64,000 bases of DNA, taken from Klebsiella phage Miami. The stretch's first letter is position 1. The number at the start of each line of letters is the position of its first letter. The position numbers and the translations under genes are program-made. The stretch is from the sequence record MT701590.1. One strand, written 5' to 3'. The notes under the pieces were generated by a model. The model was not told the origin of the DNA. It saw only the letters and a list, made by a program, of their open reading frames with translations, and did not search any database. Positions 1 through 64,000 of the stretch are shown here, in pieces.

Positions 1-47
1 GGTCAACTCACCCGAAACATGGGATGAAAATCAAAGGAGGGTTCAAC

Positions 48-314
48 ATGGATGATCTGATGAATTATCTTTGGGTTTTCCTGGCCATATTGGGGATAAA
101 GTTCATCTTCGCTATTCATAAGGATAGCAAAGAAATGGGATACAGCCCCATCCCAAAAGTGGAATGGCGAGGGGGAGCGTTCTCTGCAGGGCCGGTGGTT
201 TATTTTCTTTTCGGGTGTGCGATAGGGAATTACCAAAACATTTATTTATGTTTGGGTGTTCTAGCATTAATTATCGTTATTCTCAAATGCGATTTCTTTG
301 TAAGAGAAGAGTAA
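48..314 (+). CDS. small membrane protein (hydrophobic, about 2 TM)
   Basis: AGGAGG RBS 6 nt upstream of the ATG at 48; hydrophobic segments LWVFLAILGIKFIFAI and VVYFLFGCAIG; the ORF track starts at 24 but 48 has the better RBS. Confidence 0.4.
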   Translation: MDDLMNYLWVFLAILGIKFIFAIHKDSKEMGYSPIPKVEWRGGAFSAGPVVYFLFGCAIGNYQNIYLCLGVLALIIVILKCDFFVREE

Positions 315-384
315 TCTGAATAGACCTAGTTATAACTAGGTCTATATTACCTTTATGCCGAACTAACATTTAGGAATTAAAATC

Positions 385-972
385 ATGATGAATCAATTGA
401 AGGATTGGATTGACTACACCTCTTACTGGAATACGTATAACCGCGTTCTTCTTCGTAAAGGAGGGATGTACACCGAACAGATCGAACTGGAGCTCACCCC
501 AATTAACGACGAGTGGGACGAAGTTAAACTCTGTAAAATCCGTAAGCATCGTACGAGCATGGGCCCGGGGGATAAAATTAGTCATCATCTCCATCCTGAC
601 ATCTTTGCATTGATGGAAGAGAAGCTAGGATATCATTTAGCCCATTTTATCTTTCACTACGATATCTACACTAAGCTAACCAATTACGATGCGAGAAGAT
701 ACTGGTACTTGCTTGATCGCTATGTCTTTAATGGTGGAGGTGGGATACCTCTGGTGTTGATAGATCCAAGCTTTGATTTGCTGAGAGAGGATTGGGCTAA
801 AGGGACTTCCTCGGCTTACGCCGACGCTAAACAACGCATTATGGATAGATTGAACATAGGGTTGGATCAGGTAAACAATCTGAGTTTTTTCGGGGATTTA
901 AGACGCTTGGACATTCACGATCACACACCATTTAGAGTGGGCGTGGCAACTTGGGTGGGGGATAAACGATGA
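385..972 (+). CDS. hypothetical protein
   Basis: 195-aa ORF preceded by TTTAGGA-N-ATCATG signature; no recognisable motif. Confidence 0.5.
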   Translation: MMNQLKDWIDYTSYWNTYNRVLLRKGGMYTEQIELELTPINDEWDEVKLCKIRKHRTSMGPGDKISHHLHPDIFALMEEKLGYHLAHFIFHYDIYTKLTNYDARRYWYLLDRYVFNGGGGIPLVLIDPSFDLLREDWAKGTSSAYADAKQRIMDRLNIGLDQVNNLSFFGDLRRLDIHDHTPFRVGVATWVGDKR

Positions 973-1388
973 AACTCATTCATGGTAGAACTAGGTCGGT
1001 TATCCTCATAGGGAAATACGCCATAAAGCTCCCCTATTTGAAATCCTGGCCGTATTTCGTTAGAGGGTTACTGGACAACATGTTCGAGAAAAGCTATAAC
1101 CGATTCCCTAGTGAGTCATTGGCCCCTTTATTATTTTCTCTTCCTGGTGGTTTCTTAAACGTATACCCACGTTGTAGTGTAATAACCGATCCCAAAGACC
1201 CGCAACTTTGGAAACTATTCAAAAATCTTTACGAAGAGGATAACGAGTACATTTTAAATATCATAGAAGTCGCCGAGCCTTCCAACTTCGGTTATTATCA
1301 AGGTCGAATAGTAGCGATTGACTATGGCCATGGCCAACAGTACTTTTTGAACAAACGTATCGTCGAAGATGAATTGGGATTATTTTGA
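969..1388 (+). CDS. hypothetical protein with kinase-like N-lobe-type motifs (LIGKYAIKLP, IVAIDYGH)
   Basis: 4-nt ATGA overlap with upstream gene; motif resemblance is weak and the protein is too short for a full kinase. Confidence 0.4.
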   Translation: MKLIHGRTRSVILIGKYAIKLPYLKSWPYFVRGLLDNMFEKSYNRFPSESLAPLLFSLPGGFLNVYPRCSVITDPKDPQLWKLFKNLYEEDNEYILNIIEVAEPSNFGYYQGRIVAIDYGHGQQYFLNKRIVEDELGLF

Positions 1389-1438
1389 ATTTTTATCTAG
1401 TCAAGCGTGGTTTGGGCGGCTAAACCATAAGGAACGGT

Positions 1439-1684
1439 ATGAGAGATAATTTGGTAATATTGGGTAAGGGGTTCTATTTAGTAAGAACCCAGGCCGGTTT
1501 CAGAAAAGCGATTAAACATAGATTCTCTAATTCTCCGGATATCGCTGAAGAACGACCGTCCAATTATCCACGTTCGTACCCGGCCATTGTGTCCATATCG
1601 ACAGAATACAGGGGGTATTGGTATCCTAGTGTAAACTGGATCCCTTTAAACGACTTACTTGGTCAGATAAAGGAAAGTGAATGA
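1439..1684 (+). CDS. hypothetical small protein (RGYWYP motif)
   Basis: 81-aa ORF; shares the RGYWYP motif with 1972..2283. Confidence 0.35.
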   Translation: MRDNLVILGKGFYLVRTQAGFRKAIKHRFSNSPDIAEERPSNYPRSYPAIVSISTEYRGYWYPSVNWIPLNDLLGQIKESE

Positions 1685-1950
1685 AATCGGAAATCATCGT
1701 TACCAGAACGTTCGCTCAGTTAAAAGAACTTCGGATAATGATCAGCCGTAAATTGGTTAAGTCGGCTTCTTTGGTTGAAACTACAGAGGGATGGTCGGTA
1801 GAGTTCAAAACAGAATACGGGGATAGAGTATTCTCTTCGTCAAAGAATGCGTACTATCCAAAGACCTTCAAAGGATTTACAGCACCCATCAAAATGTTGA
1901 GAAAGATGGGATTTGACGAAGTAAAGCTGGTATTTCTAAAGGCCAAATGA
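1681..1950 (+). CDS. hypothetical protein
   Basis: ATGA overlap-coupled 89-aa ORF. Confidence 0.4.
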   Translation: MKSEIIVTRTFAQLKELRIMISRKLVKSASLVETTEGWSVEFKTEYGDRVFSSSKNAYYPKTFKGFTAPIKMLRKMGFDEVKLVFLKAK

Positions 1951-1971
1951 TATTAATTTAGGAGAAATGAA

Positions 1972-2283
1972 ATGAAATTATTTCTGGTTCGTTCGTCCGA
2001 TAATCATGGGAAATACGAAAGATGGTGGGAATTGGTTGTTGCTGCTAAAGATGAGACGGAAGCAAAAGACATAACGTTCCCGCATCCTGATTTCGTTTCT
2101 GGCGCTTCAGTATTTGAACCAGTCCCTACTGGTGATAGTCATGGTTCGCTATCAGGTCTTCCTTATGGAGAAAAAGGCCGTGGGTATTGGTACCCTAACC
2201 GTGATAACCTCCATGTTATCTGTTTGGGCGAAACTCCTCTTACAGAGCCAGGAGCCATATCAGGGTTTTTCTACCACGCGTAA
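1972..2283 (+). CDS. hypothetical small protein (RGYWYP motif paralog)
   Basis: TTTAGGAG RBS; RGYWYP motif shared with 1439..1684. Confidence 0.45.
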   Translation: MKLFLVRSSDNHGKYERWWELVVAAKDETEAKDITFPHPDFVSGASVFEPVPTGDSHGSLSGLPYGEKGRGYWYPNRDNLHVICLGETPLTEPGAISGFFYHA

Positions 2284-2306
2284 CAAGCATCTTTAGGGGA
2301 AATCTC

Positions 2307-2633
2307 ATGAAAGTAACAATCCAAGTGCTGGAAGACAGAGAAGTCGATATTATCGAGGCCTTAGAAAAAAGTTTGTTCATCCCCCATTTCTATTTCGTGC
2401 ATCGGGGGCGGGATAAAGGAGAATTCTTAGGGGAGGATGACGATTCTATTTTGATCATCTCACAGGAGTTGGTTGATTGTTGTCCTGAACTGGTCGTATT
2501 GGAATGCGGGGATTTGGAAAAACTATGTTTCTCCCAACGACGCACCAAAACCGAAAAAGAGGTTATTATCGAATACCTCAAAGCCAATCGAGAAAAGATT
2601 ATCAAAGTCACTGACTTGCCGGGGTACTATTAA
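2307..2633 (+). CDS. hypothetical acidic protein
   Basis: 108-aa ORF, good RBS context. Confidence 0.45.
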   Translation: MKVTIQVLEDREVDIIEALEKSLFIPHFYFVHRGRDKGEFLGEDDDSILIISQELVDCCPELVVLECGDLEKLCFSQRRTKTEKEVIIEYLKANREKIIKVTDLPGYY

Positions 2634-3166
2634 TGACTGCTCGTTGGTTCGCAGGGGATTTCCATTTAGGAGATCCTTCTATTATCAAATACCGTAAACA
2701 GTTTAAAACGGTAAAAGAGCACGATGAATTTATCGCCGATACGATTTTGGTTAAGCCTCGTGATCACGACGTGTTAACCATCGTTGGCGACGGATTCATT
2801 AAACCCGAATCGCTGTTCATCCTGAAGAAATTCCCGTATAAGAAACATCTTATCCCGGGGAATCACTGTATGGAGAAAGGCGTTAAGGTTACCGATCTTG
2901 CTGCTTTCTTCGACGTTGTTACCGGATCGTTTAAATGGAAGAGTGGGTTCTTCGTATCCCATGAACCTCAGCATCCTAATCATCTCCGAGGTCGCATCAA
3001 TATCCATGCTCATTTGCATGATAAAGTGATCGAAGACGAACGTTATATCGGGGTGTCGTTAGAACAAACCGGCTATCGTTTAATCCATCACGATGAGATC
3101 TTATCTGGTTCTTATCGTACTTATCGCAAACCAACCCTTGAAGACCATTTACATTTAGGAGAATAG
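2633..3166 (+). CDS. calcineurin-like metallophosphoesterase
   Basis: MPP motifs GDFHLG, VGDGF, GNHC, INIHAHLH; clear paralog of 17086..17883. Confidence 0.7.
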   Translation: MTARWFAGDFHLGDPSIIKYRKQFKTVKEHDEFIADTILVKPRDHDVLTIVGDGFIKPESLFILKKFPYKKHLIPGNHCMEKGVKVTDLAAFFDVVTGSFKWKSGFFVSHEPQHPNHLRGRINIHAHLHDKVIEDERYIGVSLEQTGYRLIHHDEILSGSYRTYRKPTLEDHLHLGE

Positions 3167-3168
3167 CC

Positions 3169-3465
3169 ATGGCTCGTAAACCTTCTACCGTAGGCGAGAT
3201 TATTAAGAAAGAGTATCTCGAACCGATGAACATGAGTATGATGGAACTCTGCCGTCGGACTCATTCAAGCAATGCCGCTATTTCCCGTCTGCTTAGCGGG
3301 AATACTCGTCTGAGTATTGAGATGGCGTTTAAACTCGCTAAGCTCTTTAACACAACTGAAGAGTTTTGGTTGAATCTTCAACGTCAAGTAGATCTTTACG
3401 AAGCTAAGCGAGATAAAGAGCTTAAGGCGACGTTAAAGAAAATTGTTCCCATTAGTAAGGTGTGA
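3169..3465 (+). CDS. higA: HigA/VapI-family (COG3093) HTH antitoxin-like protein, no HigB partner present
   Basis: EYLEPmnmSmmELcrrthsSnaaISRLLsGntRLSiEMAFKLAKLFnTTeEFWLNLQrqVDLYE matches my recollection of the HigA antidote consensus almost position for position. Confidence 0.75.
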   Translation: MARKPSTVGEIIKKEYLEPMNMSMMELCRRTHSSNAAISRLLSGNTRLSIEMAFKLAKLFNTTEEFWLNLQRQVDLYEAKRDKELKATLKKIVPISKV

Positions 3466-3812
3466 TAATGAGTCCGTTTAATATTTATTTTTCTGCTTCT
3501 CCCCTGGGGTCCGCTATAGGGTTAGCGATCTTGCTAGTCCTTGGGTGGTTTTTTATTTACCGCAGCCCTACAGCGATTAATCAAGTTATCGGTAAACAGA
3601 AACGCGTCTACGTTGTTTTGTTCGTCCTGGTATTTTTTATCGGGAGTTGTTTTAATATAGGTACTCGGCAAGCTGAGCTTAATCGTTCTCAGTTCGACGC
3701 CCAGATGAACACTGAGATCATCAAGAAATCACCTACCTCCACGGAAGTCTTCGATGCCCGTGGTAACTTTAATCAAGCGTTAGATAAAGCAAAAAAGGAA
3801 AATGAACAATGA
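3462..3812 (+). CDS. small 2-TM membrane protein
   Basis: ATGA overlap with higA-like gene; two hydrophobic helices. Confidence 0.5.
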   Translation: MIMSPFNIYFSASPLGSAIGLAILLVLGWFFIYRSPTAINQVIGKQKRVYVVLFVLVFFIGSCFNIGTRQAELNRSQFDAQMNTEIIKKSPTSTEVFDARGNFNQALDKAKKENEQ

Positions 3813-4675
3813 AGAAACTTTTCTCAATTGTGGGATTAGTGATGATTGCAACTTTACTCTCTGGATGCGGTCAAATCGTAGAACCTGGTTTTAAAGCCAA
3901 GTTCCTTTCTTCCAGTGGTTACAGTAACGAGATCAAGGAGCCGGGTAAATATCAAGTTTGGTGGGGCGAGAAGTTGATTAAACTTGATACCTCGACCAAA
4001 GCGATATCCATTCCTCTCACTGTTAAGATGGCGGATGAAATGGATTTATCCTTTAGCGTTAACTTCCGTACCCGAGTCGGGGGTAACGATAAAGTCCTGA
4101 ACGCCATGTTTAACGACATTCGGCCTCAGGATACTGATAAGGGTCTGATCATCTCCTTAGATCAGGTATTCTCGGTTTACGGTAATGACGTAGTGAGTAA
4201 CGTTGCTCGTTCCGTAGTGGGGAAATACAAAGTCAGTGAGGTCTCTAAAAACTACGACACAATCAACGAGCAGCTTCAGGCTAAGTTAATCGAAGCGATG
4301 AAGAACAACCCGCTGGAAGTGTCCAACGTGACCGTCGCTAACATTACCTGGCCTAAAGTCATTACTGACGCCATCGAAAAGCAACAAGAACGTGAACTGG
4401 CAATCAAGACAGAAGAAAACCAGCAAGCTATAGAAATGGTCAAACGCACTAACCAGCTCAAACTCGCCGAAGCTGACCGAGAGATCGAACTCACTCGAGC
4501 GAGAACCCTGCGAGATCAGAACGCCATTACCGCCGATGGATTAAGTGATAAACTCATCGCTTATAAAGCGTTAGAGGTTCAACAATCCATGACAGATAAC
4601 AAGTCGGCGGTGTTTGTCCCTTATGAAGCGTTCAATGCACCCGGATTGTCCAACCGAATCTTTAGTGCCAAATAA
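3809..4675 (+). CDS. SPFH/band-7 (HflK/C-prohibitin-like) lipoprotein
   Basis: Signal peptide plus lipobox LLSGC; band-7-like core followed by EKQQERELAIKTEENQQAIE coiled-coil typical of the SPFH family; ATGA overlap with upstream gene. Confidence 0.5.
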   Translation: MKKLFSIVGLVMIATLLSGCGQIVEPGFKAKFLSSSGYSNEIKEPGKYQVWWGEKLIKLDTSTKAISIPLTVKMADEMDLSFSVNFRTRVGGNDKVLNAMFNDIRPQDTDKGLIISLDQVFSVYGNDVVSNVARSVVGKYKVSEVSKNYDTINEQLQAKLIEAMKNNPLEVSNVTVANITWPKVITDAIEKQQERELAIKTEENQQAIEMVKRTNQLKLAEADREIELTRARTLRDQNAITADGLSDKLIAYKALEVQQSMTDNKSAVFVPYEAFNAPGLSNRIFSAK

Positions 4676-4729
4676 TTAACAATTAATCTGGTTGGATAAG
4701 TCCAACCAGATTACTTTTACTTTAGGAGA

Positions 4730-5323
4730 ATGATGATGATCAACTGCTTAGAACCTAACGAATTCGTTCAGTTTAAAGAACAGTGGGATAAATATCTCGA
4801 GGAGGGTCTTCCCGGACTCGATGAAAGAATGAAGGGTCCGATGCTGATCCTGAACGCAATACCTGGGGTAGCGACCCGCTTTTGTTGTTCCGGTCATACC
4901 TTTGAAGAAAGGTTATCATCCCACCCGACCAAAGCGTATTCTCGAGTGCAGAAAAGGAACTTCATTTTTGTCGTTGAAGAAGGTCATGCCGATATTTTCT
5001 TTGCGTTTGAGATACTCTTCAAATTATTGAACAAAGACGAGTTTAGTTTTTGCCGGCCTTCTTTAGAAACCACTCTGCTCAAGAAAAACTTTGGTGAGTC
5101 GGAAACCTATCCGGTTTGGGTATTCGAAATGAATTGGGTTTACGAACTCACCGAGGAAGAAAAAATAAAGGGAAGGGATAAGACCCAGAAAGAACTTTGG
5201 GAGAAACTCCTCAGAGGACTGTTCATGATCACCGATCCAAAGGAACGCCATAAACACCGGGATATTCTGACCGAACCCTATTTCGACCAACCAGGACTTA
5301 TTAGGAAAACACATAATGTTTGA
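4730..5323 (+). CDS. hypothetical protein, translationally coupled to nadR
   Basis: 197-aa ORF overlapping the nadR start by 8 nt. Confidence 0.5.
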   Translation: MMMINCLEPNEFVQFKEQWDKYLEEGLPGLDERMKGPMLILNAIPGVATRFCCSGHTFEERLSSHPTKAYSRVQKRNFIFVVEEGHADIFFAFEILFKLLNKDEFSFCRPSLETTLLKKNFGESETYPVWVFEMNWVYELTEEEKIKGRDKTQKELWEKLLRGLFMITDPKERHKHRDILTEPYFDQPGLIRKTHNV

Positions 5324-6425
5324 TATCGGCATCGTCGTTGGTAAATTTGCCCCTCTCACCCAGGGGCACATCAACCTCATCACCCAAGCCTCCCTCCAGG
5401 CTAAGAAAGTTATCGTTGTGTTAAGTCATGACAGTCGCTGGTTAGCGCAACAATGTCCTCGTGATCAGAAGGCGTTGACGTTCACTAACCGTCTTCGTTG
5501 GTTACAGCAGCATTACGCCGATTCTGACCACATTGATATTAAATATATCATCGAAGATGACATCCCGGAATTCCCCAACGGATGGAGCGCTTACTGTAAC
5601 CTCCTCAGGAAGATCTACACTGAGGAACAGCACAAGAACTATAAAGGAATCGGATCAGTCGACAACACTCGTCGGATTGCTCAAACCGTGGCCATTTTCA
5701 GTAGTGAAATCGATTACGATAAAGGTTACGAGGAGCATCTTCCTGAAGTCAGTCACGTCGTCGTTGATGCGCATCGTACAGCGGTTCCCATTAGTGCGAC
5801 TAAAATTCGTGAGAATCTTTACGCCAACTGGGAATACCTCCCTTCTATTGTTCGTAAGGACTACACCAAACGGATTGTCATCCTCGGCCAGGAATCTTGC
5901 GGTAAAAGCGTCATGGTCAAGAATCTGGCTAAGATGTTTAATACGTCCTGGGTAGAGGAGTACGGTCGGACGTATTGTGAAACTGAGCTCTGTGGTTCAG
6001 AATCGACACTCCGTAGTGATGATTACCCGATCATCGCTTATCGCCATAAGGAACTGGAAATCCAAGCAATGCGTTCGGCTAACCGCATTTGCATCGTGGA
6101 TACGAACGCATTCATTACCGAGTACTACCATCGGTTGTATGAAGGCAAACCTAATCGTATCGTCTCTGCTATAGCAGCTGAGGAAAACTACGATCTGGTC
6201 ATCGTGCTCGAACCTACGGTGGAATGGGTTGATGACGGCCTTCGTAGTAATCCCGAAAGACAACGGACGACCGAATTATTTAACCTCATGAGTCTGGAGT
6301 TCCCTAACCAGTTCCCGGAAGGAAGAACGTTCCATATTTCTTCCCCTGATTACAAAGTTAGGTTCGACCAGGCTTACGAAATTATCAAAACCTTCACTCA
6401 GCGTGTTAACTCAGGTGAATTTTAA
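5316..6425 (+). CDS. nadR: bifunctional NMN adenylyltransferase / ribosylnicotinamide kinase (NadR catalytic domains, no N-terminal HTH)
   Basis: GKFAPLTQGH (HxGH nucleotidyltransferase motif), RLRWL, ISATKIRENLYANWEYLP, Walker A ILGQESCGKSVMVKNLAKMFNTSW..EYGRTY and DLVIVLEPTVEWVDDGLRS all match my recollection of E. coli NadR. Confidence 0.9.
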   Translation: MFDIGIVVGKFAPLTQGHINLITQASLQAKKVIVVLSHDSRWLAQQCPRDQKALTFTNRLRWLQQHYADSDHIDIKYIIEDDIPEFPNGWSAYCNLLRKIYTEEQHKNYKGIGSVDNTRRIAQTVAIFSSEIDYDKGYEEHLPEVSHVVVDAHRTAVPISATKIRENLYANWEYLPSIVRKDYTKRIVILGQESCGKSVMVKNLAKMFNTSWVEEYGRTYCETELCGSESTLRSDDYPIIAYRHKELEIQAMRSANRICIVDTNAFITEYYHRLYEGKPNRIVSAIAAEENYDLVIVLEPTVEWVDDGLRSNPERQRTTELFNLMSLEFPNQFPEGRTFHISSPDYKVRFDQAYEIIKTFTQRVNSGEF

Positions 6426-7121
6426 ATGAAAGAACTTTTTAGCGTAATCTATACTGATTTCCAGAGCGGATGGAGTCGTAAGGAATGGCTGTGGTTAGTC
6501 GTAGCCGTCTCGGCTGTTGTAGTTGGGAGTATTTCCGCTTCGCCACTGGAATTCTGGGCGGGGATATTCAACGTCGTCTGCGTTATTCTTGTTGCTAAAG
6601 GCCGACTCTCCAATTACTATTGGGGGCTATTAGGGGTGGTTCTCTACGCGATCGTTTCCTACAAGCAACAACTCTACGGCAACATGGCGCTTAACGTCAT
6701 TTACTTCGGATTCCAATTCTGGGGTATTTACGAATGGCGTAAAACACTGCTGAATAAGACTGATGCTGGCGTTGACGTATCCGTTAGGCGATTGTCACTC
6801 CTTCAGTTCCTTCAGATGACGTTCGTTGTTTTGGCAGGGACCTTTGCAGTAAGCTTGTTCCTTCGTCATATCGGGGATAGTTCACCCGTATTAGATGCGT
6901 TTACGATGGTAGCGAGCTTAATCGCTATGGGCTTGATGGTTAAACAGTATTCCGAACAATGGTTACTCTGGATACTGGTCGATATCGCTTCTATTTACAT
7001 GTGGGTCATTCCTGCTTTAGACCAGCCTGGTTCTTGGTCCATGGTAGCAATGTGGACGGTCATCACCGGTAACGCGCTGTACGGCGCTTACATGTGGTTT
7101 GTTGTTAAGATAAATAAATAA
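6426..7121 (+). CDS. pnuC: nicotinamide riboside transporter PnuC
   Basis: Multi-TM 231 aa; LSNYYWGLLG, WGIYEWRK and DAFTMVASLIAMGLMVKQYSEQWLLWILVDIASI match my recollection of E. coli PnuC. Confidence 0.9.
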   Translation: MKELFSVIYTDFQSGWSRKEWLWLVVAVSAVVVGSISASPLEFWAGIFNVVCVILVAKGRLSNYYWGLLGVVLYAIVSYKQQLYGNMALNVIYFGFQFWGIYEWRKTLLNKTDAGVDVSVRRLSLLQFLQMTFVVLAGTFAVSLFLRHIGDSSPVLDAFTMVASLIAMGLMVKQYSEQWLLWILVDIASIYMWVIPALDQPGSWSMVAMWTVITGNALYGAYMWFVVKINK

Positions 7122-7150
7122 ATAATTCCGACAATAGAGGATAAAATATC

Positions 7151-7852
7151 ATGCGTAAGAACTATGACATTAATGCCACTTCAGACGACGTCTTCTTTAA
7201 TCACTCTAAATCATTTAAGCTGGTGAGAAAAGCGATTAAGAAGATCGGTTCAGCAAAATGGGAGGGGGTTTTTAGTGACCCTACCCAAAATGCTGCCCGT
7301 GGGTATGATGAAGAGCGATTTGATAACGTCCTCCGCGCCATGTATTCTGAAGATTTGGCGAGGACCTTGGATTTTGCTATTCATCGCAACGAGATTGCTC
7401 GAATCGATATCGCCATTATGATGATGAAACCTGAAACCAAAATCGATTACCATTTTAGGCACGACATCCCCTATCGTCAATGGGGATTTCTTAGTTTCCG
7501 ATCTGATTTAACAATTACCAGCGCGGATCAGCTCGACAACAATCCCTTTTTCTTCACTACGCTCTTGCGGGAGCTCAAAAGAGCGGGGATTTACGATTAC
7601 AACGTGAACGCGATCAGCGAGCTTTATCAACTTGTACATCTGGCCTCTATCGCGCTGTCGTACACTGGTTTGAGTGGATTGGGGGAATCGGATTCCTACC
7701 AGAACGCAATCGGTGTCGCCATGCAGGTAATTCGTCGTTGGGGCGCGGGAGAGAGTTCTGAAGTTATGAGTGATCTTGATCGAGCCACTCAGATTTGGTC
7801 GCCTTCGGAATCGGACTATGTTAAGTTTTACGAAGAATTGATCATCGGATAA
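7151..7852 (+). CDS. hypothetical protein
   Basis: 233-aa ORF. Confidence 0.5.
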   Translation: MRKNYDINATSDDVFFNHSKSFKLVRKAIKKIGSAKWEGVFSDPTQNAARGYDEERFDNVLRAMYSEDLARTLDFAIHRNEIARIDIAIMMMKPETKIDYHFRHDIPYRQWGFLSFRSDLTITSADQLDNNPFFFTTLLRELKRAGIYDYNVNAISELYQLVHLASIALSYTGLSGLGESDSYQNAIGVAMQVIRRWGAGESSEVMSDLDRATQIWSPSESDYVKFYEELIIG

Positions 7853-7951
7853 CGAAGCGTAATTAAATTTAATAGTATGGTCAGTCGACCTAGGTGAGAG
7901 TGATCTTGTGGGTTACTCTCATTCCTTTCGTAAATATCGGAGAAATAAAAA

Positions 7952-8467
7952 ATGGCTAAAGAAAACGTTGTTCGTATTCCACTGTATAATTTAGGTAATC
8001 TTTCTTGCGTAGGGTATCGAGAAGGGTGCGGGTATAACGTTAAGATTTATTGGGGCGATTATGTGCTGGCCTCTAAACCTAATCTCACTCAAGCGCTCGA
8101 CTTCGCTTATATCGGGGTTCGGCTCTTCTCCCCGATCCACAGTGAATGGTTAACCAACGATCTGCGTTTAGCTATTTGTGAATCGTTGATAAAAGCCCGT
8201 TTATTAATTGATGGCAATCATAGCGTGGAGCGTTCTTCTGTTCTTTCAGAGGGATTCCTTAAGCATTGGAAAACAGGTGAATCGGGGGTAGAGTATTATC
8301 TGGAAGTACGTCTTGCTAGAGACCCGGGTAAAATAGAAGACGACATCGTTCAAGTCACCTTAAAGTACGACAACGATGGGTGCAGCTTCACACATAGCTT
8401 CAAGAAATACGCTTCCGTTTTCAACTATAAAGAACATTTAGGTCTTTTCAAACAAGTTACCCGCTGA
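7952..8467 (+). CDS. hypothetical protein
   Basis: 171-aa ORF followed by a hairpin. Confidence 0.5.
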   Translation: MAKENVVRIPLYNLGNLSCVGYREGCGYNVKIYWGDYVLASKPNLTQALDFAYIGVRLFSPIHSEWLTNDLRLAICESLIKARLLIDGNHSVERSSVLSEGFLKHWKTGESGVEYYLEVRLARDPGKIEDDIVQVTLKYDNDGCSFTHSFKKYASVFNYKEHLGLFKQVTR

Positions 8468-8475
8468 GTCAACCT

Positions 8476-8506
8476 AACTCCTACTCCCGATAAGGGAGTA
8501 GGAGTT
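8476..8506 (+). terminator. hairpin of the TCCTAC family (AACTCCTACTCCC / GGGAGTAGGAGTT), weak T-tract
   Basis: 13-bp stem with 5-nt loop right after the stop of 7952..8467. Confidence 0.4.
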
Positions 8507-8554
8507 ATTACACATGTAAATAAAAACAGACCTTTATTATCTCTATGTGGAATA

Positions 8555-8574
8555 AACCATAATCTTTTTAGGAG
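8555..8574 (+). repeat. 20-nt element AACCATAATCTTTTTAGGAG (copy 1) upstream of a GTG start
   Basis: Identical 20-mer recurs at 30515..30534; both copies precede GTGAAC starts. Confidence 0.5.
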
Positions 8575-8582
8575 CATGTAAC

Positions 8583-8885
8583 GTGAACATCTATTTAGTT
8601 AAACCAATGGAATTTACTGGCGACGAAGATATCAACGGTATGGTCGTTGTAGCACCTGACACCAACACCGCCTTGCTGACCCACCCTCATATCGACGCAG
8701 ACGGCAATACCTTCGAATGGGAAGTCGAAACCAATTCTGAAGCCGGTAACTGGGTGGATGATGAGGGCCGAACTGACATCTTCCACGGTTGCGCTTGGCC
8801 GGCTCCTGATCGTTTACACTGTGTTCTGTTGGGCGTAGCCGCCGACGGGATGGAAGAAGGTATCGTGTTGGTCGATCGTGATTAA
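8583..8885 (+). CDS. small highly acidic protein (GTG start)
   Basis: TAGGAG RBS then GTG; about 25% Asp+Glu. Confidence 0.45.
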   Translation: MNIYLVKPMEFTGDEDINGMVVVAPDTNTALLTHPHIDADGNTFEWEVETNSEAGNWVDDEGRTDIFHGCAWPAPDRLHCVLLGVAADGMEEGIVLVDRD

Positions 8886-8895
8886 GGGGTAACGC

Positions 8896-9414
8896 ATGAA
8901 AGTCGTTAGATTTGGGAACCTGACCGTTAATAAAGATAACAAGCTGGAGATAACACAGTTTAATTTTTCCAGTGAGTCCAACGGCGAACCCGTCACACCG
9001 GCTGGTATGGTGAAAGCTATTGTCAAATGGCTAAACAGTCATGTCGGGAACACCGATGGGATGTTCAACCCCATCAAAGACTTAAACGGAGTCCCGCTTA
9101 TCGCAGGAGTAAATATCCCAATTGATCAATCCAAGTTGGTTATGCCTAAAAGTGTGGCTTTAGCCGAACTGGATCCTCCTGTTTTTAGCACCAACGAATA
9201 TACGTTCCTGGAAGTAGAGGAACGCGTTTATCAGCTCATAGCGATGCAAATAGGAATAACGCTCACTACCGAAATGGGTGTCATTCCTGGCTCGGTTGAA
9301 CTGATTGATGTGGATGACTCTCGTCCACATCCCGACAATGTCGTAGGTTACTGCCTGACATTAGAAAATCCACCGCGGTATTTCTTGAAAGTTAAGAATA
9401 AAGGAGTTCGGTAA
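8896..9414 (+). CDS. hypothetical protein
   Basis: 172-aa ORF. Confidence 0.5.
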   Translation: MKVVRFGNLTVNKDNKLEITQFNFSSESNGEPVTPAGMVKAIVKWLNSHVGNTDGMFNPIKDLNGVPLIAGVNIPIDQSKLVMPKSVALAELDPPVFSTNEYTFLEVEERVYQLIAMQIGITLTTEMGVIPGSVELIDVDDSRPHPDNVVGYCLTLENPPRYFLKVKNKGVR

Positions 9415-10199
9415 TGTTAGAGACCCAGCTTAAAGATCGCCTGACCATCCTGAACACTTTCGAATGGTTTACCTACTTCTGGAATAAATTCGAGGAAGGC
9501 ATGTATGATGTAAGGCGAACCATGCATAGCGCTTCGGTTGCGATTAATAACGGAGATTGCGCGGTAGCCGCTTTAGCGGTAAGTTCCGTTTTGAATCGTC
9601 GACTGGATGTTGACGTTGGAATGGCTCGCAATACTCTTCACGCCTGGGTCACTATCGGTAACGATATCTTCGATACCGAATACCCCACAGGACACGATAT
9701 ATCAAGTTTTAAATCTAAATGGGGCGATCGTATCAGTGAGGTGGTTTTAACACCTGAGACCCTCGTAGAAGAGTTTATGCCGTGCGATCTGGCAGGCGCT
9801 TATCTCGTAAAAGAATTCTGCGGGATAATGTGTGAACCGCATCCTAAAGAAATCGATTTTCTCCTGAATAATCCTACCGAATACGAATCACGGGAGGGCG
9901 TTCACAAAATCGAAAAGGCTATTGCGTTCGCAGTAGAGGAAACTCTGAAAGCTCGCCGGGCAGTAACCACCATCAAACACGAGTCTTACTTCACTGCTAA
10001 AGAAGCCACGATGGATCATGAACTCAAAGATCACGTCAGGGATATCTATTCCGGTATTCTGATCTGCGTACTGGTGGATAAGAACGATTACAAAGTGATC
10101 GGAGAGTCTTATCGCAAAGGACCAGAAACAGAACGCACACTACTGGCGAGATCAAGAGCCAAGTTTATCGCCCTGGATAAACTTAAAGACGTGGCGTGA
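9414..10199 (+). CDS. putative transglutaminase-like cysteine peptidase
   Basis: GDC...HAWV...D arrangement (NNGDCAVAALAVSSV ... HAWVTIGNDIFDTE) resembles the Cys-His-Asp core of the transglutaminase-like superfamily. Confidence 0.4.
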   Translation: MLETQLKDRLTILNTFEWFTYFWNKFEEGMYDVRRTMHSASVAINNGDCAVAALAVSSVLNRRLDVDVGMARNTLHAWVTIGNDIFDTEYPTGHDISSFKSKWGDRISEVVLTPETLVEEFMPCDLAGAYLVKEFCGIMCEPHPKEIDFLLNNPTEYESREGVHKIEKAIAFAVEETLKARRAVTTIKHESYFTAKEATMDHELKDHVRDIYSGILICVLVDKNDYKVIGESYRKGPETERTLLARSRAKFIALDKLKDVA

Positions 10200-10223
10200 T
10201 CATTCAATTTAGGAAATAAAATC

Positions 10224-11768
10224 ATGAACGAAGAAAATAAAATCGCGATCGTTTCTCATGGGGAGGTTGTTGAGTTTGATCCTAACAGTGCTGAGCATCG
10301 AAAGATTCTTGAGTCGGCAAATAGGAAACTTATAACGAACGAACTCTACCAGCGAGATTTAAAACGCTTTAAAGACCTGGTTTTGTTTTATCAAAGTGCG
10401 GTTAGCAAAGAAACCATCGATGATAAAATTGAGGAGTTCTTAAGGGCTACCGGGATAAGGTTGGACTATTCTGATCTGGCCATTTTTAACTATGGGTACC
10501 CGGACATAGATGGATACTTCGGTACTCTCTATAACCGCGCAATGGGGATTGAACCCCCTTCTGTGTCTGCTGATGAGAATCCGATAGTTGAACTGAAAGA
10601 AAATAGCTTAAAACCCCAACTCCCCTCAAGCCACACTGGCGGGGAATTATTGTACGATATTCTGCTTCGTAAATTTAACCGTTTCATGCAGAACATAACG
10701 ACCGAGCTTTTAATATTAGGGCGCGGAAGATCCTTAACAACGGAATGTCGGATTGAAACAAACATACTCAGAAAAATAGAGGGGTTTAATAAAGAAACGA
10801 ATCTGGGGCTGGATCGTGAGATCGTACAAAATTGCCCAATCGATGAAAATTTGCAAACTGGGTATTTTAATGTTCTTTTCGTAGGTCTAATTAAACGATC
10901 AGAAGAATTCAGAATGCAAACGATGCCTCTTTCAGAGAAAATAGGGTTTATCCAACCGAAATACGGTAAGGACGAGGGGGTTAAGGCGAATCCAAACATC
11001 CGTTTTTGGTACGATAAGTTTGGAGTGGGTCATGAGATACCTCCCAATAAACCCATGGAAGCAGGTAGTGTTAAACGGAATGAGGGTTGTGTTATGGCTT
11101 ATCAACCATACGGTAACGGGGGATCTGTTCCTTCTCCTGATCCCCGCGATGAAAGTGTAAGGAGTAAAGATACTGTTATTCAAAACAGCGTTTCAATTAG
11201 CCCCGGGAAAGTCAACATAGAGGTGCTTGAGGCAGCATGTCGGACAATGGCCGAAAGTATGAAAGTCATGCACCGCAAGCCCGTCTCTGATGAATTTCGC
11301 GATAAACTTTACGAGGCGCTGGCCGCCTTTTATCATCGACATCACTCTCTAGGAAATGCTTCAAGAGAGTTCCTGTACGGGGATGTTATTTGCATCGAAC
11401 GGTTTAAGCGCGAGTTTGGAATCGTTTTCTCCGCTAGGGACGTGGACGCTTTTCTTAATGGAGTTATGACTATCCCTGTGTTACTCGGCAAATACGTTAG
11501 AGAACGCCATCCCGGTGAAAAGAAAATCACAACTTACCCACAATACGCTTTAGCTCTAAACACATTAACCTCGTTATTGTGTTTGTTTCCCTCAAACGTA
11601 AGGACGAGAGAAGATATTGAACGTGCTAAAGCATTACACGTTCAATTCAATATTCGTTTTGACATTGATATGTCCGAAGAGGATTTTTTAGCGATTATCT
11701 ATCGTCATGGGACTCCCCGCCATTTTCTCAAAAAACACGCTACCACTGAAGCCACTAAAGGTGAATAA
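10224..11768 (+). CDS. hypothetical protein (514 aa)
   Basis: Long ORF with TTTAGGAAATAAAATCATG start context. Confidence 0.55.
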   Translation: MNEENKIAIVSHGEVVEFDPNSAEHRKILESANRKLITNELYQRDLKRFKDLVLFYQSAVSKETIDDKIEEFLRATGIRLDYSDLAIFNYGYPDIDGYFGTLYNRAMGIEPPSVSADENPIVELKENSLKPQLPSSHTGGELLYDILLRKFNRFMQNITTELLILGRGRSLTTECRIETNILRKIEGFNKETNLGLDREIVQNCPIDENLQTGYFNVLFVGLIKRSEEFRMQTMPLSEKIGFIQPKYGKDEGVKANPNIRFWYDKFGVGHEIPPNKPMEAGSVKRNEGCVMAYQPYGNGGSVPSPDPRDESVRSKDTVIQNSVSISPGKVNIEVLEAACRTMAESMKVMHRKPVSDEFRDKLYEALAAFYHRHHSLGNASREFLYGDVICIERFKREFGIVFSARDVDAFLNGVMTIPVLLGKYVRERHPGEKKITTYPQYALALNTLTSLLCLFPSNVRTREDIERAKALHVQFNIRFDIDMSEEDFLAIIYRHGTPRHFLKKHATTEATKGE

Positions 11769-11945
11769 ATGCAACCACTGATCAGCCTTAAAGAGTTAGC
11801 CAAACTCCTGGGTGTTTCCGTTAAAACCCTGAAAATTCGTATTAGCAAAGGTACTGTTCCCCAGCCTTTCGTTAGCGAGGGGAAAAATATGCGTTGGATG
11901 CGTTCTGACGTTGAACATCTCTTCTCTAAAGAAGAAGTCGTTTAA
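11769..11945 (+). CDS. AlpA/excisionase-family (HTH_17-like) small DNA-binding protein
   Basis: 58-aa ORF absent from the ORF track (<60 aa); LISLKELAKLLGVSVKTLKIRISKGTVPQPF...RWMRSDVEHLF fits the excisionase-family HTH pattern. Confidence 0.55.
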   Translation: MQPLISLKELAKLLGVSVKTLKIRISKGTVPQPFVSEGKNMRWMRSDVEHLFSKEEVV

Positions 11946-11946
11946 G

Positions 11947-11976
11947 TTGTAAATATTTACAGCCCTGTACTATTGT
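11947..11976 (+). promoter_or_regulatory. sigma70-like promoter (TTGTAA-18-TATTGT) overlapped by 14-bp perfect palindrome TGTAAATATTTACA (11948..11961)
   Basis: The palindrome overlaps the -35; element lies 40-70 nt upstream of 12020. Confidence 0.4.
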
Positions 11977-12019
11977 AATGGTTAACCGACCGTAAACTTT
12001 AATTAAAGGAAAAGAAGTT

Positions 12020-12301
12020 ATGTCTAAAATCAAACTGACCGAAGAACAACTCGCCACCCTGAATGGTTCGGAATCCTTCGTCGTCTCCGGCCTGGCTGCC
12101 GGCAAAGTCTCCCTGGCAACCGACGTGTCGGTCATCACCCTCGATCTCGATCCGGGTCAGCTGACCATCGGCCAAACCCTGAAGATCAAAGACGGCGTCC
12201 TCGTCACGGACAAAGCCCAGGAACAAAAGGCCGAAAAAGCCAAAGGTAAAAACAACCCGTCTCCGGAAATGGCGGCCAAACTTGCCGGCAGCGCCTGCTA
12301 A
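12020..12301 (+). CDS. small protein with host-like, GC3-rich codon usage (probably highly expressed)
   Basis: Strong RBS AAAGGAAAAG; codon usage (ctg, ggc, acc, gcc) unlike neighbours; followed immediately by a strong terminator. Confidence 0.55.
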   Translation: MSKIKLTEEQLATLNGSESFVVSGLAAGKVSLATDVSVITLDLDPGQLTIGQTLKIKDGVLVTDKAQEQKAEKAKGKNNPSPEMAAKLAGSAC

Positions 12302-12312
12302 GTTAAGGTAAA

Positions 12313-12357
12313 GTAGGAGGGGGGTTTCCTCCTCCTACTCCCTCGTGTTTATTTTTT
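12313..12357 (+). terminator. intrinsic terminator (GTAGGAGG / CCTCCTAC stem plus T-tract)
   Basis: Hairpin followed by TTTATTTTTT. Confidence 0.7.
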
Positions 12358-12934
12358 GGGAATTTCGTTAATGACCATAAAGACTCTTTCCGGGAGATTA
12401 TTTCTTAACCGAGATAAATCTAATCTCAACAGCGTAAGTTGGTCGGCTAAAGTCACCATTGTCGATTATGAAACGAAAAAGAAAGAAAAAATCCATAACG
12501 AGATTTTTGACGCTAATCTTACCATTCGTAAAGGGAATTCAAGCGTAGTCCTCCATACCAATAATGACGGGGTAGACAAAAATTTTGAATCTTTTTTGTC
12601 TAAGCTTCGGCTCATCAGCACTCACGTTCGTGATTTCGTTGAGCAATGCGAGATTAAGCGCAGTAAACCAACCCAGGTTAAAACCGAGCGCTACTGGTTA
12701 AATGACCCTGAAGGAATCGATAAATCATTTACTGGGTCACTGGTAAAGATATACGATACTTATAGCGACACCATAGAAATAAGTTCCTGTGAGCGATCAG
12801 CGCGTTGGTATATCAATAGTTACCTTAATCGAGGGAAGTCCGAGATTGGCGAACTTATTGTTTTACAGCGCGCCATAGATCGGCTCATTAGAGATATTGG
12901 TATTGTTTTAAAAGAGGTTAAAAATGGGGCGTAA
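12356..12934 (+). CDS. hypothetical protein
   Basis: 192-aa ORF; alternative start at 12371. Confidence 0.45.
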   Translation: MGISLMTIKTLSGRLFLNRDKSNLNSVSWSAKVTIVDYETKKKEKIHNEIFDANLTIRKGNSSVVLHTNNDGVDKNFESFLSKLRLISTHVRDFVEQCEIKRSKPTQVKTERYWLNDPEGIDKSFTGSLVKIYDTYSDTIEISSCERSARWYINSYLNRGKSEIGELIVLQRAIDRLIRDIGIVLKEVKNGA

Positions 12935-13343
12935 GAGTCACGGGGAAGATTATTCCGACGCAGAGCTTGATTTTATCGCAAGCGTAGCGCACAGCGTGCA
13001 ATGTGGGATAGACTATGCCTTTGGTCTACCGGAATTATATCAATGGGGGTTGATGGGAGAGGGGTATAAAGCCCAAATGAAAGCATCCGTCAGAGCCGTT
13101 CTGGTTCATGACAAATCACCAAAATCTCTCCATGGTAGTTGGCTTAGTCGACTAACCCAAGAAGGTTGGGTTCATGGAGAAGTAAAGGATGCGGAAAAGA
13201 AAACCCATCCGTTATTAGTTCCATTCGACGAACTTCCTATCGAATGGAAACTTCGTCTTCGTCAATTCCGAGCAGCAGTCATTCCTTTTAGAAAAACCAA
13301 AAATGCAGTGAGATCTAATCTCATTACCTTTTCAACAAAATAA
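12924..13343 (+). CDS. RyR (ryanodine-receptor-type) domain protein
   Basis: LHGSWLSRLTQEGWVHGEVKDAEKKTHPLLVPFDELPIEWKLRLRQF resembles the RyR domain consensus (HexW..GW..G....K.hP.LVPy.eL). Confidence 0.45.
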   Translation: MGRKSHGEDYSDAELDFIASVAHSVQCGIDYAFGLPELYQWGLMGEGYKAQMKASVRAVLVHDKSPKSLHGSWLSRLTQEGWVHGEVKDAEKKTHPLLVPFDELPIEWKLRLRQFRAAVIPFRKTKNAVRSNLITFSTK

Positions 13344-13367
13344 CCTCACTAATTTAGGGCTACGATT

Positions 13368-14111
13368 ATGAGCGAGAACATTCCTTACGTTTACCTTCCT
13401 TCCGACATCAAACACGATTCCGGCGTTGTTTTGAATCGCGATAAGATCAACCGTTCGAAAACGATCATTAAAACGTTGGGGGTCAAAATAAAAGACCACA
13501 ACAACACCGTAAAGATGTTTGATAAAGCGATGTCTGGTGAGCTTTATCAAACCAAGGAGGGGAGAAAATACCGTTCGGTAACCTTCAAGTTACACGCCAA
13601 GCGAAAGAAGGAACTTCTGGAAGCGCTTAAAGCGGAAGAGAAGGTATTACAAGCAATGAAAGAATTCGGCGTGATTCTTCAACAGAATATTTACGATGCT
13701 CAGTCGATGAGTTTCGCTCCTTTCCCTTTAAAAGATTTTCTCGACTCTAAAGCACTCGGCAGTATTCCGGGTAAATCTGAATTGCGGGATCTTCGTCAGT
13801 CGTTAACCAAATTAATTGAAGTGGATCCTGATGCGGTTATCTGGATTGCAAAAAGAAATCTGGACGGGGTTCCGGTTGCTTTTATCGCCGGGCGAGACAA
13901 AGGCGATGACGCCTTCGACATGTCTATTTTCTATTCACACACTGAGGATGCAGAACGGCATAATGAGGTAATGAAATATCTCATTAAGCGTCTAAAATCG
14001 ATAGGGGTCACCCCTATCAGTCTGATCTCGATTTCTCCTGATTTTAGTGCGGCTGGTCACGCAATGGAGAAAATGGGCGGGCGCATGACTTCGGCACAAT
14101 TTGACTTTTAA
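13368..14111 (+). CDS. hypothetical protein
   Basis: 247-aa ORF. Confidence 0.5.
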   Translation: MSENIPYVYLPSDIKHDSGVVLNRDKINRSKTIIKTLGVKIKDHNNTVKMFDKAMSGELYQTKEGRKYRSVTFKLHAKRKKELLEALKAEEKVLQAMKEFGVILQQNIYDAQSMSFAPFPLKDFLDSKALGSIPGKSELRDLRQSLTKLIEVDPDAVIWIAKRNLDGVPVAFIAGRDKGDDAFDMSIFYSHTEDAERHNEVMKYLIKRLKSIGVTPISLISISPDFSAAGHAMEKMGGRMTSAQFDF

Positions 14112-14123
14112 GGGTGATTAAAC

Positions 14124-14798
14124 ATGGGTGTAAATTCTAGAACGATGTCGCTTTCTTACTACAAGACAAAAACGACAGATGAAAAAGACGAGTTTCCTAT
14201 TGACTCCGATATCAATACTGTCATCTTTGATTTCGAAACCGCTTCGCTTGGCATTAATCCAGCGATCCTCAGTATGGGCGCGTTTGCTTTCGATCGGTTT
14301 AGTTTAGAAACCACACAACGTCGAATGAAGAATCCTCAGGATAAGGATACGTTTTATCGTAATCTTAATCTAAAGGAATCGTTCTTCTTGGGTTTCGACA
14401 TCTCCAAAGAAACCGGAGAATGGCATTACAAAAAGAACGGAACTAACCTCGGTAAGATGTTAGAAAACGAGGTTTCTCCCTACGCGGCCTTACGGGAATT
14501 CAAACGCTTCATCATGTCTTATCGCCGTAAGACCGAGGACATGGTTATTCTGATTCGTCGCACTCACGCAGATTACATTTGGTTAGAGAATCTGTGTAAG
14601 CGATTGGATACAGAGATGTTCCTCAGGCACAACGACGTGATTGACATCCCAAGCATCGTGTTTGCTAAAACAGGTGACGTCAAAGGGCATTACACCCTAG
14701 AGGAAAGTTTGTTTGAAGGCCTTGTAAGTCATCATGCGCTGACCGATTGTTATTTGGATGCGCTTCGCATTTGTTCGCTGTACCAAGAAACGAAGTAA
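14124..14798 (+). CDS. DnaQ-like DEDDh 3'-5' exonuclease
   Basis: Exo I motif VIFDFETASLG; Exo III motif HHALTDCYLDAL. Confidence 0.6.
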   Translation: MGVNSRTMSLSYYKTKTTDEKDEFPIDSDINTVIFDFETASLGINPAILSMGAFAFDRFSLETTQRRMKNPQDKDTFYRNLNLKESFFLGFDISKETGEWHYKKNGTNLGKMLENEVSPYAALREFKRFIMSYRRKTEDMVILIRRTHADYIWLENLCKRLDTEMFLRHNDVIDIPSIVFAKTGDVKGHYTLEESLFEGLVSHHALTDCYLDALRICSLYQETK

Positions 14799-14805
14799 AA
14801 ACGCA

Positions 14806-14840
14806 GAGGGGTTAACGCCCCTCTCTCTTATTTTGTCTTT
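14806..14840 (+). terminator. intrinsic terminator (AGAGGGG-ttaacg-CCCCTCT plus T-rich tail)
   Basis: Hairpin then CTCTTATTTTGTCTTTTTT. Confidence 0.6.
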
Positions 14841-14856
14841 TTTAGGAATTAACATC

Positions 14857-15153
14857 ATGGGTTTAGAATCTTTCTTTCGTCAATTACTAGATTGGCCTGA
14901 ATACGAAACACCATCGTACTTTATTAAAGACGGGGTATGTACGATTATAGACGGCGAAGACCAAATCAGTTTTCGCATAAGAGATATCAGCCGAATACGT
15001 TTGGTTAACCGCACCGTTAACCTCTACAGCCGCACGGGAATAGAGATCGCGTTCTACGGAAGGAAACCTCGCATTCACGTAGAGAGTTCTTCTGACTTTA
15101 AAGAGTATTTCGTTAAAATGATGTCCGATATCTTCGCTGGAAGGGAATGCTGA
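14857..15153 (+). CDS. hypothetical protein
   Basis: TTTAGGAATTAACATCATG signature; start chosen downstream of the terminator rather than the track's 14758. Confidence 0.4.
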   Translation: MGLESFFRQLLDWPEYETPSYFIKDGVCTIIDGEDQISFRIRDISRIRLVNRTVNLYSRTGIEIAFYGRKPRIHVESSSDFKEYFVKMMSDIFAGREC

Positions 15154-15716
15154 TGAAAAGTATCAAACGTAAGTACGTAACGGCTAACGAACTTAAGAAT
15201 AGTAAGTTCATTATCTTCGGGGAAATGCATACAACAGAAGATCGTGATGAAGTCGATTTTTTGATTCGACGGGCTCACACGCTAAAGCCGTTTAAAGTCC
15301 TCTTTAGTGAGGAATGCGGAAGTGAAGTGTTCCTCACACCTAATGCCATTAAGCGAGGACTGGCATTAGAGAAATGGTCAATCAGCGATCGTTCGTTTAA
15401 ATTAGCGTTAGAGCTCGGGTTACAAGTCGTAGGGTGCGATCTTTGGGATAAATCCGTTTACGCCTGGGATAAGAAAGACGAGAACGGAATCTACACAGAT
15501 TGTCGACGTAGCTTCGCATTAAGAGAGCAGTTTATGATCGATCAGATCATGGGGCTGTGCAACCCTAACAATCCACATGTGCGTGGCTGTATGATCGTAG
15601 GAGACAGTCACCTAAGGATGACAAAAAATCCCGTTATGGGGGATGCCAGTGCGCTTGGCAAGCTTGTTTATAATCGGGGGTTAATCCTTCGTAGTGACAT
15701 TGGGGAAGTGGCATGA
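15147..15716 (+). CDS. hypothetical protein with GExH motif (possible ChaN/Tiki/TraB-like fold)
   Basis: IIFGEMHTTEDRDEVDFL resembles the GExH signature of the ChaN/Tiki family; weak. Confidence 0.35.
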   Translation: MLMKSIKRKYVTANELKNSKFIIFGEMHTTEDRDEVDFLIRRAHTLKPFKVLFSEECGSEVFLTPNAIKRGLALEKWSISDRSFKLALELGLQVVGCDLWDKSVYAWDKKDENGIYTDCRRSFALREQFMIDQIMGLCNPNNPHVRGCMIVGDSHLRMTKNPVMGDASALGKLVYNRGLILRSDIGEVA

Positions 15717-16141
15717 GAATATTCTTAATTCAGGAAAATTTTTGTAGTCGTGAATTCTTTTCTCTTTTAAAGGATTACGGGGTTCCTAAGGGGAATCTGG
15801 ATACGAATAAGGATGGGTATATCTACGTTCGCACCGGGATAGAGCCAAAGGAAATTATCCGGCGAATTAAGCTGGCCGATAGTCGCAAAATGAAAGTTGT
15901 TTTCATTATTCCGCATTATCTCAACCAGAGTAAAGAGCTGTACGCGGCTCTCAAGGACGATGGTCACAATTGGGAGAATCACCTAAGCATAGTCGGAAAT
16001 CATTTGGAAGAAGCCGATTATGTTGATTTTGTCAGAGACGACAACCTCACAGATATTGTAAAGATCATTCAGCGCGTTAAAACTGAGTGGGGTCGGGTCA
16101 CCCATCCCGCTTATTCGTCTATTTTTGGTTCAGTTAACTGA
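15713..16141 (+). CDS. hypothetical protein
   Basis: ATGA overlap-coupled 142-aa ORF. Confidence 0.45.
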   Translation: MRIFLIQENFCSREFFSLLKDYGVPKGNLDTNKDGYIYVRTGIEPKEIIRRIKLADSRKMKVVFIIPHYLNQSKELYAALKDDGHNWENHLSIVGNHLEEADYVDFVRDDNLTDIVKIIQRVKTEWGRVTHPAYSSIFGSVN

Positions 16142-16155
16142 AAACCCAATACTCG

Positions 16156-16179
16156 CCACCTTTATGTTTAAAGGTGGAG
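16156..16179 (+). terminator. hairpin (CCACCTTTA-tgtt-TAAAGGTGG) without T-tract
   Basis: 9-bp stem immediately after the stop at 16141. Confidence 0.3.
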
Positions 16180-16201
16180 TGAGTAGAATAATTGGTCGGA
16201 G

Positions 16202-16630
16202 ATGATCATGAGACTATCCCAGTATAAAGATCTATTACAAAGTGTTTCGGCTGAGCCGATTCGGTTTAACTCTGAGTTCTACGAAAAAGTTATCCCTTTC
16301 CCTATTACAGGGAAAGACTCTACTAAGGCGCATTGGAGTTTGGTATTAAATCGCCCAGTTTCGGTAGAAGCGGCTTTCCTCAAATACGCGACTGGGGTCT
16401 TCGTTGATTTCGGGGAATACTTTACGATAAAGGAGCCGTTATCCTTAGCGGACTTCGTATTCCAATATAGCCGTAACGGCGGGTTTCAGTTAACGGAGTA
16501 TTTCACTCACTTTATTCCCGCCCCCGATATCACCAGCCCATACGGCTGGGCTACGGTATCACGTAACCCCTTAAATATTAAAGCGCACTACGATCTGTTC
16601 GTGGGGAACCCCAAGTTCATTAAAAAATAA
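16202..16630 (+). CDS. hypothetical protein
   Basis: 142-aa ORF with GGAG RBS. Confidence 0.45.
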   Translation: MIMRLSQYKDLLQSVSAEPIRFNSEFYEKVIPFPITGKDSTKAHWSLVLNRPVSVEAAFLKYATGVFVDFGEYFTIKEPLSLADFVFQYSRNGGFQLTEYFTHFIPAPDITSPYGWATVSRNPLNIKAHYDLFVGNPKFIKK

Positions 16631-16653
16631 TCACATATTTAATTGGAGGGATT

Positions 16654-17061
16654 ATGGCTAGATTTAAAAGACGCGGCGGTTACCGTTCCGATCATGGGCC
16701 GGAAGCTGAGTCCCTGAAGATAGAATTAATTCTCAATACGGGGTTGATTAACGAGCTTACAGAAGCGATAAAAGAGAGAAAATATTCAAGATTGCAACTC
16801 CAAATAGCTTACCACAATTACCGTCGGAGTCATTTAAATAAAACACAACCATTGACCGAATTGGAAAAGAACGCCCACATCGCAAAAATAGATCGGGTGA
16901 GCCGGATCCTTGCGGGGCTTTGCCTGCAGCATAAAGCCGCCGTCGGCAGACAAATCACCCTCAAGAGTCAATACCGAGAGGCATACACTGAGTATTATCG
17001 GGCTAACGGAATCAACACACATTTAATAATAGGGAGTTGGGGTTACATCCCGACCTCCTAA
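16654..17061 (+). CDS. hypothetical basic protein
   Basis: 135-aa ORF with GGAGGG RBS. Confidence 0.45.
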   Translation: MARFKRRGGYRSDHGPEAESLKIELILNTGLINELTEAIKERKYSRLQLQIAYHNYRRSHLNKTQPLTELEKNAHIAKIDRVSRILAGLCLQHKAAVGRQITLKSQYREAYTEYYRANGINTHLIIGSWGYIPTS

Positions 17062-17085
17062 GAAACCCTTTTAGGAACTAACATC

Positions 17086-17883
17086 ATGACAGACCAATGT
17101 GAGTGGAAAGACGTTTATGTGACAGGCTGCAATCATGTAAATGATAAGATCATGTTAAAATATCGCCCTCAGTTTAGTACGATGGAAGAACATGATAATG
17201 AAACCTGGGGTCTTCTCGACCAAGTCCCAGAAGATAAAATCGTTATCTTCTTAGGTGACAACTTCCTCAGTCCAGAAAGTCTAATAAGACTAAAACAGTA
17301 TAAGTTTTACAAAGTCCACGTACTCGGTAACCACGATCTCCAAAACGGAGTGAATATAAAAATGATTACCGACGTGATGGATGAAGTCCATGGCAGCATT
17401 AAAATGGACGGGATATGGTTCTCGCACATCCCGATGCATAAACACGCTTTAGGGCATGGTTATATTAACATCCACGCTCACATGCATACCGACACGTTAT
17501 ACGACGATCGTTACGTCAACGTAAGTATGGAGGCGACTAATTATCGTTTATTCTCTGTCGATGAAATACTGAACGGCAAGTACGTTCCTTTTTCCTTCCT
17601 CCCTAAAGGAAAAACAGAATCCTTAGATTTAACTGTCCCGATAAACGTTACTCGGTTTATTCTCGACGAAGAGATCTTTGATCAGGAAGGCAACTTGGTC
17701 GCAGAAATTAAATCAGTTGACGCCAGCCGCCCAATGAAGATAGACGTGAATATAAAAATGTTGCTTAGTGAATTTAAAGCGCATTTTAAATCACCTACCC
17801 AGTTCAAATTCGTCGCAGGTAGGGGGGAGGTTCACTCTAAAATTGTTTTCAACAAAATATCAACTCAGGAGTTATCATCGTGA
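17086..17883 (+). CDS. calcineurin-like metallophosphoesterase (paralog of 2633..3166)
   Basis: YRPQF, LGDNF, GNHD, INIHAHMH, RYVNVSMEATNYRLF, DEIL align with the first paralog; MPP motif I is degenerate (TGCNHVND). Confidence 0.65.
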   Translation: MTDQCEWKDVYVTGCNHVNDKIMLKYRPQFSTMEEHDNETWGLLDQVPEDKIVIFLGDNFLSPESLIRLKQYKFYKVHVLGNHDLQNGVNIKMITDVMDEVHGSIKMDGIWFSHIPMHKHALGHGYINIHAHMHTDTLYDDRYVNVSMEATNYRLFSVDEILNGKYVPFSFLPKGKTESLDLTVPINVTRFILDEEIFDQEGNLVAEIKSVDASRPMKIDVNIKMLLSEFKAHFKSPTQFKFVAGRGEVHSKIVFNKISTQELSS

Positions 17884-18236
17884 AAGAGGAAAGATTACTG
17901 CAGCTCATTGCTTCTTCTAAAGTTCTCGAAGTCGTCACAATCACCCATAAAGAACTCCTGGAAATTGCAGAGTGTCGGATTCAGGTAAAAACCTTTTATC
18001 CCGACATTGTTGATCGTTACCTCGGTTATCTCAAAAACTCTCCTGAACTAGGTACGGGTAAAACCAAAACGTCGCATCTCATCTGGATGCTGGAGAGTAT
18101 AAGGGATAATTCTGAAATGTCCCTTACTAAGAAACATCGTTGGTTGGGATACATTCAAGGTATTATGGTTTCTCACGGTATTCTTGATGTAGACGAAGAA
18201 CGTGACAGCACCAGAGAGATTTTCAGGGGATTGTGA
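17880..18236 (+). CDS. hypothetical protein
   Basis: 118-aa overlap-coupled ORF. Confidence 0.4.
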   Translation: MKEERLLQLIASSKVLEVVTITHKELLEIAECRIQVKTFYPDIVDRYLGYLKNSPELGTGKTKTSHLIWMLESIRDNSEMSLTKKHRWLGYIQGIMVSHGILDVDEERDSTREIFRGL

Positions 18237-18296
18237 TGACCAAGAACGGTGCGGGTAAACAACTTTACGTAAAACTTAATAACCTGGGGAAATAAA

Positions 18297-18890
18297 ATGG
18301 CGAATATTGAATTAATAAAGCAAACCAACGAAGAGGCGTTCAGTAATCCGCTTCCTGGCGATCTCTGGCACGAGATGTTTAACGAACAGCTCCGGGTCAT
18401 TAAGGTTAATGACGACGGGTCCTTATTTATCAGATACTCCCCATCTGGAATAAACCAGATCTTGAAGATTAATCGCTCGCAGTTCGCCCTTATGTTAAAG
18501 TACAAACATAATGATAATTTTTGTCTTGACGTGATAAGGGGCAAGAGTGTTTTCGATCTCCCAAGAAAGATCAGTAACGGTTTATTCGTTAAATTTGAAG
18601 ACAGCGGTTTAAGCTGCCGGGTAGTGGAGATCTTTAAAGACGTTTACGTTGTTGCAGACGCTAGCGCGCTGACTAACCTTTGCCTGGAAGTTGGGATGAA
18701 GAAGCCGTTAGTTCCCGATAATTTGCGTTATCCTTTAATCGTTCATCTTGGCGGGGTAGGTCAAGCCGATGAGTTACTAAAAGAAACCTCTCTAGCAAAA
18801 ATTAATCGCATCTTTGACTCGGTCAATTACAATAACTCGGTCAAAACGATTTACGGCTATAATCACTGGTTGGTATTCCGTAATTTTTAA
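18297..18890 (+). CDS. hypothetical protein
   Basis: 197-aa ORF. Confidence 0.45.
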   Translation: MANIELIKQTNEEAFSNPLPGDLWHEMFNEQLRVIKVNDDGSLFIRYSPSGINQILKINRSQFALMLKYKHNDNFCLDVIRGKSVFDLPRKISNGLFVKFEDSGLSCRVVEIFKDVYVVADASALTNLCLEVGMKKPLVPDNLRYPLIVHLGGVGQADELLKETSLAKINRIFDSVNYNNSVKTIYGYNHWLVFRNF

Positions 18891-18899
18891 GGATTCTAA

Positions 18900-19337
18900 A
18901 TGAGCTTACGCGCTTTGTATTGTGGTGGTGTCGTTAAAAATGGAATAGTGGCTTGGGGTAACCATATCCCGGTCACTCATCGAGAAACTTTCCTTCAATT
19001 TAAATTTCAACTCAAAGGATGTAAATCGGCTGGGTTCTTAGGGGACGAAGAAGGGTATTTGAAAATTTATGGTAAGAGTATTAGTCTCGGTATCGAGGCT
19101 AACGATTTTACTAATAAACGAATCAGGGCGGGTCAAGACAACTACCGGTTCTTCCGTTGCATGGTGACCGTAGGTAACTACGAATTCCCGTTATTATTTT
19201 GCGGAACTTACGAACCCGAGTTCTTTGAGTTACGTAAGGAAATCACCAGAGACGAGCTTGGCGATGCGTTGAGTCAGCTCGAACAACTGGGCTGCAATTA
19301 TGTCAGCAACGATCGCAGAACCGTTAACTGGCTTTAG
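18900..19337 (+). CDS. hypothetical protein
   Basis: 145-aa ORF. Confidence 0.45.
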   Translation: MSLRALYCGGVVKNGIVAWGNHIPVTHRETFLQFKFQLKGCKSAGFLGDEEGYLKIYGKSISLGIEANDFTNKRIRAGQDNYRFFRCMVTVGNYEFPLLFCGTYEPEFFELRKEITRDELGDALSQLEQLGCNYVSNDRRTVNWL

Positions 19338-19346
19338 GAAAATGAA

Positions 19347-20570
19347 ATGTTCGAATATCTCATTCAGATAAATCAGGTTCTCTCTTCTGTTCCTATTATC
19401 GGTGGGAGTTTAGCGGTAGCCTTAGGCGGCGGGATCATTGCCGCCTTCTGGAAAGGTCCAGCGTTACTCTCGAGGATTTTTAACTCCACTGTTGTGGTTT
19501 CCTTCACTCTTAATAACTCAGGGTGGGGCAATAATACCAAGCACTACATTGCGTTTATTAAATGGTTTAACCGTTCAGATATTCTTAAGATAACGCGATC
19601 TACTGGTTACGAGGCCGTTTACGACAGCTCTGGTAAAGGGCCTAGTGTCGGCAGTCATTTATTTCGATTTAAGAATAAATGGTACTATCTCAAAATCAAA
19701 GAACTCCCTTCTACGGGAAGCGAGCGTGAGAAGAAAGAGATATGTATAAAGACGTTAGGGTGTTCTGTCAGCATTTTCGACGATCTCTTCGAGGCCTTTA
19801 AGGATAAGACAGATGACGACGGAGAACTCAAAGTAAAACGGTTCAGGGACAATCACTGGTACGACGCCTGTCTTCTCAGCAGGAGGTCGTGGGATACCGT
19901 CATCTTAAACAAAGAAAAGAAGGTGGAAATAGTCGAACTCATCGAAGAGTTTTACGCGTCGAGGGAGTGGTACCGAGAAAGAGGAATACCGTATAAACTC
20001 GTTATTGTATTGTACGGCCCGGCTGGGACGGGTAAGAGTACCGTTATCAAAGCGTTAGCACGCCTGTTTAACAAAAACCTTAACCTCATTTATCTTCACC
20101 AAATGACGGATAACACCTTCCCGGCCAGCATAGAGACGGTAGAGCAAGATTCTTTTATTGCCATAGAGGATTTTGATACGGTTTCTTCTATAGGGTCGAG
20201 GACCAAACCTAAGGAGGAGAAAGATCCGTTCCAAATAGACCTTTCAGACGGAGGATTAAACCTGACCACTGTTTTAAATACATTGGATGGGATCGCTGAA
20301 TTGAACGGTCAGGTCATCTTTATGTCCACCAATCATCTTGAAAAGATCGATAGTGCGCTGATTCGAACCGGTAGGGTAGATGCAAAAATCCATATCGGGT
20401 TTTTAGGTAAAGAAGAGGTCGGAGACTTCATTCAGATGATGTATCCCGGAACGGAAGCTGATTTGGATTTTGTTACAGAAATCTCTGGGTCGGATCTTCA
20501 GTCGTATGCGTTAGCCAACAAAAGAAATTCGGAAGGTTTCTTAAAAGAGCTTAAGGACCATTTTAAATAA
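19347..20570 (+). CDS. membrane-anchored AAA+ ATPase, BCS1-like
   Basis: N-terminal TM (VPIIGGSLAVALGGGIIAAFW); Walker A GPAGTGKST; Walker B IAIEDFD; sensor ALIRTGRVD. Confidence 0.75.
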   Translation: MFEYLIQINQVLSSVPIIGGSLAVALGGGIIAAFWKGPALLSRIFNSTVVVSFTLNNSGWGNNTKHYIAFIKWFNRSDILKITRSTGYEAVYDSSGKGPSVGSHLFRFKNKWYYLKIKELPSTGSEREKKEICIKTLGCSVSIFDDLFEAFKDKTDDDGELKVKRFRDNHWYDACLLSRRSWDTVILNKEKKVEIVELIEEFYASREWYRERGIPYKLVIVLYGPAGTGKSTVIKALARLFNKNLNLIYLHQMTDNTFPASIETVEQDSFIAIEDFDTVSSIGSRTKPKEEKDPFQIDLSDGGLNLTTVLNTLDGIAELNGQVIFMSTNHLEKIDSALIRTGRVDAKIHIGFLGKEEVGDFIQMMYPGTEADLDFVTEISGSDLQSYALANKRNSEGFLKELKDHFK

Positions 20571-20594
20571 CCTTTTATTTTAGGACAAACATCG

Positions 20595-21149
20595 ATGATT
20601 TTACAAGCAGTTAGCGTCGGTGGTAAGAAAACCACCATAGAAATAGAAGAAGGGCTTGTTAATGTTTGGCTGTTAGCTAAGCACGACGTCTTCTTACAAA
20701 ACTTACCTCCTCTGGTTTGTCATGCGTTGATTAAAGAACATATCGAACGCAATATTACCCGTCGACCCGACATTCCTTTAACAGCCCAAGTACGCGAGCT
20801 GATGTACCGTGATATTACCATTAAGCTCAACGGTAAACCAAACTCGGTCATTCCCGTAATTAAAGTAAGGCCGAGTAAAACCAGAAACCAGCTGAACCGA
20901 ATCGTCAAAGAGTACTTCACGGTAAACAGCATGGAGTTCGATAAGAAACTCACTGTTGGGGAAATGCGTAAATTGGAGAAATACCTCCTTTCTTTTTACA
21001 AAGAACCTGTGGAGATCCACAAGAAAGAATTCCCTAATGGGGTTTATAAACTCACCGGCGTGGAATACGAAAATGAGCGGTTTGAAATAACCTTCTCTGA
21101 CGATTTCTTCTTCGCCTTATTTAAAGGACCTGAATACCGTGTTCAATAA
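20595..21149 (+). CDS. hypothetical protein
   Basis: 184-aa ORF. Confidence 0.45.
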   Translation: MILQAVSVGGKKTTIEIEEGLVNVWLLAKHDVFLQNLPPLVCHALIKEHIERNITRRPDIPLTAQVRELMYRDITIKLNGKPNSVIPVIKVRPSKTRNQLNRIVKEYFTVNSMEFDKKLTVGEMRKLEKYLLSFYKEPVEIHKKEFPNGVYKLTGVEYENERFEITFSDDFFFALFKGPEYRVQ

Positions 21150-21558
21150 TGTCATTTTATTTGTCTATGACGACAGCGAGCTCGCCACCCAGTACACCGT
21201 GGCTAATAAAGGTGGGGCAAGAAGATTAACAACCCCAGGTCACAGTGTTCTCTTATCTGACGTCAAAGACAGAGTGGGGAAAAGCAGTTTCCATAACAGC
21301 ATTGTGGTATTTCTACGAGGAGGGGTTTTCTTTGTTTTCATGTGCGGGTCCGTTCTATACGGATTGGTGGGTGATCTCGATCACCTTCTGGATCACTTGT
21401 TGAAGATCAGGGACGAACTCAATACTCGGGCAGACATACGCAATCGGACAATACTGCATATCTCCGAGGCAGGGTTCGGGCGGTACGACATCATTCCGAC
21501 CATCGATCCCGTCGCGCACAAGGCATTGGCCGATTACCAAAATAATAAATTATTCTAA
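21139..21558 (+). CDS. hypothetical protein
   Basis: 139-aa ORF ending at a strong terminator. Confidence 0.4.
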   Translation: MFNNVILFVYDDSELATQYTVANKGGARRLTTPGHSVLLSDVKDRVGKSSFHNSIVVFLRGGVFFVFMCGSVLYGLVGDLDHLLDHLLKIRDELNTRADIRNRTILHISEAGFGRYDIIPTIDPVAHKALADYQNNKLF

Positions 21559-21561
21559 CAG

Positions 21562-21607
21562 TTACTGGAGTGGGGATGACCCCACTCCAGTAAGTTATTT
21601 TTTTTTT
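21562..21607 (+). terminator. strong intrinsic terminator (TTACTGGAGTGGGG-atga-CCCCACTCCAGTAA plus T10)
   Basis: 14-bp perfect stem followed by a long T run. Confidence 0.8.
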
Positions 21608-21674
21608 CATATTATTTTAAAACTATATTACCTAAACGTATAGACGACTTCTTTTATTTAACTGGAGTAGTAAA

Positions 21675-21923
21675 ATGATTTATTTCGATTTAGATTTTTT
21701 ACTCGGGTCAAAAATCACGAAAGAAGAATTTAAGGAGCTATTTCCGGATGCAGATCCGGACCATCTATCCTGTTCCTCTACCGAGGAGGAAATTGATTTC
21801 GAAAATGCTTTTTGTGCGGAAGATCCTTATGATTCGGAAATCCTTCACCGATCCGTACCCATAATCGAAGGATCAAAATCAGATTTAATTTCGTCATACA
21901 AATTAGCGGAGGATGAGATATGA
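21675..21923 (+). CDS. small acidic protein
   Basis: 82 aa, Asp/Glu rich; overlaps downstream nucleotidyltransferase gene by 4 nt. Confidence 0.4.
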   Translation: MIYFDLDFLLGSKITKEEFKELFPDADPDHLSCSSTEEEIDFENAFCAEDPYDSEILHRSVPIIEGSKSDLISSYKLAEDEI

Positions 21924-22912
21924 TTATTGCTTTAAAAACGTTTGTTGGTAGTAAACTGTTTGGATTAGAAACAGAGAATTCGGATACGGATATAAAGGGA
22001 ATTTATATTCCTTCTGCTAAGGATATTCTCTTACATCGTTATCACCCTGTGATCGATAAATCTTCTAATAAGGGGACTTATCGAGCCAACAAGCCGGAAG
22101 ATACAGATGAAGTCTATTTCTCTTTGGACAAATTTATCGAGCTTCTCATAAAAGCCGATACAACAGCTTTCGATATGCTGCACGCACCAGAAAGCAAAAT
22201 CCTCATCTCCACTGACATTCATCATGAGCTTTGGAGAAACCGGTCCAAGTTTTATACTAGCCGATTGGATGGTCTGTTCGGGCAGGTTATTACCGAAGCG
22301 AATACTTACGGTGTTCGGAGTATGCGAGCCGCCGCTTTAAAAGAGGTCGTTGAAATCGTTTCTTCGTGGGATGATTTTAAATTGTCGGGCTGCAGATTGG
22401 GTGGACTGATTTCTCAGCTCCCAGTCGATAACGTGTACACGCGTATAACGCGGGATGAGACACAGAGGGCCGGGTGTCAGGATTTCTATGAAATTCTAGA
22501 TCGTAAATTTCAGTACACCATCTCGGCTTTGAAATTCAAAACTGCTATTCTGGAATTATGGTCCTCCTACGGAGAAAGGGTTAAGAAGGTGGAGTTATCT
22601 GGGGGTAATGATTGGAAGGCGTTAAGCCATGCTTTCAGAATCGGATATCAGCTGTTAGATATCTATCGAGAGGGCGATTACACCTTCCCTTTAAAGCAAA
22701 GCTCTACGATTATGAAAATTAAACTCGGGGAGGTTTCAGAAGAAGAATCAAGAGAAATGCTGAATCAACTCATTTCCGATGTTAAAACTGCAGCAGGTAA
22801 ATCCGGACTTCCTACTGAAATCGATCCAGAGCCATGGTACGATTGGGTGGCAGACGTTTACGCCGGGGTAGTTAAGAAAGCTTATTTACCTAAGGGGTTT
22901 AGATTATCATGA
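21920..22912 (+). CDS. Pol-beta-superfamily nucleotidyltransferase (PF10127-like)
   Basis: N-terminal FVGSKLFGLETENSDTDIKGIYIP matches the GS..YGL.TP.SD.D..G signature of predicted nucleotidyltransferases. Confidence 0.45.
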   Translation: MIIALKTFVGSKLFGLETENSDTDIKGIYIPSAKDILLHRYHPVIDKSSNKGTYRANKPEDTDEVYFSLDKFIELLIKADTTAFDMLHAPESKILISTDIHHELWRNRSKFYTSRLDGLFGQVITEANTYGVRSMRAAALKEVVEIVSSWDDFKLSGCRLGGLISQLPVDNVYTRITRDETQRAGCQDFYEILDRKFQYTISALKFKTAILELWSSYGERVKKVELSGGNDWKALSHAFRIGYQLLDIYREGDYTFPLKQSSTIMKIKLGEVSEEESREMLNQLISDVKTAAGKSGLPTEIDPEPWYDWVADVYAGVVKKAYLPKGFRLS

Positions 22913-23091
22913 CATCAGCAATGATTTTAGGAAGTTGTTTTGTGGTAGGGGGTTTTATCTTCCTTTACGTCTTAATCAGAATCTTAATTAAGAACAGCTT
23001 AGATGCCTTTGACAAAATGTTCGTTGCTGGGGCTGGGTTAACTGCCGTTGGGCTTATTATATTTTCTTGCGGTCTAATCCAAGGAGTCTGA
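22909..23091 (+). CDS. small TM protein
   Basis: 60-aa hydrophobic ORF, overlap-coupled. Confidence 0.35.
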   Translation: MTSAMILGSCFVVGGFIFLYVLIRILIKNSLDAFDKMFVAGAGLTAVGLIIFSCGLIQGV

Positions 23092-23115
23092 CACGCAAGA
23101 TCTGGAGGAGTAACA

Positions 23116-23382
23116 ATGAAATATTTTTTAGGGTTATTAGTTTTGTGTTGTGGTTTGTCTTATGCGAAAAATTCTACAGTAACCGGGAGTTGCGTTGCGA
23201 TGGATCATTACGAAAAGACGGTCTATCAGTGCAGCGATGGAACGGTAACCGTCATGGACCAAGACAACGCGACCATTTGTCGTCCTAATGATTCTGCTGT
23301 AACTGGAGGTGCTCAGCGCTGCTACCGGGTGGATTTAAAAACCGGGGAATCGCATGAAATGGAAAAAGGAGTTAACAAATGA
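23116..23382 (+). CDS. secreted Cys-rich small protein
   Basis: Signal peptide MKYFLGLLVLCCGLSYA; six Cys. Confidence 0.45.
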   Translation: MKYFLGLLVLCCGLSYAKNSTVTGSCVAMDHYEKTVYQCSDGTVTVMDQDNATICRPNDSAVTGGAQRCYRVDLKTGESHEMEKGVNK

Positions 23383-23591
23383 TCGATTTCTTTTTCGCTC
23401 CGGTTTCTAAGGGATGGTTTATCGTTCAGGTCATGTGCACGGTTTACGTTTTACTAAAATGTGTAACGTCCTATATCGACTACTGCAAGAACCCGAATAA
23501 AACTGATCTGATCATTTATTGGATTCAGGCGGGACTCGGGATAATCGTAACAACAAAAACGATTTGCTTCTTGGCGGCTGGGAGTTTCTAA
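23379..23591 (+). CDS. small TM protein
   Basis: 70 aa, two hydrophobic helices. Confidence 0.35.
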   Translation: MIDFFFAPVSKGWFIVQVMCTVYVLLKCVTSYIDYCKNPNKTDLIIYWIQAGLGIIVTTKTICFLAAGSF

Positions 23592-23906
23592 ATGAAAAGT
23601 GTTCCTGAGTTAAGTAAATTGAACGATGTTTACGCTTGGGTCCGTCGTATAAACGAACACTACCCCAGACTGTGGGTAGAGGGTTATATGGTGATCGGTA
23701 ATATAAACCGGCCGGTTTTATTCTCAACCTTCGCAGATCTTAGTTGTCTCCATGCCGTATGGGATCGGGAGTTCGCCGGTAAAGAATTCTTTTTAGAGGA
23801 TAAACTGGTGTTAAGGGTGAAATGTTCCCAGTCAACCAGGGATAAACTCAGACGCTTGAAAATCCACAGTACCCTGGAGGTTCCTTTGGTATGGAACATG
23901 AATTAA
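23592..23906 (+). CDS. hypothetical protein
   Basis: 104-aa ORF. Confidence 0.4.
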   Translation: MKSVPELSKLNDVYAWVRRINEHYPRLWVEGYMVIGNINRPVLFSTFADLSCLHAVWDREFAGKEFFLEDKLVLRVKCSQSTRDKLRRLKIHSTLEVPLVWNMN

Positions 23907-24229
23907 AAATAGCTTTAGCGAGTTACGGAAGATTAACTATATTAAACCCACTCAGGGGGATCATAGGCCATTTTGTCCCAAGATTAATAGTAGAGTGGTC
24001 AGTAGAAGAAAGAACGCTCAGATTCCGTCCTAGCGGCACTGAGGGGAATAAGTATTATAAAGGGTTTATTAAGTTAAGTCCTACCGCATGCGTCCATTTA
24101 ATAGCGCCTATTCTTAGAAAAGCAGAATACGGTAAAAAGATGGATAATCCAGATATCGTTGAAGTTCTCGGGCATACTGTCACGATCAAAGTCAAAGAAC
24201 AAGACGGCTGGTATTGCGCACAATTTTAA
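23891..24229 (+). CDS. hypothetical protein
   Basis: 112-aa ORF. Confidence 0.4.
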   Translation: MEHELKIALASYGRLTILNPLRGIIGHFVPRLIVEWSVEERTLRFRPSGTEGNKYYKGFIKLSPTACVHLIAPILRKAEYGKKMDNPDIVEVLGHTVTIKVKEQDGWYCAQF

Positions 24230-24256
24230 CTCGAGTATCAATTTAGGAAAAATATC

Positions 24257-24706
24257 ATGCAATTAGATAACATTTGGTTTTTCGGCATAGACGCAGAAGA
24301 TCTAGAAAATTTTAAAGCGATCTTTACCGTAGAAGGGTTAAAGGAACCCTTCGATTTTAATTTCATTCCCTTCACCATTTCGCCTCAGTCGATGGTCGCT
24401 CACACTAAAGAACTGACGATCACGCTTTACCCCGTTAAAGAGAAAATTTTATTAAATGGTAAAGTAGAACAAACGATCTTTAAAGGTTCCGACGGAAGGT
24501 TGTATTTTAACCTGGGTTCGATTATCCAGGTGATGAATAGTCAAATAGCCGCCTTTGTAGCCAAATCCTTTTCTGGGTTTAATAAACTGGGCTGGTTTAT
24601 TAAAGAGATCGACGGAAGTTTTATCCTATTCAACGTCCAGAGCTTCAGTGACGAGGGGTTGATTAAACTGTATCGATCCTCTAGCGTAACCGATAGCTCT
24701 AATTAA
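24257..24706 (+). CDS. hypothetical protein
   Basis: 149-aa ORF with the TTTAGGAAAAATATCATG signature. Confidence 0.45.
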   Translation: MQLDNIWFFGIDAEDLENFKAIFTVEGLKEPFDFNFIPFTISPQSMVAHTKELTITLYPVKEKILLNGKVEQTIFKGSDGRLYFNLGSIIQVMNSQIAAFVAKSFSGFNKLGWFIKEIDGSFILFNVQSFSDEGLIKLYRSSSVTDSSN

Positions 24707-24715
24707 GGAAACCTT

Positions 24716-24907
24716 ATGGTAATCTCAAACGCTGTTATCGTGTTGGTGGTTTGGCTCACCGTTATCCCTCTCCTAATCTGGGAGACGCGTAACGACGGTT
24801 ACAAGCCGTTGAAGCGCTATATCTTCATCGTCATATGGCCTATCTCTGCGGTAGGGATATTTTTACATATCGTCTGGCAACTCCTGAAATATAAAGGATG
24901 GAAATAA
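24716..24907 (+). CDS. small TM protein
   Basis: 63 aa, hydrophobic. Confidence 0.35.
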   Translation: MVISNAVIVLVVWLTVIPLLIWETRNDGYKPLKRYIFIVIWPISAVGIFLHIVWQLLKYKGWK

Positions 24908-25254
24908 TGGGAATATTCTACGCCGGATTAATCCTTATTACCGGCCTTTTATTCGGGGTGGGATACTTGCTCTTTAAAAAGAGAAAAGACCCGCAGCTGG
25001 TATACTGGGACGACTGGATAAAACTTCATTGGAAGAAGTTTTTAATTGTCTTAATGATCTCGCTGGGTGTTTATACTCTAATTTGTATCAAGCCCCTTTA
25101 CCACACAACCAAATGTTACTTCTACGGTAAAACGTATAAGACATACACCGAATACAGTTGGATTCTTGGTGAGTGTTTGTATAAAGGTAAGACGGGGGCG
25201 ATGTTGCCTTTGCAGATCACTCGGGATAATCCAGACGGAGACGTCGAGGAGTAG
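24898..25254 (+). CDS. membrane protein
   Basis: 118 aa, two TM segments. Confidence 0.4.
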   Translation: MEIMGIFYAGLILITGLLFGVGYLLFKKRKDPQLVYWDDWIKLHWKKFLIVLMISLGVYTLICIKPLYHTTKCYFYGKTYKTYTEYSWILGECLYKGKTGAMLPLQITRDNPDGDVEE

Positions 25255-25257
25255 AAC

Positions 25258-25695
25258 ATGATTTGGGTAAAACAAGCCTGTTCGTTATGGTACGAAAAAA
25301 GAACATTGAAGGACTGGGGTGAGATCCTCACTTTTATTAGTATGTTCTGTCTGATTGTAACACTATGTGCAAGTTTTGCAACTAGTTCTGTTCTTTGGCT
25401 AACATTGTGTGCGATCAATATAGTGCTGATGATTTCTTTAGGGCCTTTGTTCGACTGGTTACACAAAAACAAATCCACGATCGTAATGAGGGTAGAACGC
25501 GAAAGGATGTTAAAAGATCCTTTCGATAGCATGATCCATGCTTATCTGGAAACAGACGGTGCTGATATTGAAGAACTGTTGGACGTACTGCGAATGGATT
25601 CGTTTACGTTACACAATCAAATTAAAAACACGGAGCTTAAAAGTAGGGTGTCTGACGCTATCGCCAAGATGCACCGAAAACAAAGCTCAAATTAA
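25258..25695 (+). CDS. membrane protein
   Basis: 145 aa, two TM segments. Confidence 0.4.
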   Translation: MIWVKQACSLWYEKRTLKDWGEILTFISMFCLIVTLCASFATSSVLWLTLCAINIVLMISLGPLFDWLHKNKSTIVMRVERERMLKDPFDSMIHAYLETDGADIEELLDVLRMDSFTLHNQIKNTELKSRVSDAIAKMHRKQSSN

Positions 25696-25707
25696 TTAGG
25701 AAAACAA

Positions 25708-26571
25708 ATGAAAACAGCAGAACAACAGTATTTGGATTTAGGGTTTCGCATTGTCGAAGAAGGTGTGTGGGTAGAAAACAAACGAACCGGCGTTCGTTGT
25801 CTAACTGTGGCCAATGAAACTCTTCATTACGACGTGGAAAACGGGTTGACTCCTGTTCTCTCCACCCGCCCCGTCCCTTATAAAGGAGGGTTAGGGGAGT
25901 CCATCGCTTACTTGCAAGGGAAAGGGAACGCCGCTGAATTCCGTGAGTTGGGTTCCAACACCTGGAACTCTAATGCCAACGAGAACGAAGCCTGGCTGAA
26001 CAATCCTAACCGTAAAGGCGAGGATGACATGGGTCGGGTCTATGGCGTTCAAGGACGTGATTGGACTAACCAATTCGGCGCTAAGTTAGACCAGCTGAAG
26101 AAAATCATCGACAACCTTAATCGAGGAATTGATGATCGCGGAGAGATTCTGACTTTCTGGAATCCCGGGGAATTTGAATATGGGTGTTTGCGTCCTTGTA
26201 TGCACACGCACCAGTTTACCCTACTCGGCAATAAACTCCACCTCACCTCGGTGCAAAGAAGCTTCGATTGGGCGTTAGGTGGGCCGGCAAATATGCTTCA
26301 ATGTTATTTCTTCTTACAGTTGATGGCTCAGGTCACGGGACATACCGCCGGTCAGGTCACTCATCACGTGGTCAACGCGCATATCTACGAGAACCAGCTG
26401 GAGTTGGCTAAAGAGCAACTCAAAAGAACTCCTCACCGAACAGATACTCAGTTCTGGGTTAATCCAAATATCCGCACCCTGGAAGATATCGATAAGATGA
26501 CCAAGAACGACGTCAAACTTATCGGTTACTTCAGCGACTACGACCCGATCAAATATCCGTTTACGGTGTAA
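25708..26571 (+). CDS. thyA: thymidylate synthase (ThyA family)
   Basis: LRPCMHTHQF (catalytic Cys), QRSFDWALGGPANM, LMAQVTGH, HHVVNAHIYENQ match ThyA motifs. Confidence 0.85.
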   Translation: MKTAEQQYLDLGFRIVEEGVWVENKRTGVRCLTVANETLHYDVENGLTPVLSTRPVPYKGGLGESIAYLQGKGNAAEFRELGSNTWNSNANENEAWLNNPNRKGEDDMGRVYGVQGRDWTNQFGAKLDQLKKIIDNLNRGIDDRGEILTFWNPGEFEYGCLRPCMHTHQFTLLGNKLHLTSVQRSFDWALGGPANMLQCYFFLQLMAQVTGHTAGQVTHHVVNAHIYENQLELAKEQLKRTPHRTDTQFWVNPNIRTLEDIDKMTKNDVKLIGYFSDYDPIKYPFTV

Positions 26572-26590
26572 CTCGCAATAAAACAAAAAC

Positions 26591-26622
26591 TTTATCCTAC
26601 CTGGATTCCCAGGTAGGATAAA
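26591..26622. terminator. bidirectional terminator (TTTATCCTACCTGG-attc-CCAGGTAGGATAAA)
   Basis: 14-bp stem between convergent genes, A-rich and T-rich flanks on both sides. Confidence 0.7.
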
Positions 26623-26628
26623 TAAAGT

Positions 26629-27009
26629 TTATCTTTTTTGGATGACGTTGCCCTCAGCTTTACGTTTGGTAAAATGAGAGGATCCGCAGAGTCGGACAAA
26701 CACCCACATTACAAGCCAGTAGCGCCAGCTGAGTTTTAAACGATAACGCATATTGTCTCGGAAGAGATTGTCGCACTCTTTCCTTTCGTATAACCCGGAA
26801 CCGTACATGTAATCGTGCACAGCCGCAGCCGGGAAATATTTATAGTAAGCTGGGTATAAACCCTGTAGCCAACGAGGAACACTCGCACCGTCCGTTACCA
26901 AGCCTTTAGGGACGGTGACTTCTGGGGTCGGGTAATCTTCTCTGAACCGAAATTTATCCTCGGTTATAACGTAGTCAAGCGGGATGTCGGTAAAACTAAA
27001 TTCTTCCAT
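26629..27009 (-). CDS. DUF1353-family protein
   Basis: VPKGLVTDGASVPRW...AAAVHDYMY fits the DUF1353 pattern; lone minus-strand gene in this block. Confidence 0.5.
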   Translation of the reverse strand: MEEFSFTDIPLDYVITEDKFRFREDYPTPEVTVPKGLVTDGASVPRWLQGLYPAYYKYFPAAAVHDYMYGSGLYERKECDNLFRDNMRYRLKLSWRYWLVMWVFVRLCGSSHFTKRKAEGNVIQKR

Positions 27010-27061
27010 TTCGCTATTCTCTGAATTAGTTAGTAATAAACGATCATAGCATTTTAGACTT

Positions 27062-27091
27062 TCGACACATAGAAGTTTTCAGTTCTATATT
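27062..27091 (+). promoter_or_regulatory. sigma70-like promoter TCGACA-18-TATATT
   Basis: Near-consensus hexamers in the divergent intergenic region upstream of 27132. Confidence 0.4.
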
Positions 27092-27131
27092 ACTGTTATG
27101 TAAACACAACCTATCATTAAGGAAAGGCATC

Positions 27132-27617
27132 GTGAAACTCGTTAATCAAAAAGTTTATATTGTTAAGCCAGGCGATACGCTGTCAGAAATAGCAAACCAT
27201 TTTTGTGGGAATCCTGCTATCGGATACGATATAGCTGAGGACAACGGCATTATCAACGCCGGACTCATCTATCAAGGGCAAAGAATCTGGATAAGGGAGG
27301 GATTTCTAAAGGAAGAATTTAAGGGCTCTCCTAATACCCAACCCAAAGAAGAACCTTTCAGAAAAGGTCAGGTCGTTCATATCGCTCAGTCCGGCGTTCT
27401 AACAAGACCAAAACTTACCGACTGGGTTGAAAGTATCGATCATCTAATCGATGGCTGTTTTTTAATTGTACAAGACCAAGATCAGAATCGCTCTTCGGTC
27501 CTGGTCCAAGATAACAAGAAGCAGTTTTATTACTTCGATCTGAACGAATCAAGAGAAGTGGTTAGGGTTCAAGGAGCGATAGAAATCTGCCCTGGTCGTT
27601 TTATGGCGTTAGGTTAA
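27132..27617 (+). CDS. LysM-domain protein (GTG start)
   Basis: VYIVKPGDTLSEIANHF...GIINAGLIYQGQRIWI matches the LysM consensus. Confidence 0.5.
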   Translation: MKLVNQKVYIVKPGDTLSEIANHFCGNPAIGYDIAEDNGIINAGLIYQGQRIWIREGFLKEEFKGSPNTQPKEEPFRKGQVVHIAQSGVLTRPKLTDWVESIDHLIDGCFLIVQDQDQNRSSVLVQDNKKQFYYFDLNESREVVRVQGAIEICPGRFMALG

Positions 27618-27634
27618 ATCCAACTGAGGGTTAC

Positions 27635-28030
27635 ATGAAAAAGATTATAATCTACACAGCCCCGAGGTCAAGCTTCTTAGGGGCGGGACTCAAAGAAAAA
27701 CTTTTAAAGGAACTGGAAGTGACTTTCGGTTATCTCTTTGATGTACAGGAGATAACCGAAATGGGGATTGAACTAACGGCGCACGAATTCATCATTTCCG
27801 ATGAAGGATTCAATATTCTCGCTAAGGAGTGGGAGAATAAGTTTGAGGATCCGGAGATTCACAAGATGGAGGACGTTTACATGTTCCCGTCTGAGTTACG
27901 TAAAGCAAGCTTGGATAAGTTGAAAGGGGTTAGGGAACTCTTTACGATTAGAGTCGCAACCTTCCTTTCATGCTTACCAGAAGAAACGGCAGTTTTAATC
28001 GAAGCTCAACCCGTCGAAGAAGACGAATAA
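27635..28030 (+). CDS. acidic hypothetical protein
   Basis: 131 aa, Glu-rich. Confidence 0.45.
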   Translation: MKKIIIYTAPRSSFLGAGLKEKLLKELEVTFGYLFDVQEITEMGIELTAHEFIISDEGFNILAKEWENKFEDPEIHKMEDVYMFPSELRKASLDKLKGVRELFTIRVATFLSCLPEETAVLIEAQPVEEDE

Positions 28031-28047
28031 CTTTAGGATTTAACATC

Positions 28048-28425
28048 ATGTATGAGGTTACTGTTTACCATTTCTCCAGACAAGAACTGGAAAAGAAAGA
28101 TCAGGATTTCTTCGAAGACCTGACCAAGAACGAAGGTTGGGTAGAAGACATCGAAGATATTGAAATGGCACTGGGTTCCAGGGAGGGTTGCATTGAAGGT
28201 CAAGAATTCAGATTACCCGTCTCTGCTTTAGATATCCTGGAAATGAAATGGGAGGGGCGTTTTGACTCTGGCATTTGCATGTGTTCCGCCATTTACTATT
28301 TCTCGCCTGAATGCATTGAATCCGTATGTCGCGATCTTTCCGATCATGGTACTCGGGAGGCCGCTCTCTTAGCAGAGTACCTGCAGGGCATCCCCGATAC
28401 CGAAATCGTCGTTATCGAAATCTAA
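28048..28425 (+). CDS. acidic hypothetical protein
   Basis: TTTAGGATTTAACATCATG signature at 28048 (track start 27970 is less likely). Confidence 0.45.
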   Translation: MYEVTVYHFSRQELEKKDQDFFEDLTKNEGWVEDIEDIEMALGSREGCIEGQEFRLPVSALDILEMKWEGRFDSGICMCSAIYYFSPECIESVCRDLSDHGTREAALLAEYLQGIPDTEIVVIEI

Positions 28426-28452
28426 TTGCTGTGTAGTTGTGGTAGTTCTTTT

Positions 28453-28477
28453 GGGGGCCTTCGGGCCCTCCTTTTTT
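28453..28477 (+). terminator. intrinsic terminator GGGGGCC-TTCG-GGCCCTC plus T6
   Basis: TTCG tetraloop hairpin followed by CTTTTTT. Confidence 0.7.
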
Positions 28478-28489
28478 AAGGAAAGTGAA

Positions 28490-28930
28490 ATGCGGGAAGA
28501 CAGAAATATTTATCGTAACACAGCTTATATCAACGATCGTTATGAGAGGATAGGTGATGCAGTAGAGGTAACACTATTTTCTTTTTCGACGTTTGAAATA
28601 GAGCAGAAAATCGTGTTTGAGTGGGTCAAGAAAAATCCCGCTATCAAACTCGAACTTTATCGAGGTCTGAGTGATAAAGATTCACCAGTAAATATCTGCG
28701 GGTCCGTTACTAATATAAGGATCAACCCCCTAGATTTCAAAGTCACCGGTACACTTCGACCCGAAGGAAGAATGCGCAAAATACTGGAAGATACCATCAA
28801 TCGGCATCAGCCTGTCACCATTAACATGCGAGGGATATTTGATTTTAGACATTCCGTTTATCGTTGTACCGAAATCAAAGGTCTGGTGCTAATGTCTGAC
28901 TTTAGTGCCTATCGTAAAAGGAGTATTTAA
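28490..28930 (+). CDS. hypothetical protein
   Basis: Start placed after the terminator with RBS AAGGAAAG; the track's GTG at 28439 would span the terminator. Confidence 0.4.
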   Translation: MREDRNIYRNTAYINDRYERIGDAVEVTLFSFSTFEIEQKIVFEWVKKNPAIKLELYRGLSDKDSPVNICGSVTNIRINPLDFKVTGTLRPEGRMRKILEDTINRHQPVTINMRGIFDFRHSVYRCTEIKGLVLMSDFSAYRKRSI

Positions 28931-29018
28931 CTTCCATAATTTTTTAAATCGATATTACCACTGTGTCTCAAAATAAAACTTTTTAGGTTGTTTTAACATC
29001 ACTTAGGAGTACGCCCGT

Positions 29019-29393
29019 ATGCGTTATCAACATTTTTCTATCGTCTCTTCCAAAGAAGCATTTTCCATTCGTCTTTCTTACATCCTGCAACATCTGAACA
29101 AAACAGAAACTCAGCGCTCTATCGCGGAGTATTGTGGGGTGAGCACGAGTACCATCTCCGCCATCTGCAACGAGCACGTCCAGTATGTATCCCTCAATAC
29201 GCTGATGAAAATCGCGGATAAACTGAAACTCAACTACGAGGTTGTCTTTAAAGGCAATCGCGGTAAAGTGAGTAACTTTGTTACTGTTGAATCCGCCGTG
29301 GATTACATGAAGCTCGGCAAGCTGAACCCCGTTCGTAAAAATGTGATGAAGGGTAGCTCCCCTGCATTTAAAGGACGGGTGGCGACGCATTAA
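29019..29393 (+). CDS. XRE/Cro-C1-type HTH DNA-binding protein with host-like codon usage
   Basis: HTH QRSIAEYCGVSTSTISAICNE; enterobacterial-style codons; antisense ORF 28983..29390 is a byproduct. Confidence 0.5.
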   Translation: MRYQHFSIVSSKEAFSIRLSYILQHLNKTETQRSIAEYCGVSTSTISAICNEHVQYVSLNTLMKIADKLKLNYEVVFKGNRGKVSNFVTVESAVDYMKLGKLNPVRKNVMKGSSPAFKGRVATH

Positions 29394-29398
29394 TCATG

Positions 29399-29445
29399 GT
29401 GGGGGTCCGCAAGGGCTCCCACGCTATTTATCAATTTATTTTTTA
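29399..29445 (+). terminator. hairpin with GCAA tetraloop plus distal T-run
   Basis: GTGGGGGTCC-GCAA-GGGCTCCCAC then TTTATCAATTTATTTTTT. Confidence 0.45.
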
Positions 29446-29454
29446 GGATAAAAC

Positions 29455-30012
29455 ATGACCATTATCGTAGGGGTTGTAAAAGAAAAATCGTTAAGTGCGG
29501 ACCGTTATATACTGGATTATAAGCAGATCAACAAAACAGTGTCTTCGGTTTCACGCTACACCGAGAGTAAATTAAAAATATCTCCGGACAATCATTTTTG
29601 TTATGTCTTCTGTGGCGAACAAAAAGAAGAGATTGTTCCATTGGTTCTTAACTATTTACTCAGATTCGAAAAAGGTCTGGTAAAGGAAGACGAATTTATT
29701 CATTGCGGACTTAAATCCTGCGACTCCCTCATTGTGATGTCCGCGAGACATTTTTATTCAATTCAGTTAAATGAAAAACAGGGGGTTTTAGAAGTTCAAA
29801 TTCGTTTGGATGGCGCGGTCACCTATCCTTTTTTAAACAACCATATGGTCGCCGGACTCGATCTCCCAGGGGAAGTAATTCGTCAAGCACTGATGGAAGC
29901 CAATCTCATTCTCCACACCGATGAAAATGAAGTTGATGTAGTCCATCAAAAAGACCTCACTCTTATTAAGAAAGCCACCAAAAAGGAAATTAAAAATGCT
30001 CTTTTATCTTAA
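29455..30012 (+). CDS. hypothetical protein
   Basis: 185-aa ORF with the TTTTTTAGGATAAAACATG signature. Confidence 0.45.
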   Translation: MTIIVGVVKEKSLSADRYILDYKQINKTVSSVSRYTESKLKISPDNHFCYVFCGEQKEEIVPLVLNYLLRFEKGLVKEDEFIHCGLKSCDSLIVMSARHFYSIQLNEKQGVLEVQIRLDGAVTYPFLNNHMVAGLDLPGEVIRQALMEANLILHTDENEVDVVHQKDLTLIKKATKKEIKNALLS

Positions 30013-30454
30013 CAAGCGGGTTATCGTTGACAGCGTAGCGAACATCTTTATGTTAGCGGACGATACTCCTCACGTCGAGTTCTTATTGGATGGCGACAAA
30101 CGATGGGCTTTCATTCCCTATCATGAAAATAACGGCAGTACGTTATCTGCGGCTATCTCAGTGAATGAGCACGGTGTTTGTTATAATGCGCATTTCAACT
30201 ATAAAACGTTAAGTCTCGATCGTCGTATTCCGTTACCCTCTAATTTGTTAAAAGCCTTTCAAACAGGGGGAGATTCCGACTACTGTAACAACATGCACGT
30301 CGCTAAGGCCGCTTTCTATCACTATAACTGTACCTTTGACGAATTCCAAGCATTGCTAAATAAATCAGGCCGGGAGTACAAAATGTTTGATTTATTAGCG
30401 GTCTCTAAAAGACTTAAGACGATGCAGCCGGAACAATTTAACTGGGTTATTTAA
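29996..30454 (+). CDS. hypothetical protein
   Basis: 152-aa ORF overlapping upstream gene. Confidence 0.4.
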   Translation: MLFYLNKRVIVDSVANIFMLADDTPHVEFLLDGDKRWAFIPYHENNGSTLSAAISVNEHGVCYNAHFNYKTLSLDRRIPLPSNLLKAFQTGGDSDYCNNMHVAKAAFYHYNCTFDEFQALLNKSGREYKMFDLLAVSKRLKTMQPEQFNWVI

Positions 30455-30514
30455 AACCAAGATTCCTATTATACGTTAAAGAATTTTGGATCTATATCAC
30501 CGTCTTGATGCACT

Positions 30515-30534
30515 AACCATAATCTTTTTAGGAG
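30515..30534 (+). repeat. 20-nt element AACCATAATCTTTTTAGGAG (copy 2) upstream of a GTG start
   Basis: Identical to 8555..8574. Confidence 0.5.
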
Positions 30535-30544
30535 TATTAACATC

Positions 30545-32122
30545 GTGAACGTTCGTGGCGTAAAAGTAAAAGCAGAAACCCGTCAAATTATTGATAACAC
30601 CGTAGAGCTCGTTGCAACCGCGGTAACCTCGACCATGGGCCCTAACGGCAAGCTGGTTGTTATTGACGAAACGGGTAATCCTAAAATGACCAAGGATGGG
30701 GTGACAGTAGCGCGCTCTATCCGTTTGGATGATCGGGCAATGGACATCATCGCCAAGATGATCACCGAAGCCTCGATCAAAACGGATGCCGAATGTGGCG
30801 ATGGGACCACCACCACTGTATTCTTAACAAGAGCGTTTTATAACGCCTTTAAAGATAAACTGGATTTCATGACCAAACGCCGGGTGGAAGAGTTAACCAA
30901 AGAAACGATCGAAATGCTCAAAGGAATGACGAAGGTTATTTCTCTTGATAGCCCAGTCCTTCACAATCTGGCGTTAACAACCAGTAATAACGATCTGGAT
31001 ATCGTGGATAAACTCTACGATATCTTTAAGACCATACCTGATCCCATGATTGATTATCGTCGGGGTGTAACAGGTATTGACGAGATCGAATACAGTAAGG
31101 GCAAGGAATTCACAGGCGGGTACGCGCACCCTACTTTCACTAAAGATGGAAGTGGTAGCCCGATTACGATCGAATCGGGTTATGCGTGCATCTTTGAAGG
31201 GAAGTTCAGTATTCCAGATGACGAGTCGGAATTCCTGAAGCTCTTCGATGAGATCACTGAAAGGGGATATCGTCAGACTGTTGTTATCGCACGTGAATTC
31301 GACGAACACACCCTGATGGTGATGAACAAAATGAATCACGTTATGCTGACGCAGAAACTGGTGGAGGAACCGGTTTTCATTCCCGTGCGGGTTCAGGCTA
31401 TCGGAACAGCGGGAGTGGGGATCATTGGAGATATTGCAACGGTACTGGGATTAAACCAGGATGTGGACTATTCAGGTTGGAAGTCTCGCAACTATGAAGT
31501 ACGCCCCATTGAAAACGTTGTAGTGAAAGGCGCGCTATTCTTTGTGGGTAGCATGTCCGATGATGTCTCGGAACGTACAGTAAAGCGTATCGCGCAAATT
31601 AAAGATCAAATCGATAACTTGCCAGCTGCTCAGAAACACACGCCTTTGGCGAAGATCCTGAGACACCGTATCTCTACTCTGATGGGTAACCGAGTGACTG
31701 TAACCGTTGGAGGAGAAACCGCTTCCGACATCAAAGAACGACTGGATCGATTTGAAGACGTCGGTCGGGCTATCGCATCAGCGTTAACTAACGGCGTCCT
31801 TCCGGGCATTGGTTATTCATTGGCTTATGTTGGTAGTGAGCTGGTGAAGAAATATCCTGACGATTCTATAGTGAAACTGTACGCCGATGTATTGGGCGAG
31901 CAGCTTCACATGTTGATGGGTCGGGAATTCAATGATCCTGAATTAGTCTATGTCAATCTGGCTACTGGGGAAACCGGTAAGCATCCTCAAGACATCAACG
32001 TCTGGGATGCGCAGTTAGCCACAGTCACTGCGTTAAGGGCTGGTGTCAGCACTGCTATCTCTTTGGCGAGCACCGATACGTTAATTATCGGTAGTCGTGC
32101 AGGTGGTGCGGATATTCCCTGA
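30545..32122 (+). CDS. groEL: GroEL-like chaperonin (Cpn60 family), GTG start
   Basis: TMGPNGKLVVID...TKDGVTVARSIRL...ECGDGTTTTVFL and C-terminal VTVGGETASDIKERLDRFEDVGRAIASALTNGVLPGIGYSLAYV parallel GroEL equatorial-domain motifs; no GroES nearby. Confidence 0.85.
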   Translation: MNVRGVKVKAETRQIIDNTVELVATAVTSTMGPNGKLVVIDETGNPKMTKDGVTVARSIRLDDRAMDIIAKMITEASIKTDAECGDGTTTTVFLTRAFYNAFKDKLDFMTKRRVEELTKETIEMLKGMTKVISLDSPVLHNLALTTSNNDLDIVDKLYDIFKTIPDPMIDYRRGVTGIDEIEYSKGKEFTGGYAHPTFTKDGSGSPITIESGYACIFEGKFSIPDDESEFLKLFDEITERGYRQTVVIAREFDEHTLMVMNKMNHVMLTQKLVEEPVFIPVRVQAIGTAGVGIIGDIATVLGLNQDVDYSGWKSRNYEVRPIENVVVKGALFFVGSMSDDVSERTVKRIAQIKDQIDNLPAAQKHTPLAKILRHRISTLMGNRVTVTVGGETASDIKERLDRFEDVGRAIASALTNGVLPGIGYSLAYVGSELVKKYPDDSIVKLYADVLGEQLHMLMGREFNDPELVYVNLATGETGKHPQDINVWDAQLATVTALRAGVSTAISLASTDTLIIGSRAGGADIP

Positions 32123-32164
32123 TGCGTTTTAGGGGAAGGAAACTTCCCCATTGGGAGAATTTTT

Positions 32165-32422
32165 ATGGGCGTTAACACTTCGTCAATTAAAAATTCTAAT
32201 AATAGACAACATAATAATTACAGCGATTCATCCTCCGCTCCGATTCAGTTGGATCGTTCGGGGGAAATTGTCGACGCCAGAACTAAGCTAACAGTTACTG
32301 GTGAAATTCCTCTTCGAAAGTTACCCACTTTCTCAAACCCACCGCAAAGAACAATAAGAGACGATAAAAAACCTTCATCACTCTGGGGGATGGTTAGAGC
32401 TCTGTTCTTTGTATTCATGTGA
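32165..32422 (+). CDS. hypothetical small protein
   Basis: 85-aa ORF, low complexity; weak. Confidence 0.3.
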   Translation: MGVNTSSIKNSNNRQHNNYSDSSSAPIQLDRSGEIVDARTKLTVTGEIPLRKLPTFSNPPQRTIRDDKKPSSLWGMVRALFFVFM

Positions 32423-32433
32423 TACTATTCCTC

Positions 32434-32480
32434 TACCCACGTGGGTAGAGGAATAATAATACTTTTTTATTTTTTAAGGT
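32434..32480 (+). terminator. intrinsic terminator (TATTCCTCTACCCAC / GTGGGTAGAGGAATA plus T-rich tail)
   Basis: 15-bp palindromic stem then TTTTTTATTTTTT. Confidence 0.7.
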
Positions 32481-32490
32481 TATCTCACTC

Positions 32491-33078
32491 ATGGCTAAAA
32501 TTTATTTCTACTTCTCTTCGATGAATTCCGGGAAGACTACCGGTTTGTTACAATCAGCCTACAACTACACTGAAAGAGGGATGTCCGTCTTACTTCTTAA
32601 GCCTAAACTTGATAATAGAGAAGGAGAAGACGCGATAATTAAATCAAGGATAGGATTAGAAAGCGAATGTGTTTTCATTCCTGATAACGACGATGAATTA
32701 GTCGATCTTATTCATAATAACAAAGGTGTTTCGGCTATATTTATCGACGAGGTTCAATTCGTCTCCCCGCATACACTGGCCGGACTAATGACCTTGTGCG
32801 ATAATTACGACATTCCTCTTCTCTGCTATGGTCTCCGGAACGCCTATGACGGAAAAGGGTTCCCGGGCTCTGATTTCTTATTGCGTCACGCTGATAAACT
32901 GGTTGAATGCAAATCGATTTGTTGGTGTGGTAAAAAGGCGACCCACAACATGATGGTTGTCGATGGGAAGGTGGTAAGGGAAACCACGTCAGGGGGAAAT
33001 ATGGTTGTCGGCGGTAATGAACTGTATCACGCCGTTTGCAGGTATCATTTCTTCGAAGGCAAATACAAAGAAGATTAA
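32491..33078 (+). CDS. tdk: thymidine kinase
   Basis: MAKIYFYFSSMNSGKTTGLLQSAYNY...IDEVQF...CYGL...VECKSICWCGKKAT...VGGNELYHAVCRYH matches my recollection of E. coli Tdk. Confidence 0.9.
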   Translation: MAKIYFYFSSMNSGKTTGLLQSAYNYTERGMSVLLLKPKLDNREGEDAIIKSRIGLESECVFIPDNDDELVDLIHNNKGVSAIFIDEVQFVSPHTLAGLMTLCDNYDIPLLCYGLRNAYDGKGFPGSDFLLRHADKLVECKSICWCGKKATHNMMVVDGKVVRETTSGGNMVVGGNELYHAVCRYHFFEGKYKED

Positions 33079-33156
33079 CTTATATTTATTTTGAGATCTA
33101 CATTATCATGGTGTAAGCATAGTACGTTTTTATTTTCCTTTTTAGGAGCTAACATC

Positions 33157-33651
33157 ATGATGAGTCAACTTGTAAATATTCTGAGTGAGCACAGATCAGC
33201 GTTTATTTGGCCTTCCAACATCCTGCAGTTAGAAGATGAATACTTCTATCTCTCGGTCAAGATTACGGAGAGTGGTGTGGTCAAATGTATCTTCCGGAAC
33301 AAACTCACCAAAGACGTCCGTAAGTTCGACTTCTCTGACATCATTTTTGATAAAGAGGGGTTATGGGATTACTTCAATGCGATCGGCAAAGAAGTCTACG
33401 CCATTGGGATTGACTACGGTAAAGGGTTCCAGCTGAAGATGTTGTTTGAGCCGATTAAGGCGATGATCACCGATAAGGCGCATAAGCCTTATAATGGGCA
33501 TCTTCCAAGAGACGTAAGAGCACCACTGTTTTCCCCGGTTAACGCCCGCAGTATTTATCTCGACGAAAACGGCGAAGTCACACTCGATGGCTTCGAATGG
33601 GCTTCTCGTGGATTGCAATTAAAAATCATCGAAGAGCTCTTAATTAGCTAA
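33157..33651 (+). CDS. hypothetical protein
   Basis: TTTAGGAGCTAACATCATG signature at 33157 (track start 33091 is less likely). Confidence 0.45.
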   Translation: MMSQLVNILSEHRSAFIWPSNILQLEDEYFYLSVKITESGVVKCIFRNKLTKDVRKFDFSDIIFDKEGLWDYFNAIGKEVYAIGIDYGKGFQLKMLFEPIKAMITDKAHKPYNGHLPRDVRAPLFSPVNARSIYLDENGEVTLDGFEWASRGLQLKIIEELLIS

Positions 33652-33671
33652 TTAATGTTATGCTAATTAGC
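33640..33671 (+). promoter_or_regulatory. paired palindromes TTAATTAGCTAATTAA (16 bp) and GCTAATTAGC (10 bp): operator candidate
   Basis: Perfect dyads 19 bp apart centre to centre, overlapping the stop of 33157..33651 and 24-55 nt upstream of 33695. Confidence 0.35.
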
Positions 33672-33694
33672 TCATCACTGTAAAGAGGATTAAG

Positions 33695-34171
33695 ATGAAA
33701 AACCTGCTCGATTTAGTGCTCAAATTTTTCATTGGGCTTAACCCAGGCCTGGCCGTACTGATGGAAGGTGGTTCGATCGTCAATGTGGTTGAAAAACCAG
33801 AAATCGATCGTTACGCCGGTGATATCATGCGTCCGGACGGCACAACCAAGCTTCTGTCGGTAACCTGGAAACCGGGTACATTTAAAGGCGTGTTCGGCCT
33901 CGATCCAGCCTTTGCTCCCGTCACGCAGGATGAAGCAGGCACAACCGAAGGTATCTTCCTGAAGACCGACGGCACGCCTTACTTTGCGTTGACGGCTGAA
34001 AATGCTACCGAAGCCAAAATCGAAGAAATCCTCGGATATGCTTTCGAAGAAGGCACGGTCGCAGTAGACACCGAAACCAAAAAGGTCAGCTTCGCAACGT
34101 CTACTATCGTTGCTGAAGTCGATCTGGTCGTTATCGAAGCGGCTCCGGTGGCCGACGGCCAACTGCCGTAA
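33695..34171 (+). CDS. hypothetical protein with host-like, GC3-rich codon usage (probably abundant)
   Basis: 158 aa; codon bias unlike neighbours; antisense ORF 33713..34261 is a byproduct; followed by a terminator. Confidence 0.5.
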   Translation: MKNLLDLVLKFFIGLNPGLAVLMEGGSIVNVVEKPEIDRYAGDIMRPDGTTKLLSVTWKPGTFKGVFGLDPAFAPVTQDEAGTTEGIFLKTDGTPYFALTAENATEAKIEEILGYAFEEGTVAVDTETKKVSFATSTIVAEVDLVVIEAAPVADGQLP

Positions 34172-34179
34172 TAAGTAAC

Positions 34180-34213
34180 CTACTCCTACGCCCTTAACGG
34201 GGCGTAGGAGTAG
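34180..34213 (+). terminator. hairpin of the TCCTAC family (CTACTCCTACGCCC-ttaacg-GGGCGTAGGAGTAG)
   Basis: 14-bp stem; T-run 20 nt downstream. Confidence 0.5.
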
Positions 34214-34276
34214 TTCGTTAATTATAACTGACTTTTTTAATATATAACCACCAACGTTCATTTAGGACATAACACC

Positions 34277-34483
34277 ATGTTGTATGACGCAATTGAAGTT
34301 TGTTTTATCGTAATTTCCATTCTTTCCTTTATCTGGGTAATGAAGAAGAAAGGAACCGGGGCGATGTTAATTATTGCGTTTTCTATTGTTGTCGTGGCAG
34401 GATGTCGTTATCAAGATAACGCCGATACCGAACAAGCTTTAGAACATCCAAAATATACCAAATCTAACTGCGGCTGCTTATAA
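34277..34483 (+). CDS. small TM protein
   Basis: 68 aa, two hydrophobic helices; TTTAGGACATAACACCATG signature. Confidence 0.35.
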   Translation: MLYDAIEVCFIVISILSFIWVMKKKGTGAMLIIAFSIVVVAGCRYQDNADTEQALEHPKYTKSNCGCL

Positions 34484-34495
34484 GAGGAACTGATT

Positions 34496-34789
34496 ATGTT
34501 TTATGATTTAGTCAAGGTTTGCAAGGAACTCGTATTCTCCCACACTTTCAACGAAAGCAATCCTGACAAGGGTTACTTCGATACCTGGAAGTGGCGTAAG
34601 TTACTCATTAACGTGGTAAGCGTAACGTATCACACCCCTAAGCTTGCCGCGCTCAGTCCGCTCTTAAAGGCCATTTCCAGTAAAGTAGACGGACTGACGA
34701 TTTCCCCGCAAACTGACAGCCAAGGACGGGTCACGCGAATCACTGTGACACACAATAATAAATCGGTAGGTTTCAGATTCAAACGTTAA
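34496..34789 (+). CDS. hypothetical protein
   Basis: 97-aa ORF. Confidence 0.35.
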   Translation: MFYDLVKVCKELVFSHTFNESNPDKGYFDTWKWRKLLINVVSVTYHTPKLAALSPLLKAISSKVDGLTISPQTDSQGRVTRITVTHNNKSVGFRFKR

Positions 34790-34802
34790 AGGAATAAAGA
34801 CC

Positions 34803-35375
34803 ATGGGATACATCGAGCTTAAACACGGAACTGATAAAGACTACGTTCCCTATCGCACCAACGACATCTACGAGTTAGATGAAGATATCACCGTCTTAAC
34901 CGACGACACTCGGGTTATTGACGAAAATAAAGAAACCTACTTTTTTGTGCCAGGGGTGGACGCAGAAAACATCAAGGTTAAGGTCGGTGACGTGAACCAG
35001 TTTTTACTATTCTGGTCTGTAAAGGAAGGTGTCGAGGTCAGACTCGTTTCGTTTGGAACTGGGAGAAAAACCACAAAGGTGGTTGGTTTCCTCATGACTG
35101 AATTCCATCACCATTCCATTTACGCCTGCGTGTTCTCGGCTCTGTTACATCGAGAATCGAAAATGAATCTCCGTAGCAATAAGTTAGCGACGGGGATCAT
35201 GTGTAAATTACTTCATCGTTGTCTCAAAAGTTTTAAGCTCCAGCATCCTTCGCTTGGACGGATCTGTCTCGATATCGTATCTGATAATGGCGTTATCAAG
35301 TACGTTAACCAACACGGTAATTTCAGTGGATTGTATTATCGATTCAATCCAGGGTTTAAACCAGAATTACGCTAG
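34803..35375 (+). CDS. hypothetical protein
   Basis: 190-aa ORF. Confidence 0.45.
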   Translation: MGYIELKHGTDKDYVPYRTNDIYELDEDITVLTDDTRVIDENKETYFFVPGVDAENIKVKVGDVNQFLLFWSVKEGVEVRLVSFGTGRKTTKVVGFLMTEFHHHSIYACVFSALLHRESKMNLRSNKLATGIMCKLLHRCLKSFKLQHPSLGRICLDIVSDNGVIKYVNQHGNFSGLYYRFNPGFKPELR

Positions 35376-35383
35376 GAAAAAAC

Positions 35384-35926
35384 ATGTCGGAAATCATCAG
35401 TTACAATAAAGCGCAGCTGGTTAATGGGTTCGAACTCGTTTGCCATCATCGCACCATTCACCTGTTCGAAGATGTTTTCGAAAAGGGCAGGTACAATAAA
35501 GAGTTCGTTGCTAAATTTGACGAACTGGAAGTATTTTTGGATGTTCGTTACGCGATCATCTTAGGGAGAAAAGATAAAGACCTCACACTGCATCTAATTC
35601 GCAGTAATGCGGCTCGTGAGATCGTCAGCTGGGATTATCATTACAAATCTAACGATAACAACCCCGACAATTGGAAGATGGAAGCCATCGGACAGTTTAT
35701 CATCAGTGATATGGAGCAGGGATATTTCTCCCTCTCCCCTGGCTATCGAAGCGACATTAATGATCTTCTGACTTACATTGGCGGTCAAGAGAAAGAGGTC
35801 AATATTCGCAATACCGAAATCAGCGTCAGCGAAGGTAAATTTAACTTCGTCGGTCGGAACGGCCAGCTCGGCCCGGGTTTGTTGTCAGAGACTAAACCAG
35901 TTAACCTCATACAGCTATGGGCGTAA
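35384..35926 (+). CDS. hypothetical protein
   Basis: 180-aa ORF ending at a bidirectional terminator. Confidence 0.45.
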   Translation: MSEIISYNKAQLVNGFELVCHHRTIHLFEDVFEKGRYNKEFVAKFDELEVFLDVRYAIILGRKDKDLTLHLIRSNAAREIVSWDYHYKSNDNNPDNWKMEAIGQFIISDMEQGYFSLSPGYRSDINDLLTYIGGQEKEVNIRNTEISVSEGKFNFVGRNGQLGPGLLSETKPVNLIQLWA

Positions 35927-35976
35927 TAATACTCCTACTCCCGTATCGGGAGTAGGAGTATTAGCTTTTTGTTTTT
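35927..35976. terminator. bidirectional terminator (AATACTCCTACTCCC-gtatc-GGGAGTAGGAGTATT plus T-tract)
   Basis: 15-bp stem followed by AGCTTTTTGTTTTTT; sits between convergent genes. Confidence 0.7.
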
Positions 35977-38030
35977 TAGAAAAGGTCTAAAACCGAAGAT
36001 GCAGATTTAGGAAGCGGCAAGGTAGGTAATTCGAGATCCATTAACTCCAATGCCTCTTCTCCACCGATAGCCCTCAATGAAGGATTATTCAGTGTACTCT
36101 GAGATAACAGCTCTTCAACGTTGTCCCTCGACCACTGTAGAATATCGATGGACCGGGTCATGATATTGATTTCTTTACCGGTGTCCAACTCGATCATCCA
36201 GAAGAAGCAAGGTTTATCCTGACCTTGTCTGAAGATACGCGCCTTGGTCTGTTTCAGCTCGTAATCCCTCCAAGGAGCATCCATGAGAATCTCCTGGTTA
36301 GCCACGACCATGTGCGCGGATTCTCTCAAGGATCTGAAGGTGGTAACCGCTGGGTTCAAATCAGGTTCCGTATCAAACCGTTTGATCAGGATGTCTTTAG
36401 ACTGATCGGCATCACCGTAAATCAATAGCGGTTTAAACCCTTCCTTGTTAAGCACACTATAGACTTCATTCAGCACATCCACATAAGACGTAAAGATCAG
36501 TGTTTTCTTCTCTACGTTGTTTATCATGGATGGAAGTCCTGCATGCGCAACAACGGCCCTTACGGCTTCTATACGGGCCTTACCCAACACATTACCTAAA
36601 GCCTCCCCTCTTATCTTCAAGCCAACGTACTTAACGGCCGATTTGATATTGCGGAACTGTTTCAGCTGTTCTCCACGTAATCTAGCTTCAATGTCGATTT
36701 CGACGTTCTTAGCGTACTGGGAATCAGCTGAGTCAGTAAAGTTGTTATAACCGTGAGTTCTGAACCGATTCACGATCTGTTTGTATTTAACCAGTTCGCC
36801 CAACTTACCGTTGTCATCTTTAACGTAGCTTTCGTAATCGTCTAAAACGTGATTAAAGAAAGCCAAAAACATCGGCATGTTTTGTTCGTAGAACTTGACT
36901 CGGTTCTGTATGTAAGAAAGCATTTCGAGTCTAATGGCTTTCAACGTGAATCGTTCGCCATTAGGAACGGTAACCGGAACCATTTCTACCGGTGGCTCCT
37001 CACCCATATCAAAGAGAGAATCAATGACGTAACGTGTTCTACCCAACCGATGGGCCAGAAGGGTGTTAAGTTTATCCCTGGATAGCCCGTAAGACTTCAT
37101 GAAACGCTCTCTGGCGTTACCTTTAAAGAAAGGATCTATCAGTGCAAAGATCGAATATGCTTCCCTTGCCATGGCTTTTAGCGGTGTTCCTGACATAGGA
37201 AGAGCATCGTTAAACGGATAGTGATCAGCAGCTTTAATGATATTCTGAGTTTGTTTAGAACTCAGCTCGTTAAAGTTGTGGGATTCGTCTACAACGAGAG
37301 AAACTCCGCCTTTACCAGCCGCTTCGAAAACTTGGTCAAGGATCTTAAAGAAATCAGGGTTTCTTGTATAATCAATGTGAATAAGGAAGTATTCGCAAGA
37401 AGGATCAAACGGTTTATTTTGACGGGTACTCCAATACTTAGGAGGATCAACAAAAACCTTCTCTTCCATATGCAGCTTCCAGACGGTATTGATGCCTGCG
37501 TCTGGGCAAATGATAATGTGTTTTTTATTTCCCGTCAGTCGGGTCCACATAAGGCTAGTGAAAGTCTTTCCGCTTCCGGCCTTGGCATCCAGCAAAAGTC
37601 CTTTAAGATGGTGCGACTTTTTAACCATTTTGTAAGTGGATAAAAAACCCCATTGAGTGTCATAAGGTTTTATTTTAAACTGTTTTAAAAAAGAAGCTTT
37701 GTCTATCGGATAAGCTGTAGGGGTAACAGTATCCTTTATCCAGGTATCCGTTCTGAGTTTTATTTGGAGTTCGTTAAGGTTCTTACGACTACTCCAAGTA
37801 TTTCTCGACTGGAGGATCTTTGTTATTAGATGATCCAACTCCAATAAGAAAAAGTTATCCGTAACGAACTTATTGGACCCAACACGTCTGAACATATAAC
37901 GACCTGGCGTGCTTGTGCCATACGCGGTCTGTATGTCGTCATTAAAGTTACGGAAGTTAACATGATTGATTTCCGTAATAGTCGGTCCTTGTTTAACATC
38001 AGGCCCAAAGATATAGTTTAACATCACCAA
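35976..38030 (-). CDS. SF2 (SNF2/DEAD-like) helicase / DNA-dependent ATPase
   Basis: Walker A AKAGSGKTFTS; DExH LVVDESHNF; motif VI QTKARIFRQGQ. Confidence 0.8.
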   Translation of the reverse strand: MVMLNYIFGPDVKQGPTITEINHVNFRNFNDDIQTAYGTSTPGRYMFRRVGSNKFVTDNFFLLELDHLITKILQSRNTWSSRKNLNELQIKLRTDTWIKDTVTPTAYPIDKASFLKQFKIKPYDTQWGFLSTYKMVKKSHHLKGLLLDAKAGSGKTFTSLMWTRLTGNKKHIIICPDAGINTVWKLHMEEKVFVDPPKYWSTRQNKPFDPSCEYFLIHIDYTRNPDFFKILDQVFEAAGKGGVSLVVDESHNFNELSSKQTQNIIKAADHYPFNDALPMSGTPLKAMAREAYSIFALIDPFFKGNARERFMKSYGLSRDKLNTLLAHRLGRTRYVIDSLFDMGEEPPVEMVPVTVPNGERFTLKAIRLEMLSYIQNRVKFYEQNMPMFLAFFNHVLDDYESYVKDDNGKLGELVKYKQIVNRFRTHGYNNFTDSADSQYAKNVEIDIEARLRGEQLKQFRNIKSAVKYVGLKIRGEALGNVLGKARIEAVRAVVAHAGLPSMINNVEKKTLIFTSYVDVLNEVYSVLNKEGFKPLLIYGDADQSKDILIKRFDTEPDLNPAVTTFRSLRESAHMVVANQEILMDAPWRDYELKQTKARIFRQGQDKPCFFWMIELDTGKEINIMTRSIDILQWSRDNVEELLSQSTLNNPSLRAIGGEEALELMDLELPTLPLPKSASSVLDLF

Positions 38031-38054
38031 TCACCCGTTATTAGGAGTAGTAAA

Positions 38055-39332
38055 ATGAATTCTGTCGACATCAACACCTATAAGAAGTTCTTCTCTGCTG
38101 TTGCCGCTGAACTGTTCAGTAATCTGGAAGATCTCAAAATCGTTTCCCATCGTCACGCGCTGTTAAATATTCTGTTTATCGACGGGATCAAAATCAGTAC
38201 GGGTGAACGTCGCCGCTATGCCTTCCACGAAAAGCATCTGAAGGCGGTCAAAGAACGCATTAACCTGGGCGACTTCTCTTTCCTCGATGAGCAGGTTCGG
38301 GATAAAGATTTCCAGCCGCGACAGTATAAAGGCGTCGAAATCGATCACGCTTACGGCTATGTGGTCAGCGCGGTCCCGGTCTTCACTTCCATGGAACAGC
38401 GCGGCACCGGCGATAAGGAATTCGACAACATGACCACCGGCCAACTGGCACGCGTCGATCAGTGGTTCACCGACTACTCTAAGAAAGAAACCGACCAGCT
38501 GAAAACCATCGCTGACTTGACCGAAGCCTGGGGTAAATTCACCACGACGGTCAAGGATCACGATCTCTACTTCGGATTCGACATCGAAGATCATAAAATC
38601 AGTCTGACGCTGGATAAAGCGCCTCCTATCGCTGATGAGATCAAGATCCTTCGTCAGCCGGTTACCCTGGAGCAACTCGCTGAGTTCTCTGAAGATGACC
38701 AGAAACACATTGCTGGTGTTCAGGCTGCCATCGACAAGATGAACGAACTCACTTCAGGGTTCTTCGGCATCGAGCTGGGTAACAAATACCTCACCCAATT
38801 CCGTGAGCGTATTTGGGAGCAGAACTTCTCCATGCCGCTTCAGTACCAGACCAACATCGTCTATGAGTTCACCGATAACACGCCTGAAACTCGTGCCCTC
38901 GTAGAGGAACAAGTCGAAAAGGTTATCAGTCTGCTGAAAGATAAAGAAGCCGAGCTGGGTAATCGCGTCTACCTCGACACTAACTCGCTGGCGACCTTCG
39001 TTATTAACGAAGAAGGCGCTAACGAATACTACGATTACCCAGTGGTCCGTGAGATGTGGTCGAAGTTCGTTCGTTCGTTCGGTAAAGCGATCCTCAACCT
39101 GATGAACCAGACCGAATCGGTTTACTTCAAACCCTACATCTCTAAGGTAACCAAAGTGGAAACCGAAGAAACTGTAGCGGCGCCGGCTCGTGGCGAAACG
39201 CCGCATCTGGTTGCAGTGGATGAACCGGCTTTTGTAGACGGTGATGCAGAAGTGGTAGTTGAGGACGATTCTGCCCAGGATGAAACCTATGCGCTCGAAG
39301 GCAACGCTCAGGCTCCTAGCCAAACCGTTTAA
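38055..39332 (+). CDS. acidic 425-aa protein with host-like, GC3-rich codon usage (probably abundant)
   Basis: Strong codon bias; antisense ORFs 38163..38708 and 38754..39344 are byproducts; followed by a terminator. Confidence 0.55.
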   Translation: MNSVDINTYKKFFSAVAAELFSNLEDLKIVSHRHALLNILFIDGIKISTGERRRYAFHEKHLKAVKERINLGDFSFLDEQVRDKDFQPRQYKGVEIDHAYGYVVSAVPVFTSMEQRGTGDKEFDNMTTGQLARVDQWFTDYSKKETDQLKTIADLTEAWGKFTTTVKDHDLYFGFDIEDHKISLTLDKAPPIADEIKILRQPVTLEQLAEFSEDDQKHIAGVQAAIDKMNELTSGFFGIELGNKYLTQFRERIWEQNFSMPLQYQTNIVYEFTDNTPETRALVEEQVEKVISLLKDKEAELGNRVYLDTNSLATFVINEEGANEYYDYPVVREMWSKFVRSFGKAILNLMNQTESVYFKPYISKVTKVETEETVAAPARGETPHLVAVDEPAFVDGDAEVVVEDDSAQDETYALEGNAQAPSQTV

Positions 39333-39352
39333 TCGATAACACAAAGAAACTA

Positions 39353-39400
39353 TTCCTCCTACCCTTACGGGTAGGAGGAATATATTTCTGTTATTTTTTT
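39353..39400. terminator. bidirectional terminator (TATTCCTCCTACCC-ttac-GGGTAGGAGGAATA plus T-tract)
   Basis: 14-bp stem between convergent genes then TATTTCTGTTATTTTTTT. Confidence 0.7.
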
Positions 39401-40058
39401 ACGGCGTTTGTTCATTCTTAGCGGCTATTAACGCAGCCTCTAATTCCTGAATGTACAATTGTTGTTTGGTTATGGTTTCGGCTTGCTTAGCAAGTTTGAT
39501 TTGATCCGTCTCAGCATTAGCGATGGCGTTAAGCCGAGTAGATTCAAATATTTCCGCATCTTCTTTCGAGACATAAGCCCTGGTAGGAATACTACCAATG
39601 TAGCTCTTCGCGTTGACAAGTCCGAAGTTAGTTTTCGCGTAATCTTGGAAGTGATCGATCAACGTGTTAATTTTATCCGCCATCTGAGGAGGGCACGCTC
39701 CCAGGTCGGTGTAAACAACAAATCTTTCAAAGATCACCCCGTCAATTAGGGGAAAGGATTTGATATAGGTGCTGGGAATATAAACCGGAGATCCGTTTTT
39801 AGAGGTCAGGGTGATGATCGCCCCGTTATTCTCTTCTACCAGATCTAAGATACTTTCATAAGCATCTTCTGATATCCCCACTGGTTCGAACATCAATCCC
39901 CAAACATCAATATTCCTGTTTCGGAACTGTGCCGCTGTACAGACGTCTTCCACTTTATAAAAGATGGACTCGTCGACCACTGTTGTAAAAGGTGTGATCG
40001 CGGTAAATTGTCCCGCGGCATAGAGTGAAGGAATGACGTTTTTATCAGTGTCTGCCAT
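39399..40058 (-). CDS. hypothetical protein
   Basis: 219-aa ORF with C-terminal coiled-coil. Confidence 0.5.
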   Translation of the reverse strand: MADTDKNVIPSLYAAGQFTAITPFTTVVDESIFYKVEDVCTAAQFRNRNIDVWGLMFEPVGISEDAYESILDLVEENNGAIITLTSKNGSPVYIPSTYIKSFPLIDGVIFERFVVYTDLGACPPQMADKINTLIDHFQDYAKTNFGLVNAKSYIGSIPTRAYVSKEDAEIFESTRLNAIANAETDQIKLAKQAETITKQQLYIQELEAALIAAKNEQTP

Positions 40059-40068
40059 GGACTAACCT

Positions 40069-41406
40069 CTATTCGGTAATAATCCCGTCTTTAATAAACT
40101 GGGCCTTGGTCACCATTTGGAATCGGGTGGATCCCACTTGAATGGTTGCGAAGAGAATATTGTCCTTGACCAGACGTTTGATCCCTGCCGGCACCAGACC
40201 GTCTTCAGTTAACACTTCTGCTCCGCTGATCAGTGTTTGCATGGCGGTGATGAAGTCGGTTGTGGCCGTAGACATCCATGCGAACTGGGAATCGGTAGAA
40301 GGGATGAGCTGATAATCAGGGTAGAGTTCTTTGATTTTAGTAACTCCGTTAAAGTTCGTCGGTTTACCGGCGAAACAGACTTTAGCGGATTTATAAAGGA
40401 AAGGAACAACCTGCGCTGATTTTATGATATTATCTGACGTAAAACCTATGAGGTATTTCGTCGGATTTGTTAAAAGTGTTTCGTAGCTGGCAATCGGAGA
40501 GTACAGCGAACTTCCATCTGTTTTATTCTCCAGGCCTAATTCATCCCAATAAGGGATCGCAACAAACTGCGTCGGGTTAAAAAGATCAGGGATGGCGTTC
40601 TCCCAATCCTCTTCACTTTCAGACGTTAATGCCAAAATGGCATTCGCTATCTCGGTGTAGATCTGATCTTCCTGATCGTCAGCGTTACCGTAAACCAACA
40701 CAGTGAAATAAACGGTGTTGTAATTCGCGGTGTTTACCAGATCATAGACTTTGAACGGATAGACGAAACGAGAACTGTATCGGTATTCGCCATCATTGGT
40801 TGCTGCTAAGACGCGTTGCTCGATCACGCTAGGGGTTTCTTGAGCAAGTCTGGTAGCAAGCTGCTGATAATTCAGTGTGACGAGTTTATCGATTTCGTCA
40901 TCTGGAAGCACCAGGATAGGGACGATTTCGCAATAAGGATATTCCGCTTCAAAGTAAGCATTAGCGAACCAGATTTTAAAATAAACGGTATCCCCGTTAG
41001 TCAGCGTCTGGGTACCCTCAATATGAGAAGGAAGATAAATGACACTATTCGTGACCATCGTTCCTACACCGCTGAATACTACCCCGGCGGTAAATTGTGC
41101 TTGCACTAACTGCAAGCATGCTGTACTATCGTTAGTTAATACTCCGGCCACCGCTTGCTGATAAAGCCACTGAGCGATGTCCAGCTGTTTGTTTTTTGTT
41201 TCGTCCGGCATGATTTCGGCAACATCATCCTTCACGCCATAAAAATTAATTAAGGTGGGGATGTGATCATCGCTGCGATAGAAACCCGGATCTTTCGAAT
41301 ACGCTCTCGTTTTGCTAGACAGCTCCCCTAACGGGGAAACCACTTTCTCGTGGTTATCACTTAGCGCCGCAATAGCACTAAATGAAAGGTATGAATATTT
41401 GCTCAT
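40069..41406 (-). CDS. hypothetical protein (possible structural protein)
   Basis: 445-aa ORF with RBS; no motif. Confidence 0.5.
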   Translation of the reverse strand: MSKYSYLSFSAIAALSDNHEKVVSPLGELSSKTRAYSKDPGFYRSDDHIPTLINFYGVKDDVAEIMPDETKNKQLDIAQWLYQQAVAGVLTNDSTACLQLVQAQFTAGVVFSGVGTMVTNSVIYLPSHIEGTQTLTNGDTVYFKIWFANAYFEAEYPYCEIVPILVLPDDEIDKLVTLNYQQLATRLAQETPSVIEQRVLAATNDGEYRYSSRFVYPFKVYDLVNTANYNTVYFTVLVYGNADDQEDQIYTEIANAILALTSESEEDWENAIPDLFNPTQFVAIPYWDELGLENKTDGSSLYSPIASYETLLTNPTKYLIGFTSDNIIKSAQVVPFLYKSAKVCFAGKPTNFNGVTKIKELYPDYQLIPSTDSQFAWMSTATTDFITAMQTLISGAEVLTEDGLVPAGIKRLVKDNILFATIQVGSTRFQMVTKAQFIKDGIITE

Positions 41407-41426
41407 AATGTCGTCCGTTAAGGAAA

Positions 41427-41840
41427 GTGAAAATGTTTCCCATAGCCAAAGAACTGGTGGATAGGTTCATAGAATGGCTCCTCAGGCGCGCGTCTGGAGA
41501 GACTTTAGAAGAAAAACAGAACTCGGCTATTCGGTATATTTCCTACGTTGCCGGGGGATTATTGTGGGCGGTTTTGACCCTCGTCGTCATCGATATTAAT
41601 TTATCTTTACGTATACACGCAACTGAAGGCGCTGCGGCAGCGGTTAACAAAATGTTCTCTACGGATAGGAACCCTATAGATGAACTGATTAAAATCAACC
41701 GCACGTTAAGCGACAGGGTAGAATCGCTCAGGGAAGAAAATATTCTTTTAATCAAAGATAACTTGCGTCTATTGGATCAAACTAAAGTCATGGAAGATGT
41801 TGTAAAAACCTGCAAAAGACCGTCAACCAAAAAACAGTAA
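41427..41840 (+). CDS. hypothetical TM/coiled-coil protein
   Basis: 137-aa ORF with one TM segment. Confidence 0.4.
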   Translation: MKMFPIAKELVDRFIEWLLRRASGETLEEKQNSAIRYISYVAGGLLWAVLTLVVIDINLSLRIHATEGAAAAVNKMFSTDRNPIDELIKINRTLSDRVESLREENILLIKDNLRLLDQTKVMEDVVKTCKRPSTKKQ

Positions 41841-41847
41841 TATTTTT

Positions 41848-41881
41848 ATACTAGGGATCCCAAATATGGGATCCCTAGTAT
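41848..41881. terminator. 15-bp perfect hairpin (ATACTAGGGATCCCA-aata-TGGGATCCCTAGTAT), no T-tract
   Basis: Contains two GGATCC sites; preceded by TATTTTTAT. Confidence 0.35.
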
Positions 41882-41906
41882 TACACAATGACAAAGGCCT
41901 TGAACT

Positions 41907-43397
41907 ATGTCTGAGATTAATCTCGTTTATTATTTAGTGAGTCGAAAAGTAGAAGGTAAGAAAACAGAAAGGGCTTGCGCAGGCGCTTTCGGTTATTCTT
42001 ACGATGTATCCGTGGTGGGTAAGAAGAAGTTACAGAAAGACGTTCCGACTACGGTAGGGTATTATGTCGGGAATACAACGAGCAACGGAACTGTAGTAGA
42101 ACCGATCGATTCTCTTTCTGTGGTTGTTTCGGATAGGGCTCTGGAAATAGAAGCTCAACTGGACTTACTCAAAGTTATTCTGGAGGACGCTGTAGAACAT
42201 GAGGATGTTAAGAACATCGGGTTAATTGGGAAATACCCATTGCTCGAAAAGCTTCTTACAGTGGACCCTTCCAAAATCGTAGAAAAGGAATATAAGTTAG
42301 GTAAAACGGAATTTAATAAAGAGGCAGTTAAATCTCTTACAGATATCCAAGCTCTTATGGATAAACTAAAGGGAAGAAGTAAACTCGTCTTTAACTTCAC
42401 ACTAAGTGTTGAAGGTGGGATGGGCCCTAAGATGGCGTGGCAGTCGGCTGGTATCGCCGAGGTTGAAACGGTTTGGGGAATGGAACCCATCGCGGTTTTA
42501 TACCGTCAACCGATGAAAACTTTCCTTAATCCGGAGAGCGACTTTAACCGCATCATTTGTGGCAGCCGGTGGTATTTTAACACTGGCGAAGGTAACGACT
42601 TCTACGAGCTAAAAGAAGGATACCGCCGGTATGGTTTCGGTAAAGTCGAGAAAGATAAGAAGTATTACGGTAAGCTCACCCCAGATGTGACTTATTCCTC
42701 TTTCTACACACAGACACCGATAGCACTGTTGGATAAGCTTTACGACTATACCGAGAAAAGGACACATAACCCTAAAGGGTTGATGCTCGCCGGGAACATG
42801 CAGTTCGTCAGATCTAAGGAAATAGCCAGGCTTATCGATAACTGCCCTGGGGTAGTGAGAGAAAAGGACTTGATTGTTCCTTTTAGAATGGGTTCTCAGG
42901 ACGAACCTACTTTGGTGGAGCTGATTGACCCGCCTGGACTCACTTACCGGATTTCTGATGTCATGGAAGAACATGACATTATCTTACACAGTTTCTTAAA
43001 TAAAGACGAGTTCAATAAATTCGGGCAATATCAAAAGTTCTACGATATAACGAATGTCATTTTTGAGAAGATCCCAAATAAAAAAGGGGAGATCAAGTTA
43101 AAGCTTCAACCGGACTTCACCCAAAATACCCAAACGTTTAAAGTCAACGTAGAACACCGCAAAGCGGTTAAAGCAGTACCTATAACGTTGAGCGTCGGAT
43201 ACGATTTACCAGAGCGAAATGCGTTTAACTCAGTAAAGGATCCCGATGTTCAAGTTTGGGTTAACATTGACGAAGCCAACGACGGATGTTTGATCTACCG
43301 CATCATTGTTAAAGCGGAAGACTGGATTTACATACATGCGTCCGGATGCGCTAATGTAAGGGTCTTGAATAAAGCCGAGCTAGGTAGAAAAGATTAA
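41907..43397 (+). CDS. hypothetical protein (496 aa)
   Basis: Long ORF, no motif. Confidence 0.5.
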   Translation: MSEINLVYYLVSRKVEGKKTERACAGAFGYSYDVSVVGKKKLQKDVPTTVGYYVGNTTSNGTVVEPIDSLSVVVSDRALEIEAQLDLLKVILEDAVEHEDVKNIGLIGKYPLLEKLLTVDPSKIVEKEYKLGKTEFNKEAVKSLTDIQALMDKLKGRSKLVFNFTLSVEGGMGPKMAWQSAGIAEVETVWGMEPIAVLYRQPMKTFLNPESDFNRIICGSRWYFNTGEGNDFYELKEGYRRYGFGKVEKDKKYYGKLTPDVTYSSFYTQTPIALLDKLYDYTEKRTHNPKGLMLAGNMQFVRSKEIARLIDNCPGVVREKDLIVPFRMGSQDEPTLVELIDPPGLTYRISDVMEEHDIILHSFLNKDEFNKFGQYQKFYDITNVIFEKIPNKKGEIKLKLQPDFTQNTQTFKVNVEHRKAVKAVPITLSVGYDLPERNAFNSVKDPDVQVWVNIDEANDGCLIYRIIVKAEDWIYIHASGCANVRVLNKAELGRKD

Positions 43398-43408
43398 CTT
43401 GGTTGAAT

Positions 43409-43442
43409 ATAACAGTTAGGGTCGTGAGACCCTAACTGTTAT
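43409..43442. terminator. bidirectional hairpin (ATAACAGTTAGGGTC-gtga-GACCCTAACTGTTAT)
   Basis: 15-bp perfect stem between convergent genes. Confidence 0.6.
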
Positions 43443-43447
43443 ACTAT

Positions 43448-44245
43448 TTACTTTAATTTACCCAGTTCTGCTGTTTGAGATTCAAAAACAGCAGTCAGCT
43501 CATTTAAGAGAACCAACCCAGCGCCAGTAACATTAATCAACGTGTTGTACGTATTAATGGTATCCTGGAGTGTTTTTAAACTATCCTTGTCGAAGACCAA
43601 CTGGGACGTTTTGATCTTGTCGACGATGATATTCCCCAGGTGATAAACTTCGTCAATACGATCAGCGAGGGAACGAATGTCCGAGGACTTAATACCCGAT
43701 ACCGCTCCATTGAAATGTTCGACAGTATCGTAGAAGGATTTGAACGAATCGTAAAACTGATTAAGCCGATGGTGGGTATTGCGAGAAGACTGAATCCCTT
43801 CCATAAAGGACTGCAGGTCGTTGGCCAGCGTATCCGTCTTGGTGACGCTGAACCAGAACGAAGAACCGACTGTCCCCGTCTTAGCAACGTCTTTCAGCCA
43901 CTTGTAAATGCGACCGGATTCCGTTAACGCGGTAGAAAGCAGCAGCGCAGTGGAAGAAACCATTTTAACATAATAGCTCCATTCTGTTTTCTCCGGATCA
44001 AAATAAGCCGGACCGGTCAAAGGAACCATTGTATGTTTAAAGTAATTTACTGTGGCGAGGTGTTTGGCTGTCTTGCCGTAATCGATGGTGTGGGCCGATG
44101 ATTTAAGTTGACGAAACGCCTCTTTAAATCCACGTGATATTTCGGTCATTTTAAGTGAAAGAGACTCACCGACAGAAAGTTTTTCAGAACCGTCTATACC
44201 GAAAATAACAGGTTGCTTAACCTGTTCGATAAAACTGTTATTCAT
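43448..44245 (-). CDS. hypothetical protein
   Basis: 265-aa ORF. Confidence 0.5.
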   Translation of the reverse strand: MNNSFIEQVKQPVIFGIDGSEKLSVGESLSLKMTEISRGFKEAFRQLKSSAHTIDYGKTAKHLATVNYFKHTMVPLTGPAYFDPEKTEWSYYVKMVSSTALLLSTALTESGRIYKWLKDVAKTGTVGSSFWFSVTKTDTLANDLQSFMEGIQSSRNTHHRLNQFYDSFKSFYDTVEHFNGAVSGIKSSDIRSLADRIDEVYHLGNIIVDKIKTSQLVFDKDSLKTLQDTINTYNTLINVTGAGLVLLNELTAVFESQTAELGKLK

Positions 44246-44304
44246 TACTGGCGCTCCGTATTATTAGGTCAATAGCGTTTTTCATAGAATCCAAGAGGTA
44301 AACG

Positions 44305-45759
44305 ATGAGTACCCCTTTTCAATTTTTACAAAATGTAAAAAGCAGCCCGATGGTTCACATCGGTTTTAACTATAGTCCGCTTTTTGATATGATCAATGGC
44401 CGATTCTTTAAGGGATACGACGAACAGTATTACCTGAACGGTGGGATCATGGACAACAACGCCACAGTAGGAGGAAGCAACACGCAGAAAACCGGACAGT
44501 TGGTATTTGCCTGCCGTCGTTTCCTGCAGCGATTCCCTATGGGGGTAATCATCTATGTTGACAGCGAGTCCACGTTAGATATTGGGCGATTGGCTGATGC
44601 TGTCGATGCTGATTTCGGCATCCCTGGGTACTTCTACGATGAGATCTTCGACAAACGGTTCATCTATAAAACGAGTAAAGATGAATTCGATGGTACCGCT
44701 TTCCACAATCTCATCAAAGACGCTTACAACAACTTCAAGGACAACAAAGATAACCCGGACATGTATGTCCAAACTCCGTTCCTGGATAAAGAAAATAAAC
44801 GGATCAAATGTATTGCGCCGATCATGGTTATCTGTGATTCTTTAAGCGACCTTCGTTTCACCGAGGCTTCCGCCAAATTCACAGAAGGTGACGTGGACGA
44901 GGGTGGTAAGAAACGTACTCGTGATATGGAGTTCGGTAACCTCAAACGCGTTGTCTTTGAAGACTCCAGCAACCTGGGTGGCATCGCCGGCCTCAGACTG
45001 TGGTGGGTGGGTCAGATCGCCGACATGATTAATATGGACGGGAAGCCGATGGAGAAACAGTCCACCTTCATCCGTCCAGGTAAGAAAATCGCCAAGTGCC
45101 CTAAAGCAATTCTCCAGTTACCGAGTATCGGTTATGAGATCATTAAAGGTAGTGGGTTGAAAGTCGATCAAGAATGGATGTACCCGAATCCATTCGGTCG
45201 CGATGTTGTTATCGACGCCGACGCCAGAGAAAACCCGGATTTATTACTTTACAGCTTTACAATGTATCGTAATAAAGGCGGGAGTTCCGGACTACAATGT
45301 TCGTTCATCGGTTCTCAGTCAGACGGGATCCAGGAAGGACTGAGCATGTATCACACCATTAAAACCGACGGTTATTTCGGTTTAAGTGTGGGTAGTAAAG
45401 TCAGCCACGCTTGTGACCTCATGCCGGACCTTAAGGTTGGTCGAACCACCATTCGTAAAATCGTCAATGAGAACCACCAATTCTACAGGGCGATTACTAT
45501 CTGTTACCAGATGTGGTTCATGCAGAACTATTGGATGCGTTTGGATCACAAATACCGCATGACGCCAGCCGAATTATATGCGAAGGTGGCTGAAGCCGGT
45601 TACGACTGGACAGAACTATTGGAAAACTCCGTCGATTACTGGCATCTCAACCCGGACATCAAGAAACATACTCTGACCACCATGCAGCTGTTGGCTGTTG
45701 CGTGCGGAGAAGGTTCTATTCCGTGGGCTTCTAATCGTTTATTAAAGCAAGCGGCATAA
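44305..45759 (+). CDS. hypothetical protein (484 aa)
   Basis: Long ORF with GAGG RBS. Confidence 0.55.
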   Translation: MSTPFQFLQNVKSSPMVHIGFNYSPLFDMINGRFFKGYDEQYYLNGGIMDNNATVGGSNTQKTGQLVFACRRFLQRFPMGVIIYVDSESTLDIGRLADAVDADFGIPGYFYDEIFDKRFIYKTSKDEFDGTAFHNLIKDAYNNFKDNKDNPDMYVQTPFLDKENKRIKCIAPIMVICDSLSDLRFTEASAKFTEGDVDEGGKKRTRDMEFGNLKRVVFEDSSNLGGIAGLRLWWVGQIADMINMDGKPMEKQSTFIRPGKKIAKCPKAILQLPSIGYEIIKGSGLKVDQEWMYPNPFGRDVVIDADARENPDLLLYSFTMYRNKGGSSGLQCSFIGSQSDGIQEGLSMYHTIKTDGYFGLSVGSKVSHACDLMPDLKVGRTTIRKIVNENHQFYRAITICYQMWFMQNYWMRLDHKYRMTPAELYAKVAEAGYDWTELLENSVDYWHLNPDIKKHTLTTMQLLAVACGEGSIPWASNRLLKQAA

Positions 45760-45764
45760 TTTGA

Positions 45765-45800
45765 AGGGGAGGGAGACCTCCCCCTACTTTTATTATTTAA
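45765..45800 (+). terminator. intrinsic terminator (AGGGGAGG-gagac-CCTCCCCT plus T-rich tail)
   Basis: Hairpin followed by ACTTTTATTATTT. Confidence 0.6.
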
Positions 45801-45814
45801 GGATTATTAGGGTT

Positions 45815-46183
45815 ATGATTAAACCAGAACTAACCATTTTGATTGTCTCGGATTCTAACTTTAAGAATCTTTGTGATGACCCGACGAGTTATGTCGAAAA
45901 GCTCTACGGGATCTTAAACAATCGGTATAAGGTTCCTATCAAGATCATTACGGTCAGTGGCCGTTACGGACTCAGCGCAATCGATAGTAACATTGAGACG
46001 CTCGATGTTGAAGATCGCAATAAGACGCTGTTCACCCAAACTATCGAGAACCACGCAGCGGTATTTGACGAACTGCAGATCATTTCTTTAAGTAACATCG
46101 TGGATCCCTTTATAGAAGGTGTAGCGGACACCATGAGTGCGTTACAAAAGAACATTACTCGTTATTCGTACAAACGTAAGTAG
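45815..46183 (+). CDS. hypothetical protein
   Basis: Start placed after the terminator (track start 45761 would span it). Confidence 0.4.
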   Translation: MIKPELTILIVSDSNFKNLCDDPTSYVEKLYGILNNRYKVPIKIITVSGRYGLSAIDSNIETLDVEDRNKTLFTQTIENHAAVFDELQIISLSNIVDPFIEGVADTMSALQKNITRYSYKRK

Positions 46184-46189
46184 GTTAAC

Positions 46190-46864
46190 ATGGGTAACAG
46201 AAAAGCTGCCGAAGACGTTATTTTGGATTTCGTGGGTAAACTCACTAAAGGTGGGTTTAACCTGAAGGTCTATACCGACCTTTTTAAAAACATGAACGAC
46301 GCTCAGTTTGAACAGTTCATCGATAAGATCGATAAACAAGGCGGTATGCCGCTATGGACGTCCAACTGGGATAAGAACGAGCACATCGAATACGACACTG
46401 TCCTCGGACTAGCCAAAGAATACGGGGTAGAACTCGAGACCCAACTCATTATCACCGATGAAGACACTGGTGTAGAACTCATTACACCAGAAACTTATTT
46501 GGTCGGGATAGCCGAGATCCGTAAACAGCGTCAGATGCTCGTCAAAAAGTTTGGGGCCGCTAAAGACGATACCAGCACCGACGACTTAACGGGTCAGGTT
46601 GTTGGGGATAGCCGAGGGACAGGTATTTCCTCCCCAGAGATTAAGATCCTTATGGCGCTCGGACTCAACACCGTGGCAAAAGAGATCTACGATGTCAAAG
46701 GCGGTGATGAAAAGGCATTGGACGTTTACAGAACAGAACTCATGGAGACTGGATCAACTAACGTTAACAACGCCTTGAAGCGGGGCAGTGGTGTCAAATC
46801 CCTTCAGACCACCCACTATCTGTTTAACGCCAGACACATCGAAAACAATATCGATAAGAGGTAA
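46190..46864 (+). CDS. hypothetical protein
   Basis: 224-aa ORF. Confidence 0.5.
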   Translation: MGNRKAAEDVILDFVGKLTKGGFNLKVYTDLFKNMNDAQFEQFIDKIDKQGGMPLWTSNWDKNEHIEYDTVLGLAKEYGVELETQLIITDEDTGVELITPETYLVGIAEIRKQRQMLVKKFGAAKDDTSTDDLTGQVVGDSRGTGISSPEIKILMALGLNTVAKEIYDVKGGDEKALDVYRTELMETGSTNVNNALKRGSGVKSLQTTHYLFNARHIENNIDKR

Positions 46865-46866
46865 CG

Positions 46867-47295
46867 ATGGAACACATCAATCGAGCCGTAGAGGTCTGGG
46901 CTCAAGAATTTGCAACGCTGGCAGAAATCGACGAACTCAAAGTTCTGCAAGATGCGATCAGTAATGCGATCATTACGAAGAGCATCCTTTCTTTTGATGA
47001 AGGCGTTTCTGAGCTCGAGCAAAGTTTATCCGCCCAGCCTGAATACTACGATCAAATCCATGGTGTGATCTTCCGGCTATTGGCTGAGGTTCCTTTGGAT
47101 AAGCTTAAAGCTGAACTTAACGAGATCGTTACGGAAATGAATGAAACCGGGTATTTCAAACACTTACGCCCCACTCTGGATACTCCGATGGATGTTTTCT
47201 GTTTCGTTTTAAAGATCTACTACAAACAGATCATTGCGGAGCTGGGTCGACACATTCAAATCCCTACGAAGAAAACTCGCCCTACCAACGTGTAA
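46867..47295 (+). CDS. hypothetical protein
   Basis: 142-aa ORF. Confidence 0.45.
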   Translation: MEHINRAVEVWAQEFATLAEIDELKVLQDAISNAIITKSILSFDEGVSELEQSLSAQPEYYDQIHGVIFRLLAEVPLDKLKAELNEIVTEMNETGYFKHLRPTLDTPMDVFCFVLKIYYKQIIAELGRHIQIPTKKTRPTNV

Positions 47296-47304
47296 AGGAT
47301 TCTC

Positions 47305-48003
47305 ATGAACACGCTTAACGTTTACACCGAACTCGATTCACTTTTTGATTCCCGGCGTGCGACTTTGGAATCACTCCTCCCTAGTAATGAAACCTGGGAA
47401 GGTGTTTACGCCAAGCAGTATAAAGAACGTAAGCTGGATCTATTCGAACGAAAAGAACTCGGGATAACCCAATCCATTTACGAACAGGCTTATGACAAAA
47501 GAGACCTGTCTTTGTTCACCAACATCAAACCGACTCAAGTACTGAGCAAGCTCCTGCTGTTAGTACTGGATAGCGAACAACTGGTCGGTAAACCAATCGC
47601 TTTAAACGTCGTCAACATCACCATTAATCTTTATCCCTACGATCTTGACGAAGATTTGGTTAACGAGTTAGAAAAGAATATCAAACAAGCTTTGGTTTTC
47701 AAAAATGAACTCACTTTTGTTTCCAAACCTCCTACCGAACTCGATGCGAAATATTTTAAAAACTTTGATAACGTTTTTAAATACGACATCCTGATCGGTA
47801 AAGATTCTAAAACGTTCATGGAATCCTTAGCGAAAACTCCTATTAAAGACACGAAGTTCTTCGTACCGGATCTTTACGTTAAACAACCGGATAACGGGAT
47901 CGTTTGCTCCCCTGAAGAACTTGTTGAAAGTTTTAGTTTAGTGCTTGCGCCAGCGCTTACATTACTTTGCGTCCGACATAGCGTTTATGATTACATGGAA
48001 TAA
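47305..48003 (+). CDS. hypothetical protein
   Basis: 232-aa ORF. Confidence 0.5.
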   Translation: MNTLNVYTELDSLFDSRRATLESLLPSNETWEGVYAKQYKERKLDLFERKELGITQSIYEQAYDKRDLSLFTNIKPTQVLSKLLLLVLDSEQLVGKPIALNVVNITINLYPYDLDEDLVNELEKNIKQALVFKNELTFVSKPPTELDAKYFKNFDNVFKYDILIGKDSKTFMESLAKTPIKDTKFFVPDLYVKQPDNGIVCSPEELVESFSLVLAPALTLLCVRHSVYDYME

Positions 48004-48005
48004 CA

Positions 48006-48035
48006 GGAGAGAGGGCAATGCCCTCTCTCCCATTT
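48006..48035. terminator. bidirectional terminator (GGAGAGAGGG-caatg-CCCTCTCTCC)
   Basis: 10-bp GC-rich stem between convergent genes, T-rich on both sides. Confidence 0.6.
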
Positions 48036-48529
48036 TATACTGATGGCTTAACAATTTCACCTTCAAAGTCAACTGATATGGCGCCCATATCAAGTTCTTT
48101 GTCTTTGATCCTGCCGATATCGGCAAGTTGTGAAAGAGGAACATTAGGATCCAGGAAGGTAGGTTGACCTGGCGCGAAACTAGGAAGTTTTAATTCACCG
48201 GTGCTTAATGACTGAAGTGCGTCGACCATTTGTTTGAATGAAACTTTGTTGTCTTCATTCTCTTTTTTCTTCGCACGTTCTTTTCGATCATCCCTTACTG
48301 ATTTTTCAAGTTGGGTCAGCAAGGAGGAGATCGCTTCCAGTAGTTTAGGATCACCTGGTTTATTGGAGTAAGCCATAGAGGCGATGTCCAGTATCATACT
48401 ACGGTGCGACTGCACTGCCTGAATGAGCTGAGTCTGTTCAATATCTTCGTCAGTCGGATGGAGAGCAGCATTGATTGCAGACATCACCTTTTCTATCCGT
48501 ATCTGAACGGGTGCTTTTTCGTCCATCAT
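48035..48529 (-). CDS. hypothetical protein
   Basis: 164-aa ORF. Confidence 0.5.
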   Translation of the reverse strand: MMDEKAPVQIRIEKVMSAINAALHPTDEDIEQTQLIQAVQSHRSMILDIASMAYSNKPGDPKLLEAISSLLTQLEKSVRDDRKERAKKKENEDNKVSFKQMVDALQSLSTGELKLPSFAPGQPTFLDPNVPLSQLADIGRIKDKELDMGAISVDFEGEIVKPSV

Positions 48530-48599
48530 AATTTTTTAAACCTACATTATCTGAGTAGTGGAATAAATAAAATGTTTTTAGCCCTTAGGGAACGTTAAC

Positions 48600-49193
48600 A
48601 TGCTTAAGAAATTTTTCAACTGGCTGGGGTTTAAAAGCAAATCGATAGGTAAGGCAGATACCCCGTTAGACGTCATAGAACGCATCAGGGAAGGCTTTCT
48701 TCCTAAGAACATGCGAAGCTTAGATAAACCTTTGTCTCTTCTATACGATTTAATTAAGACGCTTCCTGAGCTGGAATACAATGATTATAAAAAGTTACAG
48801 CGTAACACAGTTAAGGTTAGATCGCTGAGTTCGTTAGACATGTTCCATCTTTTAAAATCATCGGTTTTATCCAGCCAAGCAGAATATATGGATGCGGTGC
48901 AACGTTTAAATAGTGTCGCTACCGAAAGGCCCTTTCTTCATTGGTACTCTGGAGAGGAAAGCGCTGTCGCACTTAACGAATTGTTTTTAAAACTTCTACC
49001 TAAAATAATCCTTTTCCACCAACTTAACAACCAGAGTACATTTCAGCAGAATGAAGACATGGGTGGATTTACGAATATCGAAATCCGGTTCTTTAGTTCT
49101 GTTCAGCTAAGATATATGGTCGAAGACTATATTAGCATGTTGGAAGTGTTACTCTCACATCATTTTGGAGGCTCGGTTGAAGAAGCCCACTAA
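48600..49193 (+). CDS. hypothetical protein
   Basis: 197-aa ORF. Confidence 0.45.
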   Translation: MLKKFFNWLGFKSKSIGKADTPLDVIERIREGFLPKNMRSLDKPLSLLYDLIKTLPELEYNDYKKLQRNTVKVRSLSSLDMFHLLKSSVLSSQAEYMDAVQRLNSVATERPFLHWYSGEESAVALNELFLKLLPKIILFHQLNNQSTFQQNEDMGGFTNIEIRFFSSVQLRYMVEDYISMLEVLLSHHFGGSVEEAH

Positions 49194-49593
49194 ACATCCT
49201 GTAGAACTTGAAATCTCTAAGTTGTCCAATAACTCATGTGCCGACAGTGATCTGGCCGACGAGCCCGCAAGGTTATTCCGTAAGCTTTTACGTAAACTTA
49301 ACATGAATGTTGACAAGCTCTGTTTGCTTATGAACGAATATGTTAAGTGGACCGTGACGGGAGAGGACGAGGCTGAAATCAGAAAAAGACGTTCCTACAC
49401 AATGGGGAATATTAAAGACACTTACTTTAAGAACCCCACACTGACTTTCAGCAAACTTATCGAGGGATTAAGTATCCTGAGAATGAGCAAAGTGGAAGTT
49501 ATTCTACGGGTCTACGATAAGAAAGGTAACATGACCGAGGTTTCAGAAACTGTGAGAATCATCAGTAGCCCCGACGACAAAAAAGACGATTAA
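49165..49593 (+). CDS. hypothetical protein
   Basis: 142-aa ORF overlapping upstream gene by 29 nt. Confidence 0.4.
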   Translation: MEARLKKPTKHPVELEISKLSNNSCADSDLADEPARLFRKLLRKLNMNVDKLCLLMNEYVKWTVTGEDEAEIRKRRSYTMGNIKDTYFKNPTLTFSKLIEGLSILRMSKVEVILRVYDKKGNMTEVSETVRIISSPDDKKDD

Positions 49594-49605
49594 TCTTATA
49601 GCCCG

Positions 49606-49650
49606 AATACTCCTACCTTAGGGTAGGAGTATTTAACCCTATTATTTATT
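49606..49650 (+). terminator. intrinsic terminator of the TCCTAC family (AATACTCCTACC / GGTAGGAGTATT plus T-tract)
   Basis: Hairpin followed by TATTATTTATTTTTT. Confidence 0.7.
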
Positions 49651-49665
49651 TTTTAGGATATCGTC

Positions 49666-50784
49666 ATGGACTTAAATCCCAGCACTATTTTCGACAATAT
49701 CAATTTTAATTCTCCAGTAGAAGACATCAAAAAAGAAGCGGATACTAAACTCGCTGATTTAAAAGGTAGCGTTCTTAACCCTATCAGCTCTAGTACCGCA
49801 AGGATTAAAGACGGGATCGCCCTGTTAAACAACATGGACACTAAGTTTAAGCAAGCGGTGACGGAATTTAAATCTGACGTCATGGGCGTTGCCAACAGTA
49901 TTATCGGTACCCTTCAAGATGGGTACTTCACCATTAATGAATTAGTAAGTATGGTCATAGGTGCTTATACCAGCCTGACTAATCTTGCTAACATTGGGGA
50001 CGATCTAAAATCCATACTGGGGACTAACGTCAGCAATATCGACGGGTTCTTAGATCGGTTCAGCAACATCTTCGTCAACAGCATTAACACGAAGGTAAGA
50101 GCTAGCGGGTACAAATCCAACACGGTTAGTAAAGGTGGCGAATTCCTCACCATCACTCAGAGTAATAACAATCCGTCTTCTCAAGCCATCATCGCAGCGT
50201 TGGGCAAGCTGTCAGTAGGTGATCTTCAGGATTCTTACGATAGTTCAGTTTCTACCGCGGTATACAGCACCCTCTTAGCACAAGCCGTTTCCAGTGGATT
50301 GACTTCTTCCTACGCCGATCTTTATAACAAGATCACGGATAAAACCGAAGCCGATAAGGCAGTTGTCTCAGCAATAGGTAACGCCCTTGCTAACGGCGAT
50401 CTGACTTCAATTGAAAATCTCTTAGCGTTGATTACTAACAGCGGAGCGAAACTCACTATTGGTTCCACCTATCCCAATGCTGCCGAAACCCTGTTAAGTA
50501 AATATAAACCTCTGGATTCTCAAGATGTTTCAGATTACCCGGCTATCTCCGAACAGCTGAAAACTATCTTGGTTCTCTTTGGGGGAGTGAATTGGTGGAA
50601 GGTTTACACCGCGTTAGGTTGGGTTCCTAATTTACTTATCGCTTCTAAGCTCTCAAGTAGCGTCAGAGATATTTGGATGGAAGACTCTGAACTCTTTGCA
50701 TTAGTGGCTTGCAAAGGTTTCTTTAAAGAGATGACCGCACGTAAAGCCTTCTTAACCAACTTTCCACAAACCCCGATAAGTTAA
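49666..50784 (+). CDS. hypothetical Ser/Thr/Asn-rich protein (possible virion protein)
   Basis: 372-aa ORF with compositional bias. Confidence 0.5.
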   Translation: MDLNPSTIFDNINFNSPVEDIKKEADTKLADLKGSVLNPISSSTARIKDGIALLNNMDTKFKQAVTEFKSDVMGVANSIIGTLQDGYFTINELVSMVIGAYTSLTNLANIGDDLKSILGTNVSNIDGFLDRFSNIFVNSINTKVRASGYKSNTVSKGGEFLTITQSNNNPSSQAIIAALGKLSVGDLQDSYDSSVSTAVYSTLLAQAVSSGLTSSYADLYNKITDKTEADKAVVSAIGNALANGDLTSIENLLALITNSGAKLTIGSTYPNAAETLLSKYKPLDSQDVSDYPAISEQLKTILVLFGGVNWWKVYTALGWVPNLLIASKLSSSVRDIWMEDSELFALVACKGFFKEMTARKAFLTNFPQTPIS

Positions 50785-50785
50785 A

Positions 50786-50840
50786 TAACTACCGTCTCCC
50801 AAAGGGAGACGGTAGTTATAATTAGATCATTTTTTTTTTA
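50786..50840. terminator. bidirectional terminator (TAACTACCGTCTCCC-aaa-GGGAGACGGTAGTTA plus T10)
   Basis: 15-bp stem between convergent genes, long T run. Confidence 0.75.
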
Positions 50841-52988
50841 TCTTGGGAATTGTTGGTGGAAAAGGCGTCCGACATCATTTAGGATCGAGTCGTTCACGAT
50901 ACCCGCGATATTACCCGCAGAAACAGACTGACTTATCGAGTTCTTAGCCGTGGTTAATCTCCTTGATAATTTGTTCCATCTTAAAACGGTATCAAGGTAA
51001 TCCGACCCGGATAATCTCGTAATGTAGTCGGTATATTTCCCGGTATCGATCAACATCCTGTTAACCGCTTCAGCAGGGTTCGTCATATCGAGTAAAGAGA
51101 CTGCCCTGGAGATAGGAAGCGAGACATGTTTCTCTAAATCGACAAAGGAGATATCAACGGTACAGTTCAACGGTTTACGGTCTTTCTTCCAACCACCAAC
51201 ACCTTGTCCAAAGGAGATCGTTGCGGAATCGACCATACACGTTCTCATGATGGCACGACTCTTAGAAAAGATCTTACACAGGAAGGGCGATGTGTGAGCT
51301 GAAGGACCCGCGCTTAACGGCAGAATGATCGGCATCAATAATGATAGCGGAACCCAGATATTCATCAGTTGCGAATAAGGGTGTGCGTAAGTCGCCTCAA
51401 AATAGAAACGATAAGTTTCTTTATGTAGGTTCGCTGACGATTCGGCCCAGTGATCCGGAATGTTGATATAAGAGTTGTTCATTAACGCCATGGGAATGTT
51501 AGCGATCCCTATAGAGTTAATCCCACCCATAGCGACTTCTTTCAATCCACTAATAACGCCGTCAACAACACCTACACCTGTCATGCCTCCGGCTAGATCA
51601 AAACGAAGATCGTTAGCCGCCTTTGACATACTGTTGAATTTATCCGCTACGGCTGACTGAGTGGCAGAGCTAGAGAAGTTATCCGTTACCTCACCTAAAT
51701 GTTCTACTCGCCAAGTAATAGCATCTAACCCGCCGTACCAGGAAGTCTTAACGAGATCAGCAACCTGTCCCGCCCACGAAGAGTCAGTGACGTTATCCGT
51801 AGCCGCGGTTAATCTCGCTGTAACGGATTCCAGACTCTCCGAAGCAGAGGAGAACTCACCTTGCCCAGAAGAGGCCGTGGTGGTCGTTCCGCTTCCGTCA
51901 GTATTCATTGACGAAGCATCAGATGGTGCGGTAGTCGCTGTCCCTGTCCCGGTCGTATCCGTGGTAATTGCTTGCGGGAGTATGCTCGTGTAAGCATCTT
52001 GATCGGTAAACGCCGAGGCTTTCTCCGGGTAATACCCTTCTTCTTTAGCACGATATTTACCGGTGGTGTTCAATTCCTTTTGCATCAACTCATTGACACC
52101 ATACTGTTTCCCAGAGAGAGTTTCGGCATTGAACTGGATGTTTTTGGCAATATCTGCCATCGCATCGTATTTTTCCTGAGCGGAGTTAATGATGCGTTCG
52201 TTGAGCTTCTCAATTTCGGATAAGAACTTCCGATATTTCCTCGTCCCTAGTGAGACCAGTCGAATAACGTCTATTGTTCCGTCGTCGTTAATACAGTCCG
52301 GAAATAATGCGTTTAATCGCGCTATTTCATTATAGTAATTCCCGGCTTCTTCTGGGTCAACACCATTGATAGGTGCTCCTGGCGGTTTCTTAATAGCAAG
52401 AACGGGTTTTATAAATCCTTGAGCTGTAGCAACGTCGTTTAAGAAGTTATTAGCTGCAGTCAGGTACATCCCCATGCTAGGCTTCACGTAATAATACTGA
52501 TTGCGCGGGGTATCCATGAGGAAGTCTAAGAACGTCATCCCGATACTGATCAGCTGGATGGGCCAGAATGCCAAAGTCCCTAACCCCTGACCGAAGTAGA
52601 AAGCCAGGCTGGGGCTACGACCTTTATTAGCCTGAATAGCCGCTACTGGGTCGAACATGCGTTCTAAGAAAGTCAGTATCCCTGTGAATTCCGGAACCCC
52701 AACAGTGATAGTAAGAAGAGACGCATTATCGTCATAGATCTTCTTATACTGTGTTCCCATCCCGCCGTATGAGGAAGACAAAAATTGGGAATAACGCGGG
52801 TCTGTTGCCGGTCCAAATTGAGGGACTGGGTTGATGTACCGATTATCCCCAATCGCACTACTGAAAAAGTTGTAATAAAGGTCTTTGTTAAGGTGATCTC
52901 GGATAGTGACGTTATCTATCCCAGTGCACATTAATTTGAAAGACTTAGCGATGAGATTTCTATCTCGTAAAGATATGCTGTTAGCCAC
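50838..52988 (-). CDS. hypothetical large protein (716 aa), likely virion-associated
   Basis: Adjacent to and co-oriented with the giant virion-type gene; Thr/Ser/Gly-rich central region. Confidence 0.5.
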   Translation of the reverse strand: MANSISLRDRNLIAKSFKLMCTGIDNVTIRDHLNKDLYYNFFSSAIGDNRYINPVPQFGPATDPRYSQFLSSSYGGMGTQYKKIYDDNASLLTITVGVPEFTGILTFLERMFDPVAAIQANKGRSPSLAFYFGQGLGTLAFWPIQLISIGMTFLDFLMDTPRNQYYYVKPSMGMYLTAANNFLNDVATAQGFIKPVLAIKKPPGAPINGVDPEEAGNYYNEIARLNALFPDCINDDGTIDVIRLVSLGTRKYRKFLSEIEKLNERIINSAQEKYDAMADIAKNIQFNAETLSGKQYGVNELMQKELNTTGKYRAKEEGYYPEKASAFTDQDAYTSILPQAITTDTTGTGTATTAPSDASSMNTDGSGTTTTASSGQGEFSSASESLESVTARLTAATDNVTDSSWAGQVADLVKTSWYGGLDAITWRVEHLGEVTDNFSSSATQSAVADKFNSMSKAANDLRFDLAGGMTGVGVVDGVISGLKEVAMGGINSIGIANIPMALMNNSYINIPDHWAESSANLHKETYRFYFEATYAHPYSQLMNIWVPLSLLMPIILPLSAGPSAHTSPFLCKIFSKSRAIMRTCMVDSATISFGQGVGGWKKDRKPLNCTVDISFVDLEKHVSLPISRAVSLLDMTNPAEAVNRMLIDTGKYTDYITRLSGSDYLDTVLRWNKLSRRLTTAKNSISQSVSAGNIAGIVNDSILNDVGRLFHQQFPR

Positions 52989-53030
52989 GCCGTGTCTCCT
53001 GATTGGTGGGGCTTTCGCCCCACCGTATGG

Positions 53031-56000
53031 TTATTTGCTCGTATACCCCATCCTAGGATCTGGAGCTTTCTGGTTCTGGATTTCTTTAAGCAATTGAGCG
53101 AGTAAATCGTTAGTTCTTCCTTGGGCTTGAACTTGAGCCGTTGCGACCGGATCGGGTTGCTGAACCGGTTTAGCCAACGGAGTTGGCGGCGCAGAAGTAC
53201 TTTGCTCGGTCGGGACCTTAACACGATTAAGTGGGTTAGCCGGATCGGATTTGTACGCGACCGATCCCTCACTCACCGGGGTAGAAGGCACAGCTCCGAT
53301 AGGTTTAGGTCCTTGATTAACCGACGGAGTAGTAATCGCTGAAACTGCCGCGACACTGTTAGCTGTTCCTACGTTTTCCGATTTCATCGTAGGCGGTTTG
53401 GCGTCAGGGCTGACAGAGGAAACCGAACTCGGAGGAGTTTCCCCAGAAGAGGAAGGCGTCGCTCCAGCATTAGGATCCACCGTCAACTCATTGGAAGTCA
53501 AACGTTTCATATACTGCTGATAAAGTCTTGTCCTCGCCGGCATATCAGGCAAGCCGTTGGGGTTAAGTCCTTGAGCTGCATATTCAAACGAGTTGTTCTT
53601 CACAATGGACTGAAGTCGTTTACCGTTACTGCCGTTGGAGAGATACCAGATCAAGGTTTTCGCCATGACTTCTGGATCAGTGGAAACCAACTCTGGATTC
53701 TTAACAAGGTCTTTCCCCACATACTGAGAGGCAGCTCTGAAGTTATCCTTACCCGTAAGCTGAATGAACCCACGGCCTCTGTAAAGCCATCCGTCGTTAG
53801 GACCACTGTTACCCATCCTACCACCATAAACCGCGTTAGCGATGGCCTGAGGGCCCCCAGCTACGATCTGCTGAGCCTGCGCCATGGACTTCACTCTACC
53901 TGGGAAAATTTCCAACAACCGACCTGGCTTGTAGTTCATGCCTTCCGCGGTATTTTTAAATCCTCCGCTTTCAAAGTTAGCCAGAGCCAACATTTCAGCA
54001 ATAAGACGAGGATCCGTGAAGCCGGCCTTAATCATCTCCTTCATGATTAATTGCTCTGCGGCTTTCTGGGGAACGCTAACACCTTTGTCTCCACCTCCCG
54101 ACCCGCCTACCGGAGTGACACCAGAAAGATCAACTGTCGACGTATCGGTATTACCCGTAATAGGTTTATAGTTGATAACTGGCTGACCACCCGCGATGAC
54201 GTTATCACTCGTTGCAGCAGTCGCAACAGCCTGATTTAATCCACCCTCACCCATTGAGTGAGCCGAAGTATACGGAACGACTTCTTTAGCTCCAGAAGCT
54301 TTAACTTCTTTGTCACCAAAATTCAATTTCGCATTCTTCGCGGCGGTATCGAGGTTATTAACGATTGCTTTAACCTGAGGTGTGATCGACCCAGAAGTCG
54401 TATTAGTGAATGGCGACCATTTAACCTCCCAAACGGAAGTCGGGGTTTTACCGATATTCACTTTGAGCCCTAAAAGCTCTTTTGCGAAATCAAAAGCGTT
54501 AGTGGCAGTCATGGACTTCCAACCCGCGCTTGGTTTCACCCCCCTCATGATCCTCACGTATTTCACCCACGCCATGCAGACTGGGAGGAAACGATCCCTG
54601 AACCACGTACACCATTGGTTAGCTTGGTCGTCAGTTATTCTGAATGAGTTCTTAAAGAGGTTATACACCGCACCTGTGGTAGAAGTAAATCTTGCATCGT
54701 TACCGATTACGCTGATGTAATCCTCGCAATACCGTTCTAACTTCAACACAGCTTCAACACGCCATGGGATGTGTTCCGTATCACCGTAGGCTGCTAATCT
54801 TAATGCGGTTATCCCGGCCAGAGGTTTATCGCCTCCTGGTAAAAGATCGGTGATGTTGATTTCCATGACCGATTTTGTTACCGGATAACGTTTATTGATC
54901 TCTTCAATATCAGAACGATCCTCGTACGTCCCACCCATTCTCATTTTAAGACTAGACCACCAACCTGCCTTCTCAGATTTTTCAACCTGTTCGGCGGAGG
55001 TCTTCATGGTCACGACGCCTTCTTTCTCTATCCCCTCAGCTGTTCTTCCGTGTCTTTCGTTAAAGCTTTTCAGTTCGTCCAAATACAACCTAACCTGATT
55101 AATGGTTTGGTCTTTACCCATTATAGGCGTGGCTTCATCGAACTGAGCGGCTATCTGATAAGGATAAGGATTGATGGTACCGATCCTGTCGTTGATGGTG
55201 GAGACAGTAGAGTACAATTTAGCGTCGGTCGATTTATCGAACGTCTCAAAATCCCTGTACCCCGCGGTATCGATCGCAGAAGCGTAAGTCAGGAAAATAG
55301 GTTTGAAACGAAGATTAAACCAAGTGAAGTAAGCCTGCTGCTGGCCCTTGTCATTGGCTTGAGGTATGAAGCTTTGGAATATCTGTTCGAGAGGGGCTGA
55401 TTTAGCTATTGAAGCCACCCCAGCGGTTACGACGACATATTCGCGTAAAGCTTCTTCAGCAGATCTGATCTTAGCGGCTAAATCTGACTCGACGTCCTTG
55501 ATACCATATTGAGCCATACGAAGTTTGAACTGCGACCCTTTGCCTTTGGCGTAATACTTATAGATCAAATACCCGGCACCTGCAACTGCCCCAATCCCCA
55601 ACGTTACTGGATTAAATAACAGAGGAGCGACGGCAGTAGCCAAAGCACCTGTGCCCGATACAATAGCTGACCCGGCAGCACTCGCACCAGAAGCAATAGC
55701 TGATCCGATCCCGAGGTTAATCCCCATAGCCGACATGGCGCTAGAACCCAAAGATACCGCCGAAGCCGCAGTAAGCGTGTTGCTCGCTACATCCTTCCAG
55801 TTAGTCCCTTCGTGCTCTTCATTGGTGGCGTCGAGGTACATTCCTAATCCAGCGGTAGCCAAACCAGCTAAGCCGAATTTAAATGCCCTTCCTCTACCTA
55901 CCCTACCGCCTCTGGTTCTTCTTCCTCTACGTCTCCCTGAAGCCCCTCCTGCGGCATCAACGATATCGTCAACACCATCGGATGCCCTACGACCCAGCAG

Positions 56001-59000
56001 ACCAACAGTAAGGATCTTAGCTAACGACGTTAACCCACCTACAATAGCGGGCAGAGTAGTAATACCGAGAGTTAAGAATTTGGAGAGTTTAGCGCCAAGT
56101 CCGACGACTCCGCCCAAAATTGTTCCCATGGGGTTCTTAACAAGACCCAGAAGTCCATTAAGGAATCCGCCTTCTTTCTTCTCCCCATCTCGAGAACCAG
56201 AACCTCTCTCTCCCTCTCCATGACCGGCAAGATCGATAATAGCGTCTTGATACCGTGATTCACGTTCAGCTTTCGCTTTACGTTCCTTATCTTCTAAGGA
56301 GTTTAGGCGGACATCATCCGTGTTTCCCATTCGGCTTGTTTCATTAACAATATCAGCCTTGATATCCGGCATGTCGTTAATGTCATAACCAAACTTACGG
56401 CAAAGCAGAGCGTAAATACGATCGACCGAATTGGTAATAGGCGTATAGTCCGCGGTTACAAGATCATTGATCTTATCTCCAGCTCGCTTACCGTAACCTT
56501 TAGCTCGATCACCCAGTTTCCTACCCAGGTCAAGAAGTTTACCACCCATTACTCCCGTCATACGTTTGAGGGATTCTATTTTCATCCCCCCAGATGTAAT
56601 GAGCCCATCCTCGTATTCGGCTTGGGTAATAATGACGTCGCCGTTCTCATCATACACCGGTCCGTCGATATCTCTCCAACCCTTTACAGGAACAACGCTA
56701 CCATTCAAACGTTTGAAGTATTTACCGTTCTCAAAACCCTTCCTTGTCAGAACAGGGGAATCCTCTCCGACTCGATAAACATCCATTTGGGTTATTCGAT
56801 TGGCGATACCCTGACCCATCCCTTTCAATCGGTTAAGAGGATCTAACCAGTTAAAGAGTTTTAATCCGGCTGATTTCACCGCGTTTAAGCCACGAAGCAC
56901 GACGGCCTTGCCTTCGGCACTGAACAGTTTACCCGAAAGACGTTTAGCGGAGATCACGACCTTGGTTCCGAGATCAACGATCGATCCTTTGATCTCTTTC
57001 CAGCTGGTGATAATTTTCTTTAACACTTTGTCGTAATACTGACGGGCTCTGAGTTTACGCGCTTCGAGTATCGGATCTTCACTCTCCCCATCGTAAATGT
57101 CTTCATCGTCACTGACGTCTCTGGCGTCCGCCATACTACGAACTTTGGTATATAACGCCCAGGCTGCAGCACCGCCACCGATCAACGCCGCTGTTTTAGG
57201 ATCGTGAATCGCCAATCCCGCTAACCCACCTAACATCCCACCCAGCATCAGTGGTTCGTGAGCCAGCAGTTTATCCATGCCAGCACTGAAAATATCCTTA
57301 ATCCCACCAAGACTTTTAATGCGGTCGAGGATGGTTTTCTTCTGTGCGGTATCAGCGGCATCTTCAGCATCAGTTTTGGGCTTATTCACCTCGGCTGGCT
57401 GACGAGAAAGGATTTGTTTCAGGACTTCCAATTGTTCCTGATTAATATCCCTTATTCCCATTACAGAATCCGTTAAAGATTTAACTTGCTCTGGGCTTAA
57501 TGCATTTCCGTCTTGTCTACCAGGAATCCCGAGTTTAAGCTGCTCGGTGAGTTCCGATAGCGCGGTAACTAATTTACCGGAATCCTTCCCGGACAACCCG
57601 CGACGGTTATTGATAATGGTTTTCGAATTACCCCCACCCATTCCACCACGAGTAGGGAGAGGACCTACGTCATCCTCTTCGATAAGGCCTTCGTTACCAT
57701 TAAGCTCTGATTTTAATCGATCCCATATCGCATCGGTGTTAAAGAAATCTGACCCGTTTTCACTATTAATCAAATTCATTTCTCTTAATAGTGGATCGTA
57801 ACCAGCGTTTCGTAACAAATCGATTTGCTGAGAAATATTAGGGAGATAACCTTTGAGGTTTTTGGCTCGCAGACTAAGATCGGCCGCCAAACGTTTACTT
57901 TTAGCGGTCGGCATGTTCAACTGAGCTTTAATACCAGCCAGCCCAGATTTTTTAGCCGCTTCAATATGCTGGTCGGTTAGTCTGAACGACCCCCGCATCA
58001 CTTGTTCAATTTCTTTACGAATCGATGGGGTTAGACCGTCTTCGTCTTCCATCCCGAAATAGTTGAACGGGTTAAACCCTTTATCTTGGTCGACGTCTCT
58101 CGCCAAACGATAAGATAAGAAACGTTTAGCCTCTGGTGACAACGTTCCATTTTTGTCAATCGCAGAAACCATGTCGGACGTACCTGAGGCCAGTCCGCTA
58201 AATTCTCTACCGTTCAACAGATTACGTTTAACGGCATTTTGAGTTTGTTTATGACTTAAGAACTTCCCGCTACGGTAATCGAAACGTTCTTCTTTCAGGT
58301 TATCGTTACCCGTACGAATTTTTTCCAGGCTCAGATGAAGCTTAGCGAACCACCCAGGAATGATTTCATTTAACGTACGATCGGATTGACTGCTCCAGTA
58401 GCTGGGCTGAGTCAAATCCATCAAGTTACGTTTCTTGAGTTCGTACTGTTTACCACGGGAATCGTTGATATTAAAAGAAAGATCGTTTAATCTATTTCCC
58501 AGGAAATTTTTACCTGTTTGTTTTAAACGCCACGCTCTTTCACTTAACCGTTTTTCACCGGGAGCAAGTGAGTCAAGGTAATCGTCGTAGGTGGAAAAGT
58601 CTTCTTCGTAGTTAGCGTTATTGCGGAGAATGGTTCCTGCTAAACCAGCCGCGTTAGTTCCGGCGTATGACAGAACACTACCCAACTGTTCCAACTTGCG
58701 GTATTGCCGGCGGATGTTTTTGGCTTCTTTTGGATAGAGGGTCGCAAGTTTATTAATAAGCTTAGCGCCCTGCCCAGATTTAAAGAAAGCCGGTCCTCTC
58801 TCAATGACCTCGTTAGCTAGCATCTGCCCGATAATGGTTCCCATATTGAGACCCATTCCTTCGGACATCTCCATCCCCATTCTACCAGCGCCAACCATTC
58901 CGCTTAAACTAGAAAGCATCCCCTCTCTGGCTTCTTTACCGAACGTCTCGGACAGATAACCCATCACCCCACCGGACCTACGTCCAATTGTGGAGAAGAT

Positions 59001-59837
59001 AGAATCGCGTAATCTGCCTTTAGCCGCCATGGCCAGGGAAGTTTTCTCGTAATCGCTCTTACCTGAATTAAGAGTGATCTTTTTAAGCTCGTCAATCTGA
59101 CGATGCATCGAGGCTTCCATGAACTTGTAGTATTTAGCGTTGGTTAAATGCATCCGAGCCAATAAGTTGATTTTAACCGCATCGTTCTTAGCCTGGATTT
59201 TATTCTGGTAACGCAAAATGCCTTGAAGGGTGGTTGAGATTCCGCCTAACAGCGAATTGGTTGCTTGTTGCTGAGCTAATTGACGACCGCCAACTACCGC
59301 GGTCATGTTGTTGATAGCCCGCCCAATACCCACCATCGTTCCTGTCTGCTGGGCCGTAACTCCGCTTATAAAACCGGCTAAGCCATCTTCATCGACTTCT
59401 CCCATACTTGGATCAGAAGGTGTGTATCCTCCTTGATCCCAATGGCTAAAGTCCTTATTACTGAAGGTCTCCAACCCCTGGGCAATTTTATTAGGAACCT
59501 TGTCGCCGTGGCGGTCTAAGGTCATCTGAGCAATTGCCTGGAGATCTTCCACCATATCTTTTGATCCGGCTTTGACCTCACTTAGGATCTCCTGCTTCTT
59601 CCAATCAAACTCTCTTTTTAAATCAAAGACAGTCCCAAATGATTTTGGGAGGAGCATTTTAGCCGTTCTCAACCTACCTTCTGAACTTCCTATCGTACCG
59701 CTGTGGAGCTCACTGAGAAAACCACTCCCCATGCTCGCAAAGAAACCTTTTTTAGGTGCGTTATCGAAGTCGAAGTCGAAATCTATATCGCCGGCGAACG
59801 GGTCGTCTCCCCAATCGTCGAAATCATCTTTAGCCAT
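53031..59837 (-). CDS. giant virion-type protein (2268 aa) with GH19/COG3179-like peptidoglycan-hydrolase motif and Gly/Ala-rich hydrophobic segments (tape-measure/ejection-protein-like)
   Basis: Uninterrupted 6.8-kb ORF; NDGWLYRGRGFIQLTGKDNF lysozyme/chitinase-type motif around 53650..54150; multiple TM-like Gly/Ala-rich stretches; acidic N-terminus. Confidence 0.75.
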   Translation of the reverse strand: MAKDDFDDWGDDPFAGDIDFDFDFDNAPKKGFFASMGSGFLSELHSGTIGSSEGRLRTAKMLLPKSFGTVFDLKREFDWKKQEILSEVKAGSKDMVEDLQAIAQMTLDRHGDKVPNKIAQGLETFSNKDFSHWDQGGYTPSDPSMGEVDEDGLAGFISGVTAQQTGTMVGIGRAINNMTAVVGGRQLAQQQATNSLLGGISTTLQGILRYQNKIQAKNDAVKINLLARMHLTNAKYYKFMEASMHRQIDELKKITLNSGKSDYEKTSLAMAAKGRLRDSIFSTIGRRSGGVMGYLSETFGKEAREGMLSSLSGMVGAGRMGMEMSEGMGLNMGTIIGQMLANEVIERGPAFFKSGQGAKLINKLATLYPKEAKNIRRQYRKLEQLGSVLSYAGTNAAGLAGTILRNNANYEEDFSTYDDYLDSLAPGEKRLSERAWRLKQTGKNFLGNRLNDLSFNINDSRGKQYELKKRNLMDLTQPSYWSSQSDRTLNEIIPGWFAKLHLSLEKIRTGNDNLKEERFDYRSGKFLSHKQTQNAVKRNLLNGREFSGLASGTSDMVSAIDKNGTLSPEAKRFLSYRLARDVDQDKGFNPFNYFGMEDEDGLTPSIRKEIEQVMRGSFRLTDQHIEAAKKSGLAGIKAQLNMPTAKSKRLAADLSLRAKNLKGYLPNISQQIDLLRNAGYDPLLREMNLINSENGSDFFNTDAIWDRLKSELNGNEGLIEEDDVGPLPTRGGMGGGNSKTIINNRRGLSGKDSGKLVTALSELTEQLKLGIPGRQDGNALSPEQVKSLTDSVMGIRDINQEQLEVLKQILSRQPAEVNKPKTDAEDAADTAQKKTILDRIKSLGGIKDIFSAGMDKLLAHEPLMLGGMLGGLAGLAIHDPKTAALIGGGAAAWALYTKVRSMADARDVSDDEDIYDGESEDPILEARKLRARQYYDKVLKKIITSWKEIKGSIVDLGTKVVISAKRLSGKLFSAEGKAVVLRGLNAVKSAGLKLFNWLDPLNRLKGMGQGIANRITQMDVYRVGEDSPVLTRKGFENGKYFKRLNGSVVPVKGWRDIDGPVYDENGDVIITQAEYEDGLITSGGMKIESLKRMTGVMGGKLLDLGRKLGDRAKGYGKRAGDKINDLVTADYTPITNSVDRIYALLCRKFGYDINDMPDIKADIVNETSRMGNTDDVRLNSLEDKERKAKAERESRYQDAIIDLAGHGEGERGSGSRDGEKKEGGFLNGLLGLVKNPMGTILGGVVGLGAKLSKFLTLGITTLPAIVGGLTSLAKILTVGLLGRRASDGVDDIVDAAGGASGRRRGRRTRGGRVGRGRAFKFGLAGLATAGLGMYLDATNEEHEGTNWKDVASNTLTAASAVSLGSSAMSAMGINLGIGSAIASGASAAGSAIVSGTGALATAVAPLLFNPVTLGIGAVAGAGYLIYKYYAKGKGSQFKLRMAQYGIKDVESDLAAKIRSAEEALREYVVVTAGVASIAKSAPLEQIFQSFIPQANDKGQQQAYFTWFNLRFKPIFLTYASAIDTAGYRDFETFDKSTDAKLYSTVSTINDRIGTINPYPYQIAAQFDEATPIMGKDQTINQVRLYLDELKSFNERHGRTAEGIEKEGVVTMKTSAEQVEKSEKAGWWSSLKMRMGGTYEDRSDIEEINKRYPVTKSVMEINITDLLPGGDKPLAGITALRLAAYGDTEHIPWRVEAVLKLERYCEDYISVIGNDARFTSTTGAVYNLFKNSFRITDDQANQWCTWFRDRFLPVCMAWVKYVRIMRGVKPSAGWKSMTATNAFDFAKELLGLKVNIGKTPTSVWEVKWSPFTNTTSGSITPQVKAIVNNLDTAAKNAKLNFGDKEVKASGAKEVVPYTSAHSMGEGGLNQAVATAATSDNVIAGGQPVINYKPITGNTDTSTVDLSGVTPVGGSGGGDKGVSVPQKAAEQLIMKEMIKAGFTDPRLIAEMLALANFESGGFKNTAEGMNYKPGRLLEIFPGRVKSMAQAQQIVAGGPQAIANAVYGGRMGNSGPNDGWLYRGRGFIQLTGKDNFRAASQYVGKDLVKNPELVSTDPEVMAKTLIWYLSNGSNGKRLQSIVKNNSFEYAAQGLNPNGLPDMPARTRLYQQYMKRLTSNELTVDPNAGATPSSSGETPPSSVSSVSPDAKPPTMKSENVGTANSVAAVSAITTPSVNQGPKPIGAVPSTPVSEGSVAYKSDPANPLNRVKVPTEQSTSAPPTPLAKPVQQPDPVATAQVQAQGRTNDLLAQLLKEIQNQKAPDPRMGYTSK

Positions 59838-59857
59838 TTTAACCTCGTGGTGCGAAT

Positions 59858-61471
59858 ATGCAACCTACTAATATTACGTTATTGAACCCAAACAAAGTGG
59901 CTTGGGCTCTCATGAAAGCCGTGACGTCAACAGACGTCCATGAGGGGATGACCAACAACCTTCATGAAGATGGTTTATACTCTCCAACAATCTTCGGTCG
60001 TGTCGGTACCGACCAACGAGATAAAACTCAATCTTACATCAATGTTAAGATTCCTGTCTTCAACCCGACTTATTTTAAGGCTTTGATTGGGTTAAAGGGT
60101 TTGTATCTCGGAATAATCAAAGGGACGGAATACGCCCTTTGGGACGCATCAGAACGCGACTTCATAAAATCAAACCTCCTGGAAGGAGAAACCGGCTACG
60201 GTTTCTTTATGCGTCACTTTTACGACTTAGAACCTAAGTTAAACGAAAGTTATAAACGCAAACAGCGCGTAGAACTCTTTAATAAATTTAAAGACATCGC
60301 GTTGACTAAAAACATCATTGTGCTGCCGGCTGGTATTCGTGATATCCAGGTTGAACCCAACGGCCAGATCGTGGAACCTGAAATAAATGATTTCTATCGT
60401 AAACTGATCTTCCGTAGTCGCAGCGTGGTTATCCAGGAAGGTGAAGAAGATAACCCGATTTACGATAACATCCGTTGGGCGATTCAAAGCGTGTTCAACG
60501 ATATCGACGATTATATCTTCCGGCTGATGGAAGGTAAGCGTGGATTCTTACAGCGCCGAGTCTCAACTCGTGGTGTTGTTGGGGGTACTCGTAACGTTAT
60601 TACCGCTCGTAAAGTTTCTGTTGCTGATGCGGATGATGATAATGGGGTTGACGTTAACACCACAGATATCGGGATGTATCAAGCGCTGTTGGGTTTCCAA
60701 TACGTTGCACGATATGCGTTACTTAAAGGTTTCTTAAGCCGCGTGTTTACGGTAGGGTCAAGTACGGCTAAACTCGTCGACCCCAGAACCTTCGAATATC
60801 AATACGTTGAAGTTGAGAGCAACATTGTTGACAAATGGTTGTCGGCCGATGGACTCACCGCTCTGTTCAACGGATTCGGAACGAGGCACTTGCGTCATAA
60901 ACCGATCAAAATTAATGGCTATTACATGGGCCTGACCTATGATGACGGTAAATATGTCAAGTTACTCGGTGACGTAACCGAACTTCCTCCTGGGTTTGAT
61001 AAGAAGTTCTGCAAACCATTGACTTACATGGAACTCTTCTATTTAAGTTGTGTCGAAGAAATAGAAAAGAGAATGCTTCAGGTTACCCGCTATCCGATCA
61101 CCGGGATGGGTTCTATCTATCCCAGCCTCATCAAAATCAAAACGACAACTAACGCCGAAAAAAGAATCATCTTAGATGATTACTGGGAAGAAGGTTATCG
61201 TTGCACATACTACCCAGTCCGAGAAACTAAACCGGATTATTTCGACGCCATGAGTGTCGATGGCAGTCGGTTAGGTTTATTGGGTGGGGACTTCGATGGC
61301 GACCAACTTAACAGTAACTCCATCAACGGAGAGGATGCTATTGCTGAAGCTAAAGCTTTAATGGGCAGACGCGATTACTATATCACCGGCACGGGGCAGT
61401 TCCTTTACAGTCCAACGGTGGAACCTCACGAATTCTTATTCCGAAATCTCAGTAACGGACTCAACCTATGA
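59858..61471 (+). CDS. multisubunit RNA polymerase beta-prime-like subunit, N-terminal fragment (split RNAP as in phiKZ-like phages)
   Basis: Catalytic GGDFDGDQL (NADFDGD-type) motif near the C-terminus; LQRRVSTRGVVGG resembles the beta-prime KRVDYSGRSVI region; RYPITGMGSIYP resembles the NRAPTLH region. Confidence 0.65.
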   Translation: MQPTNITLLNPNKVAWALMKAVTSTDVHEGMTNNLHEDGLYSPTIFGRVGTDQRDKTQSYINVKIPVFNPTYFKALIGLKGLYLGIIKGTEYALWDASERDFIKSNLLEGETGYGFFMRHFYDLEPKLNESYKRKQRVELFNKFKDIALTKNIIVLPAGIRDIQVEPNGQIVEPEINDFYRKLIFRSRSVVIQEGEEDNPIYDNIRWAIQSVFNDIDDYIFRLMEGKRGFLQRRVSTRGVVGGTRNVITARKVSVADADDDNGVDVNTTDIGMYQALLGFQYVARYALLKGFLSRVFTVGSSTAKLVDPRTFEYQYVEVESNIVDKWLSADGLTALFNGFGTRHLRHKPIKINGYYMGLTYDDGKYVKLLGDVTELPPGFDKKFCKPLTYMELFYLSCVEEIEKRMLQVTRYPITGMGSIYPSLIKIKTTTNAEKRIILDDYWEEGYRCTYYPVRETKPDYFDAMSVDGSRLGLLGGDFDGDQLNSNSINGEDAIAEAKALMGRRDYYITGTGQFLYSPTVEPHEFLFRNLSNGLNL

Positions 61472-64000
61472 GCGTATTATACCAACAGTTCTTCCGCAAT
61501 TTTGTTCTTAGGAAAAAACAAGAAATTACAAATCCTAAGTTTCACCATCTGACGGATATGGTGTTGCCGAGAGAATCGGTAATGATGTATCTACCGAAGA
61601 CGCAAGAAGATATCGGCCCGAGTACCGAGGAGCCCTTAATAGGGACTTACCCTGATGGGGTTAACATTTATTTCAACAGTCTTTATATAACCCCCATCGG
61701 AAGAACTCGACCCGTTCCCTTTAACGAAAAGCAATCTATACAGCTTTATCGTAAAAGCCATTTCAAATACAACTGGGCGAGGACGTTGTCCAACTACCTG
61801 AGTCGTCGTCAGGAACTGTTGGTAAACAACATAGCGATGGGACCTCATCGTCACCGTTATGTCTTTACTCGCTTTGTTCAGTTCGAACGAGCTTACAACC
61901 AACTGGCTTCTGGGATTGAAGCGGTTAAACAAATGAGTAAGGAAACGACCCGCCATCAATACTGGCGAATAGAACTTCCTCCAGCCATCCCCGATTATCG
62001 TCAGCTACTGGTAGCAGTCGATCATTATAAGAAGGCGTTCAAAGACGGCGTTTATACCACGACTGACAATCAGGCGGTACTCCCGTTTAAGGGTTACGGT
62101 TCTTATTGGATCATGGACTGGTATCTCTTCTTGATAGGCGAAAAGAACTACAGTCTGTTTAATCGCTTAGATAAAGAAGAAATGGATAAACTCCACATCA
62201 TCTTTAGTCATAATGGACTCAGCTGGGTAGTTAACCTTGGTATCGTCTCTCAATGGATGGAAGAACTTAACGACAAGCACGGCAATCCCACCAGTATGCG
62301 TGTTAACGCGGCTAAACGGTTCCTGCTTGGATTTAGGGCTCTGATAGCGGGCGGCACGCTAAGTGAAACCATAGAGGAGAAACCTCATGCCGCAGAGAAT
62401 GTCGGATTGGGTACTGGAACGCCAGAAGAGGAAAGAAGAAGCCAGGAAGTTAATAAGGAATCAGAAGAAGAACCGCTGGATCTCGATGAGTCTGAAGAGA
62501 TTACTGATCAGTCTGTTACTATGCTTGATCTTTTCATGGGCAGCAAAAAGGCTGATACAGAATCTGATGATGACCAAGGAGGAGAGGATTCAGGAGGAGC
62601 TGATGAGAATCACGGAGAAGAGTGGGCTGCAGCGGTCGACGATGAATTACTTTATAACGCCGAAACAGAAGGACTAGGGGAAACCAAGAAAGTTATTTTC
62701 AGTACCCCGGAATCTGGCATCCTGAGAGCCTTAGAGCAAAGAGCCAAGGCCGGGACATTAACTGTTGCGGAACAACGTTATTACACTAATCTCGCGCAAT
62801 CATACAAAACAATCAAAATGCCTAACGGTGAAAGTCTTGAAAGTTTTGTTAAGATCGATCAGGCCAAACTCCGCCACCTTCCTGCTAAAATTGCTCCTGA
62901 GATGAGAGGGATCATCGACCCTTCTCAGCTACAAAGTAGAGCGACAAATCTTAAAACGAAATACTCTGAAGAATTCCTTAACCGGGATATCGCCGGGATG
63001 ATTCTTAACATTCAGAACGCCGGTATCGTTTTAACCGACCTGAAACGTGAACGTATCGTCAATGCGGAATCGGCTTACGACGTTTATACCATGAACGTTC
63101 ATCCTGTTGGCGGATCGCCTAAGACCGCAATGTTCCGTATCCCCAAAATTGACAAAGACGGAACCTTCACTGTCGATGGGGTAAAACAACATCTTCAACT
63201 TCAGCGTATGGAAATACCGATTCGTAAGATAAACTCGGAGCAGGTTGCTTTGACGAGTTATTATGACCGCAAGATCATGATGTCTCGTTCTACCAAGGTC
63301 GCCGACGATTACGGATTGTGGCTGAACAAGCAGCTTATTCTGTTGGGCGAAGCCGGTAAAGTATCCGGGGTGTTGGGCGATGTCTATAATCGTAGTTACG
63401 CTGTTCCTCGTACTTATTCTGCGTTAGCCAAACGGTATCGGTCATTAAAGGCGGGTGGGATTGAATTCAACTTCGATCTTTCTAGTCTTGTTGGATCAGA
63501 GAAAGAAATCAATAAGCTGATTTCTCCTAACTGGGTTCCGGTGGCTAAAGAAGGTGACGACTTCATCTTTATGGATGATGGCGGTAACCTTTATAAAGAT
63601 AAGACACACATTGGTTCTTTCGAAAGCCGCTGTGGAATTGACACGACGAAAGCCCCAGTCGATATCGTTACGGTGAATGTAAACGGATACGCCTTCCCTA
63701 TCGGGGTAGTGCTGGCTTACTACTTCGGATTCGACGAACTTCTTAAAGCACTCAATGCTGACTATCGGACCGTTCCGGCCGGTGAGAAAGTTCGGATGGG
63801 TCAGGACGAATACGCGATAACCTTTAACGATGAAACGCTCATTTTCAACAGACGGGATAGTTTAACCGCACTCATTATGGGTGGGTTCCGGAAGTTAGCG
63901 AATTTGAGTAACTTCTCTCGTTATGACCTAAACACGAAAGGTGTGTGGGTGCCGGCTATCGGGGATAAGAAAGTCAAACCGGGTCATTTTGATGAAATGC
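61468..64000 (+). CDS. long ORF (>840 aa, runs off the window end); possible additional RNAP subunit fragment or virion protein
   Basis: ATGA-coupled to the beta-prime fragment; no stop through 64000 in this frame; acidic low-complexity linker around 62400..62650; no motif I can assign. Confidence 0.5.
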   Translation, partial: MSVLYQQFFRNFVLRKKQEITNPKFHHLTDMVLPRESVMMYLPKTQEDIGPSTEEPLIGTYPDGVNIYFNSLYITPIGRTRPVPFNEKQSIQLYRKSHFKYNWARTLSNYLSRRQELLVNNIAMGPHRHRYVFTRFVQFERAYNQLASGIEAVKQMSKETTRHQYWRIELPPAIPDYRQLLVAVDHYKKAFKDGVYTTTDNQAVLPFKGYGSYWIMDWYLFLIGEKNYSLFNRLDKEEMDKLHIIFSHNGLSWVVNLGIVSQWMEELNDKHGNPTSMRVNAAKRFLLGFRALIAGGTLSETIEEKPHAAENVGLGTGTPEEERRSQEVNKESEEEPLDLDESEEITDQSVTMLDLFMGSKKADTESDDDQGGEDSGGADENHGEEWAAAVDDELLYNAETEGLGETKKVIFSTPESGILRALEQRAKAGTLTVAEQRYYTNLAQSYKTIKMPNGESLESFVKIDQAKLRHLPAKIAPEMRGIIDPSQLQSRATNLKTKYSEEFLNRDIAGMILNIQNAGIVLTDLKRERIVNAESAYDVYTMNVHPVGGSPKTAMFRIPKIDKDGTFTVDGVKQHLQLQRMEIPIRKINSEQVALTSYYDRKIMMSRSTKVADDYGLWLNKQLILLGEAGKVSGVLGDVYNRSYAVPRTYSALAKRYRSLKAGGIEFNFDLSSLVGSEKEINKLISPNWVPVAKEGDDFIFMDDGGNLYKDKTHIGSFESRCGIDTTKAPVDIVTVNVNGYAFPIGVVLAYYFGFDELLKALNADYRTVPAGEKVRMGQDEYAITFNDETLIFNRRDSLTALIMGGFRKLANLSNFSRYDLNTKGVWVPAIGDKKVKPGHFDEM

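Follow-up and report, generated by a model that had tools for sequence, protein, structure and literature searches.

A putative NARP3-type NadR–PnuC module for NAD+ reconstitution in a ~250 kb jumbo phage

Genes for a NadR-like enzyme and a PnuC-family transporter stand side by side in Klebsiella phage Miami (MT701590.1), which raises the question of what such a pair does for the phage and whether it is new. The original prediction took the pair for a complete import–phosphorylation–adenylylation route from nicotinamide riboside (NR) to NAD+ and for a distinct solution to NAD+-depleting defences. Novelty has to be given up, as the route had been noted by 2022, with a prediction following in 2024 and validation in 2026. 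In the 2026 paper, an operon of the T5-like phage Bas30 (Escherichia phage TrudiRoth) encoding an HTH-less NadR and PnuC (Bas30_86 + Bas30_87; PDB 9X6H/9X6F) is named NARP3 (Yan et al., Sci Adv 2026, PMC13464706). Since the same two-gene module has been proven experimentally there, the NadR–PnuC NAD+ salvage module is already known, its pathway, structure, and counter-defence role having been published. The pair in the analysed window (the whole 64,000-nt stretch of DNA) very probably represents, judging from its sequence and by analogy with Bas30, a NARP3-type NAD+ reconstitution module of a ~250 kb jumbo phage with Klebsiella-like hosts.

Gene layout and phage context

The locus and its surroundings comprise the following features:

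3809-4675: SPFH/Band_7 lipoprotein gene
4684..4713, plus strand: 13-bp perfect hairpin, then a T-rich tail, between the SPFH lipoprotein gene and the 197-aa gene
4730..5323, plus strand: 197-aa gene of unknown function (PHROG 7413), upstream neighbour of NadR, with a TGA stop at 5321-5323
5316..6425, plus strand: HTH-less NadR-like bifunctional enzyme of 369 aa, NMN adenylyltransferase (NMNAT) plus ribosylnicotinamide kinase (RNK), assigned by Pfam, NCBIfam, and PHROG
6426..7121, plus strand: PnuC-family nicotinamide riboside transporter of 231 aa, assigned by Pfam, NCBIfam, and PHROG
7151..7852, plus strand: 233-aa ORFan, function unassigned, within the segment absent from phage phiKp_32

The gene structure was observed directly, the ORFs of 197, 369, and 231 aa having the coordinates and the plus-strand orientation originally given. 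The NadR ATG (5316) lies within the end of the 197-aa ORF, creating an 8-nt overlap, ATGTTTGA. There is no spacer between NadR and PnuC, because the NadR TAA stop (6423-6425) ends at 6425 and the PnuC ATG, in the same orientation, begins at 6426. The hairpin at 4684-4713 has a folding energy of -19.8 kcal/mol (z = -5.2), with equally good folding in 0 of 200 shuffled sequences; it is terminator-like and likely marks, as far as can be judged from the sequence, the upstream boundary of the transcription unit. A scan for sigma-70 promoters gave no more matches than in shuffled sequence. No riboswitch or other known RNA was detected at the gathering threshold in the whole window (one sub-threshold noise match only in 3000-8600), and a tRNA search found none.

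The phage origin of the window is confirmed. It is collinear with ~250 kb jumbo phages of Klebsiella, Stenotrophomonas, and Raoultella, in which NadR and PnuC are already annotated; the synteny with homologous jumbo phages that was to be checked was indeed observed. Region 4600-7900 shares 96.7% identity with Stenotrophomonas phage BUCTxx100 and 92-93% with the Klebsiella phages KPN8 and YC1, and region 40000-64000 shows 94-98% identity to the same group; overall, nucleotide identity to five ~250 kb phage genomes is 92-98%, at the module as well as at the far end of the window.

The NadR enzyme and the PnuC transporter

Family membership and the conservation of catalytic and binding residues could likewise be read off directly. 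The predicted identity of 5316..6425 as an HTH-less NadR is borne out by the profile searches, which, as for PnuC, lie far outside the range of chance. In Pfam, residues 6-166 match CTP_transf_like (E=5.9e-5) and residues 186-323 match AAA_28 (E=6.8e-29); the NCBIfam model NF005988 (NadR) scores 256.4 bits against a cut-off of 201, and PHROG 3462 gives E=1.9e-126. Counting against the reading, TIGR01526 (nadR_NMN_Atrans) reaches 264.4 bits, which is under its 341.15-bit cut-off. The NF005988 match covers only positions 65-405 of the 411 in the profile; therefore, an N-terminal HTH repressor domain is missing, and the protein begins at the NMNAT motif (MFDIGIVVGKFAPLTQGH).

Both catalytic domains retain their signatures. 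The N-terminal NMN adenylyltransferase domain bears GKFAPLTQGH and ISATKIR, while the C-terminal ribosylnicotinamide kinase domain bears the Walker A sequence GQESCGKS, IVDTN, and WVDDGLR; thus, the motifs TxGH, ISxTxxR, Walker A, DT(N/D), and WVDDGLR are all intact, and the P-loop kinase signature (Walker A, a Walker-B-like Asp, and the WVxDGxR lid segment) is complete. The original prediction was to fall if the two proteins could not be placed in their families or if the Walker A or HxGH motifs proved degenerate, and neither is the case. Walker A is intact, but the adenylyltransferase motif is TxGH rather than HxGH: it reads TQGH, a variant of (H/T)xGH, and the active Bas30-type enzyme has TRGH there.

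A relative with a crystal structure and known biochemistry is Bas30_86 (PDB 9x6f/9x6h), to which the window NadR aligns over its full length with 60% identity (E=2.5e-139); the match to Haemophilus influenzae NadR 1lw7 gives E=3.7e-53. A numbering offset of 6 in the PDB chain yields all 17 residue names given in the NARP3 paper, and the chain was identified as Bas30_86 on this basis. Among these 17 named residues, 15 are identical in the window NadR, including all 13 that were mutated (K10, F11, S37, E80, P84, G89, F110, S112, D115, V139, I141, E230, and D275 in Bas30 numbering); loss of any of the 13 impaired NAD+ regeneration by Bas30_86 (PMC13464706). The sole changes are a swap of R167/K168 to K185/R186, two residues that the paper did not mutate. 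In addition, the NMNAT domain of the window enzyme contains an insertion, specific to the lineage, of about 18 residues (roughly residues 100-121).

The assignment of 6426..7121 to PnuC is equally clear, with matches to PF04973 (E=2.5e-43; 148.5 bits, cut-off 27.3), TIGR01528 (129.1 bits, cut-off 42.45), PHROG 1880 (E=3.2e-53), and Neisseria mucosa PnuC 4QTN (E=3e-33). The equivalog score, taken with the coupling to NadR, suggests nicotinamide riboside as the substrate. In Bas30_87, NR is coordinated by N45, Q94, and N180, and NR binding is abolished by N180A (PMC13464706). These residues were mapped through the orthologue of Bas30_87 in T5-like phage S113 (N, Q, and N at positions 45, 94, and 180), to which the window protein is ~44% identical. 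N49 and Q97 correspond to N45 and Q94, and D186 stands in place of N180, at the end of the TM6 motif W179-L-L-W182-I-L-V-D186, which fits the ligand-binding motif WxxW(x)3D/N.

The Asp at this position, which is Asn in the N. mucosa and S113 NR transporters, raises the possibility that the protein carries thiamine or another nucleoside, in which case the pair would provide no route from NR to NAD+. The Pnu family motif permits Asp, and the thiamine transporter PnuT of Shewanella woodyi, which shares the Pnu-fold motifs, has an essential Asp ending the same WxxW(x)3D/N motif (Jaehme et al. 2018, PMC5749112). Another substrate is nevertheless very unlikely: unlike PnuT, the window protein fits the PnuC equivalog model (129 bits with TIGR01528, cut-off 42), and its coupling is with NadR rather than with thiamine metabolism. 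The two remaining NR-binding residues are conserved, the NadR that it directly adjoins has an intact NR-kinase domain, and no thiamine kinase or thiamine-related gene lies nearby. Besides, Lactobacillus phage LpeD and Leuconostoc phage phiLM33_01 also have an Asp-type PnuC directly beside NadR. As a natural Asn-to-Asp variant at a position essential for NR binding, the protein offers a simple structure–function test.

With both families assigned and the motifs intact, the import–phosphorylation–adenylylation logic holds. From the homologous pair, for which transport, both enzyme steps, and counter-defence were demonstrated (PMC13464706), we infer that the pair of this phage would act in the same way. 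PnuC would enter the host inner membrane and let external NR diffuse in; the kinase domain of NadR would trap it by ATP-dependent phosphorylation to NMN, which the NMNAT domain would adenylylate to NAD+. Because the HTH is lacking, the phage NadR presumably cannot serve as the nad repressor of the host. The NAD+ made would offset depletion by NADase-type abortive-infection systems and may sustain NAD+ during infection generally.

NARP3 resembles the window module in being a two-gene phage cassette of the same order and orientation (NadR followed by PnuC), with an HTH-less NadR combining NMNAT and RNK; all 13 mutated NadR residues and the transporter residues N45 and Q94 are shared. The two differ in their genomes (a ~110 kb T5-like siphovirus versus a ~250 kb jumbo phage) and in sequence (NadR 60% identical to Bas30_86, PnuC ~44% to the S113 orthologue). 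The window pair is further set apart from NARP3 by the insertion of about 18 residues in NMNAT, the K185/R186 swap, D186 for N180, the lack of an intergenic spacer, and the presence of the 233-aa ORFan in the same variable segment. Bacterial NadR/PnuC salvage (Salmonella, E. coli, and H. influenzae; 1LW7, 8X7F, and 4QTN) relies on the same two families and the same chemistry, i.e., facilitated NR uptake with metabolic trapping by RNK and NMNAT. However, the bacterial proteins are only 36-38% (NadR) and 38% (PnuC) identical to those of the window, far below the 57-64% of other phage copies; bacterial NadR carries the N-terminal HTH repressor missing from the phage enzyme, and in the phage the two genes are joined in a single tight viral cassette. 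NARP1 (Adps + Namat) and NARP2 (Nampt + NMNAT) (Osterman et al. 2024, bioRxiv 10.1101/2024.02.11.579819) are alike in outcome, in that the phage rebuilds NAD+ to evade NAD+-depleting defences. Their substrates and enzymes differ from those of the window pair: ADPR and nicotinamide are recycled by NARP1, and NARP2 starts from nicotinamide and passes through NMN. Unlike the window pair, neither has a transporter or needs an external precursor.

Module polymorphism and the possible role of the pair

The module is polymorphic in its clade and dispensable. The window, KPN8, YC1, and BUCTxx100 carry it, but their close relatives phiKp_32 and VB_ZK_P1 do not. The segment that phiKp_32 lacks corresponds to window 5263-7866 and contains NadR, PnuC, and the 233-aa ORF; pnuC deletion scars were found in phiKp_32 and in two metagenomic relatives (L021/L022). 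This polymorphism with its scars, together with a lineage-restricted 233-aa ORFan in the segment missing from phiKp_32, constitutes the new detail at this locus.

Deletion of the module in related phages might suggest that NadR and PnuC are decaying passengers without current function, a reading that deserves hardly any credence. Both ORFs are full-length, and the catalytic and binding residues tested are conserved save for one family-allowed change. Moreover, among clade members whose 233-aa ORFs are only 73-83% identical, identity stays at 95-97% for NadR and about 91% for PnuC, suggesting that the NadR–PnuC pair is under constraint.

The pair is also widespread. A tblastn search of 50,697 phage records found NadR in 791 and PnuC in 812, with nearly equal NadR/PnuC counts in the phages of Klebsiella (45/45), Escherichia (38/38), and Salmonella (174/176). 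When diverse loci were examined one by one, the two genes proved adjacent or nearby in the unrelated phages T5-like S113, GAP32, ICP1, Akh-2, Vibrio D308, LpeD, phiLM33_01, Sophrita, KVP40, and 4MG; an IMG/VR search with a PnuC alignment returned two T5-like loci only. For NARP3, 124 operons, mostly from Salmonella and Escherichia T5-like phages, have been reported (PMC13464706). NARP3-type pairs thus extend well past that number, the 45 Klebsiella-phage records included.

What selection maintains the pair for is a separate question. The same biochemistry might have been selected as general metabolic support, supplying NAD+ to a large phage whose nucleotide and redox needs are heavy, irrespective of host defences. 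This is possible, if rather unlikely as the selected role. Medium-sized and jumbo phages are enriched in NAD+ synthesis genes (PMC9503650), pnuC occurs in 68 of 174 "NAD-jumbo" phages and has been read as a sign of independent NAD+ synthesis (PMC11662467), and thymidylate synthase, thymidine kinase, and further metabolic functions are also encoded in the KPN8 region equivalent to the window. The anti-defence role put forward in the original prediction has, on the other hand, been demonstrated for the homologous operon: plasmid-expressed Bas30_86/87 restored NAD+ in an NR-dependent manner and rescued phage from Sir2-HerA and DSR1, the rescue being 10^3-10^4-fold specifically against Sir2-HerA, with DSR1 also counteracted (PMC13464706). 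The dispensability of the module in close relatives speaks against a general supporting role as well and fits a counter-defence gene that is useful only under certain conditions. One role does not preclude the other.

In the NARP3 study, the module could not be tried in a native phage (PMC13464706). The presence/absence polymorphism described here, with clean deletions of the module among Klebsiella jumbo phages, provides near-isogenic phages for such a native-context test, and the outcome bears on the choice of therapeutic phages against K. pneumoniae with Sir2-HerA or DSR.

Neighbouring genes

The original prediction had the 197-aa gene translationally coupled to NadR as part of the module. 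Its 8-nt overlap with the NadR start is real, but membership in the module was rejected: the gene persists without NadR–PnuC in phiKp_32, VB_ZK_P1, and the metagenomic L021/L022, and in KPN8 and YC1 a 14-nt gap, not an overlap, separates it from NadR. A ~30%-identical homologue occurs in Salmonella phage SA002 with no annotated NadR or PnuC nearby. The protein has just three close homologues, no Pfam or NCBIfam match, no PDB relative at E≤1, and a match only to PHROG 7413, a family of unknown function. As an upstream neighbour, the 197-aa gene probably shares the transcription unit of NadR–PnuC.

The 233-aa ORF (7151-7852) is confined to this lineage. It occurs in YC1, BUCTxx100, and KPN8 only among the 50,697 phage records; among 5.8 billion proteins it has 8 homologues, all on the same phage backbone, and no remote relatives turned up when 1.84 billion representatives were searched with a profile. 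It has no Pfam, NCBIfam, PHROG, or PADLOC match, and AlphaFold gave no confident structure (pLDDT 36 from the single sequence and 46 with an alignment). In L021/L022, a 35%-identical homologue is still there after deletion of NadR–PnuC. It seems improbable that NARP3 here forms a three-gene unit modulated by this ORFan, or that the Asp-type PnuC (D186) differs from the Asn-type Bas30_87 by a changed or wider substrate specificity.

A Band_7 lipoprotein gene lies just upstream of NadR in S113, and the SPFH gene (3809-4675) is jointly absent from phiKp_32; the idea of a conserved third partner came from these two observations. The SPFH/Band_7 lipoprotein was rejected as such a partner on four grounds. 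The module is present without SPFH in YC1 and L020; in KVP40 and AhP_Mru1, the SPFH gene is far from NadR/PnuC. Members of the SPFH family come chiefly from phages of Pseudomonas, a genus absent from those listed with NadR or PnuC matches. Finally, the SPFH protein matches the S113 Band_7 protein only at E=4e-4 over 88 aa.

Gene layout and protein families

Four ORFs of 197, 369, 231 and 233 aa are tightly packed on the + strand between window positions 4730 and 7852, downstream of a stable hairpin.

4684-4713: perfect 13-bp hairpin, TAATCTGGTTGGA/TCCAACCAGATTA, with a T-rich tail
4730-5323, + strand: 197-aa ORF
5316-6425, + strand: 369-aa ORF, NadR (Pfam, NCBIfam, PHROG)
6426-7121, + strand: 231-aa ORF, PnuC (Pfam, NCBIfam, PHROG)
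7151-7852, + strand: 233-aa ORF

Re-derivation returned the coordinates and arrangement originally proposed for the first three ORFs. The TGA of the 197-aa ORF lies within ATGTTTGA, so that this ORF and the start of the 369-aa ORF share 8 nt, while the TAA of the latter (6423-6425) directly precedes the ATG of the 231-aa ORF (from 6426). The hairpin (-19.8 kcal/mol, z = -5.2) is terminator-like on either strand and probably marks the end of the upstream transcription unit. Neither a riboswitch nor any other Rfam family turned up near the module; across the whole 64 kb window (1-64000), tRNA genes are absent and no Rfam family reaches the gathering threshold.

The 369-aa protein carries the Pfam domains CTP_transf_like (residues 6-166) and AAA_28 (186-323). 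It scores 256 bits against the NCBIfam NadR model NF005988 (cut-off 201), and the match is restricted to profile positions 65-405; thus, the N-terminal HTH is absent, as had been predicted. The score for NCBIfam TIGR01526 is below the cut-off, and PHROG 3462 (“nicotinamide-nucleotide adenylyltransferase”) matches with E=1.9e-126. The best solved structure is 9x6f/9x6h (E=2.5e-139), followed by the NadR proteins of H. influenzae (1lw7), E. coli type (8x7f) and L. lactis (6gye). When aligned with H. influenzae NadR and 13 further phage NadRs, the window protein shows ISATKIR, an intact kinase Walker A (GQESCGKS), IVDTN and WVDDGLR. The HxGH motif quoted in the original prediction is not found in that form: the window NadR has TQGH, versus TRGH in the orthologue from the T5-like phage S113. 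NadRs of the window clade also bear an insertion of ~18 residues at about positions 100-121, its length varying within the clade.

The assignment of the 231-aa protein to PnuC was likewise confirmed by PF04973 (148 bits), the PnuC equivalog TIGR01528 (129 bits vs. a cut-off of 42), PHROG 1880 and the match to N. mucosa PnuC 4QTN (E=3e-33). The Pnu-family motif WxxW(x)3D/N ends in Asn in N. mucosa PnuC and in an essential Asp in the thiamine transporter PnuT (PMC5749112). The S113 orthologue has N, Q and N at positions 45, 94 and 180, the same as Bas30_87 (the transporter of the NARP3 operon, see below); these positions correspond to N49, Q97 and D186 in the window protein. A transporter substrate other than nicotinamide riboside (NR) is improbable: Lactobacillus phage LpeD and Leuconostoc phage phiLM33_01 also have a PnuC with Asp at the motif position, and because both of these PnuCs adjoin NadR, D186 was treated as a natural variant linked to NadR, with a possible effect on NR affinity. 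This Asn-to-Asp variant remains a point of interest.

Correspondence to NARP3 and proposed function

In a 2022 survey covering viral NAD+ systems, phage NadR appears as a fusion of a nucleotidyltransferase and an NR kinase (PMC9503650). Osterman et al. (2024) found it usually in one operon with PnuC and suggested an additional NAD+ reconstitution pathway (bioRxiv 10.1101/2024.02.11.579819), and pnuC was reported in 68 of 174 NAD-encoding jumbo phages (2024 Microbiome paper, PMC11662467). The name “NARP3” was coined for the operon of an HTH-less NadR (Bas30_86) and PnuC (Bas30_87) in the T5-like phage TrudiRoth (Yan et al., Sci Adv, August 2026, PMC13464706). NARP3 needs both proteins; it restores NAD+/NADH lost to Sir2-HerA, is also active against DSR1, and gives T7 and lambda a 10^3-10^4-fold rescue that depends on NR (EC50 3.6-5.6 µM). 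The paper also describes structures of the Bas30_86 enzyme (9X6H, 9X6F) and impaired NAD+ regeneration upon mutation of each of 13 residues (K10 to D275 set); a test in the native phage context was not possible for its authors.

PDB chain 9x6f is offset by 6 residues from the published Bas30_86 numbering; with this offset, 17 of 17 residues named in the paper agree with the chain, confirming it as Bas30_86. Over 350 aligned positions, the window NadR shares 60% identity with Bas30_86, and it keeps all 13 residues needed for NAD+ regeneration (K10, F11, S37, E80, P84, G89, F110, S112, D115, V139, I141, E230 and D275, Bas30_86 numbering), as well as K163 and D164. The window pair differs from NARP3 at R167/K168, which are K185/R186 in the window NadR, and in the transporter, where N180 is replaced by D186. 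Decay of the module genes is an unlikely alternative.

PnuC would take up NR by facilitated diffusion, and NadR would trap it metabolically by conversion to NMN and then NAD+, which could offset NADase-type defences. Judged from the protein sequences, this biochemistry of uptake and conversion very probably operates; the selective role may be counter-defence, a general NAD+ supply for a jumbo phage, or both. The mechanism originally predicted, an NR-to-NAD+ route directed against defence, is that of NARP3; the prediction's observation and interpretation were both right, apart from the HxGH motif and the inclusion of the 197-aa gene. The system is already known, being annotated in near-identical phages, represented in PHROG families, predicted in 2024, and validated and crystallised in 2026.

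Distribution and repeated loss of the module

Over window 4600-7900, identity is 96.7% with Stenotrophomonas phage BUCTxx100 and 92-93% with the Klebsiella phages KPN8 and YC1; the three genomes are each ~250 kb. The synteny looked for among homologous jumbo phages is present in these three, whose records already annotate a ribosylnicotinamide kinase or NadR-like gene and PnuC. At window 40000-64000, identity is 94-98% with these three as well as with phiKp_32 and Raoultella phage VB_ZK_P1; in KPN8, the corresponding region carries genes for multisubunit RNA-polymerase β-like proteins, for a chaperonin, and for thymidylate synthase and thymidine kinase, with no further annotated NAD gene. Genes for the β-like subunits and a 2269-aa “endolysin” are the KPN8 counterparts of the far end of the window. 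BUCTxx100 (OR529409.1) was deposited as a Stenotrophomonas maltophilia phage and is 96.7-97.3% identical to Klebsiella/Raoultella phages across the window; either its host label is questionable or its host range is unusually broad.

Of 50,697 phage records searched by tblastn, 791 have a NadR homologue and 812 a PnuC homologue, with nearly equal counts by genus (Klebsiella 45/45, Escherichia 38/38, Salmonella 174/176, Bacillus 24/24); Vibrio phages are the largest group (349 and 401). NadR adjoins PnuC in S113, GAP32, ICP1, Aeromonas Akh-2, Vibrio D308, LpeD and phiLM33_01, nearly so in Sophrita, and is separated from it by 3-6 small ORFs in KVP40 and 4MG. The closest copies belong to other enterobacterial phages (KpZh_LPS_45 and KpXa_1: NadR 64%, PnuC 51%; T5-like phages: 57-60% and 44%), whereas bacterial NadRs are only 36-38% identical. 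The 124 operons “largely restricted to Enterobacteriaceae phages” given in the NARP3 paper (PMC13464706) are probably an undercount from its BLAST strategy, and the wider distribution is a second point of interest.

phiKp_32 lacks window 3445-4720 and also 5263-7866, the latter spanning NadR, PnuC and the 233-aa ORF along with the final codons of the 197-aa gene; at the second junction, 18 nt from the pnuC 3′ end survive unaltered. The megablast match to VB_ZK_P1 is equally limited in extent, so NadR-PnuC is absent there too. In the metagenomic relatives L021 and L022, the 197-aa gene is followed by an 81-nt pnuC 3′-end remnant (88% identical) and then by a homologue of the 233-aa ORF at 35% identity. 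These remnants are deletion scars; therefore, the module is probably ancestral in the clade and was lost more than once. Klebsiella jumbo phages with and without it would permit a native-context comparison of NARP3.

The two independent deletions share nearly the same left junction, at about codon 180 of the 197-aa gene, and leave remnants of different length (18 vs. 81 nt). The sites concerned are window 5262-5281, 7041-7121 and 7867, L002 6543-6603, and L021 495-605. The left junction may be a recombination hotspot; obvious microhomology was sought by eye only.

Neighbouring genes

The 197-aa gene, originally counted in the module, is a neighbour only, being retained in relatives that lost NadR-PnuC. 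In KPN8 and YC1 it stops 14 nt short of NadR, and in Salmonella phage SA002, whose homologue is ~30% identical, neither NadR nor PnuC is annotated nearby.

The 233-aa ORF is confined to this phage backbone (8 homologues in 5.8 billion proteins, no further relatives among 1.84 billion representatives), with no family or structural assignment and no confident predicted structure. It is probably an unrelated passenger, since its homologue survives in L021 without NadR-PnuC. This ORFan has an invariant core, NPFFFTTLLRELKRAGIYDY; the L021/L022 allele is 35% identical between flanking genes of 92-96% identity, which suggests allele replacement or very fast evolution.

The second accessory segment, 3445-4720, comprises ORFs for a 116-aa membrane protein (3462-3812) and an SPFH/Band_7 lipoprotein (3809-4675). 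KPN8, BUCTxx100 and L019 carry this segment, and phiKp_32, YC1 and L020 lack it; the SPFH gene was rejected as a module partner, as it is independent of the module (e.g., absent from YC1 and L020). The SPFH lipoprotein shares 71-72% identity with its counterparts in the Erwinia jumbo phages Joad and RisingSun and 55-58% with those in PAK_P3-like phages and ~300 kb jumbo phages of Pseudomonas.

Upstream, a 98-aa HTH_3 (Xre-type) protein (3169-3465), annotated as a HigA-family antitoxin in phiKp_32, follows a 177-aa protein that is a putative metallo-dependent phosphatase by its KPN8 annotation; a toxin of the HigB type was not noticed. Just 3′ of a 171-aa ORF (7952-8467), the 33 nt at 8475-8507 match their own reverse complement in related phages and thus form a conserved palindrome or hairpin.
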